Below, one piece after another: positions 1 through 64,000 of a stretch of 64,000 nucleotides of DNA. This stretch comes from an uncultured Anaerolineales bacterium (GTDB taxonomy: Bacteria > Chloroflexota > Anaerolineae > Anaerolineales > RBG-16-64-43): the NCBI GenBank assembly GCA_964353865.1, contig CAYGXJ010000118.1:2049-66048 (forward strand). The letters are read 5' to 3'. How positions within the stretch are numbered: position 1 is the first letter of the stretch; each line of letters begins with the position of its first letter. A model generated the notes under the pieces. That model saw only the letters and a program-made list of their open reading frames with translations. It made no database searches and was not told the DNA's origin. Made by a program: the position numbers and the translations under genes.

Positions 1-285
1 CTGCACCTCACGCTGTGCACGCTGCATATCCAGCTCCCGGGCTGTCGCTCGCTCAAAGAAAAACGCGGGCGGCTGGCGCCGCTGTTGGCCGGCCTGCGCC
101 GCAGGTTCGAGTTGGCGGCCGCCGAGGTGGACGCGCAGGATGCATGGGCCTCAGCGGTCGTGGCCTGCGCCGTGGTGAGTACCGATGCCACCCACAACCG
201 GCGCGTTTTGCAGGCGGCACTGGAGTGGATTGGGTCTCATCAGACCGATATTGAGGTGAGTTCGACCTCGGTCGAGGACCGCTGA
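1..285 (+). CDS. DUF503 (YlxP-like) family protein, 5' end at or beyond the window edge
   Basis: Frame 1 is open from base 1: LHLTLCTLHIQLPGCRSLKEKRGRLAPLLAGLRRRFELAAAEVDAQD. The SLKEKR and AEVDxQD motifs are typical of DUF503. Confidence 0.8.
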   Translation: MHLTLCTLHIQLPGCRSLKEKRGRLAPLLAGLRRRFELAAAEVDAQDAWASAVVACAVVSTDATHNRRVLQAALEWIGSHQTDIEVSSTSVEDR

Positions 286-392
286 GGGAGAGGCGAGTCG
301 CTCGAGACGGGCAGGCTACCGACACCTCCTGAATGGGCCGCGCCGCGACGTCTTCGATTGCGGCGAACATGACTTTAAGGAAAGGATTGGCT

Positions 393-1184
393 ATGGACCT
401 CGGATTAGCTGGAGCGCGGGCGCTGGTGTGCGGCAGCAGCCGCGGACTTGGATTCGCGACCGCGAGCACCCTGGCCGCTGAGGGCGCGAGTGTGGCCATC
501 AACGGCCGCAACCCCGAACGCCTGGAAGAGGCTGCGCACCAACTGCGCTCATCCGCCACGGTCACGGTCGTTGCCCTGGCGGGCGATGTGGCTACACCCG
601 AAGGCCCGCGGGCGCTGGTGGCCCGCGCCGTCGCCGAGCTGGGAGGACTGGACATTCTGGTGACGAACTCGGGCGGGCCGCCGCCCGGCCGTTTCGATGA
701 GTTGGATGATGCCGCCTGGCAGGCTGCATTCGATTTGCTGGTCCTCAGCAGTGTGCGCCTGGTGCGGGCCGCTCTACCCGCATTACGTGCCTCACCCCGG
801 GCAGCCGTGCTGGCGGTCACGTCTTACGCGATCAAGCAGCCCCTGCCCAACCTGGTGCTTTCCAACTCGCTGCGCGCGGCCGTCGCCGGGCTCATGAAAT
901 CGTTGGCCCTTGAACTCGGTGGCCAGGGTATTCGTTTCAACTGCATTCTGCCCGCCTGGATCGACACCGAGCGAGTGCGTCAACTGATGCATGATCGGGC
1001 GCAGCGGGCGGGGAGTACAGCCGAGCAGGAAGCGCGCCAGCAGGCCAGCGAGAGCCCGTTTGGACGCATGGGGCAGCCGCAGGAGTTTGCCCGGGCGGCG
1101 GCCTTCTTGTGCTCGCCGGCCGCCTCATACATCACCGGCCTGATGCTGACGCTGGATGGCGGTATGCACAAGGGCTTGTTCTAA
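393..1184 (+). CDS. SDR family oxidoreductase
   Basis: MDLGL start after an AAAGGA ribosome-binding site; GSSRGLG Rossmann motif; NSGGPPPG; C-terminal YITG..LDGG. Confidence 0.9.
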   Translation: MDLGLAGARALVCGSSRGLGFATASTLAAEGASVAINGRNPERLEEAAHQLRSSATVTVVALAGDVATPEGPRALVARAVAELGGLDILVTNSGGPPPGRFDELDDAAWQAAFDLLVLSSVRLVRAALPALRASPRAAVLAVTSYAIKQPLPNLVLSNSLRAAVAGLMKSLALELGGQGIRFNCILPAWIDTERVRQLMHDRAQRAGSTAEQEARQQASESPFGRMGQPQEFARAAAFLCSPAASYITGLMLTLDGGMHKGLF

Positions 1185-1236
1185 CTCCAGGAATGCATGC
1201 CGCATGCCTGCCTCGCCGGGTCGCCGTTGCGGATTG

Positions 1237-1275
1237 CGACGGGGCTGACTATTCGAGTCAGGCCCGTCGTGTTTC
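1237..1275. terminator. Hairpin between the convergent SDR and mazG genes
   Basis: CGACGGGGCTGACT / AGTCAGGCCCGTCG inverted repeat (one mismatch) followed by TGTTT. Confidence 0.55.
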
Positions 1276-1299
1276 TCTATGTCGGATGGAGCGACCCAC

Positions 1300-2754
1300 T
1301 CAAGCGATGTGCCGCTTGGCTTCTTCCCACATCTTGTCCAGCTCCTCCAATTCAAGCGATCCAAGGGACACGCCTCGCGCGCGGGCCACGGCCTCCATCC
1401 TCTCGAAACGGCGGCGGAAGCGCTGGTTGGCCTCGCGCAATGCCGATTCCGGCTCCACCTTCACCCAGCGCGCGAGATTCACGACCGCGAACAGCAGGTC
1501 GCCGACCTCCTCGGCGCGTCGCACTTCATCGTCCGCGCCCTGCACCTCGCGTATCTCCTCTTGGACCTTGTCCAACACGCCGCCCAACTCGCGCCAGTCG
1601 AATCCTACCCGCGCCGCGCGCTGCTGAACCAGGTCTGCCTGGAGGAGTGCCGGCAGGCCGGCCGGGATTCCATCGAGCAGTCCCTGCCCGCTTTCGCCCC
1701 TGGCGCTGCGCTCGTCAGCCTTGATCGCTTCCCAGTTGCTGAGCACCTGCTCGACTCCTTCGACCGTCTTTCCGCCGAACACATGCGGATGGCGCCTGAC
1801 GATTTTCGTGTTGATATCCCGCACAACATCTGCCATGCGGAATTGGCCGCCCTCAGTTGCGATCTGGGTCTGCAGAATGATCTGCAAGAGCAGGTCGCCC
1901 AGTTCCTCCTGCAGGGCGCCGGCATCCTGGCGATCCAGGGCATCCAGCACTTCGTAACATTCTTCCTGCATGTGGGAGCGCAGGCTCAGATGGGTCTGCT
2001 CGCGGTCCCACGGGCAGCCCTCGGGTGCGCGCAGGTGGGCTACGGTTTCCTGGAATTGCTCGAGGGCCGAGGCCCCAAGGGGCGGAACGTAAAGCAAGGA
2101 AAGGTGATCCAGCCCGGGGTATCGATCGAGTTCAAAGAGCGGGAGGCGGGTGGTGCGCGCCTCGGACAAGCCGGCGTGCTGTACAACCTGCACGGGGTGT
2201 GTCTCAGGGTACTGGTTCATCAGCACCAGCTTGACATCGCTGGCTACTTCTGAGGAGTAGAGCTGGGCGACGATCGCATGTTGCGATGGCGGAAAGGGCG
2301 GATGGTGGAGTTGGGCCAGCTCAACGGCATCGGCCAGTACCACACCCGCCAACCCATCCAGGCCAAGCAGGTGCAGGGTCGGTTCGAGGTAGCTCACGCC
2401 CGGCAGGCAGCGCAACGCAAGGCCGGCCTCGGCCGCACGCGTGCGCAGCATCTCGACCGTGGCCTCGCCCATGTGCGGGTCGCCCGGCACAGCGTAGATC
2501 ACACCCTGCGGCCGGCGCGCCAGCTGGAGCACCTGATCCACGATGGCCGCATACACCTCTTCGAAGCGAGTGCGTCCCTCGTAGAGCGCATCGAGTGGGC
2601 GCCAGGGCAAGGCGGGAAGCGCCTCCACCGTGGGGTGGCGCGCGGTGCGCACCCATATTTCTTGGGCGCCGCCCAGCACCTTCCAGGCCGCACGGGTGAG
2701 GAGGCCTGGGTCGCCCGGACCCAGCCCGACGATTGTGATTCCTGAGTCGCTCAT
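1300..2754 (-). CDS. mazG: Tetrapyrrole methylase-like/MazG nucleoside triphosphate pyrophosphohydrolase (YabN-like)
   Basis: N-terminal IVGLGPGD and YAVPGDP; MazG motifs LRAPEGCPWDREQTH, EELGDLLLQ, RRHPHVFG, EEVGDLLFAVVNLAR. Confidence 0.92.
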   Translation of the reverse strand: MSDSGITIVGLGPGDPGLLTRAAWKVLGGAQEIWVRTARHPTVEALPALPWRPLDALYEGRTRFEEVYAAIVDQVLQLARRPQGVIYAVPGDPHMGEATVEMLRTRAAEAGLALRCLPGVSYLEPTLHLLGLDGLAGVVLADAVELAQLHHPPFPPSQHAIVAQLYSSEVASDVKLVLMNQYPETHPVQVVQHAGLSEARTTRLPLFELDRYPGLDHLSLLYVPPLGASALEQFQETVAHLRAPEGCPWDREQTHLSLRSHMQEECYEVLDALDRQDAGALQEELGDLLLQIILQTQIATEGGQFRMADVVRDINTKIVRRHPHVFGGKTVEGVEQVLSNWEAIKADERSARGESGQGLLDGIPAGLPALLQADLVQQRAARVGFDWRELGGVLDKVQEEIREVQGADDEVRRAEEVGDLLFAVVNLARWVKVEPESALREANQRFRRRFERMEAVARARGVSLGSLELEELDKMWEEAKRHIA

Positions 2755-2814
2755 ATTCTCGCCTGTCGTCTCCAACGCTGTCCCATTCTAGCAGCAGCGC
2801 GCCCACGGCGGGGG

Positions 2815-2847
2815 AAAGCAAAGGGTCGGGGACCGTCTCCCCGACCC
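2815..2847 (-). terminator. Intrinsic terminator of the ribosomal protein superoperon
   Basis: Perfect 10-bp stem GGGTCGGGGA / TCCCCGACCC followed by TTTGCTTT on the minus strand, just after rpsI. Confidence 0.7.
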
Positions 2848-2881
2848 ATCCAGTCATAATAGGATTGCCGACTGCGCCAGG

Positions 2882-3274
2882 TTAGCGCTTGGTGTAGGTC
2901 GGGGCCTTGCGGGCGCGCTTGAGGCCGGGCTTCTTGCGCTCCTTCATCCGGTTATCGCGCGTCATCAAGCCCTCCTTGCGCAGGGCCGGCTTGAAGGTCT
3001 CATCCATCTTGACCAGTGCGCGAGCCAGGCCCATGCATACGGCGCCGGCCTGCCCGGTCACGCCGCCACCCGACACATTGACTGTGACCGTGACCTGCGA
3101 TTCGCGTCCGGTGACGCGCAATGGAGACAGGCTCTTTTGCAGGTCGCCGTCGCGTGTGAAATACTCCTCCGCCGGCTTGCCATTGACGATGACCCCGCCG
3201 GCCGAGGCGACCACTCGCACACGCGCCGTGCTCTCCTTGCGTCGACCTACGCCTTCGTAGTATTGAGCTGCCAT
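2882..3274 (-). CDS. rpsI: 30S ribosomal protein S9
   Basis: MAAQYYEGVGRRKESTARVR...ERKKPGLKRARKAPTYTKR; this is the C-terminal part of the 2882..4027 ORF. Confidence 0.97.
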   Translation of the reverse strand: MAAQYYEGVGRRKESTARVRVVASAGGVIVNGKPAEEYFTRDGDLQKSLSPLRVTGRESQVTVTVNVSGGGVTGQAGAVCMGLARALVKMDETFKPALRKEGLMTRDNRMKERKKPGLKRARKAPTYTKR

Positions 3275-3303
3275 CGGTTCGTTATCCTTTCTCGTTGCCG
3301 CGG

Positions 3304-3738
3304 CTACTTGGCCGGCAGCGGCTTGGGCTGCTGCGCCTGATGAGGATGCTCGGCCTCGGCGTAGATCTTGAGCATCTTGATGACCTGGCGGCCGCGCTTG
3401 TTGTGAGGCAGCATGCCCCACACGGCGGCTCGCACCACGCGGTCCGGATGCTTGACCAATTGCTCTCGAAGAGAGATGGTCTTCAACCCGCCCGGATAAC
3501 CGGAATGGTGATAGTACATCTTCTCGGTCAGCTTCTTGCCCGTCACGCGCAGTTTGCCCGCGTTCACCACGACGACAAAATCGCCCAGCTCGACCCCCGG
3601 GGTGAAGGTGGGTTTGTGTTTGCCCAGCAAGACCCGCGCGATGCGGCTGGCCAACCGTCCGAGTATCTCCCCACTGGCATCTACCACAAACCAGTCGCGA
3701 GTGATCTCCCGCTCTTTGGGGTAATAGGTCTTTTCCAC
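3304..3738 (-). CDS. rplM: 50S ribosomal protein L13
   Basis: WFVVDASGEILGRLAS, GKHKPTFTP, YYHHSGYPGGLK; GTG start after GGAGAG. Confidence 0.97.
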   Translation of the reverse strand: MEKTYYPKEREITRDWFVVDASGEILGRLASRIARVLLGKHKPTFTPGVELGDFVVVVNAGKLRVTGKKLTEKMYYHHSGYPGGLKTISLREQLVKHPDRVVRAAVWGMLPHNKRGRQVIKMLKIYAEAEHPHQAQQPKPLPAK

Positions 3739-3753
3739 TTTTACTCTCTCCAA

Positions 3754-4548
3754 CTACAACGTTACGCTCAGCGCGCCGGTCGCAGGCGCTTCCGCCTCCA
3801 ACCCGTCCGGCACTTCGTAATCGATGCGCATCAGGCACAGGCCCTTGGCCGGAGCCGCAGGCCCGCCGTGCCCCGCCCCTGGCCGCCCGAACAGGTCGAG
3901 GAATTCCGCCTCGGCCAGCCGCCCTTGCCCCACCCGCACCAGGCTGCCGACCAGCATGCGCACCATGCGGTACAGGAAGGCATCCGCCTGGATGGTGAAC
4001 TCCAGCGCGCCCTCGATCGGGCGCCATTCGGTACGTGTCACGTGGCGCACGCTTGTGCCGCCGCGGCGTGGCGGCGTGCCAAACGCCGCGAAATCCTTGC
4101 GGCCGACGATTGCCGCGCTGACCCGCTCGAGAATGCCGCGCTCGAGTGCGGGCCAGATGCGCCAGGCATAGCGCTCGCCCAGCGGGTCCGCCTGCCGGCT
4201 CTCAATCACGCGGTAGCGGTAGGTGCGCCGTCGCGCACCATAGCGCGGGTGAAACTCGTTCGCCACCCGCGTCACCGCGCGGCAGCGCACGTTGCCTGGT
4301 AGCCGCGCATTGAGTGCCGGGGTCAGCGCTTCGGGCGGGTGCGACCAGTCGAGGTCGAAGGCCACCACCTGCCCCAGCGCATGTACGCCGGTGTCGGTGC
4401 GCCCAGCCGCCAGGAGATGCGCGCCCTGCCAGCCCAGCTCGCACAGGGCCTCTTCCAGCACTCCCTGGATGGTGCGCACGCCGGCCTGAATCTGGAAGCC
4501 GGCGTATTCCGTGCCATCGTAGGCCACAATCGCTTTGTAACGTTCCAC
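3754..4548 (-). CDS. truA: tRNA pseudouridine(38-40) synthase
   Basis: AYDGTEYAGFQ, AGRTDTGVHA, FLYRMVR. Confidence 0.96.
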   Translation of the reverse strand: MERYKAIVAYDGTEYAGFQIQAGVRTIQGVLEEALCELGWQGAHLLAAGRTDTGVHALGQVVAFDLDWSHPPEALTPALNARLPGNVRCRAVTRVANEFHPRYGARRRTYRYRVIESRQADPLGERYAWRIWPALERGILERVSAAIVGRKDFAAFGTPPRRGGTSVRHVTRTEWRPIEGALEFTIQADAFLYRMVRMLVGSLVRVGQGRLAEAEFLDLFGRPGAGHGGPAAPAKGLCLMRIDYEVPDGLEAEAPATGALSVTL

Positions 4549-4593
4549 GCCCCACCCAAGCGGGGAGAGCCGCAGCCCGCGCCGCCGTGCGGG

Positions 4594-4968
4594 CTAGCCT
4601 TCGACGAACTCGATCAGCACCAACTCGGCGGCATCGCCCAGGCGATGCCCCAGACGCAGGATGCGCGTGTACCCGCCGCTGCGCTTTTCGAAGCGCGGCG
4701 CGATCTCATCGAACAGGCGCTTGACCGCCTCCGGATTGCCCAGGCGCGAAGCGGCGATGCGCCGCGCATGGACCATCGTGCTGGCCTCGGCCTTGGCGTG
4801 CTTGGCCCGCGTGACCAGCTGTTCCACCTCGCCACGGATAGCCTGCGCCTTGGCGCGCGTGGTGCGAATTCGGTCGTTGAGGAGCAGCTGGTTGACGAGG
4901 GTCTTGCGCAGCGCCGTGCGCTGGCCACTCGACCGCCCCAGTTTCTTTCCGGCTACTTGGTGTCGCAT
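4594..4968 (-). CDS. rplQ: 50S ribosomal protein L17
   Basis: MRHQVAGKKLGR, RSGGYTRI. Confidence 0.97.
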   Translation of the reverse strand: MRHQVAGKKLGRSSGQRTALRKTLVNQLLLNDRIRTTRAKAQAIRGEVEQLVTRAKHAKAEASTMVHARRIAASRLGNPEAVKRLFDEIAPRFEKRSGGYTRILRLGHRLGDAAELVLIEFVEG

Positions 4969-4971
4969 GCT

Positions 4972-5946
4972 TTACTCCGTTGCGCTTGGCGCAGGGCTTT
5001 CTACACCACGCAGAAAGCCCTTCTCCTGCAGCTTCTCGCGCAGTTCTTCCAAGCTCTTGTCGCCGAAATTGCGGATCGAAAGCACGGCCTCATCCCCCTT
5101 GCCGAGCAGCTCGAGTACTTCCCCCACCGTGGTGATGCCCGTGCGCTTGAGCGAGTTGAACACGCGCACCGACAGGTCGAGCTGTTCGATGGGCGTCTCG
5201 AGGATCTCCGAGGAGATCTTGGGCACGGCGACTTCGCTGATCCCGGCCGTGAGCGTTTCTTCACTCACCCCGGCCAGGTCGCGCAGGTGGGCGATGAGAA
5301 TTTGCGCGCTCTGGCTCAGCGCTTCCTCTGGGCGATGGGTGCCGTCGGTCCAGATCTCGAGCACCAGCCGGTCGAAGTTGGTGTCTTGCCCGACTCGCGC
5401 CCGTTCCACGTCGAAATTGACCCGCCGCACCGGGCTGTAGATTGCGTCCACCGGCAGCTCGCCGATGGGCAAGCGGCCGCGCTCCTCCGAAGGGGAGTAG
5501 CCGCGCCCGTGCTGCACGGTGAACTCGATATCCAGCTGGGTCTTCGGATCATCGACCGTGAATAGGTAAAGGTCCGGGTTGACGATCTCGACCTCGGGCG
5601 GGACGACGACGTCGGCGGCGGTCACCGTGCCTTCGCCGCTCACTTCCAAGCGCAGGCGGGCCGTTTCGCCCGCCAGGAGCTTGAGCCGCATCTGCTTCAC
5701 CTGCAGCAGCAGCTGGGTCACGTCTTCCTTGACGCCGGGAATGCTCGAGAACTCATGCGGGACGTCGGAAATGCGGAGCGAGACCACCGCCGCGCTCTCC
5801 AGCGAGGAGAGCAGCACGCGCCGCAGCGCGTTGCCCAGCGTGATCCCATAGCCGCTCTCCAGCGGGCTGATGACGAAGCGCCCGTAATTCTGGGCCATCG
5901 CCTCCCGCTCGATCTTCGGCATGACCATGTTCGTAGTTGTGCCCAC
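4972..5946 (-). CDS. rpoA: RNA polymerase alpha subunit
   Basis: PLESGYGITLGNALRRVLLSS, VDAIYSPV, alpha-CTD LSVRVFNSLKR. Confidence 0.98.
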   Translation of the reverse strand: MGTTTNMVMPKIEREAMAQNYGRFVISPLESGYGITLGNALRRVLLSSLESAAVVSLRISDVPHEFSSIPGVKEDVTQLLLQVKQMRLKLLAGETARLRLEVSGEGTVTAADVVVPPEVEIVNPDLYLFTVDDPKTQLDIEFTVQHGRGYSPSEERGRLPIGELPVDAIYSPVRRVNFDVERARVGQDTNFDRLVLEIWTDGTHRPEEALSQSAQILIAHLRDLAGVSEETLTAGISEVAVPKISSEILETPIEQLDLSVRVFNSLKRTGITTVGEVLELLGKGDEAVLSIRNFGDKSLEELREKLQEKGFLRGVESPAPSATE

Positions 5947-6046
5947 CTGAACCCTCTCCTCCGGCGCACCCTGTCGAACCGCGCGCCAGACCTCTGGGCG
6001 TATGGCGAGATGGAGACGCCCGCGGCGGTCTCCCTCGAGCCGAGGT

Positions 6047-6688
6047 TTAGCGCGAGTAGAACTCGACGATCAACTGCTCGTTCAGCCGGATGTCGCTCAT
6101 CTCATGGCGCTCGGGCCGCTTCACCATCGTGCCCGAGAGGCGCCCCAGGTCGCGCTCCAGCCAGGACGGCACCAGGCGCCCTTCAGCGCTCTCCGCCAGG
6201 CTCGTGAAATAGGTGCGCGGGCGCGAGCCCTCGCGCACTTCCACCACGTCGCCCGGGCGCACCACCATCGAGGGCACGTCGGTGCGGCGGCCGTTGACGT
6301 TGAAGTGGCCGTGGGTGACGAGCACGCGCGCCTGGCCGCGGCTCTCGGCGTAGCCCAGGCGGTAGACGACATTATCCAGGCGCGATTCGAGCGTCTGCAA
6401 GAGGTTGAGGCCCGTCATACCGCGCTTCTTGAGCGCTTCGGAATAGTAGCGCCGGAACTGCGCTTCGAGCACGCCGTAGACGCGGCGCGCCTTCTGCTTT
6501 TCGCGCAGCTGGCGGGTGTAGTCCGACACGCGCTGGCGGCGGAATTGCGCATCCTTGCCGTGCATGCCGGGGGCAAACCCGCGCCGCTCGAAGGCGCACT
6601 TCGGGCTCAGGCAGCGTGAACCCTTGAGGAACAACTTCTCGCCCTCGCGGCGGCAGAGCTTGCAGACCGGTCCGATGTATTTCGACAT
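6047..6688 (-). CDS. rpsD: 30S ribosomal protein S4 (Zn-binding type)
   Basis: CKLCRREGEKLFLKG..C..C, LESRLDNVVYRLG, IVEFYSR. Confidence 0.98.
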   Translation of the reverse strand: MSKYIGPVCKLCRREGEKLFLKGSRCLSPKCAFERRGFAPGMHGKDAQFRRQRVSDYTRQLREKQKARRVYGVLEAQFRRYYSEALKKRGMTGLNLLQTLESRLDNVVYRLGYAESRGQARVLVTHGHFNVNGRRTDVPSMVVRPGDVVEVREGSRPRTYFTSLAESAEGRLVPSWLERDLGRLSGTMVKRPERHEMSDIRLNEQLIVEFYSR

Positions 6689-6716
6689 AGCGTATCCTTC
6701 CTTGCGCCGGACGTGC

Positions 6717-7115
6717 CTACACGCGGCGCTTCTTGGGCGGACGGCAGCCGTTGTGCGGCACGGGGGTCACGTCGCGGATCGAGCGCACGCGCAGCCCCAT
6801 GCCTTGAATGGCACGGATGGCCGCCTCACGGCCCGGGCCCGGGCCGTTGATGAACAGCTCGACTTCCTGCATGCCCATTTCCATCGCCGCCTTGGCCGCC
6901 TGCTGTGCCGCGAGCCTGGCCGCAAAGGGCGTGCTCTTGCGCGAGCCTTTGAAGCCCGAGGTGCCCGCGCTGGCCCAGGCGATGGCGTTGCCCTGGGTGT
7001 CGGTGAGGGTGACGATGGTGTTATTGAACGAGGCGTGAATGTGCGCCTGTCCAGAGGCCACCGTTCGCTTGCCCTTCTTCGAAGCGCGACCGACGCTCTT
7101 CGCTGCTTGTGTCAT
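6717..7115 (-). CDS. rpsK: 30S ribosomal protein S11
   Basis: [41 protein letters not shown]. Confidence 0.98.
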
Positions 7116-7249
7116 AGGTCCTCGCTATTCTTCCTGAACAACCACTCACTCCACGCCGCCTGCCCCGTGCCGGCCCGCAGCCGTTGGGGGGAAGGAGCCC
7201 CGGGGGCGCGGCAGCCAGCAGGCGGCGGACCCTCCGCCAAAAGATGCGG

Positions 7250-7639
7250 TTACTTCTTCTTCGCTCCGCGTCGGCGGCCGCGGCCGGCCACCGTCTTCTT
7301 GGGCCCCTTGCGCGTGCGCGAATTGGTGCGCGTGCGCTGCCCACGTGCCGGCAGGTTGCGCCGGTGGCGCAGCCCGCGGTAGCAGCCAATCTCCACCAGG
7401 CGCTTGATATTCATCTGCACCTCGCGGCGCAGATCGCCCTCCACGGTGAAGTTTTTGCCGATGTAGTCGCGCAGCGCCGTCACCTCGGCCTCCGTCAGAT
7501 CACGCACCCGTGTCTCGGGGCTGATCTTGGTGGCCTGCAGGATGCGCTGTGCCGTCGGCTGGCCGACCCCGAAGATATAGGTCAAGCCCACCTCAATGCG
7601 CTTCTCGCGCGGCAAGTCAACGCCTTCAATACGCGCCAT
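7250..7639 (-). CDS. rpsM: 30S ribosomal protein S13
   Basis: [30 protein letters not shown]. Confidence 0.98.
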
Positions 7640-7644
7640 GGCTC

Positions 7645-7758
7645 TTATCCCTGTCGCTGCTTGTGCTTCGGATTGTCACAAATCACATACACCTTGCCTG
7701 CCCGTCGAACGATCTTGCACTTCGGGCAGCGCCTGCGAACTGACGAAGATACTTTCAT
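7645..7758 (-). CDS. rpmJ: 50S ribosomal protein L36 (below the ORF-track length cutoff)
   Basis: Hand translation: [37 protein letters not shown]. Confidence 0.97.
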
Positions 7759-7798
7759 TGCCGCTCACGTCCTTTCTGCCTGCCCCTGCGCCCGCGCC

Positions 7799-8566
7799 TC
7801 ACTCCAGGGTGAGGATCAGCGGGCCATCCGCCGTCACGGCCACCGTATGTTCAAAATGCGCGGTCAACGACCCGTCGGCCGAGACCACCGTCCAGTGGTT
7901 GTCGAGCACCGCCGTTTCGTTGGTGCCCACCAGCACCATCGGCTCGAGGGCCAGGGTCATGCCCTCACGCAGCGGCACGCCGCGCCCGGCCTGCCCGTAG
8001 TTGGGCACTTGCGGGTCCTCGTGCATCGCCCGCCCGACCCCGTGGCCGGTGTAGTCGCGCACCACGTGAAACCCGGCGCGCTCGACCACCTCCTGAATCG
8101 CCGCCGACACATCGCCGGTACGATTTGCATCGACCATCTTTTGGATGCCGGCTTTGAGCGCCGCTTCGGTCACCCGCAGCAGCTTCTCGGCCAGCGTCGA
8201 AATCGATCCGAGCCCCACGCTGAACGCCGAGTCGCCGACGTATCCTTCAAACACCGTGCCGCAGTCTACGCTGACAACATCCCCCTCGCGCAACTTGCGC
8301 TTGCCGGGGATGCCGTGCACCAGCTCGTCGTTCACACTGACCGTGGTCACCGCCGGGAAGGGCGGTTCCCCATATCCGAGAAACGCCGGCTGCGCCCCAT
8401 GTTTGCGGATGACCTCCGCCGCAGCCTCATTGACGTCCGCGGTCGTGACTCCCGGGCGGATGACCGCGCGCGCCGCCGCCAACGCACGGGCATTGATTCG
8501 CCCGGCCTCGCGCATGATGGCCAGTTCGTCGGGCGTCTTGAGCGAGATGCCGCGCTTCCAGGGCAT
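7799..8566 (-). CDS. map: Methionine aminopeptidase type I
   Basis: SVNDELVHGIP, GHGVGRAMHEDPQVPN, AHFEHT. Confidence 0.97.
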   Translation of the reverse strand: MPWKRGISLKTPDELAIMREAGRINARALAAARAVIRPGVTTADVNEAAAEVIRKHGAQPAFLGYGEPPFPAVTTVSVNDELVHGIPGKRKLREGDVVSVDCGTVFEGYVGDSAFSVGLGSISTLAEKLLRVTEAALKAGIQKMVDANRTGDVSAAIQEVVERAGFHVVRDYTGHGVGRAMHEDPQVPNYGQAGRGVPLREGMTLALEPMVLVGTNETAVLDNHWTVVSADGSLTAHFEHTVAVTADGPLILTLE

Positions 8567-8568
8567 GC

Positions 8569-9225
8569 TCAGTTCGCCTTCAGCGCGGCCATGAGGTCCG
8601 CCGTCACATCCTCGATCGGCCGGTCGCCGTCAATCTCCACCAGCATTCCCTGGCCGCGATAGAATTCGATCAGCAGGGCCGTCTGCTCGCTGTACACCTG
8701 GATCCGCCGGCGAACGGTTTCCTCGCTGTCATCATCGCGTTGGTAAAGGTCCGATCCATCCACATCGCACGTTCCCGCGACGCGCGGCGGGTTGAGCATG
8801 CGGTGATACACGTGGCCTTTGGCCCGGCACGTCAGCCGCCCGGCCAGCCGGTCGACCAGCGTGGCCACGGGCGCCGTCACAAAGGGCACCAGGCGCAGGC
8901 AGCCGTGGCAGACTTGCTGCAGCGTCTGCTCGAGCGCCTCGGCCTGGGCCGTCGTGCGCGGGAAGCCATCCAGGATGGCGCCCCGGACGCAATCCGGCTG
9001 GGCCAACCGCTCGCGAACCATGGCGATCGTCACTTCATCCGGCACCAGCTCGCCGCGGTCGATGAAGCTCTGCGCCAGGCGCCCCAGCTCGCTCTTCTCA
9101 CGCATATGGTGGCGAAACAAGTCGCCCGTTGAAATGTGCGCTATCGCCAACTTCTGTGCCAACACCGCCGCCTGGGTTCCTTTGCCGGCACCCGGCGGGC
9201 CGAGCATCACGATGTAGAGCGACAT
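8569..9225 (-). CDS. adk: Adenylate kinase
   Basis: GPPGAGKGTQA, HISTGDLFR, LDGFPRT. Confidence 0.97.
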   Translation of the reverse strand: MSLYIVMLGPPGAGKGTQAAVLAQKLAIAHISTGDLFRHHMREKSELGRLAQSFIDRGELVPDEVTIAMVRERLAQPDCVRGAILDGFPRTTAQAEALEQTLQQVCHGCLRLVPFVTAPVATLVDRLAGRLTCRAKGHVYHRMLNPPRVAGTCDVDGSDLYQRDDDSEETVRRRIQVYSEQTALLIEFYRGQGMLVEIDGDRPIEDVTADLMAALKAN

Positions 9226-9252
9226 GTCGGGCCTCGTGGTCCAGCCCCGGCG

Positions 9253-10593
9253 CTAATGAACGAGCATCGACTCGTCGTAACCCCGCAACTTGAGTTCCGC
9301 CTCGAGATTGAAGAACAGATCGCGCACCACACCCACCACGATCAGCAAGCCCGAGGACGACACCAGCAGCAAGCTGCTGCTGCCCGCGAACGGAAATACC
9401 ACGTTGACAATGTAGGGTATGACGGCCACGATACCCAGGAACAGCGCCCCGGGGAGCGTAATCCGCCGCATGACCCGCGTCAGATAGCGCTGGGTCGGAG
9501 CGCCCGCCGTCACCCCCGGGATTTGCGCGCCCGAGCGCTTGAGGTTGTCGCCGTAATTCTGCTGGGCGAAGAGCACATCGGTATAGAAGAAGGTGAAGGC
9601 CACGACCAGCACAAAATACATCAACCCGTACCATCCACTCTGGCCGCCGAAGATCGACTCGACGCCCGCCGCCAGGTTGCGCACCCACAGCGTCTTGGAG
9701 GCGATGAAGAACTGGGCGATGATCGCCGGGAAGGTCAGGAACGACTGGGCGAAGATGAGCGGGATCATGCCCGCCATGTTCACCAAGAGCGGCAGCGTGC
9801 CCTTGACCGGCATCGCCTGGCGGTGGCCAATGCGCCGGCCGGGGTACATCACCGGCACGTTGCGCCGCCCTTGCTGCACCACCACGATGGCAAACACGGT
9901 CAGGATCATCAGCGCCAGGTAGAACGCGATCAGGAACCAACGCCGCTGCTCGTCGGTGAGCAGCTGGCCGAAGTTGGCCGGGATGCGCGACACGATGCCT
10001 GCGAAGATGATCAGCGACAGGCCCTGGTTGCGCACGCCGTATTCCGAAATCAATTCACCCAGCCAGATGCCGAACATCGTCCCGGCCGTCATTGTGAGCA
10101 GGGTGGTGATTGTCGGCAGCAGGTTCTCACCGGTGAAGCCGAAGTGCTTGATGATCGGCAGCCCGCCGGCCAGCGTCTGGAACAGGCGCACCTGGCCGAT
10201 TGCGTTGAGCGTGGCCATCGGCACGGCCAGGTAGTACGTCCAGCGCTCCATCCAGCGCCGGCCTTCCTGCGGGTCTTCCTTCATGCGCCGGTCCCAGGCG
10301 GGGATGATCGGCACCAGAAGCTGCAGGATGATCTGGGCCGTGATGTAGGGGTAGACCCCCATGGCCAGCACCGAGAAGTTGGACACGGTGCCGCCCGACA
10401 GCAGGTCGAGCAGGTTGAGCAACGTGCTGCCGGCGCCTCCCTGGGCGAATATCTGCGCCAGGGCGGCGCGGTCTACACCCGGCACGGGCACATGCGAGGC
10501 CAGGCGGTAGATCACGAGCAACGCCAGCGTGATGAGCAGCCGGTTGCGCAGGTCCTGAGCGGTCCATAGATGACGCAAGGCCGAACGGCGCAT
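9253..10593 (-). CDS. secY: Preprotein translocase SecY
   Basis: MGVYPYITAQII, GLSLIIFAGI, multiple transmembrane segments, spc operon position. Confidence 0.97.
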   Translation of the reverse strand: MRRSALRHLWTAQDLRNRLLITLALLVIYRLASHVPVPGVDRAALAQIFAQGGAGSTLLNLLDLLSGGTVSNFSVLAMGVYPYITAQIILQLLVPIIPAWDRRMKEDPQEGRRWMERWTYYLAVPMATLNAIGQVRLFQTLAGGLPIIKHFGFTGENLLPTITTLLTMTAGTMFGIWLGELISEYGVRNQGLSLIIFAGIVSRIPANFGQLLTDEQRRWFLIAFYLALMILTVFAIVVVQQGRRNVPVMYPGRRIGHRQAMPVKGTLPLLVNMAGMIPLIFAQSFLTFPAIIAQFFIASKTLWVRNLAAGVESIFGGQSGWYGLMYFVLVVAFTFFYTDVLFAQQNYGDNLKRSGAQIPGVTAGAPTQRYLTRVMRRITLPGALFLGIVAVIPYIVNVVFPFAGSSSLLLVSSSGLLIVVGVVRDLFFNLEAELKLRGYDESMLVH

Positions 10594-10617
10594 GCTCTGG
10601 CTCCTTAGTCTCCACCG

Positions 10618-11070
10618 CTAGGCGGCGGAGAACTCCTCCACGGTGCCGCCCGCCGCCTCGATCTTGGCGCGGGCTCCTTTGCTGACGCGCTGCACATGAA
10701 TGGTCAGCGCCACTTTCACCTCACCCCGGCCGAGGATGACCACCGGCAGTTCGGGGCGGCTGAGCAGCCCCTGGCCCGCCAGCGACTCGGGCGTGACCCG
10801 CGTGCCGGCCGGAAGCGAGGCCAAGGTCTCCAAGTTGACCTCGTTGTATATCGTCCGATGGAGCGGATCGAATCCGCGCTTGAAGGGCAGACTCCGGAAG
10901 AGCGGCAGGTTACCGCCCTGGAAATACAGCCCGGGGCCCCCGCCCTGGCGCGCGCCCTGGCCTTTCGTGCCGCGCCCGGCCGTCTTGCCTTGCCCGGCGG
11001 AGGTGCCGCGGCCGACACGCTTCTTGCGATGCGTGGCGCCGGGGTTGGGCTTGAGCTCATGCAGTTTCAT
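10618..11070 (-). CDS. rplO: 50S ribosomal protein L15
   Basis: RVGRGTSAGQGKTAGRGTKGQ. Confidence 0.97.
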   Translation of the reverse strand: MKLHELKPNPGATHRKKRVGRGTSAGQGKTAGRGTKGQGARQGGGPGLYFQGGNLPLFRSLPFKRGFDPLHRTIYNEVNLETLASLPAGTRVTPESLAGQGLLSRPELPVVILGRGEVKVALTIHVQRVSKGARAKIEAAGGTVEEFSAA

Positions 11071-11312
11071 TACGCCTTCTCCTTGCCGGACGGCGCGGCC
11101 TCGACGCTGACCAGGTGAGCCACCTTGGCCAGCATGCCGCGCAGTTGAGGCGTGTCTTCCTGCTCGACGACTTGATTGATGTGCCGCAGGCCCAGCGCCG
11201 CAATGGTGGCCTTGTGGCGGTAAGTGTTGCCGATCGGGCTGCGCACCAGGCGCACGCGCACGCGCCCTGCCGCCTGGCTGGCGCGCGCTCGGGGTTTGGA
11301 TGGACTAGTCAC
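11070..11312 (-). CDS. rpmD: 50S ribosomal protein L30
   Basis: LVRSPIG...ALGLRHINQ...GMLAKVAHLV, with a short N-terminal extension. Confidence 0.95.
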   Translation of the reverse strand: MTSPSKPRARASQAAGRVRVRLVRSPIGNTYRHKATIAALGLRHINQVVEQEDTPQLRGMLAKVAHLVSVEAAPSGKEKA

Positions 11313-11844
11313 TCTTCCTCCGCTCCCAGAAGGGCTTCAGGCTTTCGGCCGGCTTGCCGCGCATGGCGGCCAGCTTGGCCGGGTCGTACAGCCGCTCCAG
11401 GGCATCCACCGTGGCTCGCACCACATTGAGGGTGTTCGCCGATCCGAGCGACTTGGTAAGGATGTCGCGCACGCCGGCGGCCTCGAGCACGGCGCGCACG
11501 CCGCCGGCCGCGATCACTCCCGTGCCGGGCGAAGCCGGCTTGAGCAGGACCATGGCCCCGCCGCAGCGACCGGTCACTTCATGCGGGATGGTCGTGCGCG
11601 ATAGCGGGATGGCCTTCATAACGTGGCGCGCACGCTCAGTGCCCTTGCGAATCGCATCCGGCACCGTGCGGCTCTTGCCCATGCCAATGCCGACCCGGCC
11701 GTGGTTGTCGCCCACCACCACCACCGTGCGAAAGGAGAAGTGGCGGCCGCCCTTGACCACTTTGGCGACCCGGGCGATGTCGATCACGCGCTCGTCAAAT
11801 TCCGACTTTTCCTCAACCCGGACGTTTCTCTCGTTTCGTGGCAT
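11305..11844 (-). CDS. rpsE: 30S ribosomal protein S5
   Basis: RVAKVVKGGR, PASPGTGVIA. Confidence 0.97.
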   Translation of the reverse strand: MPRNERNVRVEEKSEFDERVIDIARVAKVVKGGRHFSFRTVVVVGDNHGRVGIGMGKSRTVPDAIRKGTERARHVMKAIPLSRTTIPHEVTGRCGGAMVLLKPASPGTGVIAAGGVRAVLEAAGVRDILTKSLGSANTLNVVRATVDALERLYDPAKLAAMRGKPAESLKPFWERRKSD

Positions 11845-11858
11845 GTCTCACTCCCGCG

Positions 11859-12227
11859 CTAGAACTCGAGCCCGGCCTCGCGCGCACCATCCGCCAGCGC
11901 ACGCACGCGACCCTGATAGCGGTACCCGCCGCGATCGAAAACGACGGCGGCAATGCCCTTCGCCCGCGCCCGCTCGGCCAGGAGCTTGCCCACTTCCTTG
12001 GCTTGCTGGCTCTTGTTGAGGCCTTTGAGCCTCTCGGCCAGACCGCGGTCGAGGGTCGAGGCCGCAGCCAGTGTCTGCCCGCGCTCGTCGTCAATCACCT
12101 GGGCGTACACTTCCGCCAGGCTGCGGAAGACGCTCAGCCGCGGGCGCGCGGTGGTGCCGCTGACGGTGCGGCGGATATGCATGTGGCGGCGCTTGCGCGC
12201 CTGAGTTCGAGATTTGTGCGCCATCAT
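11859..12227 (-). CDS. rplR: 50S ribosomal protein L18
   Basis: [23 protein letters not shown]. Confidence 0.97.
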
Positions 12228-12235
12228 CTCACCTG

Positions 12236-12787
12236 TTACTTGGCAGCGGCCTTGCCGGCCTTGCCCGCCTTGTGGCGAACTCGTTCCCCGACGTAGCGCA
12301 GACCCTTGCCCTTGTACGGCTCGGGCGGCCGGATCTTGCGCAAGTCGGCGGCCACCTGGCCGACGAGTTCCTTGTCGTATCCGCTCACCTGAATGATGCG
12401 CGTCTTCTCCTCCACACTGAAGCCGATGCCCGCCGGCGGTTTGACCACCACCGGATGCGAGAAGCCCACGCTCACGACCAGGTTCTTCTCCTTAAGCTCG
12501 GCGCGATACCCCACCCCTTCGAGTTGCAGCTGCTTGGAGTAGCCCTGGCTCACCCCGGTGACCATGTTCTGGATCAGCGCACGGGTCATTCCGTGAAATG
12601 CGCGCCAGCGCCGCTCGTCGCTTTCCCGCTGTACCGTCAACTCTTCGCCCTGCTGGGCGATGGTCATGCCGTGCGGGAAAGAGCGGGTCAGCTCGCCCTT
12701 CGGGCCGCGCACGTGCACCTGGGTGCCGGTGACCTCCACCTCGACTCCGGCCGGGATCTTCACCGGCATTCGTCCAATTCGCGACAT
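12236..12787 (-). CDS. rplF: 50S ribosomal protein L6
   Basis: [18 protein letters not shown]. Confidence 0.98.
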
Positions 12788-12832
12788 GCCATCCTCCTTG
12801 CGCCCGTTCTGGCCGTGCTGCGCCAGGCGCGC

Positions 12833-13243
12833 CTACCAGACCTTGCAGATCACTTCGCCGCCCACACCCAGCTTGCGGGCGCGCGCGCCGGTCATCACGC
12901 CCTTGGGCGTTGAGAGAATCGTTACCCCCAGGCCCGACAGCACGCGCGGGATCTCGTTACGTCCGGCATACACCCGCCGCCCCGGGCGGCTGACGCGCTC
13001 GAGCCCGGCGATCACTGGGCGCCGCTCGCGGCGCTCGCCGACATACTTGAGGTGGACGCGCAGCGCGGAGAACTTGCCCTCTTCGTCGACCACCTCGAAC
13101 TTGTCGATGTAGCCTTCGTCCTTGAGGATCTGCGCCAGCGAGGCCTTAATGCGCGAGGCAGGCATAGCCACGACGGCATGCCCGGCCATCAGCCCGTTGC
13201 GGATGCGGCACAGCATGTCGGCGATAGGATCCGTAATGGTCAT
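12833..13243 (-). CDS. rpsH: 30S ribosomal protein S8
   Basis: [29 protein letters not shown]. Confidence 0.98.
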
Positions 13244-13283
13244 GAGACAGCTCTCCTTCCGATCCAGAAGGGCACACCCGCCC

Positions 13284-13466
13284 CTACCACGAGGCCTTCG
13301 TCACGCCGGGGATTCTCCCCGCCAAGGCCTGCTCGCGGAAGCAAATCCGGCACATTTGGAACTTGCGCATATAGCCCCGCGGCCGGCCGCACAGGCGGCA
13401 GCGGTTGCGCACTTGCACCGGGTACTTGCGGCGGGTCTCACGAATGACAATCGATTTCTTGGCCAT
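13284..13466 (-). CDS. rpsN: 30S ribosomal protein S14, Zn-binding short type
   Basis: [10 protein letters not shown]...MCRICFRE...PGVTKASW. Confidence 0.97.
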
Positions 13467-13468
13467 GC

Positions 13469-14017
13469 TCAGGCCCCTTTCCGGAACGGCATACCGAGTA
13501 GCTGCAGCAGGCGCCGGCCCTCTTCATCGTTGCGCGCGCTGGTCACAATCGTCACCTCAAACCCACGCGCCTTGTCGATCTTGTCGTACTGGATTTCCGG
13601 GAAGATCAACTGCTCGCGCAGGCCGAGGGTGTAGTTGCCGCGCCCATCGAAGCTGTCCTCGGGCGCGCCGCGGAAATCGCGCACCCGCGGCAGGGCCACG
13701 TTCATCAGCCGGTCGAGGAACGACCACATGCGCTCGCCACGCAGAGTGACCATGGCGCCGATGACGCGCCCCTCGCGCAACTTGAAGTTGGCGATGCTCT
13801 TGCGCGCCTTGGTCACCACCGGCTTCTGGCCGGCGATAATCGTCAGGTCGCCCACCGCCGCCTCGAGCGCCTTGGGGTTGTCGAGCGCCTCGCCCAGCCC
13901 GATATTGACCACGATCTTGCGCACCTGCGGCACCTGCATTGGATTGGTGTAGCCGAAATCGCGCCGCAGGGCAGGCACAATTTCCGTTCGATAGCGTTCC
14001 AGCATGTTGTGAGCCAT
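13469..14017 (-). CDS. rplE: 50S ribosomal protein L5
   Basis: [30 protein letters not shown]. Confidence 0.98.
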
Positions 14018-14038
14018 GGCTCTTCTTCACTCCAGCGG

Positions 14039-14359
14039 CTAGGCGTCGATTACGGCGTGGCAATTCTTGCACACCCGCACGCGCCGTTCGCCCTGTGGCT
14101 GGCGGCCCACCCGCGACGCTTCACCGCACTTGGGGCAGACCAGCATCACGTTCGAAAGATGCAGCGGCCCAGGAAACTCAATAATGCCCGGGGTCAGCGC
14201 CCGGCCTTGGGTCTGGACCTGGCGCTTGTGCTTCTTGCGCAGGTTGACACCTTCCACCACCACGAAGTCGGCGCTCGGGATGACGCGCAGCACCTGGCCG
14301 CGCTTGCCGCGGTCCTTCCCGCTCAGCACTTCGATCGTGTCGCCCTTCTTGATGTTCAC
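14039..14359 (-). CDS. rplX: 50S ribosomal protein L24
   Basis: [19 protein letters not shown] (KOW motif); GTG start after GAGGAG. Confidence 0.96.
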
Positions 14360-14449
14360 AGTCGGCTCCTCATCCTGCGCGCGAACCCGTACGGTCGCGG
14401 CCCCAGATCCTCTGGGGCATGTCCCCTTGAACACCTCGGGGGCCAGCCC

Positions 14450-14821
14450 CTACAAGACTTCGGGGGCCAGCGAGACGATCTTCATGAAGCCCTTCTCGCG
14501 CAACTCGCGCGCCACCGGCCCGAAAATGCGGGTGCCTCTGGGGTTCTCACCGTCGGCATCCAATATGACGGCCGCGTTGTCGTCGAAGCGGATGTACGAC
14601 CCATCCTCGCGGCGGTACTCTTTGGTGGTGCGCACGATGACGGCCTTGACCACTTCGCTCTTCTTCACCGCCCCCTGAGGCGCGGCGGATTTCACGGCGG
14701 CCACCACCACGTCGCCGATGGAGCCTGTCTTGCGGCGCGAGCCGCCCTGGATGTGGATCACCAGCAACTCGCGCGCGCCGGTGTTGTCGGCCACCGTCAG
14801 GCGCGTCTCTTGCTGGATCAT
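14450..14821 (-). CDS. rplN: 50S ribosomal protein L14
   Basis: [27 protein letters not shown]. Confidence 0.98.
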
Positions 14822-15111
14822 GCCGCACCTCCGGTGTTGGCCGCGTCAGGCGAAACCGCCACCTGCTGCCCGCGCAGCAGGACCTTTTCCACTACCCAGC
14901 GCTTGCTGTGCGAGAGCGGGCGGCTCTCTACGAGTTCCACCTTATCGCCCAGGCTGCAACCCAGCGGGTCGTGGGCCATGAATTTCGATGAGCGGTGCAC
15001 CACTTTGCCGTACAGCGGGTGGCGCACGGTGTAGTCCACACGCACGACCACGCTCTTGGTCATGCGGGCGCTCACCACGGTGCCGATCATGCGGCGGCGT
15101 TCGTTGGTCAT
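14818..15111 (-). CDS. rpsQ: 30S ribosomal protein S17
   Basis: GTVVS.RM.KS, HPLYGK, ESRPLS..KRW. Confidence 0.97.
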
Positions 15112-15323
15112 GCCTGCTGTCCTTCCCCTTCCACCGCGAGCTCCCGCTCGCGCACAAGCGTTTCGATGCGGGCGATGGTGCGGCGCACGACCTTGAGCCG
15201 GGTGTAGTCCGACAGCTGGCCCATGGTGAACTGGAAGCGCAGCTTCATATACTCGTCGCGCGTTTCGTCGAGCTTGGTGCGCAATTCGGCGGTTGCCAGG
15301 GCGCGCAGTTCTTCAACGTTCAT
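15108..15323 (-). CDS. rpmC: 50S ribosomal protein L29
   Basis: MNVEELRAL...LRFQ..MGQL...[10 protein letters not shown]. Confidence 0.95.
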
Positions 15324-15754
15324 GCCGCCTCCTCGCCGCGCCCGGTCTCCAAGCGCGCGATGGACTTGGTGCGCAGCGCGAGCTTGAAGGCGGCCCGCTC
15401 CAAGGCCTCCATGGCAGCCTCTTCGGGGAGACCACCCACCTCGAAGATAATGCGCCCAGGCTTGACCACCGCCACCCAGTGATCCACCGCGCCCTTGCCC
15501 TTGCCCATGCGGGTCTCGGCGGCCTTGCGGGTCACCGGCTTGTCGGGGAAGATGCGGATCCAGATCTTCCCACGGCGCTTCATTGAATGGACCAAGGCGC
15601 GGCGAGCCGCTTCGATTTGGCGTTGGGTCATCCAGCCGGGCTCCAAGGCTTGCAGCCCCCACTCACCGAAGGCCAACTCGGTGCCACGGGTCTCGTGGCC
15701 CTTCATGCGGCCGCGCATTTGCTTGCGCCATTTCACACGCTTCGGCAATAGCAT
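15320..15754 (-). CDS. rplP: 50S ribosomal protein L16
   Basis: [18 protein letters not shown]. Confidence 0.98.
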
Positions 15755-15806
15755 TGCGTCACCTCACTTCGCCGCGCAGATGGGCTGGCCACCCCGCGCA
15801 GCACGG

Positions 15807-16487
15807 CTACTCGCTGACGTAGGCGCCTTCGGTCGCCGGCATGTTCGTCTCTTCCGCCTCGGGGCGCGCTTCACCCCGGAAGATCCACACCTTGACCCCG
15901 ATCCGCCCAAAGGTGGTCAGGGCCTCGGCCCGCGCAAAGTCCACGTCGGCGCGCAGCCATTGCAGCGGCACCCGGCCTTCGCGCACCCATTCGGTGCGGC
16001 GCATCTCGCTGCCCGAGAGACGCCCGGCGCACATCACCTTGATTCCCTTGGCGCCCTGGCGCATGGCCGAGCTCACCGCGCGCTTCATCGCCCGGCTGTG
16101 GCCGATGCGCCGCTCGAGCTGGCGCGCAATATTGTCGGCCACCAACGGTGCTTCCAGGTCGGGCGCATTCACTTCCACCACCTTGAGGTCCACCTTGCAG
16201 CCGGTGAGCTGCTCCAGGTGCTGGCGCAGTTCTTTCACCGTGGCCCCCTTGCGCCCGATAAACACCCCGGGCTTGGCGGTGTGCACGAACACGCGCACCA
16301 GGTTATGGTTGCGTTCGATCTCCACCCGCGCGATGGCCGCGCTGGTCGCGTCCTTGAGAATCAGGCGGCGGATGGCGATATCCTGGTGCAACTGGCTGGC
16401 GTACTGCTTGCCGCTCGCGAACCAGCGGCTGTCCCAGCTCTTGTTGATTCCCAGGCGAAATCCGATCGGATGTACTTTGCGCCCCAT
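15807..16487 (-). CDS. rpsC: 30S ribosomal protein S3
   Basis: MGRKVHPIGFRLG, GRVPLQ.LRA, GVKVWI. Confidence 0.98.
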   Translation of the reverse strand: MGRKVHPIGFRLGINKSWDSRWFASGKQYASQLHQDIAIRRLILKDATSAAIARVEIERNHNLVRVFVHTAKPGVFIGRKGATVKELRQHLEQLTGCKVDLKVVEVNAPDLEAPLVADNIARQLERRIGHSRAMKRAVSSAMRQGAKGIKVMCAGRLSGSEMRRTEWVREGRVPLQWLRADVDFARAEALTTFGRIGVKVWIFRGEARPEAEETNMPATEGAYVSE

Positions 16488-16546
16488 AGCATCTCCTGGC
16501 CCGGTGCCGGCCGTCGCCCCGCAGGGTGCGCCGTGCTCCGGAATCC

Positions 16547-16891
16547 CTACTCGGCCGTCACTTCGCGCAAGGTGATGGTGACGTGCGACGTGCGCCGCAG
16601 AATCGGCTTGAATCGTCCGCGCGCACCGAAGCGCCGCCAGCGGCGGGTCGGTCCTTCATTGGCGAAGACCCCGCTCACCACCAGATCCTCCGTGCGCCAA
16701 CCGGCGTTCTCTTCGGCATTGGCCATAGCCGAGCGCAGCAGCTTGGCCACATCGTGGGCCGCGGTCTGCGGCAGGCTTTGCAGGAGGGCCAAAGCCTGCG
16801 GCGCCTTGCGTCCGCGAATGACGTTGATGACGCGCCGCATCTTTTGCGCCGAGGAGGGTGCGAAGCGCAGGGTTGCTCTGACCTCTTCCAT
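16547..16891 (-). CDS. rplV: 50S ribosomal protein L22
   Basis: KLLRSAMANAE, RRTSHVTI. Confidence 0.97.
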   Translation of the reverse strand: MEEVRATLRFAPSSAQKMRRVINVIRGRKAPQALALLQSLPQTAAHDVAKLLRSAMANAEENAGWRTEDLVVSGVFANEGPTRRWRRFGARGRFKPILRRTSHVTITLREVTAE

Positions 16892-16894
16892 GGA

Positions 16895-17212
16895 CTATCC
16901 CTCCTTGGCAGCGGGGGCCGGCACCGCGGGCGTGGCCGCCGTGGTGGCAGCTTCTCGCGTCACATGCCCGCGAAAGGTGCGCGTCGGGGCGAATTCGCCC
17001 AGGCGGTGGCCCACCATGTTCTCGGTGACATAGATCGGCACGTGTCGCCGGCCGTCGTGAACCGCGATGGTGTGGCCCACCATCTGCGGGAAGATCGTGC
17101 TGGCGCGGCTCCAGGTGCGAATGACCTTCTTCTCGCCGCGCTGGTTCATGGCCTCGACCTTCTTCAAGAGCTTCGGTTCGACGAACGGCCCCTTCTTCAG
17201 CGATCGCGACAT
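16895..17212 (-). CDS. rpsS: 30S ribosomal protein S19
   Basis: [24 protein letters not shown]. Confidence 0.98.
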
Positions 17213-17242
17213 TTTCTTGCCTCCACACTAATCCCGGACGCT

Positions 17243-18085
17243 TCAGGCCTTCTTGCGCTTGGGCACCCGGCGCCGCACGATGAACTGATCGGTCAGCTTG
17301 TTGTTGCGCGTGCGCTTGCCGCGGGTGGGTTTGCCCCACGGGCTCTTCGGGCTGGGCATGCCCGTCGGCTGCCGGCCTTCGCCGCCGCCGTGCGGATGGT
17401 CGCGCGGCGACATGGCCGTGCCGCGCACCGTCGGGCGCACGCCGCGGTGGCGGCTGGCACCGGCCTTGCCCAGCTTCACGTTGCGCCGCTCCACATTGCC
17501 CACAACGCCGATCGTTGCGTAGCAGGTCTGCCTCACCAGACGCACCTCACCCGAAGGCAGGCGCACCTGGGCATACTCGCTTTCCTTGGCCAGGATCTGC
17601 GCGCCGGCACCCGCCGAACGCACCAGCTGCCCGCCGCGCCCGTCCTGCAATTCCACATTGTGCACCAGCGTGCCCACCGGAATCTGCGAGATGGGCAGCG
17701 CGTTGCCCGCGCGGATCTCGGCCTGCGGACCCGCCATCACCGTGTCGCCCACCTTGAGGTCGAGCGGGGCGATGATGTAGCGCTTCTCGCCGTCGGCGTA
17801 GACCACGAGTGCAATGCGCGCCGAACGATTCGGATCGTATTCGATGTGCGCCACGCGCGCTGCGATATCGCGCTTGTCGCGCTTGAAATCGATGAGACGA
17901 ATGTGACGGCGCTCGCCGCCGCCGCGATGGCGGACGGAGACCTTGCCCTGTACGTCGCGACCGCCGTGCCCGCGGCGGGGCACGATCAGCGAGCGCTCGG
18001 GCCGTGCACGGGTGACCTCTTCGAAGGTCGGCCCGGCCATGCCCCGGCGACCGGGGGAGGTGGGTTTGAACTTCTTCACCGGCAT
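17243..18085 (-). CDS. rplB: 50S ribosomal protein L2
   Basis: [22 protein letters not shown]. Confidence 0.98.
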
Positions 18086-18089
18086 GAGA

Positions 18090-18392
18090 TTATCCCTTCA
18101 CCCCTTCGAAGATCGGGATGGTGCCCTTGGACAGGGTGACGATCGCCTTCTTGAATTCCGAGCGGCGGACCCGCAGGCGGCGGTTGCGCAGCGAGCGGGT
18201 GCGCTTCATGGGCACGATCAGCATGTTGACCTTGGCCACCTCGACGTTCTCGAACAGGGTTTCGACCGCTTCCTTGACCTGGGCCTTGGTGGCGCCGGGC
18301 GCCACCTCGAACACGTACTGATGGCGCTTGCTGGCCAGGAAGGTGGTCTTCTCGGTGATGATCGGGCGCTTGAGGATCTCGTAGATCGTCAT
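18090..18392 (-). CDS. rplW: 50S ribosomal protein L23
   Basis: [15 protein letters not shown]. Confidence 0.97.
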
Positions 18393-19024
18393 GCGGCTCT
18401 CCCCGGATCGAGCCAGGCCCCGATCAGATCGAGCGCGGCCAATGGAACCACCACCTTCTGAAAGGCGAACAGATCGCGGATGTTCAGGTAGTTGGCGCGC
18501 AGCGTCTTGGCGTGGGCCAAGTTGCGCACCGAGCGCTCAACCACGTCATCGCCCTGCGGCAAGAGGACCAAGGCATTCTCGCCGCCGGTCATGGCCTTGA
18601 GGGCCACGGCCATGGCGCTGGTCGAGGGCTTCTCGAGGCTCAGCTCGTCGACCACCACCAGCATCGCTTCGGCCGCCTTGGCCGAGAGGGCCGAGCGCAG
18701 TGCCGCGCGGCGCATCTTCACCGGCATGTTGACCGAATAGTCGCGCGGCACAGGCGTGTGCACTTTGCCGCCGCCGCGCCATTGCGGCGCGCGGGTCGAG
18801 CCCTGGCGGGCGCGGCCGGTGCCCTTCTGGCGCCATGGCTTGCGGCCGCCGCCGGATACCTCGCCGCGGCCCTTGGTCTTGACCGTGCCCAGGCGCGCAT
18901 TGGCCAACTGCCGCACCAGCGCCTGGTGCATCAGATCCTGCCGGACCGGAGCTTCGAAGATGGCCGCGGGCAGGGTCACCCGCTTCACCTTCTTGCCCTG
19001 CATGTTCACCACATCCACTTCCAT
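18389..19024 (-). CDS. rplD: 50S ribosomal protein L4
   Basis: EVSGGGRKPWRQKGTGRARQGS; start at MEVDVV. Confidence 0.97.
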   Translation of the reverse strand: MEVDVVNMQGKKVKRVTLPAAIFEAPVRQDLMHQALVRQLANARLGTVKTKGRGEVSGGGRKPWRQKGTGRARQGSTRAPQWRGGGKVHTPVPRDYSVNMPVKMRRAALRSALSAKAAEAMLVVVDELSLEKPSTSAMAVALKAMTGGENALVLLPQGDDVVERSVRNLAHAKTLRANYLNIRDLFAFQKVVVPLAALDLIGAWLDPGRAA

Positions 19025-19061
19025 GGTTTTCGCTCCCAACGCCGTGTGCGCGCCTGCCGGC

Positions 19062-19691
19062 TTACTGCTTGCGCGCCTCGCGGACGAGCACGATGCTGCC
19101 CTTGCCCCCCGGCACGCTGCCCTCAACCCCGAGCAGGTTGCGCTCGGCGTCCACCAGCGCCACGCGCACCTTCGAAGAGGTGGAATGGGCCGAGCCCATA
19201 TGCCCGGCCATGCGCTTGCCGCGGTAGACCCGCCCAGGGGTAGTGGTCTGGCCGATGGCGCCCGGCGCGCGCTGCCGGTCCGATTGACCGTGGGTTTTCG
19301 GCCCGCCACTAAAGTGGTAGCGCTTCACGCCGCCCTGGAAGCCCTTGCCTTTGGAGGTGCCCAGAATGTCGACGCGCTCACCGATCGCAAACACCTCGAC
19401 CGTCACGCGATCCCCCGGCTTCAGGCTCTCTTCGACGCCGGGCTCGAACTCGCGCAAATAGCGCAACGGCTGCGGGGTGGCCTTCTGCAGGTGGCCGCGC
19501 TCGCCGCCGGTGAGGTGCGAACTCTTGGCTTCGCCGAAGCCGAGCTGCACGGCGGCATACCCGTCTTTCTCGGGGGTGCGCACCTGGACAACAAAACACG
19601 GCCCAGCTTCGATTAACGTGACCGGAACAAGGCGCCCGGCCAGGTCAAAGATCTGGGTCATGCCCACTTTTTTCCCAATCAACCCTTTCAT
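19062..19691 (-). CDS. rplC: 50S ribosomal protein L3
   Basis: GKKVGMTQIF, SKGKGFQGGVKR, GKRMAGHMG. Confidence 0.98.
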   Translation of the reverse strand: MKGLIGKKVGMTQIFDLAGRLVPVTLIEAGPCFVVQVRTPEKDGYAAVQLGFGEAKSSHLTGGERGHLQKATPQPLRYLREFEPGVEESLKPGDRVTVEVFAIGERVDILGTSKGKGFQGGVKRYHFSGGPKTHGQSDRQRAPGAIGQTTTPGRVYRGKRMAGHMGSAHSTSSKVRVALVDAERNLLGVEGSVPGGKGSIVLVREARKQ

Positions 19692-19829
19692 CGGTTGTCT
19701 CCTCATGCATGCACTGCGCGCGGGACTGTCGGCTTGGGACGGGCCGCATCATCCCCCCGCCCGGCGGTCAGCGGTCGGCGGCCCCTGCCGGGGCCGGCCG
19801 GTCCGCTCTTGCCGGAGGGTACGCGCCGC

Positions 19830-20138
19830 TCAGATCTTCATTTCGACGTCGACGCCGGCTGGCAGGTTCAAGCGCATCAGCGCATCCAGCGTCTTGGCGT
19901 CGGGTTCGGTGACCTCAATCAGCCGTTTGTGCGTTCGGATCTCGAAGTGCTCGTGAGAATCCTTGTCGATGAAAGCCCCCCGCCGCACCGTGAAGCGCTC
20001 GATCTCGGTGGGCAGCGGAACCGGGCCGACGACCTTGGCCCCGTTGCGCTCGGCGGTTTCCACAATGCGCCGCGCGGATTGGTCCAGGACGCGGTGGTCG
20101 TACGCTTTGAGCCGAATGCGGATCTTCTGGCGCGCCAT
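19830..20138 (-). CDS. rpsJ: 30S ribosomal protein S10
   Basis: [27 protein letters not shown]. Confidence 0.98.
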
Positions 20139-20148
20139 AAGTCCTTGC

Positions 20149-21351
20149 CTAATCCAGAATCTCAGTGATGACGCCGGCGCCGACCGTCAGCCCGCCTTCA
20201 CGAATGGCGAACTTCGAGCCCTTTTCCAGCGCCACCGGCACGATCAACTCCACGCTCAGGTTCACCGTGTCGCCCGGCATCACCATCTCGACCCCCTCCG
20301 GCAGCGTCAGGTTCCCCGTCACGTCCATGGTCCGGATGTAGAACTGCGGCCGATACCCCGTGAAGAACGCCTTGTGCCGCCCCCCCTCCTCCTTGCGCAG
20401 CACGTACACCTGGCTCTTGAACTTGCGGTGCGGCGTGATCGACCCGGGCTTGGCGAGCACCTGCCCGCGCTCGACCTCGTCCCGCTCGATCCCGCGCAAG
20501 AGCACCCCCACGTTATCCCCCGCCTGCCCCTCGTCCAGCAGCTTGTGGAACATCTCCACGCCCGTGCACACCGAACTGGTCGTCTTCTCCCGCAGCCCCA
20601 CGATCTCGATCGGTTCCCCGACCCTCACGATCCCCCGGTCGATGCGCCCCGTCACCACCGTCCCCCGCCCTTTGATCGAGAACACGTCCTCGATCGGCAT
20701 CATGAACGGCAGTTCCGTGTGCCGCACCGGCTGCGGAATGTACTCATCTATCACCCGCAACAGCTCCAGGATGCTCGCGTACTCCGGCGCCTTCGGGTCG
20801 GTCGAGCTGCTCTCCAGCGCCTTGAGGGCGCTCCCGCGCACGATCGGCGTCGTATCCCCAGGAAACCCGTACGAAGTCAAGAGCTCGCGCAGTTCCATCT
20901 CCACCAGTTCCAAGAGCTCCGCATCGTCCATCATGTCCACTTTGTTCAGGTACACCACGATCGACGGCACTTCCACCTGCCGCGCCAGCAGCACGTGCTC
21001 CCGCGTCTGCGGCATCGGCCCGTCCGGCACCGCCACCACCAGCACCGCCCCGTCAATCTGGGCCGCCCCGGTGATCATGTTCTTGATGTAGTCGCGGTGC
21101 CCCGGCATGTCCACGTGCGCGTAGTGGCGCTTGTCCGTCTCGTATTCCACGTGGGCGATGTTGATCGTGATCCCGCGCTCTTTCTCCTCCGGCGCATTGT
21201 CGATCGAGTCGTACGACCGAAACTGCGCTTTGCCCATAAACTGGCTTACCTTCGTGATCGCCGCCGTCAAGGTCGTCTTCCCGTGGTCAATGTGCCCCAT
21301 CGTCCCCACGTTCAGATGCGGCTTGTTGCGTACAAACTTCTCCTTCGACAT
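20149..21351 (-). CDS. tuf: Elongation factor Tu
   Basis: [34 protein letters not shown]. Confidence 0.99.
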
Positions 21352-21391
21352 GGTACGTCCTCCTGCGCGACGTCGCTGCGGCGATGGCCGC

Positions 21392-23464
21392 TTAGGCCCT
21401 GATAACCTTGTCGGCGACCTCTTGGGTCACCGCCTGATAATGGTCGAACTCCATCGTGAACACCCCGCGCCCCTGAGTGGAGGAGCGCAGCTGGGTGGCA
21501 TAGCCGAACATTTCCGCGAGCGGCACCACGGCCCGCACCGCCTGGGCCGCGCCCGGGCGAGGCTCAATGCCCAGGATGTTTCCCCGCCGGGCCGAAAGGT
21601 TGCCCATGATGTCGCCCAGATACTCCTCCGGCGCAACCACCTCGACCCGCATAACCGGCTCAAGCAACACCGGCGCGCCGCGCTGCACGCCTTCCTTGAA
21701 GCCGAGCGAGCCGGCCATCTTGAAAGCCATTTCGCTCGAGTCCACTTCGTGGTACGAGCCGTCGATCAGCTTGACGGCGATATCCACCACGGGGTACCCG
21801 GCCAGCACGCCGGCCTCGCCCGCTTCGCGCACACCCTTTTCGACCCCGGGGATGTATTCGCGCGGGATCGATCCGCCGACGATCTTGTTTTCGAACGTGA
21901 TACCCGAGCCAGGCAGGCCCGGTTCGAGCGAGAGCACGATGTGCCCGTATTGCCCATGTCCGCCGGTCTGCTTGACGTAGCGGTACTCCAGCTTGGGCAC
22001 CGCGCGGGTAATCGATTCCTTGTAGGCCACGCGCGGCCGGCCGACATTGGCCTGGACGTTGAACTCGCGGCGCATGCGATCGACCAGCACGTCCAGGTGC
22101 AATTCGCCCATGCCGGCGATGATCGTCTGGCCGGTGTTCTCGTCCACCCGCACCTGAAAGGTGGGGTCTTCCTCCGAGAGTTTCTGCATCGCCTGCGCCA
22201 GCTTGTCCTGATCGGCCGTGCTGCGCGGCTCGATGGCCACCATGATCACCGGGGTGGGGAAGGCGATGTTCTCCAAAACAATCGGGTTGCTCGTGGCGCA
22301 CAACGTATCCCCGGTGAAGGTGTCTTTCATGCCCAGCACCGCAGCGATGTCGCCCGCCAGGATCTCGGTCATCTCCTCGCGCCGGTCGGCGTACATGCGG
22401 ATCAGCCGCCCCACCCGCTCGCGCTTGCCCTTGGTTGAATTGAAGACCGTCGTGCCCTGGATGATCTTTCCCGAGTACACGCGGAAATAAGCCAGCCGCC
22501 CGACATACGGGTCGGTCACAATCTTGAACACCAGCGCGCTGAGGGGTGCGCTCTCGTCGGCCGGGCGAATCTCTTCCTCACCGGTGGATGGATGCACGCC
22601 GCGCACGGCCGGGATGTCAAGCGGGGAGGGAAGGAAATCCACCACCGCGTCGAGCACCGACTGGATGCCTTTGTTGCGCAGCGCCGACCCGCACAGCACC
22701 GGTGCCGCCGTGCCGGCAATCACCGCCCGGCGCAAGGCCGCACGCAGCTCGTCCGCGGCGATGGGCTTGGCCTCCAGGTACTTGAGGGTCAGGGCCTCGT
22801 CCGTCTCGGCGATCTTCTCGACCATGCGCGCATGCTGCGTCGCCGCGAGCGGTTCCAGCTCCGGCGGGATCGGACCCCGCTCGGGAGCCGCGCCCAATTC
22901 GTCGGGGTACAGAATGGCTTCGCCGGCCAAAAGATCGATCACGCCCCGAAACGAGGATTCCGCGCCGATCGGCAATTGAATGGGGATGGGGTTCGCGCCT
23001 AGGCGCTCCTGGATGCTCTCGACCGAGCGCTCGAAGGAGGCCCCTACCCGATCCATTTTGTTAATGAAGCACAGGCGCGGCACACCGTAGCGGTCGGCCT
23101 GGCGCCAGACCGTTTCGCTCTGGGGTTCGACGCCCTGCACCGCGTCGAACACCACCACCCCGCCATCCAGCACCCGCAACGAACGCTGCACCTCGGCGGT
23201 GAAGTCGATGTGCCCCGGCGTATCAATCAGATTGACAAAGCAGCCGCGCCACTCGGCGCTGACCGCAGCGGCTACGATGGTGATGCCGCGCTCGCGCTCT
23301 TGTTCCATCCAATCGGTGACGGTCGTGCCTTCGTCGACCGAGCCCAGGCGGTGCGTCCGCCCGGTATAGAACAAGACCCGTTCCGTCGTCGTGGTCTTGC
23401 CGGCATCGATGTGAGCGATGATGCCGATATTGCGGACTCTCTCGAGCGGGATCTGGCGTGGCAT
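21392..23464 (-). CDS. fusA: Elongation factor G
   Basis: [32 protein letters not shown]. Confidence 0.99.
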
Positions 23465-23568
23465 CTACGTCTCTTTCGGCGACCCGTGCAGCGCATGTTT
23501 CCGGTCGAACGTGCTGCCTGGCTCCCCCTGCGAGCCGCGCTGTCCGCCAGATAATTCGCTTGCCCTCG

Positions 23569-24039
23569 TTACCAGCGATAGTGGGCGAAGGCGCGGTTGG
23601 CCTCCGCCATCTTGTGCACTTCCTCGCGGCGCTTGACCGCCGTGCCCGTGTTACCGGCCGCATCCAACAGTTCCCCGGCCAGCTTCTCGCGCATCGACTT
23701 GCCGCCGCGCGCCCGGCTGGCGGCGATGAGCCAGCGCATGGCCAGGCTCTCGCGCCGCGCGGGTTCCACCTCGACCGGCACCTGATACGTGGCGCCGCCC
23801 ACCCGCCGCGGCTTGACCTCGACACTCGGGGCCACGTTCTTCAGCGCTTCCTCGAAGATCTCCATCGGCTCGCGCTTGCTGCGCTCCTGCACCAGGGCGA
23901 AGGCGCCGTAGACGATCGAGGCGGCAGTGCTCTTCTTGCCCCGCCGCATGACCAGGTGAATCATCCTCTGGACGACCAGGCTGCCGTAGCGAATGTCCGG
24001 CGGGGTTGGCCGGTTGACTGCCCGTTCACGTCGCGCCAT
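23569..24039 (-). CDS. rpsG: 30S ribosomal protein S7
   Basis: [24 protein letters not shown]. Confidence 0.98.
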
Positions 24040-24075
24040 CGTCTTTGCTCCCTAGCCGTGAGTCCACCCGGCAGC

Positions 24076-24504
24076 TTACTTGCCGGATTCCTTCGGCCGC
24101 TTGTTGCCATACTTCGAGCGGCTCTGGCGGCGCGCCTCGACACCGGTGGTGTCGAGCGTTCCGCGTACGATGTGGTAGCGCACACCGGGCAAATCCTTGA
24201 CGCGTCCGCCGCGCACCAGCACCACCGAGTGTTCCTGCAGGGCATGCCCTTCGCCGGGAATGTAGGCGGTGACCTCAATGCCGTTGGTCAGGCGCACGCG
24301 CGCAATCTTGCGCAGCGCCGAGTTCGGCTTCTTGGGAGTCATGGTGCGCACGATCGTGCACACGCCGCGCTTCTGCGGCGCGCCGCGCGGCTGGCGAATG
24401 CGGCGCTGGCGGCGTGAGTTGAGCGTGTAGAGCAGGGCCGGCGCCTTGCTCTTGGCCCGCTTGGTGCTGCGCCCCTTGCGCACGAGCTGGTTAGTCGTCG
24501 GCAA
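24076..24504 (-). CDS. rpsL: 30S ribosomal protein S12 (TTG start)
   Basis: (M)[34 protein letters not shown]; GGGAGG ribosome-binding site upstream of TTG at 24504. Confidence 0.97.
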
Positions 24505-24685
24505 TTTCGGCCTCCCTAACAGCCACGCCGGGCATTCCGTCCGGCCGTGGGCCTTTCCGAGCTTGTCCTTGGCAGTAGGGGAGGCCATCGAGAGTACGCG
24601 ATGGCCTCGCCCCAGGCGATTCGCTATTCAATTCGAGGGGGCCGACGAACCCGCCCACTCGGCCAGATTCATACGACGGGCATCA

Positions 24686-24714
24686 ATTCTACCACGCGGC
24701 TTGGCACGCGTCAA
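24686..24714 (-). promoter_or_regulatory. Sigma70-type promoter of the rpsL (str) operon
   Basis: TTGACG-N17-TAGAAT with TG extension on the minus strand. Confidence 0.75.
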
Positions 24715-24743
24715 GCCGATTCGCCGGGCTCTGCGCCCAAATA

Positions 24744-28637
<3,894 letters not shown>

Positions 28638-28751
28638 AGGACACTCCTAGACTTCGGACGCAGGAAAACGCTTCTCCCCTGGCGCTAGGGGAGAGACGAA
28701 AAGTGGCCAATTGGGTGGACGCGTGTTCAATCCAGACGAAGGCGAACGGGT

Positions 28752-28780
28752 ATTATAGCGCCCACGCGCCAGGGAGTCAA
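28752..28780 (-). promoter_or_regulatory. Sigma70-type promoter of rpoB
   Basis: TTGACT-N17-TATAAT on the minus strand, about 115 bp upstream of the ATG. Confidence 0.8.
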
Positions 28781-28900
28781 GTGACACCGGCGGGGGGCAA
28801 GGGGCGCAGGCCAGGGATTACGGGAGATTCTGCTCCCACGCGGCATTCCTCCCTGGCTGCCTGCCGCCCTGGATAACCCAGCGCCATCTTGCCTGGCATG

Positions 28901-28940
28901 AAAAGCCACCTGCCCAACCCCCTACGGGATGGCAGGTGGC
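28901..28940 (-). terminator. Intrinsic terminator after the 6S RNA
   Basis: GCCACCTGCC / GGCAGGTGGC stem followed by TTTT on the minus strand. Confidence 0.75.
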
Positions 28941-28945
28941 AAATA

Positions 28946-29118
28946 AGACCCCCCGCTGTGCCGTGTGCTGCTTTGTTTTGAACCTGCTTTCGCAGGTGGG
29001 AACCTGCCCGCGAGGTCAGCCTTGGCGAGTGCCTATCGCTTTCCGCGCGTGAGCTAGGGACCCTCTCAGACCGTGTTGGCTCAAAACGCGATGCTGCATC
29101 ACCAACACAGCAGGGTTG
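28946..29118 (-). ncRNA. ssrS: 6S RNA
   Basis: 5' arm ACCCTGCTGTGTTG...GTTTTGAGCC pairs with 3' arm GGTTCAAAAC...CGGCACAGCGGGGGGT; CCCACCTG-CGAAAG-CAGG element; about 175 nt; own promoter and terminator; downstream of aspS, as for the Bacillus subtilis 6S-1 gene. Confidence 0.88.
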
Positions 29119-29123
29119 CTCGC

Positions 29124-29152
29124 CTTATACCACAAGAGCGCCCCACCCGCAA
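29124..29152 (-). promoter_or_regulatory. Promoter of the 6S RNA
   Basis: TTGCGG-N17-TATAAG with TG extension, immediately after the aspS stop codon. Confidence 0.7.
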
Positions 29153-29153
29153 C

Positions 29154-30926
29154 TCACTCCGCGGCCACCACGCGGATGCTCAACTCCTGCAACTGCTGTG
29201 GGTCGGCCGTGGAGGGGGCACCCGCCATCACATCCGCCGCCTGTTGGTTTTTTGGGAAGGCGATCACCTCGCGGATGTTCTCCTCCCCGGCGAGCACCAT
29301 GCACAGGCGGTCGATCCCTGGAGCGATGCCGCCGTGCGGTGGCGTGCCGTACTCGAAGGCTTCGAGCATGTGCCCGAACCGTTCGCGCGCCACCTGGGGG
29401 TCGAGCCCGATCAGGTGGAAGACCTTCTCCTGCAGCGCGCGGTCGTGAATGCGGATTGATCCGCCGCCGACCTCGTAGTTGTTGAGCACCAAATCGTATT
29501 GCTGCCCGCGCGCCCGGCCCGGCGCGGTGTCGAGTAACGGAATATCCTCGAGCACGGGCGACGTAAACAAGTGGTGACTCGGTTCCCAGCGTTTGTCGGC
29601 GTCGCTCCACACCACGAAGGGGAAGTCGATCACCCAGCAGAATGCGAGCAGATTGGGGTCGCACAGGCCGAGACGCTCGCCCAAATGCACGCGCAAACGA
29701 CCCAAGGATTCAAATACGACCGAGGGCTGGTCGGCGACGAAGAGCAGCAGGTCACCCGGCTGGATGTCCAGCCGGGCCTGCAACGCCTGCAGCCGGTCGG
29801 GGGCGAGGAACTTGGCGAAGGATGAGCGCACCTCTCCGCTCGAGGTGAGGGCCAGGTAGGCCAGGCCTTTGGCGCCGTAGGGGCGAATGAACTCGAGCAG
29901 CTCGTCGATCTGCTTGCGGCTCCACTCGGCCTGTCCCTTGACATTCAGCCCGCGCACGTGCCCGCCATGGGCCGCCCCCTCCTCGAAGACTTTGAACCCG
30001 CTGCCCGGAGCCAGGTCGGTTACATCCTTGAGCTCCATGCCGAAACGCAGGTCGGGGTTGTCCTTGCCGAAGCGCGCCATGGCTTCGGCGTAGGTGAGGC
30101 GCGGCCAGGGGCTGGCCAGCAGCCGCTTCGCCGGTGTAACCTCCGCGACCAGCCGGGTGAAAAGGTCCTCCGTCAGGCCCATCACGTCTTCGCGCTCCAC
30201 GAACGACATCTCCACGTCCAATTGCGTGAATTCGGGCTGGCGGTCGCCGCGCTGGTCTTCGTCGCGGAAACACCTGGCAATTTGGAAGTACCGTTCGATG
30301 CCTGCCACCATGAGCAACTGCTTGAGTTGCTGCGGGCTCTGCGGCAGCGCGTAGAATTTTCCGGGATGGACGCGCGAGGGCACAAGATAGTCGCGCGCTC
30401 CCTCCGGCGTCGTCTTGAACAAGATGGGCGTTTCGACCTCCATGAACCCGTGAGCATCCATGTAGTCACGAATGAACTTCACCACGCGGTGGCGCAGCAG
30501 AAGGTTGCGCGCCATGTGCTCGGTGCGCAGGTCGAGGTAGCGATACTTGAGGCGCACACTCTCTTCCACCGGCTTGTCTTCGTTGATCACGAAGGGTGGC
30601 GTGCGTGCAGGGTTGAGGATGCGCACCTCACGCGCTTCGATTTCGATCTCGCCGGTGGCCAGCCCAGGGTTTTCCATGCCGGCCGGCCGGCGGCGCACAA
30701 CCCCGCGCACCTGCAAGACAAACTCGTTGCGCACATCAATGGCCGCCGCATGGGCCCCAGACTCCACATCCGGGTGGGCCGTGATTTGGACGATTCCCCA
30801 GCGATCGCGCAGATCGAGGAAGATCACCCCACCATGGTCCCGCCGGCGATGGACCCAACCGGCCAGGGTGACCTCGGTTCCCTCGTGAGTGGCACGCAAC
30901 TCGCCACAGGTATGTGTCTTGTACAT
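29154..30926 (-). CDS. aspS: Aspartate--tRNA ligase
   Basis: [50 protein letters not shown]. The DHGG motif is typical of the non-discriminating type. Confidence 0.97.
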
Positions 30927-31142
30927 TCGGCCTCTCTTCAACCCTCGGCGCGCCAGATCGCGCACACGGAGGCACGACGCCTGACCGCCCACGCCAGTCC
31001 TCACGGCCCGCTCAGGGTTGGCCGGCGACTGCGCGGGCTGCGCGGCTCGCATAAAAGGCAAACGAGCACGCGAGGCTGATCGCCGCGCAGCCTGCTCGTC
31101 TTCCGCCGTCCGCGGTGCTCTCCGAACGATGTGTGGTGGGCG

Positions 31143-31151
31143 ATTATATCA
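31143..31151 (-). promoter_or_regulatory. Extended -10 promoter upstream of the aspS leader
   Basis: TGATATAAT on the minus strand, about 215 nt before the aspS ATG. Confidence 0.6.
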
Positions 31152-31183
31152 AAGGCACAATGGCCCAGCATCGCGCGGCGAGA

Positions 31184-32224
31184 CTATCCCACCGGGTTGC
31201 GGGTGGCATGGATCAGATCCGCCAACAGGCCATAGGCGGTGGTCTGGGGTCCCGGGTTGTGCTCGATAAGGGTCAGCCCCTCCAGCATGTCGATCTCGAA
31301 ATGAATCACCGACGAGGTCCCTGAGACGCTCGCCAAGGGGTCACCCCACGGAAGGCTCTCCGGGCCCACGGAAGCTTCCAGACCGCCACTGGCTGTGCGC
31401 CGAGCACGACACACCAACTTGATCGGGCGCCCGGCGCCGCGCGCCTCACGCGCCATGGCGGGGGTGATGCCGCGAATTCCTTCACGTTTGACTTGCGAAG
31501 GCAGAATCGGCGAGTCCATCAGGATCGTCGCTAGCGCCGCCACCTTGATCGCCGCGTCCCACCCGTCCACGTCCGCCGAGGGGTCGGTTTCGGCAATCCC
31601 CAGCGCCTGCGCCGCGTGCACTCCCTGCTCCAGGTCCTTGCCCGCCTCGAGTTCGCCAAGAATGAAGTTGGTCGTCGAATTGAGCACGCCGCGAAATCCG
31701 AGAAGGCGGGCCGCCGGAAGCGTTTCGCGAAAGAGCGAAAAGACCGGTGCACCATCGAGAACGGTCGACTCGAAAAGGAAATGCAGGTGGTTCTGCGCGG
31801 CGAGGTCGCGCAACGTCTTATACCCGTAGACCAGCGGCCCTTTGTTGGCCGTGACAACGTGGACTCCCGCCTCCAGCGCCGTCAGCACATGCGTCAGAGC
31901 CGGCTCTCCGGTGCGCGGGTTGAGCGGCGTGACCTCGACCATGACTTGTGCCTGAGCCAGGCGCAAGTTCTGATCCAATTGCGCGAGCGGCTTGGTCCGC
32001 CCGAATTCATCCAGGCGCCCTCCGGCCTCCACAACTCGCACGAGATCGCCGGTCGGCAACCCCTCCGAGGCGATCGCCAGCCCATGGGCGCGGGTGAGAA
32101 CGCCGGTCAGGCGGAATTCCAGCCCATACAGTTGACGCAAGTCCGCCTGCTTGGCCACGAGCATTCGCGCCAACGCACGCCCGACGTTGCCAAACCCGAT
32201 CAGGACGAGATTGATGGGAGCCAT
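31184..32224 (-). CDS. hom: Homoserine dehydrogenase (short type)
   Basis: LIGFGNVG, HVVTANKGP, FESTVLDGAP, GVLNSTTNFIL, DVDGWDAAIK. Confidence 0.9.
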   Translation of the reverse strand: MAPINLVLIGFGNVGRALARMLVAKQADLRQLYGLEFRLTGVLTRAHGLAIASEGLPTGDLVRVVEAGGRLDEFGRTKPLAQLDQNLRLAQAQVMVEVTPLNPRTGEPALTHVLTALEAGVHVVTANKGPLVYGYKTLRDLAAQNHLHFLFESTVLDGAPVFSLFRETLPAARLLGFRGVLNSTTNFILGELEAGKDLEQGVHAAQALGIAETDPSADVDGWDAAIKVAALATILMDSPILPSQVKREGIRGITPAMAREARGAGRPIKLVCRARRTASGGLEASVGPESLPWGDPLASVSGTSSVIHFEIDMLEGLTLIEHNPGPQTTAYGLLADLIHATRNPVG

Positions 32225-32343
32225 GAGCTTCTCCTCGTCAAACCCCTGCAACCCCCTTGGATCCTTCCGCTAGCCGGGTTGCGCGCGGAGCGAAACCGGC
32301 GTTACACTTGGCTGGCGGTCGCAATGAGCCGAGCGGAAGGTGC

Positions 32344-32604
32344 ATGATGGATGCGGACATCGTGTGTGTTGCTGAAGTCTACGGCGTTCTTGAGGGCGAG
32401 TGGTGCCGCTCCCAGCTCGAGGCCAACAGCATTCCGGTTATGCTCAGTTCGGAGGCTGCCGGCAGCGCCTACCGGGTGACCGTGGGTGCCTTGGGCCGCG
32501 TGCAGGTATTCGTCCCCGCCCGCTTCGCTGAGCAGGCACGCGAGATCCTGGCCGCCAAAGGTGATGAGCACGAGGCGGCATCCAGCGCGCCCGGTCCCTC
32601 CTAA
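32344..32604 (+). CDS. DUF2007 / putative signal-transducing protein
   Basis: About 85 aa; E..RSQLEANSIPV...G.VQVFVP...E.AREIL pattern. Confidence 0.7.
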   Translation: MMDADIVCVAEVYGVLEGEWCRSQLEANSIPVMLSSEAAGSAYRVTVGALGRVQVFVPARFAEQAREILAAKGDEHEAASSAPGPS

Positions 32605-33995
32605 GGAAACAACTCTTCCAGCCACTGCTGCGGGTCCACTTGCACGCCCCCCACCCACATCTCCCAGTGCAGGTGCGGACCGGTCACCCGGCCACTGCGC
32701 CCAATCGTTCCGATCAGCTCCCCCTCCACGATCGTCTGCCCCATGTGGACGCTCACCGAATCCTGGTGGCATATCCGCGAGAAGATGCCCCACCCGTGAT
32801 CGATGACCGTTGCCATCCCGCACACATCTTGCGGGCCAGTGAATACGATGCGCCCCCCGGCCGGCGCGAAGATCTCGCGCCCCACCCGGCCGGCGAAGTC
32901 GATCCCGGCGTGGTAGGTGGCGTACGTGCCATTGAAGAGCCGGCGCCGGCCGAACAAGGATGTGACTGCGGTGTCCACCGGCTCGCTGAAGGGAGCGCTC
33001 CACGCCCGGTCCGAGGTGAAGGAGGCCACCATGGCGCGCATCGTTTCCAGCTCGCGTTGATTGACGAGCGGGTCGAGCGTTTCCGGGTTCACCGCCAGGG
33101 GCGGGTCATTGGGGTAGTCACCCGAGGCGACGGCCACATCCTGGCTGAACTCACGCGTTGTCCCATCCTCGAGCTGCAAGCGGATCGAGAAGGGATAGAC
33201 CCCGGGGTCGATCATGGCGGGCAATCCCTGCAGCGCCACCCACGCGTTGTCGCTTTCGCCGAAGTTCAACACGTAGGAGGCCAGCTCACCTTGCACGCGA
33301 GCCGATGCCGACGATCCCACATGCACCTCGGCCGTCCGGCCTTGGGTGAGCGGCAACGTCCGGAAGCGAACTTCGGTGATGGGAGCCGGCCAGGCGCGCA
33401 AGGGTTGATCGCCCTCAGCGACATACAGCGTGCGGCCGGTGAACTGGTCGGCAAAAGATCGCAGACCGTTGACCTGCGCCAGCGCCCATGGGTTGAGCCC
33501 GCCCTTCGCAGCGGTGAGCAGCAGCGGTTCACCGCTGGCCAGCGGCGCCAGCCGCCCGCGCTCGATACGCACCTCGCTCACCACGGAGGCAGGGGCTGCC
33601 TCCTCCGGTTGGGTGACGACAAGTTCTTGGCCGGCATAGAGACGCTCGGGGTTGGCTGTGTGGTTGAGGCGCAGCACGGCCTGCGGCGATAGTCCAAAGC
33701 GCAGAGAGAGCGTCGTCAGGTTCTCGCCAAACTCGACCGTATGCGTCGTGAGCACCCCGCGCATCCCCTCCAGGCCCGGGATCATGATGCGCTCGCCGGG
33801 TTGCAGGACGTGGGCTAGGTCGAATCCGTTGACCGCCATCAATTCATCCAGGCGTGTGCCGAAGCGGGCGGCGATAACCGTCAGGTTGTCGCCCGGTTGG
33901 ACAATGTAAATCGGCCCCTGCACCTGGGCAGAGGCCGGCCGAGCCAGCATCAACAGCAGGGCGAGCAACGCGCTAGCGCGCTGCGCCCGCAGCAT
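32601..33995 (-). CDS. Secreted LysM + M23 family metallopeptidase
   Basis: Signal peptide ending ASA; LysM YIVQPGDNL; M23 motifs HAGIDF and GPHLHWE. Start is approximate. Confidence 0.9.
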   Translation of the reverse strand: MLRAQRASALLALLLMLARPASAQVQGPIYIVQPGDNLTVIAARFGTRLDELMAVNGFDLAHVLQPGERIMIPGLEGMRGVLTTHTVEFGENLTTLSLRFGLSPQAVLRLNHTANPERLYAGQELVVTQPEEAAPASVVSEVRIERGRLAPLASGEPLLLTAAKGGLNPWALAQVNGLRSFADQFTGRTLYVAEGDQPLRAWPAPITEVRFRTLPLTQGRTAEVHVGSSASARVQGELASYVLNFGESDNAWVALQGLPAMIDPGVYPFSIRLQLEDGTTREFSQDVAVASGDYPNDPPLAVNPETLDPLVNQRELETMRAMVASFTSDRAWSAPFSEPVDTAVTSLFGRRRLFNGTYATYHAGIDFAGRVGREIFAPAGGRIVFTGPQDVCGMATVIDHGWGIFSRICHQDSVSVHMGQTIVEGELIGTIGRSGRVTGPHLHWEMWVGGVQVDPQQWLEELFP

Positions 33996-34392
33996 CCAGC
34001 GCAAGGCGGTCTCCCACGGCGGCAGAATCGATACGCGCCTGAGCCACTTCGAGCACGTAGCGAGCCGGGCGCTGCGGGGCATAGAAGAGGCGCCACGGCT
34101 TGGCCAGGCAGCGCGAGACAACAACACCCTCCTCATCGAGCCAGAAGACGGCCAGTGGGAAGAAGACGAACAGCATGTGGATGGCCGAATCGATGCGCGA
34201 GGTCGTGCTCATCACCAGCAGAGCCCCCTGCTCACCGCCCAAACGGCGACGCAGCATCAGGCCCCTGAGCCGCGATCCGAAGCTGCGGCAGACGCGCACC
34301 TGGCCTGCCAGGGGTGCGCCGCGCGTGCGATTGCCAACGGCGCATGCGCCCTGACGTCCTCTGGAAAACCCGGGTTCACTCAGATCAGGCAT
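33973..34392 (-). CDS. DUF192 family protein
   Basis: RLRGLM.R, IHMLFVFFPL, YVLEV motifs. Confidence 0.8.
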   Translation of the reverse strand: MPDLSEPGFSRGRQGACAVGNRTRGAPLAGQVRVCRSFGSRLRGLMLRRRLGGEQGALLVMSTTSRIDSAIHMLFVFFPLAVFWLDEEGVVVSRCLAKPWRLFYAPQRPARYVLEVAQARIDSAAVGDRLALDAAGAAR

Positions 34393-34401
34393 GGTAGCCC
34401 A

Positions 34402-34797
34402 TCACCCGGAAGAGGCGGCGCGCCGCCGCGCCAGAATGCGCTCGACGCTGTCGATGAGCTGTTTGGGCGTAAAGGGTTTGGTGAGATAGTCGTCAACGTG
34501 GGCCACGTGCAACCCCAGAACCCGGTCGATATCTTGGGCGCGTGCCGTCACCACGATCACCGGCACGGGCGCCAACAGCGGATCCTCTTTCAAGCGCCGG
34601 TAGACTTCCCAGCCGTCCAGATCCGGCATCATCAAATCGAGCAGGATGAGATCCGGGCGCTGCACCTGAACCAGGGTCAATCCCTCCTGGCCGCCCGCCG
34701 CGCCGATGACTTGATAGCCCTTGCGGCCGAGGATCGTCCGCACCAACTCGATGATTTGCGGGTCATCTTCGATACAGACTATCCGGACGGCAGGCAT
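34402..34797 (-). CDS. Single-domain response regulator (receiver only)
   Basis: IEDD, LLDLMMPDLDG, YLTKPF; no output domain. Confidence 0.9.
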   Translation of the reverse strand: MPAVRIVCIEDDPQIIELVRTILGRKGYQVIGAAGGQEGLTLVQVQRPDLILLDLMMPDLDGWEVYRRLKEDPLLAPVPVIVVTARAQDIDRVLGLHVAHVDDYLTKPFTPKQLIDSVERILARRRAASSG

Positions 34798-34933
34798 TGG
34801 ACCTCCAACCGCTGGACGAGGGATCGCGGCAACAGCGCGCTTTCAAGTCTACCACCGGCGAAGGAAAAGGAGAAAACACGCAGCGCAGCGGCACGCTCGT
34901 CGGGACCGCGGCGGGCTGCGGCTCGCGCGCGGG

Positions 34934-35632
34934 CTAGGCGAAATCCGCCTCGCTGTCCATTTCCAACTGCTCCCCGGTCACCAGGAATATCGTCCGTTCG
35001 CAGATGTTGGTCACCCGGTCGGCCAGCCGCTCCAGGTTATGGGCCACCCACAGCAGGTAAGTGGCGCCGTCGATCGTGCGCGGGTCCGAAATCATGTGCA
35101 TGACCAGCTCGTTGTAGACTTGGTTGTACAACTGGTCGACTTCGTCGTCTGCTTGCGGAACAGCGCGCGCCAAGACCGCGTCGCCCGCCACGAACGCCCC
35201 CAGCGATTGGTGCAGCATGGCCACCGCCTTTTCGGCCATGCGCGGCACGTCGATCAGCGGTTTGATGAGCGGCTTCTCGCCGATGCGCAAGTTGATCTCG
35301 GCGATGCCCTTGGCGTAATCCCCCATGCGCTCGAGTTCGGTCACGACGTCCAGGACGGCCGTCAGGTGGCGCAGATCGTGAGCCACCGGCTGCTGCGTGG
35401 CGATGACCGCCAGGACCGCTTCTTCAATGGCGAACCGGCGGCGGTTGATCTCGCGGTCGTCGCGCACGATGCGCCGCGAGGTCTCGAAATCGCGTTGCTT
35501 GAGGGATTCCACAGCTTCCAGAGTAGCCTGCTCCACTATGCTCCCCAGAGCAAGCAGGTCTTCGTTGAGCCGGGCGATGTCACGATCGAGCCGCAGCCGT
35601 CGCTTCTGGGGACTCCCGATTGCATTTGGCAT
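34934..35632 (-). CDS. phoU: Phosphate signalling protein PhoU (copy 1)
   Basis: QQPVAHDLR, LERMGDYA, LERLADRVTNICER. Confidence 0.96.
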   Translation of the reverse strand: MPNAIGSPQKRRLRLDRDIARLNEDLLALGSIVEQATLEAVESLKQRDFETSRRIVRDDREINRRRFAIEEAVLAVIATQQPVAHDLRHLTAVLDVVTELERMGDYAKGIAEINLRIGEKPLIKPLIDVPRMAEKAVAMLHQSLGAFVAGDAVLARAVPQADDEVDQLYNQVYNELVMHMISDPRTIDGATYLLWVAHNLERLADRVTNICERTIFLVTGEQLEMDSEADFA

Positions 35633-35670
35633 GGATCCGCCTCCCACCGTGCGTTTTCTCGCAGCCATCA

Positions 35671-36447
35671 TTAGCCGAAGCGTCCCGTCACATAGTCTTC
35701 GGTGCGCTTGTCCCTCGGCCGAGTGAAGATCGCCTTGGTATCGTCCACCTCAATAATCGTACCTGCCCGGCTATCGTCCCCGAGCATCATCATCGCTGTC
35801 ACATCCGAGACTCGTGCCGCTTGCTGCATGTTATGGGTCACAATCACGATAGTATAGGTGACGGCTAGCGAGCGCATCAAGTCCTCGATCTTCAGGGTTG
35901 CGATGGGGTCGAGCGCCGAGCATGGCTCGTCCATGAGGATGATTTCCGGCTCGACGGCCAGGGCGCGAGCGATGCACAGGCGTTGCTGCTGTCCCAGGCT
36001 GAGGGCCAGTGCGTCTCCGTCGAGCTTGTCTTCGACCTCTTCCCACAGGGCAGCCTGGCGCAGAGAAGTCTCGACCCGTTTGTCGAGCTCGCCCCGGAAC
36101 CCGTTGACCCTTGCTCCCCAGGCGACGTTGTCGAAGATCGACTTGGGGAACGGATTGGGCTTCTGGAACACCATGCCTATGCGACGGCGGAGGACGACCG
36201 GGTCAACCTCCGGGGCGAGTACGTTCTGGCCGGCGAACATGATCCGCCCTTCCGCCCGCGAACCGGGGATGACGTCGTTCATGCGGTTGAAGGAGCGCAG
36301 CAGGGTGCTCTTGCCGCAGCCGGAGGGGCCGATGATGGCGGTGATGCGCTGCCGTTGGATGGCCAGGTTGACATCGCGCACAGCGCGGAACCGGCCGTAA
36401 TAGAGGCTGAGGTCGTGGGTCGTAAGCGCCGCAGGTGCCGCGTCCAT
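35671..36447 (-). CDS. pstB: Phosphate ABC transporter ATPase (copy 1)
   Basis: [36 protein letters not shown]. The ABC signature reads LSLGQ. Confidence 0.96.
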
Positions 36448-36518
36448 GGGATCGATTGTACCCAACTGCAGCGCGAGCGGGGTCCCGCCGCGGGAACTTT
36501 CCTCTTATAATCGCCCCG

Positions 36519-37403
36519 ATGCGAACGGTGCACTCTCTCATTCTGATCTCCCTCGTTCTGACCGGCTGCGGGGCGGGGTCTGAGTCGGTCACGCCGGTCG
36601 GGGCCACCGAATACATCGAAAATCGAGGCTCCGACACGCTAGTGAACCTCGCCCTGGCTTGGGCCGAGCAGTATCAGCAGGAGCATCCCGAGGTGCGCCT
36701 CTCGGTCAGCGGCGGGGGCAGCGGAGTTGGCCTCACTTCGCTGATCAACGGCACGGTCGACATCGCCAATGCCTCGCGGCAGATCAAGCCCGAGGAGGCG
36801 CAGCAGGCACAGTCGGGCGGCCTCCAACCGATGGAATTCGTCGTCGCCCGCGATGCCATCGCGATCATCGTCCACCCCGACAACCCGGTTGCCCAGCTGA
36901 CGCTGCAGCAACTCTCCGATGTCTACAGCGGCCAGGTCAATAACTGGAGCGCGGTCGGCGGCGAAGATCGACCGATCGTGCGCCTGTCGCGCGAGACGAA
37001 TTCGGGGACGCATGTGTACTTCCTGGAAACCGTCGTGCGCCTGGGGCAGAAGGACAATCACACCCTGTTCTCAACCGACACGCTGCTCTTGCCATCCTCC
37101 GAAGGTATTGTCAATGAAGTGCGCCAGAATCCCAACGCCATCGGCTATGACGGCCTGGGCTACGTGCCGCAGGACCTGAAGACGATCGCCGTCGCCCGCG
37201 CTCCAGGCGAGGCGTACGTCCTGCCATCGGCGGCGACGGTCAACGACCTCACCTACCCTGTGGCCCGTGACCTGTATATGTACACCGCCGGCCAACCGAC
37301 GGGGGCGGTCAAAGCCTATCTGGATTGGATCCTGAGTCCGGAGGCGCAGTTGGTTGTGGGCCGCCTTGGATTTGTACCCGTTGTGAGAGAGGCCCAATCG
37401 TGA
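36519..37403 (+). CDS. pstS: Phosphate-binding lipoprotein
   Basis: Lipobox LTGC; GSDT, GGGSGVG, RETNSGT, YPVARDLYMY. Confidence 0.93.
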   Translation: MRTVHSLILISLVLTGCGAGSESVTPVGATEYIENRGSDTLVNLALAWAEQYQQEHPEVRLSVSGGGSGVGLTSLINGTVDIANASRQIKPEEAQQAQSGGLQPMEFVVARDAIAIIVHPDNPVAQLTLQQLSDVYSGQVNNWSAVGGEDRPIVRLSRETNSGTHVYFLETVVRLGQKDNHTLFSTDTLLLPSSEGIVNEVRQNPNAIGYDGLGYVPQDLKTIAVARAPGEAYVLPSAATVNDLTYPVARDLYMYTAGQPTGAVKAYLDWILSPEAQLVVGRLGFVPVVREAQS

Positions 37404-38344
37404 AGGACCCGGACGGCAAATCCCAATTTGGGGGTCGAGCCCCCCAACCGGGTCGGCGTTTCAATTGGGGTGAGGCAATCATCACCCGGCTGATCCAGCT
37501 GTCGGGGTACTCGGCGGTCGTCTTTGTCGGGCTGATCTTCCTTTTCCTCGTTCGCCAGGGCATGCCGGCACTGTTCGAGACGCCGCTCGCGGAATTGTTC
37601 GGCACCCGCTGGTATCCGATTGAGGGTTACTTCGGGGTCGTGCCCCTGCTCACCGGCTCTTTGCTCGTCACGGTCGGGGCGATGGCGATCGCCGTTCCAC
37701 TCGGAATCGGGACGGCGATGTTCATTTCCGAAATCGCCCCTCGCTGGGTCCGGGAGATCCTCAAACCGCTGGTCGAGCTGCTCGGCGGGCTGCCGTCGGT
37801 TGTGCTTGGCTTCCTGGGCATCCTCGTCCTCTCTCCGTACCTGCGCCTCTCCTTGGACCTGCCGACGGGGCTGACCGCGCTGGCCGGTTCAATACTCCTG
37901 GGCGGCATCGCCCTACCGACAATCGTCTCGATTGCCGAGGACGCATTGGACGCGGTACCCAGGGCTTATCGCGATGCAGCCCTGGCGGTTGGGGCGACGC
38001 CCTGGCAGACGATGTGGGGCGTGACTCTTCCGGCGGCCCGCTCGGGCGTCCTCACAGCAGTCCTACTGGGGATGGGACGGGCGATCGGCGAGACGATGGC
38101 GGTGATGATGGTCACCGGCAACGCGCCGGTTTTGGCGGTCCGGCTGTCGTCGATCGTCTCGCCAGTGAGGACGATGACCGCCACCATCGCGGCTGAGATG
38201 GGCGAAGTTGCCAGCGGCAGCCCTCACTATCACGTCCTGTTCTTCATCGGCATGTTGTTGTTCATGATCTCTCTGGTCGTGAATGTCATCGCTTCGGCGG
38301 TCGTCTTCCGCCAGCGCAGCCGGTCCGAAAGGATTTTGTCGTGA
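37400..38344 (+). CDS. pstC: Phosphate ABC transporter permease
   Basis: VELLGGLPSVVLG, GRAIGETMAVMMV. Confidence 0.95.
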   Translation: MKDPDGKSQFGGRAPQPGRRFNWGEAIITRLIQLSGYSAVVFVGLIFLFLVRQGMPALFETPLAELFGTRWYPIEGYFGVVPLLTGSLLVTVGAMAIAVPLGIGTAMFISEIAPRWVREILKPLVELLGGLPSVVLGFLGILVLSPYLRLSLDLPTGLTALAGSILLGGIALPTIVSIAEDALDAVPRAYRDAALAVGATPWQTMWGVTLPAARSGVLTAVLLGMGRAIGETMAVMMVTGNAPVLAVRLSSIVSPVRTMTATIAAEMGEVASGSPHYHVLFFIGMLLFMISLVVNVIASAVVFRQRSRSERILS

Positions 38345-39255
38345 GCGAGCCGGCGAGCCGCGCGACGGCGCCCGATTCGAACGGCGGCCGGAGTTTCCGG
38401 GCCAGTTCGGTTCAGCGCCGGCTGGTCCAGCGAGTCGGTTTCGGATCACTGACCCTGACGGCTCTGGCGACCGTCGTGCCAATCATCTTGGTGGTGGGTT
38501 ATATCGTCCAACAAGGGGCACAGACCGTCTCGTGGGAATTCCTCAGCGGCCTGCCAAGTGACGGCATGCGTCAGGGAGGCATCCTGCCGGCAATTATCGG
38601 CACCTTCCTCCTTACATTGGGCACGGCCGTGTTCTCCGTGCCACTGGGTGTCGCCGCGGCAGTGTATCTCGCGGAATACGCGCAGGAGAACATGCTGACG
38701 CGCCTGATTCGCGTGGCGATCATCAACCTGGCCGGCATCCCGTCAGTTGTATACGGCCTCTTCGGGCTCGGGTTGTTTGTCTTGTTCCTGCGCTTCGGGA
38801 CGAGCATCCTTTCGGCATCTCTGACCCTTTCGATCATGACGCTGCCGGTGATCATCAGCGCCGCGGAGGAGGCGCTGCGGGCGGTTCCGCAAGCCTTCCG
38901 CACGGTGAGCGTCTCATTGGGGGGCACGCGCTGGCAGACGATCTGGCGCATCGTCTTGCCCCAGGCAGTGCCCGGCATCCTCACCGGCGTAATCCTTGGG
39001 CTTGAGCGCGCCGCAGGCGAGACCGCCCCGATTCTATTCACCGGCGCGGCCTTCTTCCTTCCCCGGTTGCCGAACTCGCCGCTGGACGCGACCATGGCCC
39101 TGCCGTACCACCTTTTCGTGATTTCTACGCAAGTGCCGGGGATGCCGCTGCAAATCCAATACGGCACGGCGCTGGTGTTGATTGTCTTCGTGCTGAGTAT
39201 GAATCTGGCGGCGACCGTCATCCGCTCGCGGGCCCGCGCCCGCCGGCAGTGGTAG
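38341..39255 (+). CDS. pstA: Phosphate ABC transporter permease
   Basis: NLAGIPSVVYGLFG, RAAGETAP. Confidence 0.95.
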   Translation: MSEPASRATAPDSNGGRSFRASSVQRRLVQRVGFGSLTLTALATVVPIILVVGYIVQQGAQTVSWEFLSGLPSDGMRQGGILPAIIGTFLLTLGTAVFSVPLGVAAAVYLAEYAQENMLTRLIRVAIINLAGIPSVVYGLFGLGLFVLFLRFGTSILSASLTLSIMTLPVIISAAEEALRAVPQAFRTVSVSLGGTRWQTIWRIVLPQAVPGILTGVILGLERAAGETAPILFTGAAFFLPRLPNSPLDATMALPYHLFVISTQVPGMPLQIQYGTALVLIVFVLSMNLAATVIRSRARARRQW

Positions 39256-39260
39256 CCCGC

Positions 39261-40016
39261 ATGAACAAGATCGTCGTCGACAATCTGACGCTACAGTACA
39301 CCGATGGAACCGAGTCGCTGCGCGGCGTGTCGATGACGATTCCTGCCAATGCCATCACCGTCCTCTTCGGGCCGGCCGGCGGCGGCAAATCCTCCCTGCT
39401 GCGCTGCATCAACCGGTTGAACGACCTGGCCGATGTCAAAACGGTCTCGGGGCGCCTGCTGCTCGACGGCGTGAACATTCTCGATCCGGCAACCGATGTT
39501 GTCGCGCTGCGGCGCAAGGTCGGGATGGTATTCGCCCGGCCGGTGGTGCTGCCATTCACCATCCGCGGGAACGTCACCTACGGCCTGGAGTTGATGGGCA
39601 TCCACGAGGCGCGGCGTTTGGACGAGGCTGTGGAACAGAGCTTGCGACTGGCTGCGTTGTGGGACGAGGTGCATGAACGCCTGGATGATCCGGCCATAGC
39701 GCTGTCGGGCGGCCAACAACAGCGTCTGTGCCTGGCACGCTCGCTCGCCCTGCAACCGGAAGTCATCCTGCTGGATGAGCCGACTTCAGGCCTCGACCCG
39801 ATCTCAACCGGGAAGGTTGAGATTGCGCTGCAGGAGTTGAAGAAGGACTACACCATCGTCCTGGTGCCTCACTCGGTTCAGCAGGCCGGCCGAACGGCCG
39901 ACTTCGCCGCCTTCTTGCTGCAGGGCGAGCTGGTCGAGTTCGGGGCGGGCAAAGATCTCTTCACCCATCCGAGCGACCAACGCACGGAGGACTACGTCAC
40001 AGGCCGATTCGGATAG
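39261..40016 (+). CDS. pstB: Divergent phosphate ABC transporter ATPase
   Basis: [33 protein letters not shown]; the Q-loop position is Ala. Confidence 0.9.
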   Translation: MNKIVVDNLTLQYTDGTESLRGVSMTIPANAITVLFGPAGGGKSSLLRCINRLNDLADVKTVSGRLLLDGVNILDPATDVVALRRKVGMVFARPVVLPFTIRGNVTYGLELMGIHEARRLDEAVEQSLRLAALWDEVHERLDDPAIALSGGQQQRLCLARSLALQPEVILLDEPTSGLDPISTGKVEIALQELKKDYTIVLVPHSVQQAGRTADFAAFLLQGELVEFGAGKDLFTHPSDQRTEDYVTGRFG

Positions 40017-40152
40017 CTCGGCCACCCGGCCCCGGCTGGTCTCGCGCAAGGTTCCAATCCCCGACCAACCCTGAGTGTGACGTGCTCCCGCCGGGCTACG
40101 ATTCCTGAGCATTCCGGGCAAACCGCGCCCCCGATCGCAGCCCTCGCCCGGG

Positions 40153-40851
40153 CTAGCCCAATTCGTCCTCAGAATCCATTTCAAGCTGTTCCCCGCTCAC
40201 CAGGAATATCGTTCTCTCGCAGATGTTTGTCACCCGGTCGGCCAACCGCTCGAGGTTGTGGGCAACCCACAGCAGGTAGGTGGCGCCGTCAATCGTGCGC
40301 GGGTCCGAAATCATGTGCATCACCAGCTCGTTGTAGACCTGGTTGTAAAGCTGATCGACCTCGTCGTCTGCCTGCGGGACAGCGCGCGCCTCGACCGCAT
40401 CCCCAGCGACGAAGGCGCCCACCGCTCGGTGGAGCATGGTTGCTGCCCTCTCGGCCATGCGCGGCACATCGATCAGCGGTTTGATGAGCGGCTTTTCCCC
40501 TATGCGCAGGTTGATCTCGGCGATGCCCTTGGCATAGTCGCCCATGCGCTCCAGCTCGGTCACCACGTCGAGCATGGCGGCCAAGCGGCGCAGGTCGTGG
40601 GCCACCGGCTGCTGGGTGGCAATGACCGCGAGCACCGCTTCCTCGATGGCAAAGCGGCGGCGGTTGATTTCCCGATCGTCGCGCACGATGCGCCGTGAAG
40701 CTTCGAAGTCTCGCAGCTTGAGCGATGCGACGGATTGCAGGGTGGCTTGCTCGACCAGGCTGCCCAGGCTGAGCACCTCATCATTGAGCCGGGCAATGTC
40801 GCGCTCGAGCCGCACCCGGTGCTTTTCCGGAGTTCTCTCGCTATTCGCCAT
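40153..40851 (-). CDS. phoU: Phosphate signalling protein PhoU (copy 2)
   Basis: Same motifs as copy 1, with long identical peptide stretches. Confidence 0.96.
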   Translation of the reverse strand: MANSERTPEKHRVRLERDIARLNDEVLSLGSLVEQATLQSVASLKLRDFEASRRIVRDDREINRRRFAIEEAVLAVIATQQPVAHDLRRLAAMLDVVTELERMGDYAKGIAEINLRIGEKPLIKPLIDVPRMAERAATMLHRAVGAFVAGDAVEARAVPQADDEVDQLYNQVYNELVMHMISDPRTIDGATYLLWVAHNLERLADRVTNICERTIFLVSGEQLEMDSEDELG

Positions 40852-40888
40852 GGGTCTGCCTCCCCCGCGCATTCCTTGCCGGCCGCCG

Positions 40889-41674
40889 TTAGCCGAATCG
40901 GCCGGACACGTAGTCCTCGGTGCGTTTGTCCTTCGGCCGAGTGAACATCGTCTTGGTGTCGCCCATCTCGATTATCGTGCCCGCCTTGCGATCGTCGCCC
41001 AGCATCATCATGGCAGTCACATCCGAGACGCGCGCCGCCTGCTGCATGTTGTGGGTCACAATCACGATCGTGTAGGTGACGGCCAACGCGCGCATCAAGT
41101 CTTCGATCTTAAGCGTGGCGATCGGGTCGAGCGCGGAGCAGGGCTCGTCCATGAGGATCACTTCCGGCTCGACGGCCAACGCACGGGCAATGCACAACCG
41201 CTGCTGCTGACCGCCCGATAGGGTGAGCGCGTTGGCGCGAAGCTTGTCGCGCACCTCCTCCCATAACGCAGCCTGGCGCAGGCTGTGTTCGACGACATCC
41301 TCGAGCCGACCGCGGTAGCCGTTGATCCGCGGGCCGTAGGCCACATTGTCGTAGATCGACTTGGGGAACGGATTGGGCTTCTGGAAGACCATCCCAATTC
41401 GCCGGCGGACATCGGCCGGGTCGATGTGCGCCTCGTACAAGTCGTCCCCATGGAAACGGACTTGGCCCGTGGTGCGCGCTTCCGGGATGAGGTCGTTCAT
41501 GCGATTCAGGCAGCGAATGAACGTGCTCTTGCCACAGCCCGAAGGGCCAATAATCGCGCTAACCCTGCGCGCTGGGATGTCCATACGAATGTCCTTGAGG
41601 GCGCAGGCCTCGCCATACCATACCGCGAGATCGCGCACCTCGATTTCTACTGGATGGTCTGAGGTATCGTTCAC
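40889..41674 (-). CDS. pstB: Phosphate ABC transporter ATPase
   Basis: [25 protein letters not shown]; GTG start after GGAGG. Confidence 0.96.
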
Positions 41675-41675
41675 G

Positions 41676-42560
41676 CTACCACCTCCGCTGCAGGCGCGCG
41701 CGCAAGAGAACGGCGCCCAGGTTGAAGAGGAAAAGCACCCCCAACAGCACCAGAATGCCGGCCGCCGCCAATTCATGGAATTCCTGCTGGGGCAGCGATA
41801 TCCAATTGAAGATCTGAATCGGCAAGACGGTGAACAGGTCCATCGGGCCGTTCAGGTCGAAGGCAATGTAGGTCAGCGCACCGATCGTGATCAGGGGCGC
41901 GGTCTCGCCAATGGCCCGGGAAACGGCCAGGATGGTGCCGGTGAGGATACCCGGCAGGGAATACGGGATCACGTGGTCGCGAATCACTTCCCACTGGCTG
42001 GCGCCCAATGCATAGGCCGCCAACCGCATCGAGCGGGGCACCGCGCGGATTGCCTCGCGCGAGGCCACAATGACCATCGGCAGGATGAGCAGCGTCATTG
42101 TCAGCGCGCCGGCCAGCACGCTGCGGCCTAGACCCAGCCCGCGTACGAAAAGGCCAAGCCCGAGCAGGCCATAGATGATCGAAGGTACGCCGGCCAGGTT
42201 GGCGACGTTGACCTCGATCAGACGTGCCAGCCGGCCCCCTCCGCCATACTCCTCCAGGTAGACTGCCGCGCCCACGCCCAGGGGAAAGGCAATCAGCGCG
42301 GTGAGCGCGATCATGAAGAGTGAACCCTCCAGCGCCGACCGAAAGCCCGATTTCTCGACGAAACGCGATGGGAACTGGGTGAAGAGTTCGAGGCGCAGCC
42401 AGGGCAAGCCGTCGGCCACGACATCGACCAGCAGCACGGCCAGCACGATGAGGCCGAGAGACACCGCCCCGAGGCTGAGAACCATGAAGACACGGCCGAG
42501 GAGCACCCGGCCGGCACGCCGGCGGGCCAAAGTCGCGTCGAAGCTGCCGCCCGACCTCAT
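41676..42560 (-). CDS. pstA: Phosphate ABC transporter permease
   Basis: [24 protein letters not shown]. Confidence 0.95.
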
Positions 42561-43507
42561 TCGTAAACCTCCCGCACGCGCCGGGTGACGAACTGGCTGA
42601 GCAGATTCAGGCCAAAGGTCATGAGGAATAGAAGCATCCCCACGGCGAATATCGTGTGGTAGCCGATCGATTGCTGAGGCGTATCGCCCAGGCTCACCTG
42701 AACGATGTATGCGGTCATCGTCTCGATGGAGACCAAGGGGTTCCAGGTGAGTTTGGGTTGTTGGCCTGCCGCGATGGCGACGATCATCGTCTCCCCGATG
42801 GCGCGTGAGATGGCCAGGATGAAGGCCGCCGCGATGCCCGAGAAGGCGGCCGGGACAACAATGCGCAGCGCCACTTCCAGGCGAGTTGAACCCAGCGCGT
42901 AGGCGCCCTGACGCAGCGCATCCGGCACCGATGCCATTGCATCTTCCGAGAGCGAGGCGACCATGGGCAGGATCATGAAACCCATGACAAGGCTGGCGCT
43001 GGCGGCATTGAAGACCTGGGTCTGAGGGAGGATTTGGCGCAAGAGGGGTGTCACAAAGGTGAGCGCGAAATATCCGTACACAACGGTCGGGATGCCGGCC
43101 AAGAGCTCGAGCACCGGCTTGAGCACCCGCCGCACCCGAGGTGTGGCGTACTCGCTCAAATAGACGGCGGCCAGTAGCCCCAGCGGCAGCGCAACCAACA
43201 TGGCTCCAACCGAGGTGAGCAGTGTCCCGCTGACCAAGGGCAGGACGCCGAAGTGCTTGCTGGCGAAGAGCGGGGTCCAGCGGGTCCCGGTGAGAAACTC
43301 GATGACCGACACTTCGCGCAGGAAGAGCACGGTCTCTTGCAGAAGCGTCAGGATGATGCCGACAGTGGTCAGAACGGAAATGACGGCGCAGGCCTGGAAG
43401 ATGGTGCGGGCAAACAGGCCGCGGCGCGAACTACGCCCCCGTCGCCTCGTCCGGGAGGCCGGCGGCGGAGCGTGACCTATACGGGAGGTGGCAGAGCCTG
43501 CACTCAT
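42557..43507 (-). CDS. pstC: Phosphate ABC transporter permease
   Basis: [23 protein letters not shown]. Start is approximate. Confidence 0.95.
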
Positions 43508-43538
43508 GATAGTCGCGTCCTCGGGTCGGGAGTGCATC

Positions 43539-43567
43539 GCGCCCCCGGCCGGCAGGGCCGGGGGCGC
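43539..43567. repeat. GC-rich stem-loop between pstS and pstC
   Basis: Perfect 12-bp inverted repeat GCGCCCCCGGCC / GGCCGGGGGCGC. This is a common position for hairpins that stabilise the binding-protein mRNA. Confidence 0.6.
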
Positions 43568-43592
43568 ATGCGCACAGCGTAACGCACGAGTG

Positions 43593-44687
43593 CTACTCTT
43601 CCTTGGCCAACAGGTCGGCCAGCTTGACCCCCACAGTGGAACCCAGGCCTTCAAAGACCGACCCGGTCACACGGTCGCCGTAGCGCTTCTGGGCCAGGCC
43701 GTACAGTTCGGCGCCGAGCGAGATGTATCCCACCTCCCCGACCAATTGCGACGCGCTTTTGAGGTAGAACTCCACGAAGGCGCTGATCTCGTCCTTCTCG
43801 TCGATGCGCGCCTTGTTCACGTAGATAAAGAGCGGGCGCGAGAGCGGCTGGTAGGTACCATTCGCCACGGTTTGAGTCGTGGGGGCGACGCATCCGCTGC
43901 CGCCGTCCACGCTCACCAGCTTGAGCTTGTCCTTGTTGGCTTCGTAGTAGGCCAGGCCGAAGAAGCCGAGTGCATTGGCGTCGCCGGCGATACCCTGAAC
44001 GAGCACGTTGTCGTCCTCGCTCGGCTGAAAGTCACCCCGACTCGCTCCCTCGACCCCGACCACGGCCTGAGTGAAGTAGTCGTAGGTGCCCGAGTCGACA
44101 CCGGGACCGTAAAGGGTGAATGGCTGCGCGGGGAACCCGGCGCGTATCTGATTCCAATTCAGCACCACGTCTTCCGCTTCCGGCGACCACATGGTCTTCA
44201 TTTCGGCCACCGTCAGGCACGAGACGAAGTCGTTCTGTGGGTTGACGAGCACCGCCAGGCCGTCGTAAGCCACTGGCAGTTCGACGTACTCCACGTTGTT
44301 CTCCTTGCACAAATCCACTTCCGATTCCTTGATCGGACGCGAGGCATCCGAGATGTCCGTCTCCCCGGCGCAGAACGCCTTGAACCCGCCGCCTGTCCCC
44401 GAGATACCCACTGGAACGCGGACGTTGGGATACACGTCTCGGAATGACTCCGCGACGGCGGCCGTGATCGGGGCGACCGTGCTCGAGCCGTCGATCAGAA
44501 TGGTGCCTTCCACATCGACAGCCGGCATGGGCGCCGGTGTCGCGGTGACTACCACCGTTTGCGGTTCTCCCGCAGCAGTCGTCGCGCTCGCGACGGCTCC
44601 CGTCCCAGCAGCACCGCCCGCACATCCCGCCAGAAGGCTCGCAGCCATGACCATCCCGAAAGTAGCACCCCGTGCACGCTCATTCAT
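43593..44687 (-). CDS. pstS: Phosphate-binding lipoprotein (second PstS subtype)
   Basis: Lipobox LAGC; [38 protein letters not shown]. Confidence 0.94.
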
Positions 44688-44738
44688 ACTCTCTCTCCTC
44701 ACTGACTATTTGATGTTAGCGGTTGCCTTGCTGTCATC

Positions 44739-44794
44739 AGTGTAGTCAGTGAAGGTTAAGGTATGGGTGCGCGGGATGTTAACGGATGGTTATG
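44739..44794 (-). promoter_or_regulatory. Pho-box-like direct repeats plus -10 upstream of pstS
   Basis: Minus strand CATAAC-N5-GTTAAC...CTTAAC-N10-TACACT. Confidence 0.55.
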
Positions 44795-45079
44795 CTTTCG
44801 CCTGAGGCTGATGCGGCGATTTCGTTCTCCGGACCCGGACAATGGCGTCCGGCGCCCACCTTGATGCCGCGTCCGAGCGCCGACGGCCAGGCTCAGCTCA
44901 TCCTCCAAGCTGCGTATTCGGCGGGAGTACCGGGAGACAAGGGCTCTTGGTCTGGCAGCCTCCTGGCGGAGGCGTTGTACCGAGTGCGATGCAAGCAGCC
45001 TGACGAGGCGCCGGGATTGGACAGCAGTATCTGAGTTGGGTTGGCACTCACGCCGGAGCTTGCAGGAGCGGTTGGAGGA

Positions 45080-45487
45080 CTATCCCATGTCCAGGCGGCG
45101 CACGCGTTCCGCCAGGGCGAGCACTCTGTCCTCGATCGTGCTCCGCACCGCGCGGAACGCATCCAGCGGTTTGCCCTTGGGATCGGGGATGTCCCAGTCT
45201 TCGTGGTGATCGGCCGGAATGAAGGGGCACTCATCGCCGCAGCCCATCGTGATCACGTATTCGTAACGACCGGCGGGGATCGCAGATAGCGACTTGGAGT
45301 GATGCGGCGCGAGGTCGTATCCGACTTCGAGCATTACCTGTGCCGCGGAAGGATCCACCCCGCCCGAAGGGCGCGAGCCGGCGCTTGTCGGGTCGAGCAC
45401 ATCCCCGGCGCGCAGGCGTGCCAGCCCCTCGGCCATCTGGCTGCGACATGAGTTCTCAATGCAGACGAATAGCACCTTGGCTTTCAT
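45080..45487 (-). CDS. arsC: Arsenate reductase, LMW-PTP (thioredoxin-coupled) family
   Basis: LFVCIENSCRSQMAEG, TMGCGDECP, WDIPDP. Confidence 0.85.
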   Translation of the reverse strand: MKAKVLFVCIENSCRSQMAEGLARLRAGDVLDPTSAGSRPSGGVDPSAAQVMLEVGYDLAPHHSKSLSAIPAGRYEYVITMGCGDECPFIPADHHEDWDIPDPKGKPLDAFRAVRSTIEDRVLALAERVRRLDMG

Positions 45488-45597
45488 CGCCCGCCTCATC
45501 CGACATTGCTGCACGAGTCCATTCCGCGGGTCCATCCCTCGCGGCCGGCAGCGTGGGATCGGAGCTGCGCTCGCCGGCCCACGAATCGTCACCGGAC

Positions 45598-46815
45598 CTA
45601 ATCCGCTGGCGCCGACCCCGCGGCGATGGGAGTTGTGAAGTAGAAGGTCGCTCCGCGTCCCTCAGTGCTTTCGACCCAGATGCGGCCGCCGTGGGCCTCG
45701 ACCAGGTGCCGTGCGATGGCCAGGCCCAGACCGGTGCCCCCTCCGGAACGCGACCGATCTGCCTTGTAGAACCTCTCAAAGATGCGCAGCTGCGCTTCGT
45801 TCGAGATCCCGATGCCCGTGTCGCACACTGCAAAGCGCAACATCGTGTCGTCGGGCCGGGCTTCCAGGCGGAGCTGCCCGCCTGCCGGCGTGAACTTGAT
45901 GGCGTTATGCAGCAGGTTCACCAGGACTTGTTCGAGACGTGAGCGGTCCGCCAACACCTCGGGTAACCCCTCCGGGATGTCGACCTGTAGATCGAGCCCG
46001 GCCCGTGCAGCCTGAAGGCGCAACCTTTCGGCCGCCGAGTGCAGCAGGAGCTCCGCCGAGACGGGTTTGAGGTCGAGCGGCACTTGACCCGATTCGATCT
46101 TCGAGAGTTCGAGCAGCTCTTGGACGATTTGGACCAGCGAATCAAGTTCGGTATCAAGCCGCCCCAGGAAGGCATGCGCCAGACCCGGGTCTTCAAGCGC
46201 ACCCGTCTGCAGTGTTTCGGTGATGGCTTTGATCGACGCAAGCGGTGTGCGCAACTCATGCGAGATGTTGCTGACAAAGTCGCGGCGAACTCTCTCCAAC
46301 TGGCGCATCCGGGTCAGATCGCGCACGAGGATGAGGGCCAACCCGGGCAATGGGTCGCCCAGAGGCATGACCTCGATGGCCAAAGTCCGCCCCTCGATGG
46401 CCGTTTGAAATGTGGCGCTTTGCGGCGTTCCGCTGGCCAGTGCCTCGCGAAGGGTGTCAATCGCCTCATGGTGGCGCACTAACTCGGCAAAGGTGCTCGG
46501 CACACTGCCGGACGAGCCGTCCAGCAGCAGTGCGCGCGCGGCCCGGTTCAGCCAGACCACGCGGCCATCGGAGTCCACGAACAAGGCTCCTTCGGTCATC
46601 CGTTCAAGGACGGCCGCTGCCAGGCGTGCCGGATCGCCGAAGAGGTCACGAGGGTCTGGCCCCCCTGCAGAGGAGTGCATTGGAGCCTGGTCTCGCCGAT
46701 AAGAAGGTTTGGAATGGGCGCGTTCGCGGCGCGCGCGCCAGGCGAAGAAGGCAGCCGTCGCCACGCTCACCAAGGCCAGGCCGATGATTGCGAGGGTGAT
46801 GTTGATCAGGGTCAC
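45598..46815 (-). CDS. phoR: PhoR-like PAS sensor histidine kinase
   Basis: One N-terminal transmembrane helix, PAS domain, RRDFVSNISHELRTP, GTGLGLAI; lies in the pst locus. Confidence 0.85.
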   Translation of the reverse strand: MTLINITLAIIGLALVSVATAAFFAWRARRERAHSKPSYRRDQAPMHSSAGGPDPRDLFGDPARLAAAVLERMTEGALFVDSDGRVVWLNRAARALLLDGSSGSVPSTFAELVRHHEAIDTLREALASGTPQSATFQTAIEGRTLAIEVMPLGDPLPGLALILVRDLTRMRQLERVRRDFVSNISHELRTPLASIKAITETLQTGALEDPGLAHAFLGRLDTELDSLVQIVQELLELSKIESGQVPLDLKPVSAELLLHSAAERLRLQAARAGLDLQVDIPEGLPEVLADRSRLEQVLVNLLHNAIKFTPAGGQLRLEARPDDTMLRFAVCDTGIGISNEAQLRIFERFYKADRSRSGGGTGLGLAIARHLVEAHGGRIWVESTEGRGATFYFTTPIAAGSAPAD

Positions 46816-46842
46816 GACGATATGCCTCGGGTGGAGTGGCCC

Positions 46843-47553
46843 TCAGCCCTCGAAGCGGTAGCCCGCGCCGCGCACGGTGACCAGCCGCGTGGGGTGGCCC
46901 GGGTCGGGCTCGATGTGTTCGCGCAACCAACGCACGTGAACATCCACCGTCCGGCTGCCCCCTTCGTAAGTCCATCCCCACACGAGCTCCAGGAGCGTCT
47001 CACGGCCGAGTGCCTGACCGCGATGCTGAGCGAAGAAGAGCAGCAGGTCGTATTCCTTGGGTCGCAGCGGCAAGGCCTGCCCCCCGCGCCGCACCTCGTG
47101 TCGCCGCGGATCGATCGTCAGGTCGCCAAAAGTCATTGGCGAAGTGGGATCGGGGGCCGCCTGAGCCGAGGAGACCTGCCCCTCGATCATCCTCACCCGG
47201 CGCAGCATTGCGCGCACCCGCGCCATGAGCTCGCGCATGCTGAACGGCTTGGTCAAGTAGTCGTCGGCGCCCACTTCCAGCCCGACCACTCGATCCACTT
47301 CTGCATCGCGCGCGGTCAGCATGAGAATCGGAACGGTGGATTCGCGTCGAACGCTGCGGCATACCTCGAATCCGTCGATTCCGGGCAGCATGAGATCGAG
47401 CACGATCAGGTCGGGTTTGGCGGTACGCGCGAGCGCTATGGCAGCCGGGCCGTCGGCCGCCTGCTCCACCGAAAACCCTTCTTTGGTGAAGTTATAGGCC
47501 AGCGTCTCGCGCAGGATCGTTTCGTCTTCGACGACCAGGATCTTCTCGGCCAT
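46843..47553 (-). CDS. phoP: PhoB/PhoP-like OmpR-family response regulator
   Basis: Receiver domain plus winged helix ([19 protein letters not shown]); upstream of phoR and pst genes. Confidence 0.8.
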
Positions 47554-47662
47554 GGGGTGTCCGCAGCAAGGCTCTTGTGCACATCCTACCACGGCCGCAG
47601 GTGCGCCTTCGGTGGGCCCTGAGGGCCAGCCTGGCGCGGGCATACTGCTATACTTGATTGAT

Positions 47663-48940
47663 ATGGCCACCCGATTTCGAACCAGCCTCGCCCTGTGGCT
47701 GGCACTTCTGCTCTCCGCGTGCAGCCTCTTCCCCGGCCCTCAACCGGTGGGCCTGCCGACGGCGGAGGCCACGCCCACCACCTCGCCCGCGCTGATCAAC
47801 TTGGGCACCCCCGCCGCCACGGAGGTCACGCTGCGGCTGTGGCTGCCGGTCAGCTTCCGCGCAGACGAAGGATCGCCCGGCGGAGGCGTTCTGCGCGATC
47901 GACTGCACGACTTTGAGGTTGCCAACCCGGGTGTGCGCATCGATGTGCGCCTGCGCGCGGACTCCGGCCCGGGCGGGCTGCGCGACATGCTCGGCCTGGC
48001 CGCCGGGGCGGCACCCGGGGCCTTACCGGATGTGCTGGCGCTCGACCAGCCCAGCCTGCACGCCGCCGCGCTCAAGGGTCTTATTCACCCCCTTCCCGCA
48101 GGCGTGCAACCCGAAGAGAGCGCGGGCTGGTTGGCCTTCGTCGCGCCTCTCGCCACTGTGGATGGGCGGATGTACGGCATTCCATTTGTGGCCGACTGCC
48201 TGGTGCTGGCCCAGCGCGAACCTGCGCCCCGCGATCCTCCTCAATGGAAGAGCCTGACCACCTGGGATGATCAATTGCATCTGCCGCTGGCCGATCCGAG
48301 CGCGCGCATGCTGCTGCTGGCATATCACATGGAGGGGGGCGAGCTGCCTGCATCGGCGAGCACTCTCGCGCTGAATGCGGACGCGCTCGAGCGCAGCCTG
48401 GCCTGGCTGGCCGAACTGGACGAGCGCGGCGTGCTCTCGCCAGGCAGCTTGCAGCTGGCAACCCTCGAGCAGACGCTGCTCGCGCTGCACACTCGCGGAC
48501 GCGGCGCGGTGACTAGCTTCTCCGCGCTGGCCACGTCCACGCGCTCGCGCTCCGGCCTCTCGGGAAGCTTGCCGCCGACGCCCAGCACCCAGGCGAGCAC
48601 CCTGGTGACCGGATGGGCTTGGGCCGCAACGGCGGTGGAAGGCGATCGCGCGCAAATGGCCACCCGGCTGCTGGCCTGGTTGAGCGATGCGCAGTTCCTG
48701 GGTGAATGGACGCGCGCGCAGGGCATGCTGCCCACCCGCCAGGGTGCGCTGGCGGCATGGCCTGCGGATTCTCTCACGGCGCTGGCCGGGGAGTGCGCGC
48801 AGGCCGGCGAGGCGCAGCCCTCGGAAGAAGTGCTCGTGACACTCGGCCCGCTCCTGGACCGCGCCGTCCGGCAGGTTCTGCTGGAGGGTGTGTCGCCGCA
48901 CGAGGCGGCCCAGGCCGCCGCGGCTGCCATTCGTCCATGA
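47663..48940 (+). CDS. Extracellular solute-binding lipoprotein (sugar-binding family 1-like), divergent
   Basis: Lipobox LSAC; [21 protein letters not shown]-terminal [13 protein letters not shown]. Confidence 0.7.
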
Positions 48941-50253
48941 GCGTCCCCTCCTGGTCGAATCACCTGGCCGCGCTGGAGACGATCCGCGGCGAGGCGCTGA
49001 GGGCGGTCGACCCACACCGCCTGGTGGCCGGGGTCTTGGCCTTCGAGAACGGAATCCTCACCGCGGGCGAACGACGCGTCGTCCTCCCCCGCGGCGGAAC
49101 AGTCTCAATCGTTGCGCTGGGCAAAGCGGCCGCGGGCATGGCCGCCGCAGCCGCCGACGTACTGCAAGTCGCCTACGCGCGCGGGCTGGTTGTTTCTGCG
49201 CAGAGACCGGCCCGTCTGCCACCCCGATTCGATCTTATTCTCGGCGGGCACCCGCTCTCCACCGAAGGCAGCCTCGAGGCGGGGCGGCGCATCGCGCGAA
49301 TGGCACACAACCTCGGCCCAAAAGATACCTTACTGGCACTTGTCTCCGGCGGCGGCTCGGCCCTGGTCGAACACCTGCGTCCGCCGCTCACCCTCGACGA
49401 CTTGCGCCAGGTGCAAGAGCACATGCTACGCTCGGGCGCAGACATCCGGGCTTTCAACCTCGTGCGGGCGACTCTTTCCCAGATCAAGCGCGGCGGGCTG
49501 GCCCGCATGGCTCAGCCGGCGCAGACCATCGGCCTGATCCTGTCCGACATCATCGGCGATCCACTGGCCGACGTCGCCTCGGGGCCAACGGTCGACGAGC
49601 CCGCCGATGGCGCCCAGGCGCGCGCCATCCTGACACACCTGGCGTTGTGGGAGGCGTTGCCCGCTGCAGTGAGAACCGTGATCACCGAGTTCCCGCTAGC
49701 ACCCGAAGCGACTCGACCGACGGCCTACAACCTGCTCATCGGTTCGAGCGCAACGGCTGCCAGCGCGGCGCAAGAGTGCGCACGCTGGCTCGGGTTCAAC
49801 GCGGATGTTGTCTCGCTGGAGGTCAGCGGGGAAGCCCTGCAGGTCGGCCGGCAGCTGGCCGGGATCGCTCTCGATGCGCGCGCCGAGGCCGGGCCGGGGA
49901 CGCTGCCGCGGGCCATGATCTTTGCCGGCGAGACGACCGTGACCATGCGCGGCCACGGCAGCGGCGGGCGCAACCAGGAGGCCGCACTCGGGGCGGCGCA
50001 AAGAATGGCCGGTGCCGAGGGTGTGGCCATGATGATGCTGGCCATGGACGGCGTGGACGGGAACAGCCCGGCCGCCGGTGCGATCGTCAGCGGCACGAGC
50101 GCTGCAACAGCCGCGGAGCTCGGATACGACATCGAGGTCACCCTGCGAGAAAACGACAGCCATGGGCTGCTGCACGCAATGGGTGCATGTGTGCACACCG
50201 GCCCCACCGGCACGAACGTGAACGACCTGATGGTGGCGTTGGTGTATCCCTAA
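48937..50253 (+). CDS. Glycerate kinase type 2 (DUF4147/MOFRL, TtuD-like)
   Basis: GKAAAGMA, GHP, SGGGSAL, SDIIGD, GGRNQE, GPTGTNVND. Confidence 0.9.
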   Translation: MSVPSWSNHLAALETIRGEALRAVDPHRLVAGVLAFENGILTAGERRVVLPRGGTVSIVALGKAAAGMAAAAADVLQVAYARGLVVSAQRPARLPPRFDLILGGHPLSTEGSLEAGRRIARMAHNLGPKDTLLALVSGGGSALVEHLRPPLTLDDLRQVQEHMLRSGADIRAFNLVRATLSQIKRGGLARMAQPAQTIGLILSDIIGDPLADVASGPTVDEPADGAQARAILTHLALWEALPAAVRTVITEFPLAPEATRPTAYNLLIGSSATAASAAQECARWLGFNADVVSLEVSGEALQVGRQLAGIALDARAEAGPGTLPRAMIFAGETTVTMRGHGSGGRNQEAALGAAQRMAGAEGVAMMMLAMDGVDGNSPAAGAIVSGTSAATAAELGYDIEVTLRENDSHGLLHAMGACVHTGPTGTNVNDLMVALVYP

Positions 50254-50358
50254 CACCCGACCCATGGGCGCGCGGGTATAATCCCGCGGTGCGCACCGAA
50301 TGCCGCGCCTCGAGCCCGCGGCAGCGCGGATGCGTAAATTCCATCGAGGATCCGTCGC

Positions 50359-51816
50359 ATGATTCACTTTGGCACCGATGGTTGGCGCGCGGTCATTTCC
50401 GACACGTTCACTTTCGGCAACCTACGGCTGGTTACGCAAGCCATCGCCGACGCCGTCGCGGCTCCGGATTGGGACGAACCGCTGCGCCAGCAGCCCTCCG
50501 TCGACGCGCACACGATGGTGGTCGGCTTCGACACGCGCTTCCTGTCGGACCGCTACGCGGCCGACGTGGCGCGCGTGCTGGCGGGCAATGGATACACCGT
50601 GCATCTGGCGCATGCCGATGCCCCCACGCCCGCCATCTCGCTCGCCGTGCGCCACCTTAAGGCGATCGCCGGGGTGATGATCACCGCCTCGCACAACGCC
50701 CCACGCTACAACGGGGTGAAGCTCAAGGCCTCCTACGGCGGTTCGGCACTGCCCGAGCAGTGCCGCCGGGTGGAGGTGTACCTGAGCGACAACGAGCTGC
50801 GAGGGCGCGGGCCGAACCTGATGGATTTCGAGCAGGCCACCTCCAAGGGGCTCATCCGCCGTTTCAACCCGACCACCGGGTACTTCGATCATCTGCGCAC
50901 GCTCATCAACTTCGACCTGATCGCCGGCCACGCGCCACGGGTGGTGGTCGACTCGATGTTCGGCGCCGGCCGCGGTCAGATCAAAGGCATTCTGCAGGGC
51001 ACCGGCTGCGAAGTCTTTGAGGTCCGCGGCGAAATGAATCCCGGGTTCGGCGGCGTGCACCCCGAACCGATCGCGCGCTACCTGGGCCCACTGGCGGGCG
51101 CCATCGCCGCCGGGCACGGCGAACTGGGGGTGGCCACCGATGGCGACGCCGACCGCATCGGCGCGATGGACGGACGCGGACAATTCGTCGACCCGCACAA
51201 GATCATGGCCCTCGCCTTGCGTTACCTGGTGGAGAAACGCGGGCTGCGCGGCAAGGTGATCAAGACCGTTTCGACCACCCAAATGATCAACCGCCTGGCC
51301 GACCGGTACGGGCTCGAGCTGCATGAGACTCCGGTGGGGTTCAATCACATCGCAGACTACATGGTCGGCGGCGACGTACTTATCGGCGGCGAGGAGTCCG
51401 GCGGCATCAGCTTCGCGGGGCACATCCCCGAAGGCGACGGCGTGCTGATGGGCCTGCTGCTCGTTGAAATGGTGGCCGCCTACGGCGCGCCGCTGGAAGA
51501 ACTGGTGGCGGACCTATTGAAGACCGTGGGTCCGGTCCACTACGAACGGAAGGATCTGCGCCTCGCCCACCCGGTCAATAAGGCCGCGCTCACGCGCAAA
51601 CTGAGCGAAAACCCTCCCGGCGATCTGGGAGGCGTGCGCGTGCAAGAGGTGCGCAGCCTGGACGGGATCAAGTACATCCTGGCGGATGACTCGTGGTTGC
51701 TGATCCGGCCCTCGGGCACCGAGCCGGTGCTGCGCGTTTACGCCGAGGCGCGCGAGCCGCGCATGATCGAAGTGCTGCTCTCCTTCGGGCAGAAGGTAGC
51801 GCAGGACGCCATTTAG
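50359..51816 (+). CDS. Phosphoglucomutase/phosphomannomutase family protein
   Basis: FGTDGWR, ITASHN, DGDADR, GEESGG, RPSGTEP; TATAAT at 50277-50282. Confidence 0.95.
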   Translation: MIHFGTDGWRAVISDTFTFGNLRLVTQAIADAVAAPDWDEPLRQQPSVDAHTMVVGFDTRFLSDRYAADVARVLAGNGYTVHLAHADAPTPAISLAVRHLKAIAGVMITASHNAPRYNGVKLKASYGGSALPEQCRRVEVYLSDNELRGRGPNLMDFEQATSKGLIRRFNPTTGYFDHLRTLINFDLIAGHAPRVVVDSMFGAGRGQIKGILQGTGCEVFEVRGEMNPGFGGVHPEPIARYLGPLAGAIAAGHGELGVATDGDADRIGAMDGRGQFVDPHKIMALALRYLVEKRGLRGKVIKTVSTTQMINRLADRYGLELHETPVGFNHIADYMVGGDVLIGGEESGGISFAGHIPEGDGVLMGLLLVEMVAAYGAPLEELVADLLKTVGPVHYERKDLRLAHPVNKAALTRKLSENPPGDLGGVRVQEVRSLDGIKYILADDSWLLIRPSGTEPVLRVYAEAREPRMIEVLLSFGQKVAQDAI

Positions 51817-51841
51817 CCCGCCGGCGCAGGAAGGACCCACC

Positions 51842-52363
51842 ATGCAGTTCAACCAACTTATCACCGCGCGCCGCTCGGTGCGGGCATACACCTCCCAACC
51901 GATCGAAGAAGGTGTGGTCGAGCGCGTACTGCAGGCGGTGAGCTGCGCGCCTTCGGCCGGCAACTTGCAGGCCTACCAGGTCTGCCTGGCACGCTCAAGC
52001 GAGGTGCGGGCAGCGCTCGCCCGCGCCGCGGGCGGACAGTCCTTCATTGAACAGGCGCCGCTGGCACTCGTCTTCTGCACCAACGCCGGGCGGGCGGCCG
52101 CGCGCTACGGGCAGCGCGGGGCGACGCTCTACACGGTTCAGGATGCGACCATTGCCTGCACCTACGCCATGCTGGCCGCGGTGGATGAAGGCCTGGCGTG
52201 CGTGTGGGTCGGCGCGTTCGACGAGGCCGCGGTGCGTCTGGCCATCGGGGCCCCCGGGGAATGGGCTCCGATCGCGATTCTCCCTATCGGTCACGCTGCC
52301 GAAACGCCGCCCGCCTCTCGGCGGCGCAAACTGAGCGACCTGGTGCGGGAGGTCGGAGCGTAA
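51842..52363 (+). CDS. Nitroreductase family protein
   Basis: RRSVRAY, APSAGNLQ, GLACVWVGAF. Confidence 0.92.
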   Translation: MQFNQLITARRSVRAYTSQPIEEGVVERVLQAVSCAPSAGNLQAYQVCLARSSEVRAALARAAGGQSFIEQAPLALVFCTNAGRAAARYGQRGATLYTVQDATIACTYAMLAAVDEGLACVWVGAFDEAAVRLAIGAPGEWAPIAILPIGHAAETPPASRRRKLSDLVREVGA

Positions 52364-52464
52364 CACGTTGCCGGCCGTGGCCGCCGGAACGGCGAGAGCA
52401 ACCGCAAACGCACAACGAGGGCAGCCAGGCTGCCCTCGTTGGATGTCGGCATGAGCTGAAGAAT

Positions 52465-53514
52465 CTACGGAATGGTTCCATGCCGCCGCTCGGGCAACGC
52501 CCGTGGCGGTTCGATCCACGTCTCGTACGCGGCGCGGGCCACCCTCCCGATCAGGAGCATCGACTCTTCGTAATCGGCCGAACTGGTCTTGTTGCCCAGG
52601 ACGACGATGACGAGCACCTTGCCTTTTGCCTCGACGATGCCCGTGTCGGCCACCACACCCGCGCCGTTCTCGAACGTGGTGCCCGTCTTGTTGGCCAGGG
52701 TTGCCCGCACCTCATCCGGCAGCCCGCTGCCGATGCGCTGGCTCTGGCTCGGTTTGGGCACCCGCATGATGGACAGGATGCGGGCGCTCGACTCCGGCAT
52801 AAGCGCTTCTTCATTATAGAGGAGCTCCAGCAGGCGGGCCAAATCCGCCGGCGTTGAGCGGCGCGGGATGAAGGTGGTGTGGGTCACGCCCCACGACTGC
52901 CACCGGTCAACCAAGTGGTAGCCTGGCTGGGCATCCAAAAAGGCCGCCAGCCGCACGGTGGCCGACTCCTCGGACTTGATCAGCATGGCTTCGAGCAGTT
53001 GAATGAACGAGCGCTGACCGGCTTGCGGCCCATTCGTCCACTTCACCTCCGGATGGCGCTCCATCCAGTACAAGAGGTCCATGGCGATGCCCACCTTGAT
53101 GGTGGATGCAGGATGGAAGACCTCCTCGCTGCGAACGGCCACGCTCTCGCCGCGGGTCAACTCCTCAACATATACGCCCCACGTGCCGGAAGGCGCCTGG
53201 CGCAGCAGTGCCCGGATCTGCTCTTCGAGCATCCACAATACCTGCTGTCGGGGAACTTGGGTTGGCGGATGGGCGGTGCGGAAGGGAATCGGAGTGGCCG
53301 TGGCAGACGGCGTGGGGCCAACCACGGGCGAAGCCGTTGCGGCCGCCAAGTGCGACCCGGCTGCGCGGGTGGCGGAGGGTCCGGCGATCGATCCGGGTCC
53401 TGCGATGCAGCCACCCAGGACCGATGCGAGGAGCATCCCGATTGCGACCCGGCCAGCGCGCGAGGAGGAGGCCCGGCTGCCCCCGGCGCGGGCGCTGGGT
53501 GATTTGTGCGGCAC
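52465..53514 (-). CDS. Serine hydrolase lipoprotein, class A beta-lactamase fold
   Basis: Lipobox LGGC and Pro/Thr linker; ASTIK (SxxK) and NKTG; the SDN position reads SEE. Start is approximate. Confidence 0.8.
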   Translation of the reverse strand: MPHKSPSARAGGSRASSSRAGRVAIGMLLASVLGGCIAGPGSIAGPSATRAAGSHLAAATASPVVGPTPSATATPIPFRTAHPPTQVPRQQVLWMLEEQIRALLRQAPSGTWGVYVEELTRGESVAVRSEEVFHPASTIKVGIAMDLLYWMERHPEVKWTNGPQAGQRSFIQLLEAMLIKSEESATVRLAAFLDAQPGYHLVDRWQSWGVTHTTFIPRRSTPADLARLLELLYNEEALMPESSARILSIMRVPKPSQSQRIGSGLPDEVRATLANKTGTTFENGAGVVADTGIVEAKGKVLVIVVLGNKTSSADYEESMLLIGRVARAAYETWIEPPRALPERRHGTIP

Positions 53515-53689
53515 GATCGGCCAACTCCAATGCGAGAGGCTGGTCGAGGGTGATGGAAGCTGCGTGCATATTCTCATAGAGAGGCAGCAGACTGAAGGCT
53601 ATCCGTCGGCGCGTCTCCGCCATCCTTCTCGGCTTTTTTGGCGCAGGCTGGATGGTACCGCACATTCGTGGGGTGCAGGAGAGCGGGCC

Positions 53690-55060
53690 CTACCCCGGGG
53701 CTGGAGCGAGCACCAGACTGAAACGGGCGCCGCCTTCGGGCAAGTTATCAGCCGAGAGATCGCCCCCCTGCGCTTCCGCCAGCTTGCGCGCGATGGCCAG
53801 CCCCAGGCCCGTCCCGCCCTCCACCCGTGAGCGGCCCCGATCTGCGCGATAGAAGCGCTCGAATACGTGCGCCAACGCCTCGGGCGGGATACCGCTGCCC
53901 GTGTCGGTCACGTCGATGCGCACACGCCCGCTGCCCAACGGGAGTACCTGCATCGTGACCTTTCCGCCCTCGGGGGTATGCCGGATGGCATTGTTCACCA
54001 GGTTGGAAAGGATTTGCTCGAGCCGCTGCGGGTCCACGGCCGCCAGGGCTGAGCGCGCTCCTTCGAGGCGCAGGCCCACCTTTTTCGAGGCGGCACGCAG
54101 CTCGAAGGCGCTCGCCACACGGCGCAGCACCGGGACCACATCGGTCGCCCCGATTTCCATCGCCAACCGGCCGGCATCGGCCAGGGCCAGGGTGCGCAGA
54201 TCTTCCACCAGGCGCGTGAGCAGACGTACGCTTTCGAGAACGGGTTCGAGATTCTCAGCCGTCGCGGGGTAAACCCCGTCGACGAGCGACTCGACATTGG
54301 CCTGGATGACTGCAATCGGGTTGCGTAGTTCGTGGGCGATGTCGGCCGTCATTTCCTTGCGCAGTCCTTCCTGGCGCTGGATCTCACCGACCAGCCGGCG
54401 GAAGGACTCGGTGAGTTCGCCCACCTCATCATGCGAGGCAGGTGGCAGGTCCAGGTTGCGCTCGCCCCGTGCAAAGCGATTCATCGAGGCCGAGAGCGAG
54501 CGCAGGGGCGCGGTGAGCCCGCGGCTGAGCACGACCGCCAGCACCAGCCCCAACAACCCGCCCAATCCGGCGGCCAGCCAGATGGCGCGGTTCACCCGGC
54601 CGATAAGGAAGCTCTCCTGCGTGCCGATGGGAAGCCCCACCCCGCTCATGCCGCCCAAGAGCAACAGGGTCCCCACCCTGGAACTCTCGACGACCACCGG
54701 CGCGCCGCGGGCGATTTCTTCTCCTGCAAGGATCGACCCGCGCAGCGTGCCGCTACTGTCGCCGACCACGATGCCTGCCGAATCCGCCAACACCAGGCGC
54801 TGGCCCATCATCGCGCCGAAGCCGCCTGGCCCTGGGCCGTGCGATGGAACGAGCAAGGCTTCCACCCCGTCCCAGTTGCCGCGTTCCGCGTAGAACTTGC
54901 CCAGCTTGCTGGTGATGCCTTCGGGGGCCGTCATGCTGCCCGCGAACATGAAACCGCGCACTTCGCGCGCGGCGGAACTGTAGGCCACCACAGCCACGAC
55001 GACCAGGGTCATCGTCAGCAGCAGCGCAAAGGCAAAGAGCAGTTTGGTTGAAAGTCGCAT
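53690..55060 (-). CDS. HAMP sensor histidine kinase (BaeS-like)
   Basis: Two transmembrane helices, HAMP, ADIAHELRNP, NAIRH, GTGLGLAI. Confidence 0.92.
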   Translation of the reverse strand: MRLSTKLLFAFALLLTMTLVVVAVVAYSSAAREVRGFMFAGSMTAPEGITSKLGKFYAERGNWDGVEALLVPSHGPGPGGFGAMMGQRLVLADSAGIVVGDSSGTLRGSILAGEEIARGAPVVVESSRVGTLLLLGGMSGVGLPIGTQESFLIGRVNRAIWLAAGLGGLLGLVLAVVLSRGLTAPLRSLSASMNRFARGERNLDLPPASHDEVGELTESFRRLVGEIQRQEGLRKEMTADIAHELRNPIAVIQANVESLVDGVYPATAENLEPVLESVRLLTRLVEDLRTLALADAGRLAMEIGATDVVPVLRRVASAFELRAASKKVGLRLEGARSALAAVDPQRLEQILSNLVNNAIRHTPEGGKVTMQVLPLGSGRVRIDVTDTGSGIPPEALAHVFERFYRADRGRSRVEGGTGLGLAIARKLAEAQGGDLSADNLPEGGARFSLVLAPAPG

Positions 55061-55065
55061 CGCCG

Positions 55066-55749
55066 CTAGCCTTCCGCGAACTTGTAGCCCACGCCGAAAA
55101 CAGTCAGGATGTAGTGCGGGTGGCGAGGATCCCGCTCAAGCTTGGCCCGCAAGTTCTTGATGTGGGCGTCGATCGTTCGTTCGTAGCCCTCGAAGGCATC
55201 GCCCTGCGCCGATTCGAGTAATTGCATGCGCGAGAAGGCCCGTCCGGGTTGGTGGGCCATGGTCACGAGCAGGTTGAATTCCGTCGGCGTAAGCTCAAGG
55301 GTCTGCCCGCCGCGGGTGACCGTGTGGCGCGGGAGGCTGATCTCCAGATCGCCGCTGCGGATGAGTTCGACCGCCTCGTGCGGGGCCCGGCTGCGGCGCA
55401 ACACGGCGCGCACACGCGCCACCACTTCGCGGGGCGAGAACGGCTTGGGCACATAGTCGTCGGCACCCAATTCCAGGCCGATGAGGCGGTCGGTTTCCTC
55501 CACCCGTGCCGTGAGCATGATGATCGGGGTATCGCCCAGCTTGCGGATGGCGCGCGCCACCTCGAAACCGTCCATCCCCGGCAGGTTGAGATCCAACACC
55601 ACCAGGTCCGGGTGGCGCGCTTGGAACTGGGTCAGCGCCTCGGAGCCGCTGTGGGCCGCCGTCACGCGATAGCCGGCCTGCTCGAGATAGCCGCGCAGCA
55701 CGCGCACCAGCTGAGGTTCGTCATCCACTACCAAGATTGTGGAACTCAT
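55066..55749 (-). CDS. OmpR-family response regulator
   Basis: VVDDEP, DLNLPGMDG, LTPTEF, ERTIDAHIKNLR. Confidence 0.94.
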   Translation of the reverse strand: MSSTILVVDDEPQLVRVLRGYLEQAGYRVTAAHSGSEALTQFQARHPDLVVLDLNLPGMDGFEVARAIRKLGDTPIIMLTARVEETDRLIGLELGADDYVPKPFSPREVVARVRAVLRRSRAPHEAVELIRSGDLEISLPRHTVTRGGQTLELTPTEFNLLVTMAHQPGRAFSRMQLLESAQGDAFEGYERTIDAHIKNLRAKLERDPRHPHYILTVFGVGYKFAEG

Positions 55750-55854
55750 CGCGACATCCAATGCGCCGCGCGACAAGCGCGGCGCAGGAGGATTATACAA
55801 TCCCTGAAACGGAGCGGAGGGCGCGAGCGGCGCCCTCCGCGGAAACCCCATCCC

Positions 55855-56208
55855 TTAGAGCTTCTGGCCGCAAGCCGGGCATGCGACCCAGCCCGCCTGA
55901 ACCGGCCGACTGCACGCCGGGCAGCTGGCCATCGCCACCTTGGGGCGGGCCACCCCCCGGATGAGGGCGACCACGCCCACGACAACGAGCGCCAGGACGG
56001 TCAGCGGCACGAGCAGCCGCAGGATCATCCACGCCCCAGCCATCAGCGGGAAGGCTCCCATCATCCCCCAGCCGCCCATGTGCCCTGGCAGGAATCCCGC
56101 GCCGCGCATCATACCCGCCCCGCGGGCGAAGAACGGCAGAGCCACGGCAAAGGCCAAGACGAGCAGCACCAGGAAGACAATCAGCATCCACCACGGGAAC
56201 TTCTTCAT
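55855..56208 (-). CDS. Small membrane protein with Gly/Met-rich loop and C-terminal zinc ribbon
   Basis: Two transmembrane helices, GMMRG..GHMGGWGMMG, CPAC...CPAC. Confidence 0.75.
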   Translation of the reverse strand: MKKFPWWMLIVFLVLLVLAFAVALPFFARGAGMMRGAGFLPGHMGGWGMMGAFPLMAGAWMILRLLVPLTVLALVVVGVVALIRGVARPKVAMASCPACSRPVQAGWVACPACGQKL

Positions 56209-57083
56209 TGAGCGATCTCCTTCTCGGCGACGAACGCGCCGTGCCAGGTATGCGGCCACACCTGGCCGCTCAGTCCGTTCACGCTGAGCATACCCACCGG
56301 CTTTCCATCGACCTGGTAGTCAAACGTGTAGTAACCGTAGAAACTCACTCCACCCTCGGCCAAGACGGCACCTGGCTGCGTATCATCGAGGAATAGCTGC
56401 GCCTTCTCGCGCGCCGCATCGAGAGTGATCGAGTTGTCGACCGTCTCGGTGCGCGAGCTGCGCATGTGCCCGTACTTCGTGTTCCACATCATGTTCGGGC
56501 CCGGCTCCGGGTGAACGGCACCGGTTCGCGGGTCGATGAGTACTTCCAGTGCGCCGCGGCCGGTCTCCTTCTCAAGGATCAGCGCATAGAAGTTCGGGTC
56601 GAATTCCATCACTTCCGAAACGGTCAGCCCCGGGTCGATCGATTGCGCGTACGATCGTGCCTTCTCGACGGCCGAATCCAGTGTGATGCGTTCGCCCCGA
56701 GTTGTGGGTGGCACACCGCCCAAGCCCCACATCCCGCCGCGGGGCATCAGCCGGCTCTCGTTGCGCAGGCAGGCACCGTTCTGGTCACCGTAGTCACGCC
56801 ACGAGCCCATCATTCCGCCCGGCATACCGCCGAAGCCGTCGAAAGGGCACGTCTCCTGCCCGCCGCGCGGGGTGGTGCCGAAACCCGGCATCCTCCGCTG
56901 TCGGTCCGTCCAGCGGAATCCGAAGAACGGCAGCGTGTCGTCGGGTGTCCTGCCCGATTGCGGGGCGAGGGCCGCCGCCCTTTCTTGCGTGCGCACGATG
57001 AGCGCGCCGGCGCCGGCTGCTCCGCCCACGCCCAGCGCAAGGGCCAGCACGACCACCCCCGTCCAAAGCAATGCCTTTCGCAT
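56205..57083 (-). CDS. Exported Gly/Met-rich protein with PepSY-like repeats
   Basis: Signal anchor; GGMPGGMMG; EVMEF..NFY; PEPGPNMMWNTKYGHM; FYGYYT; MLSVNG..GQVW.HTWHG. Confidence 0.7.
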   Translation of the reverse strand: MRKALLWTGVVVLALALGVGGAAGAGALIVRTQERAAALAPQSGRTPDDTLPFFGFRWTDRQRRMPGFGTTPRGGQETCPFDGFGGMPGGMMGSWRDYGDQNGACLRNESRLMPRGGMWGLGGVPPTTRGERITLDSAVEKARSYAQSIDPGLTVSEVMEFDPNFYALILEKETGRGALEVLIDPRTGAVHPEPGPNMMWNTKYGHMRSSRTETVDNSITLDAAREKAQLFLDDTQPGAVLAEGGVSFYGYYTFDYQVDGKPVGMLSVNGLSGQVWPHTWHGAFVAEKEIAQ

Positions 57084-57160
57084 TCTTCACCTCATTTTGG
57101 ATGTGCCGGATCGCGGGCCGTTGGGCCCGCAAGGTTTCCCGGCCGGTTTCTATCTACCCG

Positions 57161-57215
57161 AAGATACCCTTCGCCTGTGAAGACGGTGTGAAGGCGGCCT
57201 GAAGGATGAGTGAAC
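57161..57215 (-). promoter_or_regulatory. Four OmpR/PhoB-type direct repeats plus -10
   Basis: Plus strand GTGAAG (57177), GTGAAG (57188), CTGAAG (57199), GTGAAC (57210), an exact 11-bp period; TATCTT lies 10 nt downstream on the minus strand. Confidence 0.7.
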
Positions 57216-57304
57216 GCCGCACTCCGCCGCGAGCGACACGGTGGATCCCTCCATTTGCCGTGCTATACTCCGTCGGCACTGTACCCCGCAGGAGGACTCC
57301 GCCC

Positions 57305-58270
57305 ATGCGCGCGCTGCTCATCGCCCACAACAGCTCGGTTGCCCGGAGCACCGACTTCGAGCATCTCGATCGCGACCTGGCCGCGCCGGGCAATCAGGTC
57401 TGGCTCGATATCGAGCGCCCGCAGGAGGACGACATTGCCCTGCTGCGCGAGAAATATCATTTCCACCCGCTGGCCATCGAAGACGCCACTCGCGCCTCTG
57501 AACGTCCGAAGGTTGACCTGTACAACGACTACTACTCGCTGGCGTTCTATGCCACGCGGCTGATTAGCGAGACGGGCGACCTCGACCTTCAACCCTTCCA
57601 TCTCTTCGTGGGGGCCAATTACCTGGTGTCGATCCACGAGCAGCCGCTGCCTGAGGTGGTGGGCAGCATGGCCCGCTGGGAACTCAAGAATGGCCCCCTG
57701 CAACCGAAGATCGGGGCGGCAGTGCACGCACTGCTGGATGCCGTGGTGGACGAGTATTTCCCACTGATGGACCAGATTGCCGACCGGGTGGACGAACTCG
57801 AGGACTCGCTCTTCACCGAGTACGACCCGAAGTCGCTGGAAACCATCTTCCGCCTCAAGAAGGGGCTGCTCAACATGCGGCGGGTGGTGGCACCCGAACG
57901 GGACGTGCTCAACCACCTGTTGCGGCGCGAGCTGCCCGTGTTCACCACCGAGGACGTGGCCTATCTGCAAGACGTCTACGACCACCTGGTGCGGGTCACC
58001 GACAGCGTCGATACCTACCGCGACCTGCTTTCGAACGCGCTCGACAGCTTCCTCTCGGTCCAATCGAATCGCCTCAACCAGGTGGTCAAAGTGCTGACCA
58101 TCGCCTCGATTCTGCTCATGTCGAGTTCGCTCATCGCGGGTATCTACGGAATGAATTTCGTCCATATGCCGGAGATACAGTGGCCCCTGGGCTATGCGTG
58201 GGCCCTCGGCCTCATGGCCACAGTCAGCACGTCGCTCATCCTCTTCTTCCGCTGGCGCAAGTGGCTATAA
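57305..58270 (+). CDS. corA: Magnesium/cobalt transporter CorA
   Basis: FHPLAIED, YLQDVYDHL, GIYGMNF..MPE; TGcTATACT promoter at 57261-57269. Confidence 0.95.
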   Translation: MRALLIAHNSSVARSTDFEHLDRDLAAPGNQVWLDIERPQEDDIALLREKYHFHPLAIEDATRASERPKVDLYNDYYSLAFYATRLISETGDLDLQPFHLFVGANYLVSIHEQPLPEVVGSMARWELKNGPLQPKIGAAVHALLDAVVDEYFPLMDQIADRVDELEDSLFTEYDPKSLETIFRLKKGLLNMRRVVAPERDVLNHLLRRELPVFTTEDVAYLQDVYDHLVRVTDSVDTYRDLLSNALDSFLSVQSNRLNQVVKVLTIASILLMSSSLIAGIYGMNFVHMPEIQWPLGYAWALGLMATVSTSLILFFRWRKWL

Positions 58271-58335
58271 ACGCCCCGGCGGCGCCCACCACGGCCATCG
58301 GAAACAAGAGGCTGCCTTCCCCAAGGCTGACGGCT

Positions 58336-58721
58336 ACCTTCTTGTCAGAGATCGTCGCCACCAAGCCTGAGGAGATCGCCGGAATACGGCTAGTGAAGAA
58401 CCTCGTCGGTCAGGGTGGCATGGTGAGATCCCCGGCCCATCTGACGTTTCGTCAGGATGGCACGTTCTCCTTCGATGAGATTGATGACCCGATGCACATC
58501 TTGGGTGGGCGCTCGGTTTCACCGACGGGCAGGTTACTCTCGACAGTCAGGAGTGCTACGGCGAAGCCAGGGCGCTCTTCTACCATTGCACGATGACCTT
58601 CACCATATTCTCGACCTTGCAGGCAGGCAAGCCGGTGCGGATCCGGCTTGTCTCGGGTCGCAATACTGGCGTATCCATTGTTAGCGTCAATGGCAAGGCC
58701 TTGATGCTGGACGAACCGTAG
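58336..58721 (+). pseudogene. 5'-truncated, frameshifted cassette ORF remnant
   Basis: One frame reads EIVATKPEEIAGI...LTFRQDGTFSFDE; after a shift near 58510 another reads LGFTDGQVTLDSQEC...NGKALMLDEP*, ending about 70 bp before attC1. Confidence 0.35.
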
Positions 58722-58792
58722 ACAACGCCAGGCCCCCTTTTGGGTGCAGCAGGTCAGCCTGCCTCGGCGGTCCACGAGCCGTTCAGGACGCT

Positions 58793-58946
58793 GCCCAACA
58801 ACGCGCTGCCTGCCCGGACCGCAGGCCAGGGAAGCTGACCCGGCGGGCGTCGCCTCGGTAGGAGCATGCGTGGCCTGCCGGCTTTCCGCATAGTCGCGCC
58901 AGGTCTGCCCGCTTCCGCCGGGCGGCCTAGCTCGAGGCCGTTGTGC
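58793..58946 (+). repeat. attC site 1, with a 23-bp insertion at 58809-58831
   Basis: R'' GCCCAAC ... AAGCTGACCCGGCGG / CCGCCGGGCGGCCTAGC ... R' GTTGTGC. Confidence 0.8.
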
Positions 58947-59076
58947 GGTGAAGTGGCCCGTGCCCCGAGAACCATTGGCTCGTGCCTCAGGCCCGCAGGA
59001 CGGGCCACCCTAAGGAGCGTGAGGTGGGTGTCCGCTCGGCCTGGGGCGGCAGAGGAGCTACGACGCGGAGCGACCC

Positions 59077-59295
59077 ATGCTCGATCGACCTTCTCGGATC
59101 GTCGCCGCTATTCTGGCGGGCCTCTGGATTGGTGGCGGACTCGCGACCACAGGGACCGCTCTGTGGCTCCGCCCAACCATGCTCCCGGTCCTGGTGGGAC
59201 TCTGCGCGACTGGCTACGGGACACTCTGGGCACGGGTAGCACTGACTGGGCGCCGCCTCACCTGGCGCTCACGGCGAACCAGGATTGAACGGTAA
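59077..59295 (+). CDS. Small two-transmembrane-helix cassette protein
   Basis: 72 aa, two hydrophobic stretches, GGAG ribosome-binding site, between attC1 and attC2. Confidence 0.55.
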   Translation: MLDRPSRIVAAILAGLWIGGGLATTGTALWLRPTMLPVLVGLCATGYGTLWARVALTGRRLTWRSRRTRIER

Positions 59296-59365
59296 CGTGA
59301 GTCGGCTTCAGGTCAGGGCCCTAGCCAACCACGCAGGTTGTCGCGCCGACATGGCTTCATTCGCC

Positions 59366-59543
59366 GCCCAACAATTCGCTTAAACCCCGGGCAGTCACCC
59401 GGGACGGGCTGACCCGGCGGGCTGGGTTTTCGGGGTGGCTTGTCTCGCCCGTCGGCCCGGCCTAGAGTCCTAGTGGCGTAGCCCGCTTCCGCCGGGCAGC
59501 TTGGCTCGCCTGCCCGGGCCGCAGGCCAGGGAGGCCGCTAGGC
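59366..59543 (+). repeat. attC site 2, with insertions at 59385-59408 and 59509-59531
   Basis: R'' GCCCAAC; arms shared with attC1 (CTGACCCGGCGGGC / GCCCGCTTCCGCCGGGCAGC); R' GCTAGGC. Confidence 0.8.
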
Positions 59544-59565
59544 GCCTTCGATGATCGGAGTCAAG

Positions 59566-60138
59566 ATGCTTCACTATCAAGGGGTACGTGACAATGAAAT
59601 CACGTTTAGCGACTTGATCGCCGGTCTAGAGCGCGACAACCTGCCTAGGCTGACCAATGAGATGATCGACACGATTCTGGGTCTGATTGCTGCGTGTGCA
59701 GACCCCGACGTGGTCTTTGAGCCACTTGATCCAGAAGCAGACGATCCGTTTGCAGCAACGCCCGAAGAGGTATGTCTGGCTTGGACTCTGGGCCACGTGA
59801 TTGTTCACATTACAGCGTCGGCTGAGGAATCGGCGTGGCTAGCATCTGAATTGGCGCGGGGGGTGGAACACCACGGTCGTTCAAGGTATGAAGTCCCCTG
59901 GAAAGAGATGAGAACGATAGAAGGGTGCAGGCTGCGCTTGCAGGAGAGTCGACGAATGAGATTGGCAAGCTTGGAAGTGTGGCCGGACGAGGCGCACTTG
60001 GATATTGAGTATCCGGCCTGGACGGATGGCCCCGTTGTGAATGCGATTGGTCGGTTTGTGCTAGGGTTGATGCACGATGACAGTCATCTCGGGCAGATAC
60101 AAGAGATTGTGCGTCAGGCCAAATTCGCGCGTCAGTAG
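59566..60138 (+). CDS. DinB family protein (cassette gene)
   Basis: WTLGHVIVH and HDDSHLGQI His motifs of the DinB/YfiT fold. Confidence 0.8.
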
Positions 60139-60151
60139 CTCGGACGGAGTT

Positions 60152-60339
60152 GCCCAACAACTCGCTTGTGCCGACGCGGCTTCCGCCGCAGGGGGACGCG
60201 CACTGCACTTGCCAGCCTTCTCAGAGGTCATCGAATAGAAGTCGTGCCCGTGACGCCGCGCGGCACCCTGGCCCCCGGCCTGACGGTCCAGCCTGCCCTG
60301 GGGCAGGTCCAGGGGGCAGGCAGTTCGAAGCCGTTAGGC
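60152..60339 (+). repeat. attC site 3, with a 55-bp insertion at 60266-60320
   Basis: R'' GCCCAAC, GTGCCGACGCGGC / GCCGCGCGGCAC arms, R' GTTAGGC. Confidence 0.82.
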
Positions 60340-60394
60340 AGCATCCCTGCCTTTCTGCATGCATGCGCATCGATAGAGAGGGGAGGCTCCAGCA

Positions 60395-61426
60395 ATGTCA
60401 ACGTCGAGTCTGAAAGGATACGCTGCGAAGGCAGTCGGACAACCGCTCGAGCTGTTCGAATATGAACCCCCCGAACTGGGCGAGCTTGACGTCCGCGTCT
60501 CCGTCACCCATTGCGGCCTCTGCCACACTGACATCCACGCGATCGACAATTACTACTCAATAACCAGTTATCCCTTCGTCCCGGGCCACGAGATTGTCGG
60601 TCACATTTCAGTCGTTGGGCGCGCGGTCACCGCGCTGAAGGAAGGTGACCGAGTGGGCATCGGCTGGCAAGGCCGGTCTTGCATGAAGTGCGAATGGTGT
60701 CTAAAGGGAGAAGAACAGCTCTGCATGGACATCGTCCCGTCGGGCACGTGGATCCCGTACGGGGGCTTCTCCTCTTCCGTTGTTGTGGATAGCCGATTTG
60801 CATACCCTCTGCCCACGGCCATGCCCTCCCCGGTGGCCGCTGTGCTCATGTGTGCCGGCGTCACTGTCTATTCCCCACTCCGAACGTACGCCGCCGACCA
60901 CACCAAGAAGGTTGCGGTTATCGGTCTGGGAGGGCTTGGCCATTTGGCAATCCAATTCGCTCATTCACTCGGCTGCGAGGTCACTGCACTTTCCTCCTCC
61001 CCAGCCAAGAGAGAGCAAGCGCTTGCCTTCGGGGCTAATCATTTTATCGACACCAGCGACCAGGCAAGCATGGGACAAGCCGACTATGCATTCGACATCC
61101 TCATGTGCGCGGCGAGCGGCGGGATGAACTGGGAAGCGCTTCTGATGACTTTGAAGAAGAAAGGTAGGCTGGTGTTGCTCGGCTTTCCAGATGTCGTACT
61201 CAACTCAACTGACCTTGTAGCCCACCAGATCTCGATCACAGGCTCCTTCCTCGGGACTCGAGCCACAATGAAGGAGATGCTATCATTTGCGCAGGACCAT
61301 GGCATTACTCCGGTGATTGAACTGATGCCCATGCCCCAAGTCAATGAGGCGATTCGCAAGGTGAAGGAGAACAAGGCCCGCTACCGAATCGTCCTGGCGA
61401 CTCCGACGACGGGAGTTGGCGACTAG
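60395..61426 (+). CDS. Zn-dependent NAD(P)H alcohol dehydrogenase/aldehyde reductase (Ahr/CAD-like, cassette gene)
   Basis: CGLCHTD, PGHEIVG, CxxCxxC..C structural Zn site, MCAGVTVYSPL, GLGGLGH, ARYRIVL. Confidence 0.93.
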   Translation: MSTSSLKGYAAKAVGQPLELFEYEPPELGELDVRVSVTHCGLCHTDIHAIDNYYSITSYPFVPGHEIVGHISVVGRAVTALKEGDRVGIGWQGRSCMKCEWCLKGEEQLCMDIVPSGTWIPYGGFSSSVVVDSRFAYPLPTAMPSPVAAVLMCAGVTVYSPLRTYAADHTKKVAVIGLGGLGHLAIQFAHSLGCEVTALSSSPAKREQALAFGANHFIDTSDQASMGQADYAFDILMCAASGGMNWEALLMTLKKKGRLVLLGFPDVVLNSTDLVAHQISITGSFLGTRATMKEMLSFAQDHGITPVIELMPMPQVNEAIRKVKENKARYRIVLATPTTGVGD

Positions 61427-61517
61427 GGAGATCCATCGAGGCGCGCCGGCACATGCCGTTGTCGACCCAATCGAGCTCGAACCCAATGGCCATGATGATC
61501 GCCTCGACCGAGCGGCG

Positions 61518-61677
61518 GCCTAACCATTCACCGGTGCCGCCGCGGCTTCCGCCGCGGGGGGGAACACGCACTTGCCGGCCGTCTCAGAGGTCATAGAATA
61601 GAACTCGTGCCCACCACGCCGCGCGGCACCCTGGCCTGGGGCAGGTCCAAGGGGCGGGCAGTTCGAGGCCATTGGGC
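61518..61677 (+). repeat. attC site 4 (close paralogue of attC3), with a 30-bp insertion at 61629-61658
   Basis: R'' GCCTAAC; shares CTCAGAGGTCAT.GAATAGAA and both arms with attC3; R' ATTGGGC. Confidence 0.8.
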
Positions 61678-61736
61678 TTCTCTATTGTGTCATTCATGAA
61701 ATCGATATGGAAGTGTAGTTGGGAAACGTGAGTATT

Positions 61737-62161
61737 ATGAAGAAGAACAAGATATCACAGAAGCTGATCGCTATTTGCGGAATGGACTGTCATCTCTGTA
61801 GTGCATATTAGAGAGAGAAGAATGGTTGTCTTGGATGTAGAGAGACGATTGGATTGAGATTAGCTTCCTGTAATTGATGCAAGATTAGGAATTGTGAACA
61901 GGCGGCAAATGGAAGATATCTGTTTTGTTTTAGTTGTGATTTTTGTCCATGTAAGAGTGTAAGAGGATAAAGCACTTAGATAGACGGCATAGGACTAGAT
62001 ACGGCACGAGCATGATTGAAAATCTTGAACTAATAGAGCGTTCTGGTATACGACAATTCCTAATAGATGAGGTAGAAAAGTTGGCTTGTCCCAGGTGCGG
62101 ACAAGTACTATGTGTTCATAAGCCGCATTGCCTATATTGCCAATATGCATGGCGCCAATAA
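61737..62161 (+). pseudogene. Cys-rich DUF3795-like protein, pseudogene, AT-rich cassette
   Basis: LIAICGMDCHLCSAY*REKNGCLGCR...CKIRNC...FCFSCD.CPC...SMIENLE...CPRCG..LCVH..HCLYC. TAG at 61809, TGA at 61875 and an 8-bp tandem duplication TGTAAGAG at 61950-61965. Confidence 0.8.
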
Positions 62162-62181
62162 CACTTGAAGAATAGAAAGAA

Positions 62182-62314
62182 GCCCAACAAGGCGCTGCAG
62201 TTGACCTGGCCCCCGGCCTGGAGTCTTCGTTGGTATGTACTTCGATGACGGGTTGAGTATGATGAACCTAGTCCGGCACAGCCGGCCAGGCAGCTGAGCG
62301 CCAGATCGCTAGGC
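62182..62314 (+). repeat. attC site 5
   Basis: R'' GCCCAAC; GCGCTGCAGTTGACCTGGCC / GGCCAGGCAGCTGAGCGC arms with the typical two unpaired bases; R' GCTAGGC. Confidence 0.85.
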
Positions 62315-62359
62315 GGAGCGCGCCTCCCGCGTCTCGCCTTTCGTCAAGGAGTGAGTGCC

Positions 62360-62755
62360 ATGTCCAACAGTCAGAAGCTCAATTGGCTCAAGCAGATCCT
62401 CGCCGTCAAAACCGCTTTCACCCTGCTCGCATGGGGGCTCCCCGCCCTCCTTGCTCCCCTGTCGCTCTTCCGCCTGCTCGGTGTGCCAACTCCCGACGAC
62501 CCCTTGTTCGTTAGGCTCTTTGGCGCAGTCGTCACGGCGGTTGGGCTGGCATATTGGTATGCCTATAGGGATCCCGTCCGCAATGTGTCAATAGTCAAGG
62601 TGGGAATCCTCGACAACGGGCTTGTCACCCTCGTGATTCTGGTGTTCACTACGTTCTACGGACTCAGGAGCGTCTTCATTTGGGCTTCTGGGTTGCTCAC
62701 ACTCGCATTCTTTGTTTCCTTCATCCTGCTGATGCCGAGACCAGAGGCCGCCTAG
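62360..62755 (+). CDS. Four-transmembrane-helix cassette protein
   Basis: AAGGAG ribosome-binding site; four hydrophobic segments; P..LFVRLFGA motif. Confidence 0.75.
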   Translation: MSNSQKLNWLKQILAVKTAFTLLAWGLPALLAPLSLFRLLGVPTPDDPLFVRLFGAVVTAVGLAYWYAYRDPVRNVSIVKVGILDNGLVTLVILVFTTFYGLRSVFIWASGLLTLAFFVSFILLMPRPEAA

Positions 62756-62796
62756 CCTCGCCACTTCGCTGCCGGGTCTTTTGCCACGCCTAGCCA

Positions 62797-63260
62797 CTTC
62801 CATGAGAAGGCCTTGCTTGTCAAGGGTCGACGTGGCGACCCTGTGGGACCCATCCTCCAAGCGTAGCCCTTTCGCCTCACTTCCATCCGCACTCTTGTGG
62901 GCCCAGGCTATGAGCCCGGTGCCTGTTGGAGTTCGCTCCTGGGGGGCGCTGCCATCCCCGGCCTGCGGCCTGGGCAGGCCCACTGTCGGTTTCCGGCTTT
63001 CGCCGGCCAAGTGGTTAGCCGCAGTCGCCTGAACGGGGCGTAGGCTGGGGATTCGGGTCGCACGGTCGCTTAGGTCTCTTCCTTGACGGTCTTGGTGGTG
63101 GACCTTCCTGCGCACTGCAGGTGCGATCAGATCACGCCGGCTGGGCTATCGGAACCTGGTTGCCAAGTGCCTGGGACGAATGCTCGGGGTTGTAGTCATC
63201 GCCAGTCTTCCAGAGCCGGTGAAGCACGATGGCAAGCTTGCGGGCAATAGCCACGACAGC
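62797..63260 (-). mobile_element. IS110 family (IS1111-type) remnant: transposase C-terminus plus right non-coding end
   Basis: AVVAIARKLAIVLHRLWKTGDDY at 63132-63260; about 330-bp 3' non-coding region ending CTTGACA..GGCCTTCTCATGGAAG. Confidence 0.8.
62860..63040 (-). ncRNA. Putative bridge/seek RNA in the IS non-coding end (boundaries approximate)
   Basis: Four short segments match the insertion flank, the attC L'' box and the IS terminus (see findings). Confidence 0.55.
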
Positions 63261-63465
63261 AGGAAGCCTCGTGCTCCTCAGGTGCGCGCAGGCGGACGGC
63301 CTGCCCTGCCCGTCCACACCGCGTCCGATGCGACACGACGCTCACTCCGCATATCATCCCCAAACGGACAGGATACAAGGGTTCTTCTCTCCCGAAGAGG
63401 AAGGTTTGCGGCAGTGCGATGTGGCGAAGGCAAGAACAAGCAGACGAAAAGAGGAGTCCATATAA
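63261..63465 (+). mobile_element. Possible second IS1111-type right end, without transposase
   Basis: Ends in GAGGAGTCCATATAA, which resembles IS1111 right termini; internal TATCATCC...GGATACAAG motif. Confidence 0.45.
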
Positions 63466-63538
63466 TCAGAGTGAGGCGGTAAGCCCTCGCCTTCCATCGC
63501 CGCAACGTCAGTCATTCTCTCTTGTTCAAGGGGGTGCT

Positions 63539-64000
63539 GTGGATATCGCGTCTCCTCTCCTTGCACCGGTCGTCGCTGCTCTTGTCGGCCTAGCTGTTTG
63601 GTTTGTCCAGTCCAGGGTCGACGCTGTCCGCCAGGCCGAGTCCCGACTTCGCGACGAACGCCGTAAGATCTACGCCGATCTCATCGGCCCATTCATCAAT
63701 GGGCTCTCCATTCCCGACGCACAACGCACACGCAAGCCATATGACCCCATAGCCCTGAAGAAGGCGGCCTTTGAGGTCAGCCTCGTCTCCATGATCGCAG
63801 CAGTTCTCGTCTTGGTCGGTGGGTGCAATCCGCTGCGCGGACCCGTTATCGATGAGAGAGATGATGGGGTCATCCGCGGGACCTTGTCGGTGAGTCGCGG
63901 CAAGTATCGCGAGGGAGAAACGGTCAAAGTCGTCTTCACGATCAAGAACGTCTCGGATCAGCGTGTGCTCCTCCGGCGAGAGGACGCGTTCGTTCAAGAC
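63539..64000 (+). CDS. Hypothetical membrane protein running off the window (absent from the ORF track)
   Basis: GTG after AAGGGGG; MDIASPLLAPVVAALVGLAVWFVQSR...LRDERRKIYADL...MIAAVLVLVGGCNP...KYREGETVKVVFTIKNVSD; no stop before 64000. Confidence 0.65.
   Translation, partial: MDIASPLLAPVVAALVGLAVWFVQSRVDAVRQAESRLRDERRKIYADLIGPFINGLSIPDAQRTRKPYDPIALKKAAFEVSLVSMIAAVLVLVGGCNPLRGPVIDERDDGVIRGTLSVSRGKYREGETVKVVFTIKNVSDQRVLLRREDAFVQD

Follow-up and report, generated by a model that had tools for sequence, protein, structure and literature searches.

The six short GC-rich blocks described here are copies, some of them nested, of a small non-coding mobile DNA family that occurs in certain Chloroflexota, a conclusion that we hold with high confidence. 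They lie in the window, i.e. the whole 64,000-nt stretch of DNA from an uncultured Anaerolineales bacterium (genome G000) that was analysed, and the micro-element family to which they belong ranks with the smallest mobile DNA observed in bacteria. The complete explanation that we propose, a mobile family together with a mechanism by which its units would be moved, is held with modest confidence, a little to the favourable side of even. The nearest known counterparts are the SDR elements of Nostocaceae and REP sequences.

Direct reading of the sequence confirmed all six blocks reported by the first-pass annotation of this DNA (Table 1). A unit measures 23–30 nt and consists of a leader of 4–5 nt, CCYR(C), followed by a GC-rich hairpin ending in GGCCRGGG. 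The core 23-mer, CCTGCCCNGNCCGCAGGCCRGGG, comprises leader and hairpin, and its stem occurs with a few compensatory variants (TGC/GCA, TAC/GTA, CGC/GCG, TTC/GAA, and CCC/GGG); in the commonest 23-mer, the leader additionally pairs with the loop (CCTGC/GCAGG). The degenerate 23-mer has three matches in the window versus 0.01 expected, and none of 100 shuffles reached three, which marks the motif as non-random. The 55-nt block of attC3 was proposed to be an attC4-type element with about 25 nt nested inside it, and this agrees both with the alignment, in which it matches a block of the attC4 type enlarged by about 25 bases, and with its close relatives in the congener G005. The 24-nt unit at 59385 is also found in two further attC of the same contig, and loose contig ends of X4 at 61629 pass directly into AGTTCGAGGCC. 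The left-arm 23-mer occupies a matching place in attC1, in C97, and in five G005 attC.

Table 1. Micro-elements of the window and the sites that host them (^ marks the insertion point).
Feature	Position	Strand	Remarks
attC1 host site	58793..58946	+	R'' GCCCAAC, R' GTTGTGC; family of G005 131-nt canonical attC
A-type 23-nt micro-element, attC1 left arm	58809..58831	+	splits GCTG^AAGC; sequence read
attC2 host site, two micro-elements	59366..59543	+	
24-nt related micro-element (CCCGTCC...CCCGGGG), attC2 left arm	59385..59408	-	GCT(G/T)AA(G/A) / CTGACCC on + strand
A-type 23-nt micro-element, attC2 right arm	59509..59531	+	GCTCG^AGGCC, 5 nt before R' box
attC3 host site	60152..60339	+	family of G005 129-nt canonical attC
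55-nt composite of nested micro-elements, attC3 right arm	60266..60320	-	GCGGCA^CAGTTCG
attC4 host site	61518..61677	+	attC3 family
30-nt micro-element or composite, attC4 right arm	61629..61658	-	same site as attC3 composite
IS110-family fragment, last ~43 codons and ~320-nt 3' non-coding end	62788..63260	-	abuts attC R''-like box
A-type 23-nt micro-element, 3' non-coding end of truncated IS110-family element	62956..62978	-	~150 nt past transposase stop, on the transposase's strand

The blocks had been attributed to an active insertion process rather than to slippage or to a constant part of attC, and pairs of filled and empty sites, together with 44 different flank classes, bear this out; empty counterparts exist at paralogous, orthologous, and population level. 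The IS end at 62788–63260 aligns with C80:22822–23271 at a mean column identity of 90% (BLAST 89%), and the sole indel in the homologous stretch is exactly the 23-mer, which is missing in the C80 copy. Among attC, window attC1, C97, and the canonical G005 family all have an empty site where the right arm of attC2 is filled. At the attC1 left-arm site, 8 of the 13 G005 family members among those listed are empty (seven reading GCTG^AAGC and one GCTC^AAGC) and five are filled. The site common to attC3 and attC4 is uninterrupted in 31 of 33 G005 attC among those listed (counting matches that stop at the site), the remaining two differing in their right arm, and the sequence GCTGAAG^CTGACCC, interrupted in the window by the 24-mer at 59385, runs without a break in the canonical G005 family. 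Two intron copies differ in the same manner, with a 23-nt unit present in C25 and missing in C81; additionally, a group II intron loop measures 37 nt versus 12 in the Rfam consensus, and the excess is a 25-nt unit. Outside such repeats, the unit at the intergenic site C29:25370 is present in G000 and absent in all four aligned congeners: the orthologous site reads ..AG^AGA in G003, G002, and G005, and G004 has a larger unrelated insertion nearby. Finally, one contig of the public run X1 is without exactly 23 bases at 59509 and another contig of that run has them. Occupancy of sites by the unit varies from paralogue to paralogue, from species to species, and inside an environmental population.

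Across the genome, a loose version of the pattern matches 36 times, compared with 5 times in the reversed sequence, and a pattern scan of 41 relatives found matches in 10 genomes, with two single matches in the reversed control. Multi-copy occurrence is limited to patchy Chloroflexota lineages, with 16 stem-bearing copies in G000 and 2–19 per positive genome. Units occur in both orientations, at many unrelated sites, and nested in one another. The 87 copies collected fall into 44 flank classes, the largest of which (14 members) is the attC left arm. Passive spread together with host repeats may account for many copies, so that the number of independent events is smaller than that of copies. 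The targets are attC arms, the 3' non-coding end of the IS110-family element, IS transposase genes, T-loops of tRNA-like fragments, the group II intron loop, REP-like palindromes, heptad repeats, and other copies of the unit itself, and surviving units lie almost solely in dispensable or mobile DNA.

Insertion takes place in the context YYNG^RR, often TCG^A. The rule that each insertion directly follows a G was upheld: G stands at -1 in 36 of 44 site classes, compared with 33% genomic G (binomial p = 3e-11). A pyrimidine is found at -3 in 38 of 44 flank classes and a purine at +2 in 39 of 44, only the G at -1 being near-fixed and positions -3 and -4 merely pyrimidine-rich. The absence of a target-site duplication, also claimed at the outset, holds at the inspected filled/empty junctions save for one ambiguous G; the block ends in G and follows G, so the junction can slide by one base. 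A MITE was considered as a candidate and fails on this lack of a duplication beyond the one ambiguous G. The further claim, that all sites are hairpin-forming DNA, stood in part. Of the 44 classes, 6 have flanks that are complementary over at least 5 bp, where 1.2 would be expected and a single shuffle in 2000 reaches that number, and sites are located at T-loops, in the intron loop, and at palindrome apexes. Not all sites, however, are hairpin loops: the IS insertion site is at the foot of a predicted stem, and the attC insertion sites are in or beside short stems of the predicted folds.

The first-pass annotation named a REP/RAYT-like HUH transposase as one possible source of mobility, and a RAYT or IS200-type Y1 gene was not borne out. 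No intact Y1 HUH gene was found in G000, which is 98.6% complete by marker count. Its sole Y1-like domain forms the C-terminal part of a 510-aa protein, in which DHCL replaces the HUH motif (the second His is gone) and Phe replaces the catalytic Tyr. This protein is present across the order, also in genomes without the element, and in all six genomes of genus g1 (G000 included) the Y1-like genes encode only the degenerate protein of 510–513 aa, the missing catalytic residues having been read in the G000 copy alone. Bona fide Y1 genes are present in G006, G051, and G376; those of the element-rich G051 and G376 have no copy of the element in their flanks. The Y2_Tnp model had no match in five element-bearing genomes and matched no control genome either, which gives the former result little weight; no TnpB was found in G000, and no larger element or parent IS with micro-element ends (the excision-scar idea) was met in passing, as an incidental observation.

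Because G000 yielded no active HUH gene (Y1 or Y2) and no TnpB, the mobilising mechanism is one that we infer. In the scheme that we propose, a strand-transfer enzyme that acts in trans, with HUH-like logic, would move the unit in the form of a single-stranded hairpin; it would cut after G at both element ends and join the unit into DNA that is transiently single-stranded or extruded as a hairpin. Transposition of single-stranded hairpins by a dedicated enzyme appears plausible to us, at somewhat less than an even chance. The target, a G with weak context, and the low copy number speak against it.

Copying could instead proceed without an enzyme, if fork or repair synthesis stalls at a hairpin, switches template to a like GC-rich hairpin (one with words such as CCTGCC and CCNGG), copies it, and returns, with hairpins nesting as a result. 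Targets and inserts do have short words in common (e.g. CCAG^GGCAGG and CCGCAG^AG), insertions favour hairpin DNA, and no transposase was found. However, the ends of the element are constant at unrelated sites, from CCYRCC... to ...CCRGGG and after G, its flanks have at most one base in common with donor flanks, and the 23-mer is nearly identical between distant Chloroflexota families. Recognition by a conserved factor fits these three properties better than error-prone copying does, and we regard the latter as rather unlikely.

A classical REP/RAYT system, with a RAYT gene that is absent from the draft assembly or that was active in an ancestor or donor genome, seems to us distinctly unlikely. 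The micro-element is a short imperfect palindrome within 20–65 bp, and its size and shape agree with REPs, given elsewhere as GC-rich stem-loops of 21–65 bp (PMC3184786). Its unpaired leader recalls the tag that adjoins the hairpin of REPs in a second report (PMC3733652), and a third regards REPs as probable non-autonomous mobile DNA (PMC3116915). The bona fide Y1 genes of three genomes would also suit a REP/RAYT origin. On the other hand, the six of six genus-g1 genomes that hold just the degenerate Y1-like protein (its residues read in G000), the absence of an active RAYT from G000, and the lack of the element beside the Y1 genes of G051 and G376 tell against it. Moreover, the leader is CCYR, without a GTAG/CGTC tag (GTAG occurs in one copy, on C29, as a stem variant), and there are tens of copies (2–19 in each positive genome) rather than hundreds. 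Those copies are single units, cleanly inserted and nested, and are found inside mobile DNA and genes (attC, IS genes, the intron) rather than between genes. Membership in the REP/RAYT class fails on the tag, on the cognate RAYT, and on copy number and extragenic location.

Spread through RNA, in which a small structured RNA would insert as RNA or as cDNA, for instance with the help of the reverse transcriptase of a group II intron, and would then become fixed through recombination, is improbable. There is indeed a group II intron that has a reverse transcriptase, and the element has sense orientation in all seven transcribed mobile-element targets (four in transposase genes, one in the IS non-coding end, and two in introns). 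Yet the G000 gene for this enzyme is divided between two frames, the element is antisense at the T-loop sites of tRNA-like fragments, which brings the overall count to 7 of 9 in sense (p = 0.18), and both orientations are found within single attC arrays.

Still less probable, and largely refuted, is the notion that the units have no independent mobility and that a few ancient insertions were carried along by copies of attC, IS, intron, and REP sequences. Flanks common to many copies, as in the 14-member class, would be expected from such carriage, but 44 unrelated flank classes remain, units occupy differing sites within one attC family, sites are polymorphic within a population, and a species-level gain is seen at the chromosomal intergenic site on C29. 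A constant feature of the attC family, or local slippage, is ruled out: the 23-mer does recur at one place in the left arm of attC1, C97, and five G005 attC, but it is missing from most family members and occurs in non-attC DNA as well, with a filled/empty pair at the IS end.

In an attC, the boxes R'' (RYYYAAC) and R' (GTTRRRY) close an imperfect long hairpin, and attC arrays adjoin intI. The window sites qualify as attC and belong to the same families as canonical G005 attC, for which the predicted fold has a closed 7-bp R pair and whose array follows IntI (493 bits). Because IntI of G000 is on a separate contig, C45 (407 bits), the array in the window may be a cluster that lacks an integrase of its own. 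In the predicted minimum-energy fold, the R''/R' closure is lost in three of the four decorated window attC (attC1, attC2, and attC4). The complete integron of G005 has 1 decorated attC among 36 in its intI-near half and 22 among 36 in its far half (Fisher p = 7e-8 and Spearman 0.71, although cassettes next to each other cannot be counted as independent), and homologous nested blocks are found in distal G005 attC. Both observations give indirect support to the earlier suggestion that inserts disable attC. Under the mechanism that we propose, insertion would spoil the attC fold, decorated cassettes would no longer be excised, and these would drift to the far end of the array, although the gradient could also reflect age alone. 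On a more speculative reading, the micro-element would progressively freeze integron cassettes and disable other mobile elements; it would then be a parasite that lives on other parasites, or else a brake on these that the host tolerates.

SDRs, reportedly described by Elhai in 2008 as units of 21–27 nt that nest inside other repeats, are like the micro-element in being dispersed and non-coding, with 23–30 nt in the present case, and mobility has been proposed for them too. The insertion point of SDR5 in Nostocaceae lies in the palindrome GCGATCGC, after its third base and before its fourth, hence CG^A (GCG^ATCGC) (PMC4390886); insertion in Chloroflexota is likewise precise, YYNG^RR or TCG^A matches the CG^A so described, and sites at palindrome apexes occur. 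The likeness drawn here is one of size and of insertion site by description. The phylum is a different one (among the HIP1-rich cyanobacteria that PMC5861425 examined, no SDRs were found except in Nostocaceae), the micro-element is GC-rich, and its hosts are attC, IS, introns, and tRNA-like fragments. We suggest, tentatively, that a strand-transfer system with SDR5-like logic, and perhaps ancestry, puts a bare 23-nt hairpin after G into hairpin-forming DNA, and that its preference for folded strands would make it a slow poison of attC, IS ends, and introns.

Elements of the IS200/IS605 group cause no target duplication, have hairpin-bearing ends, and act on single-stranded DNA, where they insert on the 3' side of a fixed target. 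Theirs are two different ends, a target of 4–5 nt, and TnpA, whereas the micro-element is a single 23-nt hairpin with G and weak context as its target and with no active TnpA or TnpB in G000; a miniature derivative (PATE) was rejected on target, ends, and TnpA. The GC clusters and double-hairpin elements of fungal mitochondria are tiny GC-rich hairpins that insert into the loops of other hairpins, their own copies included. Their hosts and sequences are unrelated to the micro-element, and we know of no machinery common to both. IS1111-attC elements and group IIC-attC introns target folded attC DNA; they are kilobase-sized and encode enzymes, whereas micro-elements have no coding content and occur outside attC as well. 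As for the IS that hosts one of the blocks, the ORF of its C80 counterpart has the domains DEDD_Tnp_IS110 and Transposase_20, and an Rfam scan of the non-coding end returned no match, which lends no support to the term ncRNA used for it in the first-pass annotation. A further piece of this IS end, at C118:66373-66540, is enclosed in another attC, and the IS110-family element of the window itself abuts an attC box in the same array.

The units are a real family of mobile micro-elements: GC-rich, non-coding hairpins of 23-30 nt that have precise, sequence-defined ends, follow a near-fixed G, cause no duplication, occur in both orientations, nest within one another and enter a hairpin-rich spectrum of targets. 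In the window they decorate an integron-type cassette array that lies downstream of a CorA gene, beyond 58.3 kb, with small genes on the plus strand—among them those of a DinB-like protein and a zinc alcohol dehydrogenase—and attC sites between them. All four window attC examined contain insertions. Direct reading of the sequence places the six blocks reported in the first-pass annotation at their positions (listed in the table), and the degenerate 23-mer matches the window three times where 0.01 matches are expected. The genome of the window, G000, is a draft of 2.82 Mb in 139 contigs (65% GC), in which the window corresponds to C118:2049-66048; its integron integrase lies on a separate contig, C45 (407 bits versus TIGR02249), and no integrase gene adjoining the array was found among the scanned upstream genes.

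Coordinates of the array features, the unit blocks and related loci (positions without a contig prefix are those of the window)
Feature	Coordinates	Strand
attC1	58793-58946	
attC2	59366-59543	
attC3	60152-60339	
attC4	61518-61677	
IS110-family element fragment	62788-63260	
Unit block	58809-58831	+
Unit block	59385-59408	-
Unit block	59509-59531	+
Unit block	60266-60320	-
Unit block	61629-61658	-
Unit block	62956-62978	-
Low-GC cassette	61700-62170	
Second fragment of the IS110-family end	G000:C118:66373-66540	
attC remnant	G000:C77:3200-3395	
Group II intron	G000:C81:68777-70200 (L183)	
Partial intron copy	C25:8966-9236	
Partial intron copy	C131:27324-27733	
Y1-like 510-aa protein	G000:C108:10522-12054 (L001:1450-2982)	-
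Complete integron of G005	C5:140001-240000 (L215-L219)	
IntI of G005	C5:236767-237708	

Every one of the six blocks has an empty counterpart, so the blocks are neither a constant part of this attC family nor products of slippage, and the insertion process claimed in the first-pass annotation is borne out at the IS paralogue, at attC paralogues, in the attC of a congener (G005) and in a contig of a public sequencing run (X1). Indels were read from gapped alignments, with gaps lying within single BLAST alignments. The paralogue of the IS fragment, on contig C80, adjoins an intact DEDD_Tnp_IS110/Transposase_20 gene; the two copies share 90% mean column identity over the aligned segments (89% by BLAST), and their sole indel within the homologous stretch is the exact 23-mer (GTGAG^ATGGC versus GTGGG[23]ATGGC). 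The right-arm site of attC2, GCTCG^AGGCC, is empty both in attC1 and in an attC on contig C97. The canonical (uninterrupted) attC families of G005, of 129 nt and ~131 nt, are unbroken versions of the window sites. Thirty-one of the 33 G005 attC compared are unbroken at the site ...GCCGCGCGGCACAGTTCGAGGCCGTTAGGC, where attC3 holds 55 and attC4 30 extra bases. At the site GCCTAACAACTCGCTGAAGCTGACCC, seven of the 13 compared are unbroken, an eighth empty one reads GCTC^AAGC and the other five contain the 23-mer; here, attC1 holds the 23-mer and attC2 a 24-mer three bases further on. One X1 contig (depth 6.8), spanning 59424-60173, is shorter by exactly 23 bases at 59509, and another, which spans 59382-59620 gaplessly with two differences, has the unit at that position. 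Among the public-run contigs listed, none shows the IS site (62956) empty; these runs were seen as contigs only and contain at most 31% of the window's sampled words, and uncovered parts carry no information. The intergenic chromosomal site C29:25370 is filled in G000, and the unit is absent from all four aligned congeners (..AG^AGA in G003, G002 and G005; a larger, unrelated insertion lies nearby in G004).

A loose pattern for the unit has 36 matches in G000 versus five in the reversed genome, and 16 G000 copies have both a paired stem and a preceding G. In the commonest form, the 23-mer C1C2T3G4C5-C6C7N8G9N10C11C12-G13C14A15G16G17-C18C19R20G21G22G23, positions 13-17 are complementary to positions 1-5. 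Pairing is preserved in the natural variants CCTAC/GTAGG (on contig C29), CCCGC/GCGGG (intron copies) and CCTTC/GAAGG (genome G376), a sample skewed by retrieval, since most of the loci came from searches with a stem-containing pattern. A second possible helix, CCCNGG/CCNGGG, overlaps the first and is, by inspection, inconsistently complementary. Relatives of 24-30 nt follow the same plan, in which a short leader precedes a CC(C)NGG...CCNGG(G) hairpin at the unit end. Units also lie inside other units: copies in T-loops (described below) are nested in two and three layers, distal G005 attC have gained up to ~120 bases in this way, and in an attC remnant on contig C77, which recurs in this form in runs X1 and X4, 23 further bases interrupt the 23-mer. 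Between its R'' and R' boxes, this remnant has only the 23-mer with the 23-nt block nested in it, as if its centre had been lost by deletion between element copies in the left and right arms. By eye, the bases at the variable positions 8, 10 and 20 show no link with those of the target. A Pfam scan of open frames across six of the 16 stem-bearing copies (five of the longest frames and one short one), run to see whether copies beyond known mobile DNA are located in genes, gave no match for any of the six, which is a weak test in DNA of 65% GC.

Target preferences were derived from 87 copies—from G000, 41 relatives, selected Chloroflexota loci, the G005 array and two distant positives—grouped into 44 flank classes, of which a few two-mismatch classes are probably chance. 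Position -1 is G in 36/44 classes (p = 3e-11), in agreement with the proposed 5' G rule; pyrimidines occupy position -3 in 38/44 (p = 5e-7) and position -4 in 33/44 (p = 6e-4), position +1 is A in 23/44 (p = 1e-7 for A) and G in 13, and position +2 is a purine in 39/44 (p = 7e-8). The target rule is therefore YYNG^RR, often TCG^A. With a G both at its end and just before it, the unit has a junction that can be slid by one base, and apart from this ambiguity there is no target-site duplication, as originally stated.

The hosts of these insertions are diverse. They comprise attC arms (five distinct positions in three attC families); one site at the 3' end of the IS110-family element (62956), at the base of a predicted stem on its 3' side; an IS3-like transposase gene with two insertions and an IS110-type transposase gene, both identified by conserved peptide motifs; a second transposase-like gene, also identified by peptide motifs, the frame of which is restored on removing 23 bases (codons read by eye); multi-copy fragments, interpreted as the 3' portion of an initiator-type tRNA, whose T-loop holds the insertion (GGTT^CGAGTCC); the apical loop of a group II intron, with 37 positions versus 12 in the Rfam model; palindromes of the type GTCATTCCG^AGCGAGGAATC; the apex of perfect palindromes (e.g. 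CGCAGGTTCG^GAACCTGCG); and heptad repeats (CACCGCAG^AGAGCGCAGAGA). Flank complementarity of at least 5 bp is found in 6/44 classes versus 1.2 expected from re-paired flanks, a level reached in 1 of 2000 shuffles. Hairpin loops are thus favoured, yet other targets are used.

Several of these hosts merit description in their own right. The tRNA-like fragments (L015-L018, L025, L027, L028, L039 and L040, in genomes G002, G006, G009 and G012) run from anticodon loop to 3' terminus, with non-tRNA sequence before and a terminator-like hairpin after, and may represent either remnants of att sites or one end of an element not yet recognised. Decorated sites are missed by attC finders and tRNA finders alike: ARAGORN reported no tRNA gene in the nine loci with T-loop insertions. 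The group II intron matches the Rfam D1-D4 and domain V/VI models, and its reverse-transcriptase match is split across two frames; blocks of 23-26 nt distinguish it and the two partial copies from one another, and one such block (CACCTGCACCCACCGCAGGTGCGGTG) has another design. Intergenic runs of heptad-like repeats (CACCRCAGAGAACRCAGAG...), at 13 or more loci on G000 contigs C13, C29, C40, C50, C81 and C127, are landing sites of the micro-element. An Rfam scan of window positions 56000-64000 (E<=1) gave no match and thus no support for assigning the IS end or the attC sites to any known RNA family.

With up to two mismatches, the motif was detected in ten of the 41 relatives (two single matches in the reversed control), including 4/5 congeners and 3/3 sister-genus genomes, with few elsewhere. 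An even sample of the phylum gave a match in 46/401 genomes (one of those counted, G265, is flagged unpublished, and no conclusion here depends on it), mostly with one copy each, a frequency close to that of the reversed control; genomes with several copies were few and scattered (G051 with 19 copies, G376 with five), and no match came from the 33 genomes sampled in two other families within the order. Among the matches listed, multi-copy titled genomes were all Chloroflexota/Anaerolineae assemblies. The single matches listed in a wider contig scan were mostly in unrelated GC-rich genomes and are probably due to chance, tens being expected by a rough estimate. The near-identity of the 23-mer across distant lineages points to horizontal spread or to a conserved factor that recognises it.

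We infer that a trans-acting enzyme would cut after G at both unit ends and join the unit, as a hairpin of single-stranded DNA, to extruded or single-stranded targets, a strand transfer that would resemble the manner of HUH enzymes. The main rival, enzyme-free template switching between hairpins, accounts for the shared vocabulary of hairpins and for the missing enzyme gene, but leaves both the invariant unit ends and their conservation across lineages unexplained. An RNA route of spread is suggested by the sense orientation of the unit in 7/7 transcribed mobile-element targets; however, the unit is antisense at T-loop sites (7/9 overall, p = 0.18), and orientations are mixed within arrays. 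A RAYT/IS200-type Y1 mover carrying the motif, as first envisaged, is rejected for this genus: the sole Y1-like domain of G000, at the C-terminus of a 510-aa protein conserved order-wide, is degenerate, with DHCL in place of the HUH motif (the second His being lost) and Phe in place of the catalytic Tyr. This domain is possibly a domesticated, inactive transposase domain serving DNA binding. By eye, the N-terminal part of the protein is receiver-like, and similar Y1-like matches occur across the order in open frames of ~510-630 aa. Units were absent beside the Y1 genes of G051 and G376, where ten loci gave chance CCNGG pairs only, one of them within a membrane-protein gene. No TnpB was found. 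An IS91-type Y2 model matched none of the five element-bearing genomes scanned, but it matched no control genome either and is therefore uninformative.

To our knowledge, mobile DNA of ~23 nt is about as small as any element termed transposable, and the Nostoc small dispersed repeats (SDRs; 2008), never explained, are the only well-described bacterial parallel. These repeats of the Nostocaceae are the nearest described system, compared here via statements in citing papers: insertion of SDR5 is precise, falling between bases three and four of GCGATCGC (PMC4390886), a target of the CG^A type, like that of the micro-element, and among HIP1-rich cyanobacteria SDRs were not found outside Nostocaceae (PMC5861425). 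REP sequences are similar in size and shape (PMC3184786; PMC3733652), but the micro-element differs from them in REP tag, RAYT, copy number and extragenic location. The listings and abstracts retrieved in our literature search hold no account of such insertions in attC sites or Chloroflexota. The kind of element is already known; what is new is the phylum and the hosts. With clean filled and empty sites, a CG^A-type target, nesting and well-understood attC hosts, the Chloroflexota family makes the question of micro-element mobility tractable: existing attC recombination assays can score the micro-element, and comparative genomics across the patchy Chloroflexota lineages could reveal the mobilising enzyme.

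The family also has a testable link to integron attC decay. In the complete integron of G005, IntI (493 bits) is followed by at least 72 pairable attC over ~90 kb; those nearest intI are uniform (129-132 nt), and distal ones reach 250 nt via nested GC-rich blocks. In predicted minimum-energy DNA folds, the R''/R' boxes are closed in both strands of canonical G005 attC, a closure lost in window attC1, attC2 and attC4 and retained by the bottom strand of attC3. Decorated attC (at least one extra block of at least 12 nt) number 1/36 in the intI-proximal half, the single case resembling a mis-paired start, versus 22/36 in the distal half (Fisher p = 7e-8), and inserted length increases with distance from intI (Spearman 0.71), in one array with non-independent neighbouring cassettes. 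As new cassettes enter integrons beside intI, this gradient is consistent with two histories: old sites slowly accrete insertions, or cassettes persist once their attC have been spoiled. The array suggests attC decay by hairpin accretion with distance from intI, which, if true, would be a concrete mechanism for cassette fixation.

Two further features of the window array are worth recording. The cassette between attC4 and the IS fragment, with GC far below its surroundings, no ORF of at least 60 aa and, by eye, in-frame stops in a Cys-rich reading, is possibly a decayed foreign cassette. The end of the IS110-family element adjoins an attC R''-like box (GCCTAGCC abutting ACTTCCATGAG), and a second fragment of the same end lies within another attC; the element looks like an attC-targeting IS110/IS1111-type element.

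Follow-up and report, generated by a model that had tools for sequence, protein, structure and literature searches.

Integron attC sites are structured and are recognized as structures by integron integrases. Among the insertion sequences (IS) that enter these sites, the IS1111-attC group was reportedly defined by Tetu and Holmes in 2008 as a monophyletic subgroup of transposases including ISPa21 and ISPst6. These two elements are described as insertions close to the 5' end of attC and antisense to the cassettes (PMC3001079), and attC-targeting IS1111 elements known together with their seekRNAs include ISKpn4, ISPst6 and ISPa25 (PMC11187229). IS1111-group transposases have also been noted in surveys of environmental cassettes (PMC11089894). 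As presented in the seekRNA study (PMC11187229), the RNA of IS1111-type elements has its match to the top strand of the target 5' of its match to the bottom strand, both including the core, and a GL-P----S(T)G motif is a trait of the C-terminal domain in the IS1111 group. As ISfinder uses the name, members of this group have subterminal inverted repeats, 7-17 bp long, and short extensions beyond them at the termini.

Here we analyze an element that, in our judgment, is very probably the relic of an IS1111-type insertion in attC with a guide RNA of the seekRNA or bridge type encoded in its 3' end. It lies in a stretch of 64,000 nucleotides, hereafter called the window, which corresponds to positions 2049-66048 of contig C118 in the genome of an uncultured Anaerolineales bacterium (G000). 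An earlier note on this DNA had proposed an attC-programmed guide built from four short segments, numbered 1 to 4 below.

The element and its genomic setting

The segment 62797-63259, on the minus strand, is recognizable by its similarity to relatives as a truncated IS1111-type (IS110-family) insertion sequence of which the right-hand part is left (table 1). A full-length copy is present on another contig of the same genome, C80, which is the sole carrier of an intact transposase gene in that genome. Its ORF of 358 amino acids matches PF01548 (1.8e-17) and PF02371 (9.9e-17), so that both the DEDD (RuvC-like) N-terminal domain and the IS116/IS110/IS902 C-terminal domain are present, and it contains the IS1111-group motif in the form GLVPRQDQSG, with G252, L253, P255, S260 and G261 invariant across 35 aligned relatives. 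Non-coding DNA extends for about 310-335 nt downstream of the transposase gene versus about 95 nt upstream, another trait of the IS1111 group. Together with the subterminal repeats described below and with an insertion that is specific for site and orientation and lacks a long target duplication (the core AG alone being common to both sides), these domains, motif and downstream region are those by which elements are assigned to the IS110 family and its IS1111 group.

In comparison with the C80 copy, the whole transposase gene upstream of approximately the last 42 codons is deleted in the window, and the remaining ORF of 61 amino acids gave no Pfam match. The full copy therefore confirms that the locus is an IS1111-type remnant devoid of its transposase, as the earlier note had it. 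A deletion subsequent to insertion most likely removed the left end along with the bulk of the transposase gene. The window copy cannot move on its own; besides the missing transposase, it shows an A>G change in the core of one guide, one altered base in the basal stem and an R'' box in its flank that reads GCCTAGC.

The element interrupts a cassette array that runs on the plus strand from approximately 58.8 kb onwards, with long attC sites which, judged by eye, start with GCCYAAC-NN-(C/T)TCGCT or similar sequences. Since the window also encodes EF-G, RpoB and AspRS, and the closest named relatives of its EF-G (about 80% identity) belong to Anaerolineales, we consider the host DNA a Chloroflexota chromosome, in line with the Chloroflexota-like host suggested earlier on. 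An integron integrase (TIGR02249, 407 bits vs a cut-off of 265) is encoded on another contig (G000:C45:1495-2397, plus strand), beside fragments of integrase-like genes. The next cassettes past the window (L003:1485-2377) encode, as read from translations alone, a RelE/ParE-like toxin and a Phd/YefM-like antitoxin. At the gathering threshold, Rfam searches over the window returned solely a 6S RNA (RF00013, 64.4 bits) at 28946-29119 on the minus strand and no family for the IS end; in E-value mode, the non-coding end of the C80 copy gave chance-level hits to mir-305 and uxuA only.

Table 1. Features of the interrupted attC and of the IS relic, in window coordinates
Feature	Position	Strand	Evidence or comment
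Cassette ORF, 134 aa, no Pfam match, its own attC interrupted by the IS	62351..62755	+	IS antisense to the ORF
Start of interrupted attC: R'' box GCCTAGC (canonical GCCTAAC in other copies) and CA	62788..62796	+	Sequence comparison
Terminal extension GGA (62801-62799) and shared core AG (62798-62797; CT on the attC top strand)	62797..62801	-	Homology of copies, divergence of flanks, empty sites
Non-coding 3' end (right end) of the IS, 335 nt	62797..63131	-	89% identity to the C80 copy
Right subterminal inverted repeat GGCCTTCTCAT	62802..62812	-	Partner ATGAGAAGGCC at the left ends of relatives
Outward-facing TTGACA, -35-like box inside the right end	62818..62823	-	TTGAC in 42/42, TTGACA in 41/42 aligned relatives
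Right-end mimic GGAUGGAAG (segment 4 of the earlier note)	62880..62888	-	Same place in 65/68 non-coding regions
Second domain: conserved 5' arm CGAACUCCAACAGGCACC, then hairpin GGGCUCA-UAGCC-UGGGCCC	62899..62935	-	Column 100/118: GC 35, AU 5; 102/116: CG 25, UG 14, UA 2
Basal stem, 3' half GCAGCGCCCC, containing segment 2	62943..62952	-	Column 8/69: UA 21, CG 17, UG 3, other 1
GC-rich insert of 23 nt, CCTGCCCAGGCCGCAGGCCGGGG, immediately following the left-target guide	62956..62978	-	Absent from the C80 copy; small side hairpin of its own in the fold
Predicted left-target guide, 3' arm, here ACAGUGGG	62979..62986	-	Covaries with left flank
Apical hairpin between the guides, GGCCGGC-GAAA-GCCGG	62993..63008	-	Sequence and length vary among relatives
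Predicted right-target guide, 5' arm of internal loop, CTAACCACT (segment 1)	63009..63020	-	Covaries with right flank
Basal stem, 5' half AGGCGACUGC	63021..63030	-	Columns 5-14 paired to 64-72 by RNAalifold; changes are compensatory
IS110-family (IS1111-type) transposase C-terminal remnant	63132..63259	-	About the last 42 codons and stop (63134-63132); alignment to full C80 copy

Distribution of the relatives

Whole genomes seldom contain this element: a match at the DNA level was found in 4 of the 21 genomes of the family and a match to the transposase protein (E<=1e-40) in 2 of 401 genomes sampled from the class, while the search of genome_contigs gave one locus. The element is abundant in metagenomes, where the matches listed include at least 120 protein clusters of 66-100% identity, some of them named Chloroflexi, Anaerolineales or Deinococcota. 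A relative is encoded in 545 of 594 candidate stretches from JGI metagenomes, and for comparison we kept the 80 best loci (L020-L099). No plasmid-borne IS110-family protein exceeded about 36% identity (IS4321 reached 27%), and neither of the two plasmid loci with matches that we inspected lies in an integron. An element of 50% identity occurs in two copies in genome G166, with the same layout, and is aimed at a REP-like palindrome (GTCCCGC-AG-GGACATC). Among the titles and abstracts listed by our literature searches, none concerns such a lineage of attC-targeting IS110 elements; the lineage is abundant in sediment metagenomes and previously undescribed.

Ends of the element and its target

In 68 downstream regions, an internal (G/A/T)ATGGAAG motif and a terminal ...GGCCTTCTCATGGAAG about 83 nt further on are both present in 60; the terminus was not found in five, mostly because of contig stops, and the internal motif differs in three. 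The left junction, with ...GAG followed by ATTGGAATGAGAAGGCC, is found in 51 loci. Comparison of these ends across relatives defines 11-bp subterminal inverted repeats, ATGAGAAGGCC on the left and GGCCTTCTCAT on the right, with terminal extensions of 6 nt (ATTGGA) and 3 nt (GGA), respectively, and AG on both sides. The left end ATGAGAAGGCC had been predicted by the earlier note and is indeed present in relatives, whereas the boundary then given to the IS was off by about 3 nt, the true end being ...CTCATGGA followed by the core AG (62798-62797), with the flank starting from 62796. We found no uninterrupted GAGATTGGAAG target in the genome or in any locus, and therefore ATTGGA belongs to the IS. 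The C80 copy has no left flank, since its contig stops inside the left repeat; a junction initially read there as ...GGTTAGG followed by ATGAGCAC was rejected, because it is an internal 5' hairpin.

The TTGACA just inside the IS end, which the earlier note had correctly placed at 62823-62818, faces outwards and may represent half of a circle-junction promoter; the joined circle form would read ...CATGGA-AG-ATTGGAATGAG from the right to the left end. In two unrelated loci, L089 (after GTCGCCACGTCGACCC) and L010 (G014:C50), the right end is broken at a GTCGAC palindrome by a sequence rich in repeats similar to GTTCACTTTTCAAC, which suggests a second element that inserts at this palindrome.

The flanks of the relatives identify the target. 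The AG is followed by NNGTT... in 44 of 51 unique right flanks, 32 of which have the strict GTTRRRY. When left flank, AG and right flank are joined in silico, attC sites of 90-165 nt are obtained; ten such reconstructed empty sites fold as attC hairpins of the form GCCTAAC-NN-CT-CGCTGGAGC...GTTAGGC, with both ends pairing in all ten (for example, GCCTAAC-CA-CT-CGCTGGAGCGGACC...GGCCGTTAGGC). In 18 of the 30 sites having enough left flank, the R box has a partner no more than 200 nt away that shows one mismatch at most, a test that is weak alone. Relative to the IS, the longest (nearest) flanking ORF runs antisense on the downstream side of 20 loci out of 22 and on the upstream side of 17 out of 22, and in the window the cassettes are on the plus strand and the IS on the minus strand. 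Flanks, reconstructed sites and ORF orientation thus place the insertion just inside R'' and antisense to the cassettes, and the expectation that relatives would insert in the R''-L'' spacer of attC is borne out. This attC position and antisense orientation are those which Tetu and Holmes (2008) reportedly use to define IS1111-attC insertions.

The unoccupied version of the target is present in contigs from two public runs, X2 (DNA) and X24 (an RNA library), which come from related strains and contain the cassette of 62310-62776 at about 95% identity. After the cassette, both continue with GCCTAACCACTCACT(A/C)GTGCC (X2 reads GCCTAACCACTCACTAGTGCC and X24 ...CACTCGTGCC), so that the same cassette is followed by an intact attC of the form ...GCCTAACCA-CT-CACTAGTG. 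Such a sequence equals the target predicted from the arms of the window subfamily and the flanks of L053 and L054, and places the IS end after CT. The target previously proposed, CTAACCA-CT-CGCTGC, is right in its CTAACCA-CT portion and wrong in its right half, which for the window subfamily is CACT(A/G)G according to the true second guide; CGCTGG is the target half of most other members of the clade. The array also contains a near-cognate unoccupied attC after an alcohol-dehydrogenase cassette (61519-61680, plus strand); it begins with GCCTAACCATTCACCGGTGCC, which by eye matches the subfamily target GCCTAACCACTCACTAGTGCC at 18 of 21 positions but has TT in place of the CT core.

The predicted guide RNA

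The non-coding 3' end of the IS in all likelihood encodes an RNA of the seekRNA or bridge type, a prediction drawn from its sequence and from its analogy with known elements. Its layout is conserved in 60 of the 68 non-coding regions of relatives that we examined. Some 100 nt past the stop codon, all relatives share the order GGGYGaCUGC-GG-(variable 7-9 nt)-CU-hairpin-(variable 5-7 nt)-AG-AU-GCAGCRCCC. The RNAalifold consensus of 42 sequences has the outer blocks paired and both variable arms unpaired, in agreement with single-sequence folds, and the basal stem and hairpins undergo compensatory and G.U-compatible changes. The basal stem and the apical hairpin would accordingly hold open an internal loop formed by the two arms.

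All four segments of the earlier note, like the TTGACA, exist where it had located them, with different fates. Segment 1 (GGCTAACCACTT, 63020-63009, minus strand), which had been matched at 10 of 12 positions to the flank GCCTAGCCACTT (62788-62799), is the real right-target guide and occupies the same place in every relative; its core CUAACCACU, at 63018-63010, complements AG plus the TGGTTAG of the right flank. Segment 2 (GCAGCGCC, 62952-62945, minus strand), taken as the complement of GGCGCTGC in another attC (62191-62198), is no guide, being buried in the basal stem (GCAGCRCCC/GGGYGaCUGC), where it stays invariant or changes in compensation irrespective of the target, and its match to that single attC is a coincidence. 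The second guide in fact lies at 62986-62979 on the minus strand and reads ACAGTG(A/G)G. In the C80 copy, L053, L054 and L089 this left-target guide reads ACAGUGAG, its ACAGTGAG-type arm repeating the left flank (CTAGTGAG in L053 and L054); its sense is that of the left flank plus the core AG, the A of which is mutated to G (at 62980) in the window copy. A further lesion of the window copy is in the first base of AGGCGACUGC, altered with respect to C80 (GGGCG...). Segment 3 (CTCATA, 62914-62909, minus strand) had been proposed to pair with the left end, but is part of a hairpin scaffold (GGGCUCA-loop-UGAGCCC); its loop and its stem both differ among relatives, and ATGAG at the left end is invariant. 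Of the segments that were expected to face each other in internal loops, segment 1 is unpaired in its loop, segment 2 is buried in a stem and segment 3 belongs to a hairpin. Segment 4 (ATGGAAGTG, 62886-62878) copies the right end at 62803-62795, both on the minus strand, and covaries with it.

At 8 and 6 nt, segments 2 and 3 are short enough to have arisen by chance among several attC sites, and neither is a guide; we nonetheless give a practically negligible probability to the view that all four matches are fortuitous, for segments 1 and 4 are conserved in position and covary across dozens of relatives.

Covariation of guides and flanks

Arms and flanks correspond to each other. AG plus the right flank has its reverse complement in the 5' arm: TGGTTAG pairs with CTAACCA, ACGTTAG with CTAACGT, TTGTTAG with CTAACAA, GTGTTGG with CTAACAC, GGGTTAG with TAACCCC and TGGTTGG with CCAACCA, the right-side classes including TGGTTAG, ACGTTAG, TTGTTAG, GTGTTRG and GGGTTA. 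On the other side, the left flank plus AG recurs in the 3' arm, as in CAGCGAG, CATTGAG, CTGCGAG, AATTGAG, TTTGCAG, GAATGAG, AGCTAAG, GAGCGAG and AGATGAG, and in the (C/T)AGTGAG of the window subfamily. Several relatives, namely L020, L047, L075, L098, L023, L015 and G166, are retargeted to sites other than attC, and their arms follow: TCACTTT/AAAGTGA in L020, AGCCTGT/ACAGGCT in L075, AGTCTG/CAGACT in L047, CTGCCCG/CGGGCAG in L098 and GCTCCAG/CTGGAGC in L015 on the right side. In a quick tree, members that do not target attC nest among those that do; L020 is sister to the C80 copy (SH-aLRT 100), L023 to L068 and L073 to L028, and L047 falls inside a starred group.

For the 51 unique pairs of the right side, 327 of 408 positions match versus 250 +/- 6.5 in shuffled pairs (maximum 279), and for the 41 unique pairs of the left side 196 of 246 versus 151.6 +/- 5.1 (maximum 174). 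None of 20000 permutations reached the observed value on either side, figures that overstate independence because the sequences are related; the case for covariation rests on about 8 distinct guide classes on the right side and about 10 on the left. Misfits are L082 on both sides, L073 on the right, and L047 and L068 on the left. The covariation of guides with flanks, which the earlier note had set as a check, is therefore seen for both arms, and supports its proposal of an attC-programmed guide in the non-coding 3' end. Arms, flanks, covariation and fold combine here as they do, at the level of sequence, in seekRNAs and bridge RNAs. The two arms would jointly specify the attC sequence GCCTAACCA-CT-CACT(A/G)G.

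The same similarity could be a by-product at the DNA level, with a captured piece of attC or a resemblance aiding homologous or illegitimate recombination, and a protein that reads the folded attC hairpin in place of a guide RNA. Integron integrases do read structured attC sites, most targets share one consensus, so that arms and flanks match partly by shared ancestry, and the guide RNA is known here from sequence alone. Yet both arms change with their flanks also at the non-attC sites of L020, L047, L075, L098 and L015 and at the REP-like site of G166, and the stems that keep their loop in place show compensatory and G.U-only changes, which make sense only in an RNA of the transposase strand. 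The same layout, moreover, is reported as experimentally proven to be a guide RNA in ISEc11 and ISKpn4 (PMC11187229). We thus regard a guide-free explanation as very improbable.

Second domain and donor end

Further towards the IS end, the predicted RNA contains a second conserved domain with the right-end mimic GGAUGGAAG, which is identical to the terminal CATGGA plus AG. Its GGATGGAAG portion is conserved in the clade and becomes GGATAGAAG where the right end is CATAGAAG (G166 and L096). We consider this mimic to be probably the donor (right-end) guide, and through it the second domain would recognize the donor end. A comparable correspondence can be seen by eye in published non-coding regions, with GGATATG accompanying CATATG in ISKpn4 and GGATATA accompanying CATATA in ISPst6 and ISEc11 (PMC11187229). 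Segment 4 is followed by a block, AG-YRAGGY, which is paired to the right repeat GCCUUCU and shows only G.U-compatible changes; this argues for an RNA of the transposase strand that reaches the IS end. No guide for the left end was found among the second domains of the relatives; the 5' arm of this domain corresponds to the left-end extension of the main clade (TCCAA) and to that of L096 (CCCTA), but not to those of L037, L041, L094 and G166.

Proposed mechanism and state of the relic

Our explanation may be outlined as follows. The IS would have entered attC in antisense orientation, between box R'' and box L'', and its non-coding 3' end would encode the guide RNA on the transposase strand. 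Direct observation covers the anatomy and ends of the element, the two-sided covariation, the compensatory changes in stems, the attC targets and the empty site. By analogy with ISEc11, ISKpn4, ISPst6 and IS621, we infer that the RNA would be made and, bound to the transposase, direct recombination at the core.

The relic itself might still produce its RNA, either serving the C80 transposase in trans or interfering with it. Its non-coding end is 89% identical to that of C80 with the same right-target guide, its 23-nt insert is present also in the elements L053, L054 and L089, and the bridge RNA of IS621 is described as working in trans (PMC11208160). RNA-library contigs cover the region 62794-63014; they are 90-99% alike, may derive from DNA carry-over or other copies, and do not allow strand or ends to be read. 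Against such a role, the RNA of IS1111 elements is thought to be co-transcribed with the transposase from the circle-junction promoter (PMC11187229), which is absent from the relic, promoter evidence for the relic is lacking, and its guide core and basal stem are altered. We therefore judge an active relic RNA unlikely.

Small inserts and solo ends in attC

The 23-nt insert that the earlier note had recognized is real, given its absence in the C80 copy, and is not peculiar to the window, since the metagenomic L053, L054 and L089 carry it in their guide. As a GC-rich unit, CCTGCCCRGRCCGCAGGCCRGGG, it has six copies in the genome and none in a reversed control: three in the window, at 62956-62978 (minus strand), 58809-58831 and 59509-59531 (both plus strand), and three elsewhere in G000, at C80:12724-12746, C97:1055-1077 and C28:14234-14256. 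Two copies are inside attC sites of the array and one is inside the guide loop of the IS, while L039 and L045 carry the unit in attC. The unit resembles a very small insertion that goes into hairpins.

Just past the window, a match of 95 nt limited to the right end occurs at C118:66372-66466. It includes a solo fragment of about 83-85 bp in the next attC (L003:1512-1594, equivalent to G000:C118:66384-66466, minus strand), some 340-420 nt beyond the window end. Starting at the IS terminus, the fragment reaches back precisely as far as the AG of the internal mimic (GGATGGA-AG), and on the plus strand CT borders it at either side. Mis-excision, with the guide-encoding DNA acting as a pseudo right end, could have produced it, as could a deletion at CACTT microhomology. 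Its removal in silico leaves an attC-like sequence of moderate fold (-17 to -20 kcal/mol), in which the R boxes are unpaired.

A broader reading, which we advance tentatively and hold to be rather doubtful, joins two propositions: that this lineage gained attC targeting independently of the proteobacterial IS1111-attC group by reprogramming two arms of 7-9 nt, and that its donor-guide DNA serves as a pseudo right end, so that mis-excision leaves scars of about 85 bp in attC, such as that at C118:66384-66466. The lineage would then land at the equivalent position, just inside R'', and IS traffic would permanently remodel the recombination sites of cassettes.

Comparison with known systems

With the relatives collected here, RNA-guided IS1111 recombinases from outside the Proteobacteria can be studied in a clean and naturally occurring data set, with dozens of sets of arms, ends and flanks, several naturally retargeted members and a matching empty site. 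They fix the core dinucleotide and guide lengths for a new family of orthologues, a candidate programmable recombinase, and show that in sediment Chloroflexota the invasion of chromosomal cassette arrays takes place at the attC position that is also hit in clinical integrons.

Group IIC-attC introns equally insert near the 5' end of attC and antisense to cassettes (PMC3001079), but possess a ribozyme and a reverse transcriptase instead of a DEDD recombinase with guide RNA, and neither of the former is present here. The closest parallel for the retargeted L020, L023, L047/L075 and L098 is that of ISEc11 and ISXne4, in which, as reported, stems are kept and target arms swapped for a new site (PMC11187229); their targets are linear and not attC, and the evidence on our side is comparative. 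With the bridge RNA of IS621, the predicted RNA shares two guides that flank a hairpin in an internal loop, one directed to the bottom strand on the left side of the target, the other to the top strand on its right side, and both including the core dinucleotide, CT on one strand (PMC11208160). It differs in that the RNA is in the right end rather than the left, the order of the guides is reversed and the element has long subterminal repeats; no clear donor loop with two arms was found here, the right-end mimic alone being evident.

The nearest counterparts are the IS1111-attC elements ISPa21, ISPst6, ISKpn4 and ISPa25, which have in common with our lineage the DEDD transposase, the subterminal inverted repeats, the long downstream non-coding region, the insertion at the 5' end of attC antisense to cassettes and the top-strand match lying 5' of the bottom-strand match. 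In the published sequences of ISKpn4 and ISPst6, the non-coding region has by eye a similar succession of stem, 5' arm ...TAACAAT, hairpin, 3' arm, CGAAC... and hairpin, and GGATAT(G/A) repeats their own right end CATAT(G/A) (PMC11187229). Guide sequences, terminal repeats and core context are different, the transposase is of 358-359 amino acids versus the typical 330-350, and the host belongs to sediment Chloroflexota instead of Proteobacteria. Because a seekRNA or bridge RNA has already been demonstrated for the attC-targeting ISKpn4 and ISPst6, the window element does not reveal a new mechanism; it represents a new lineage using a known one.
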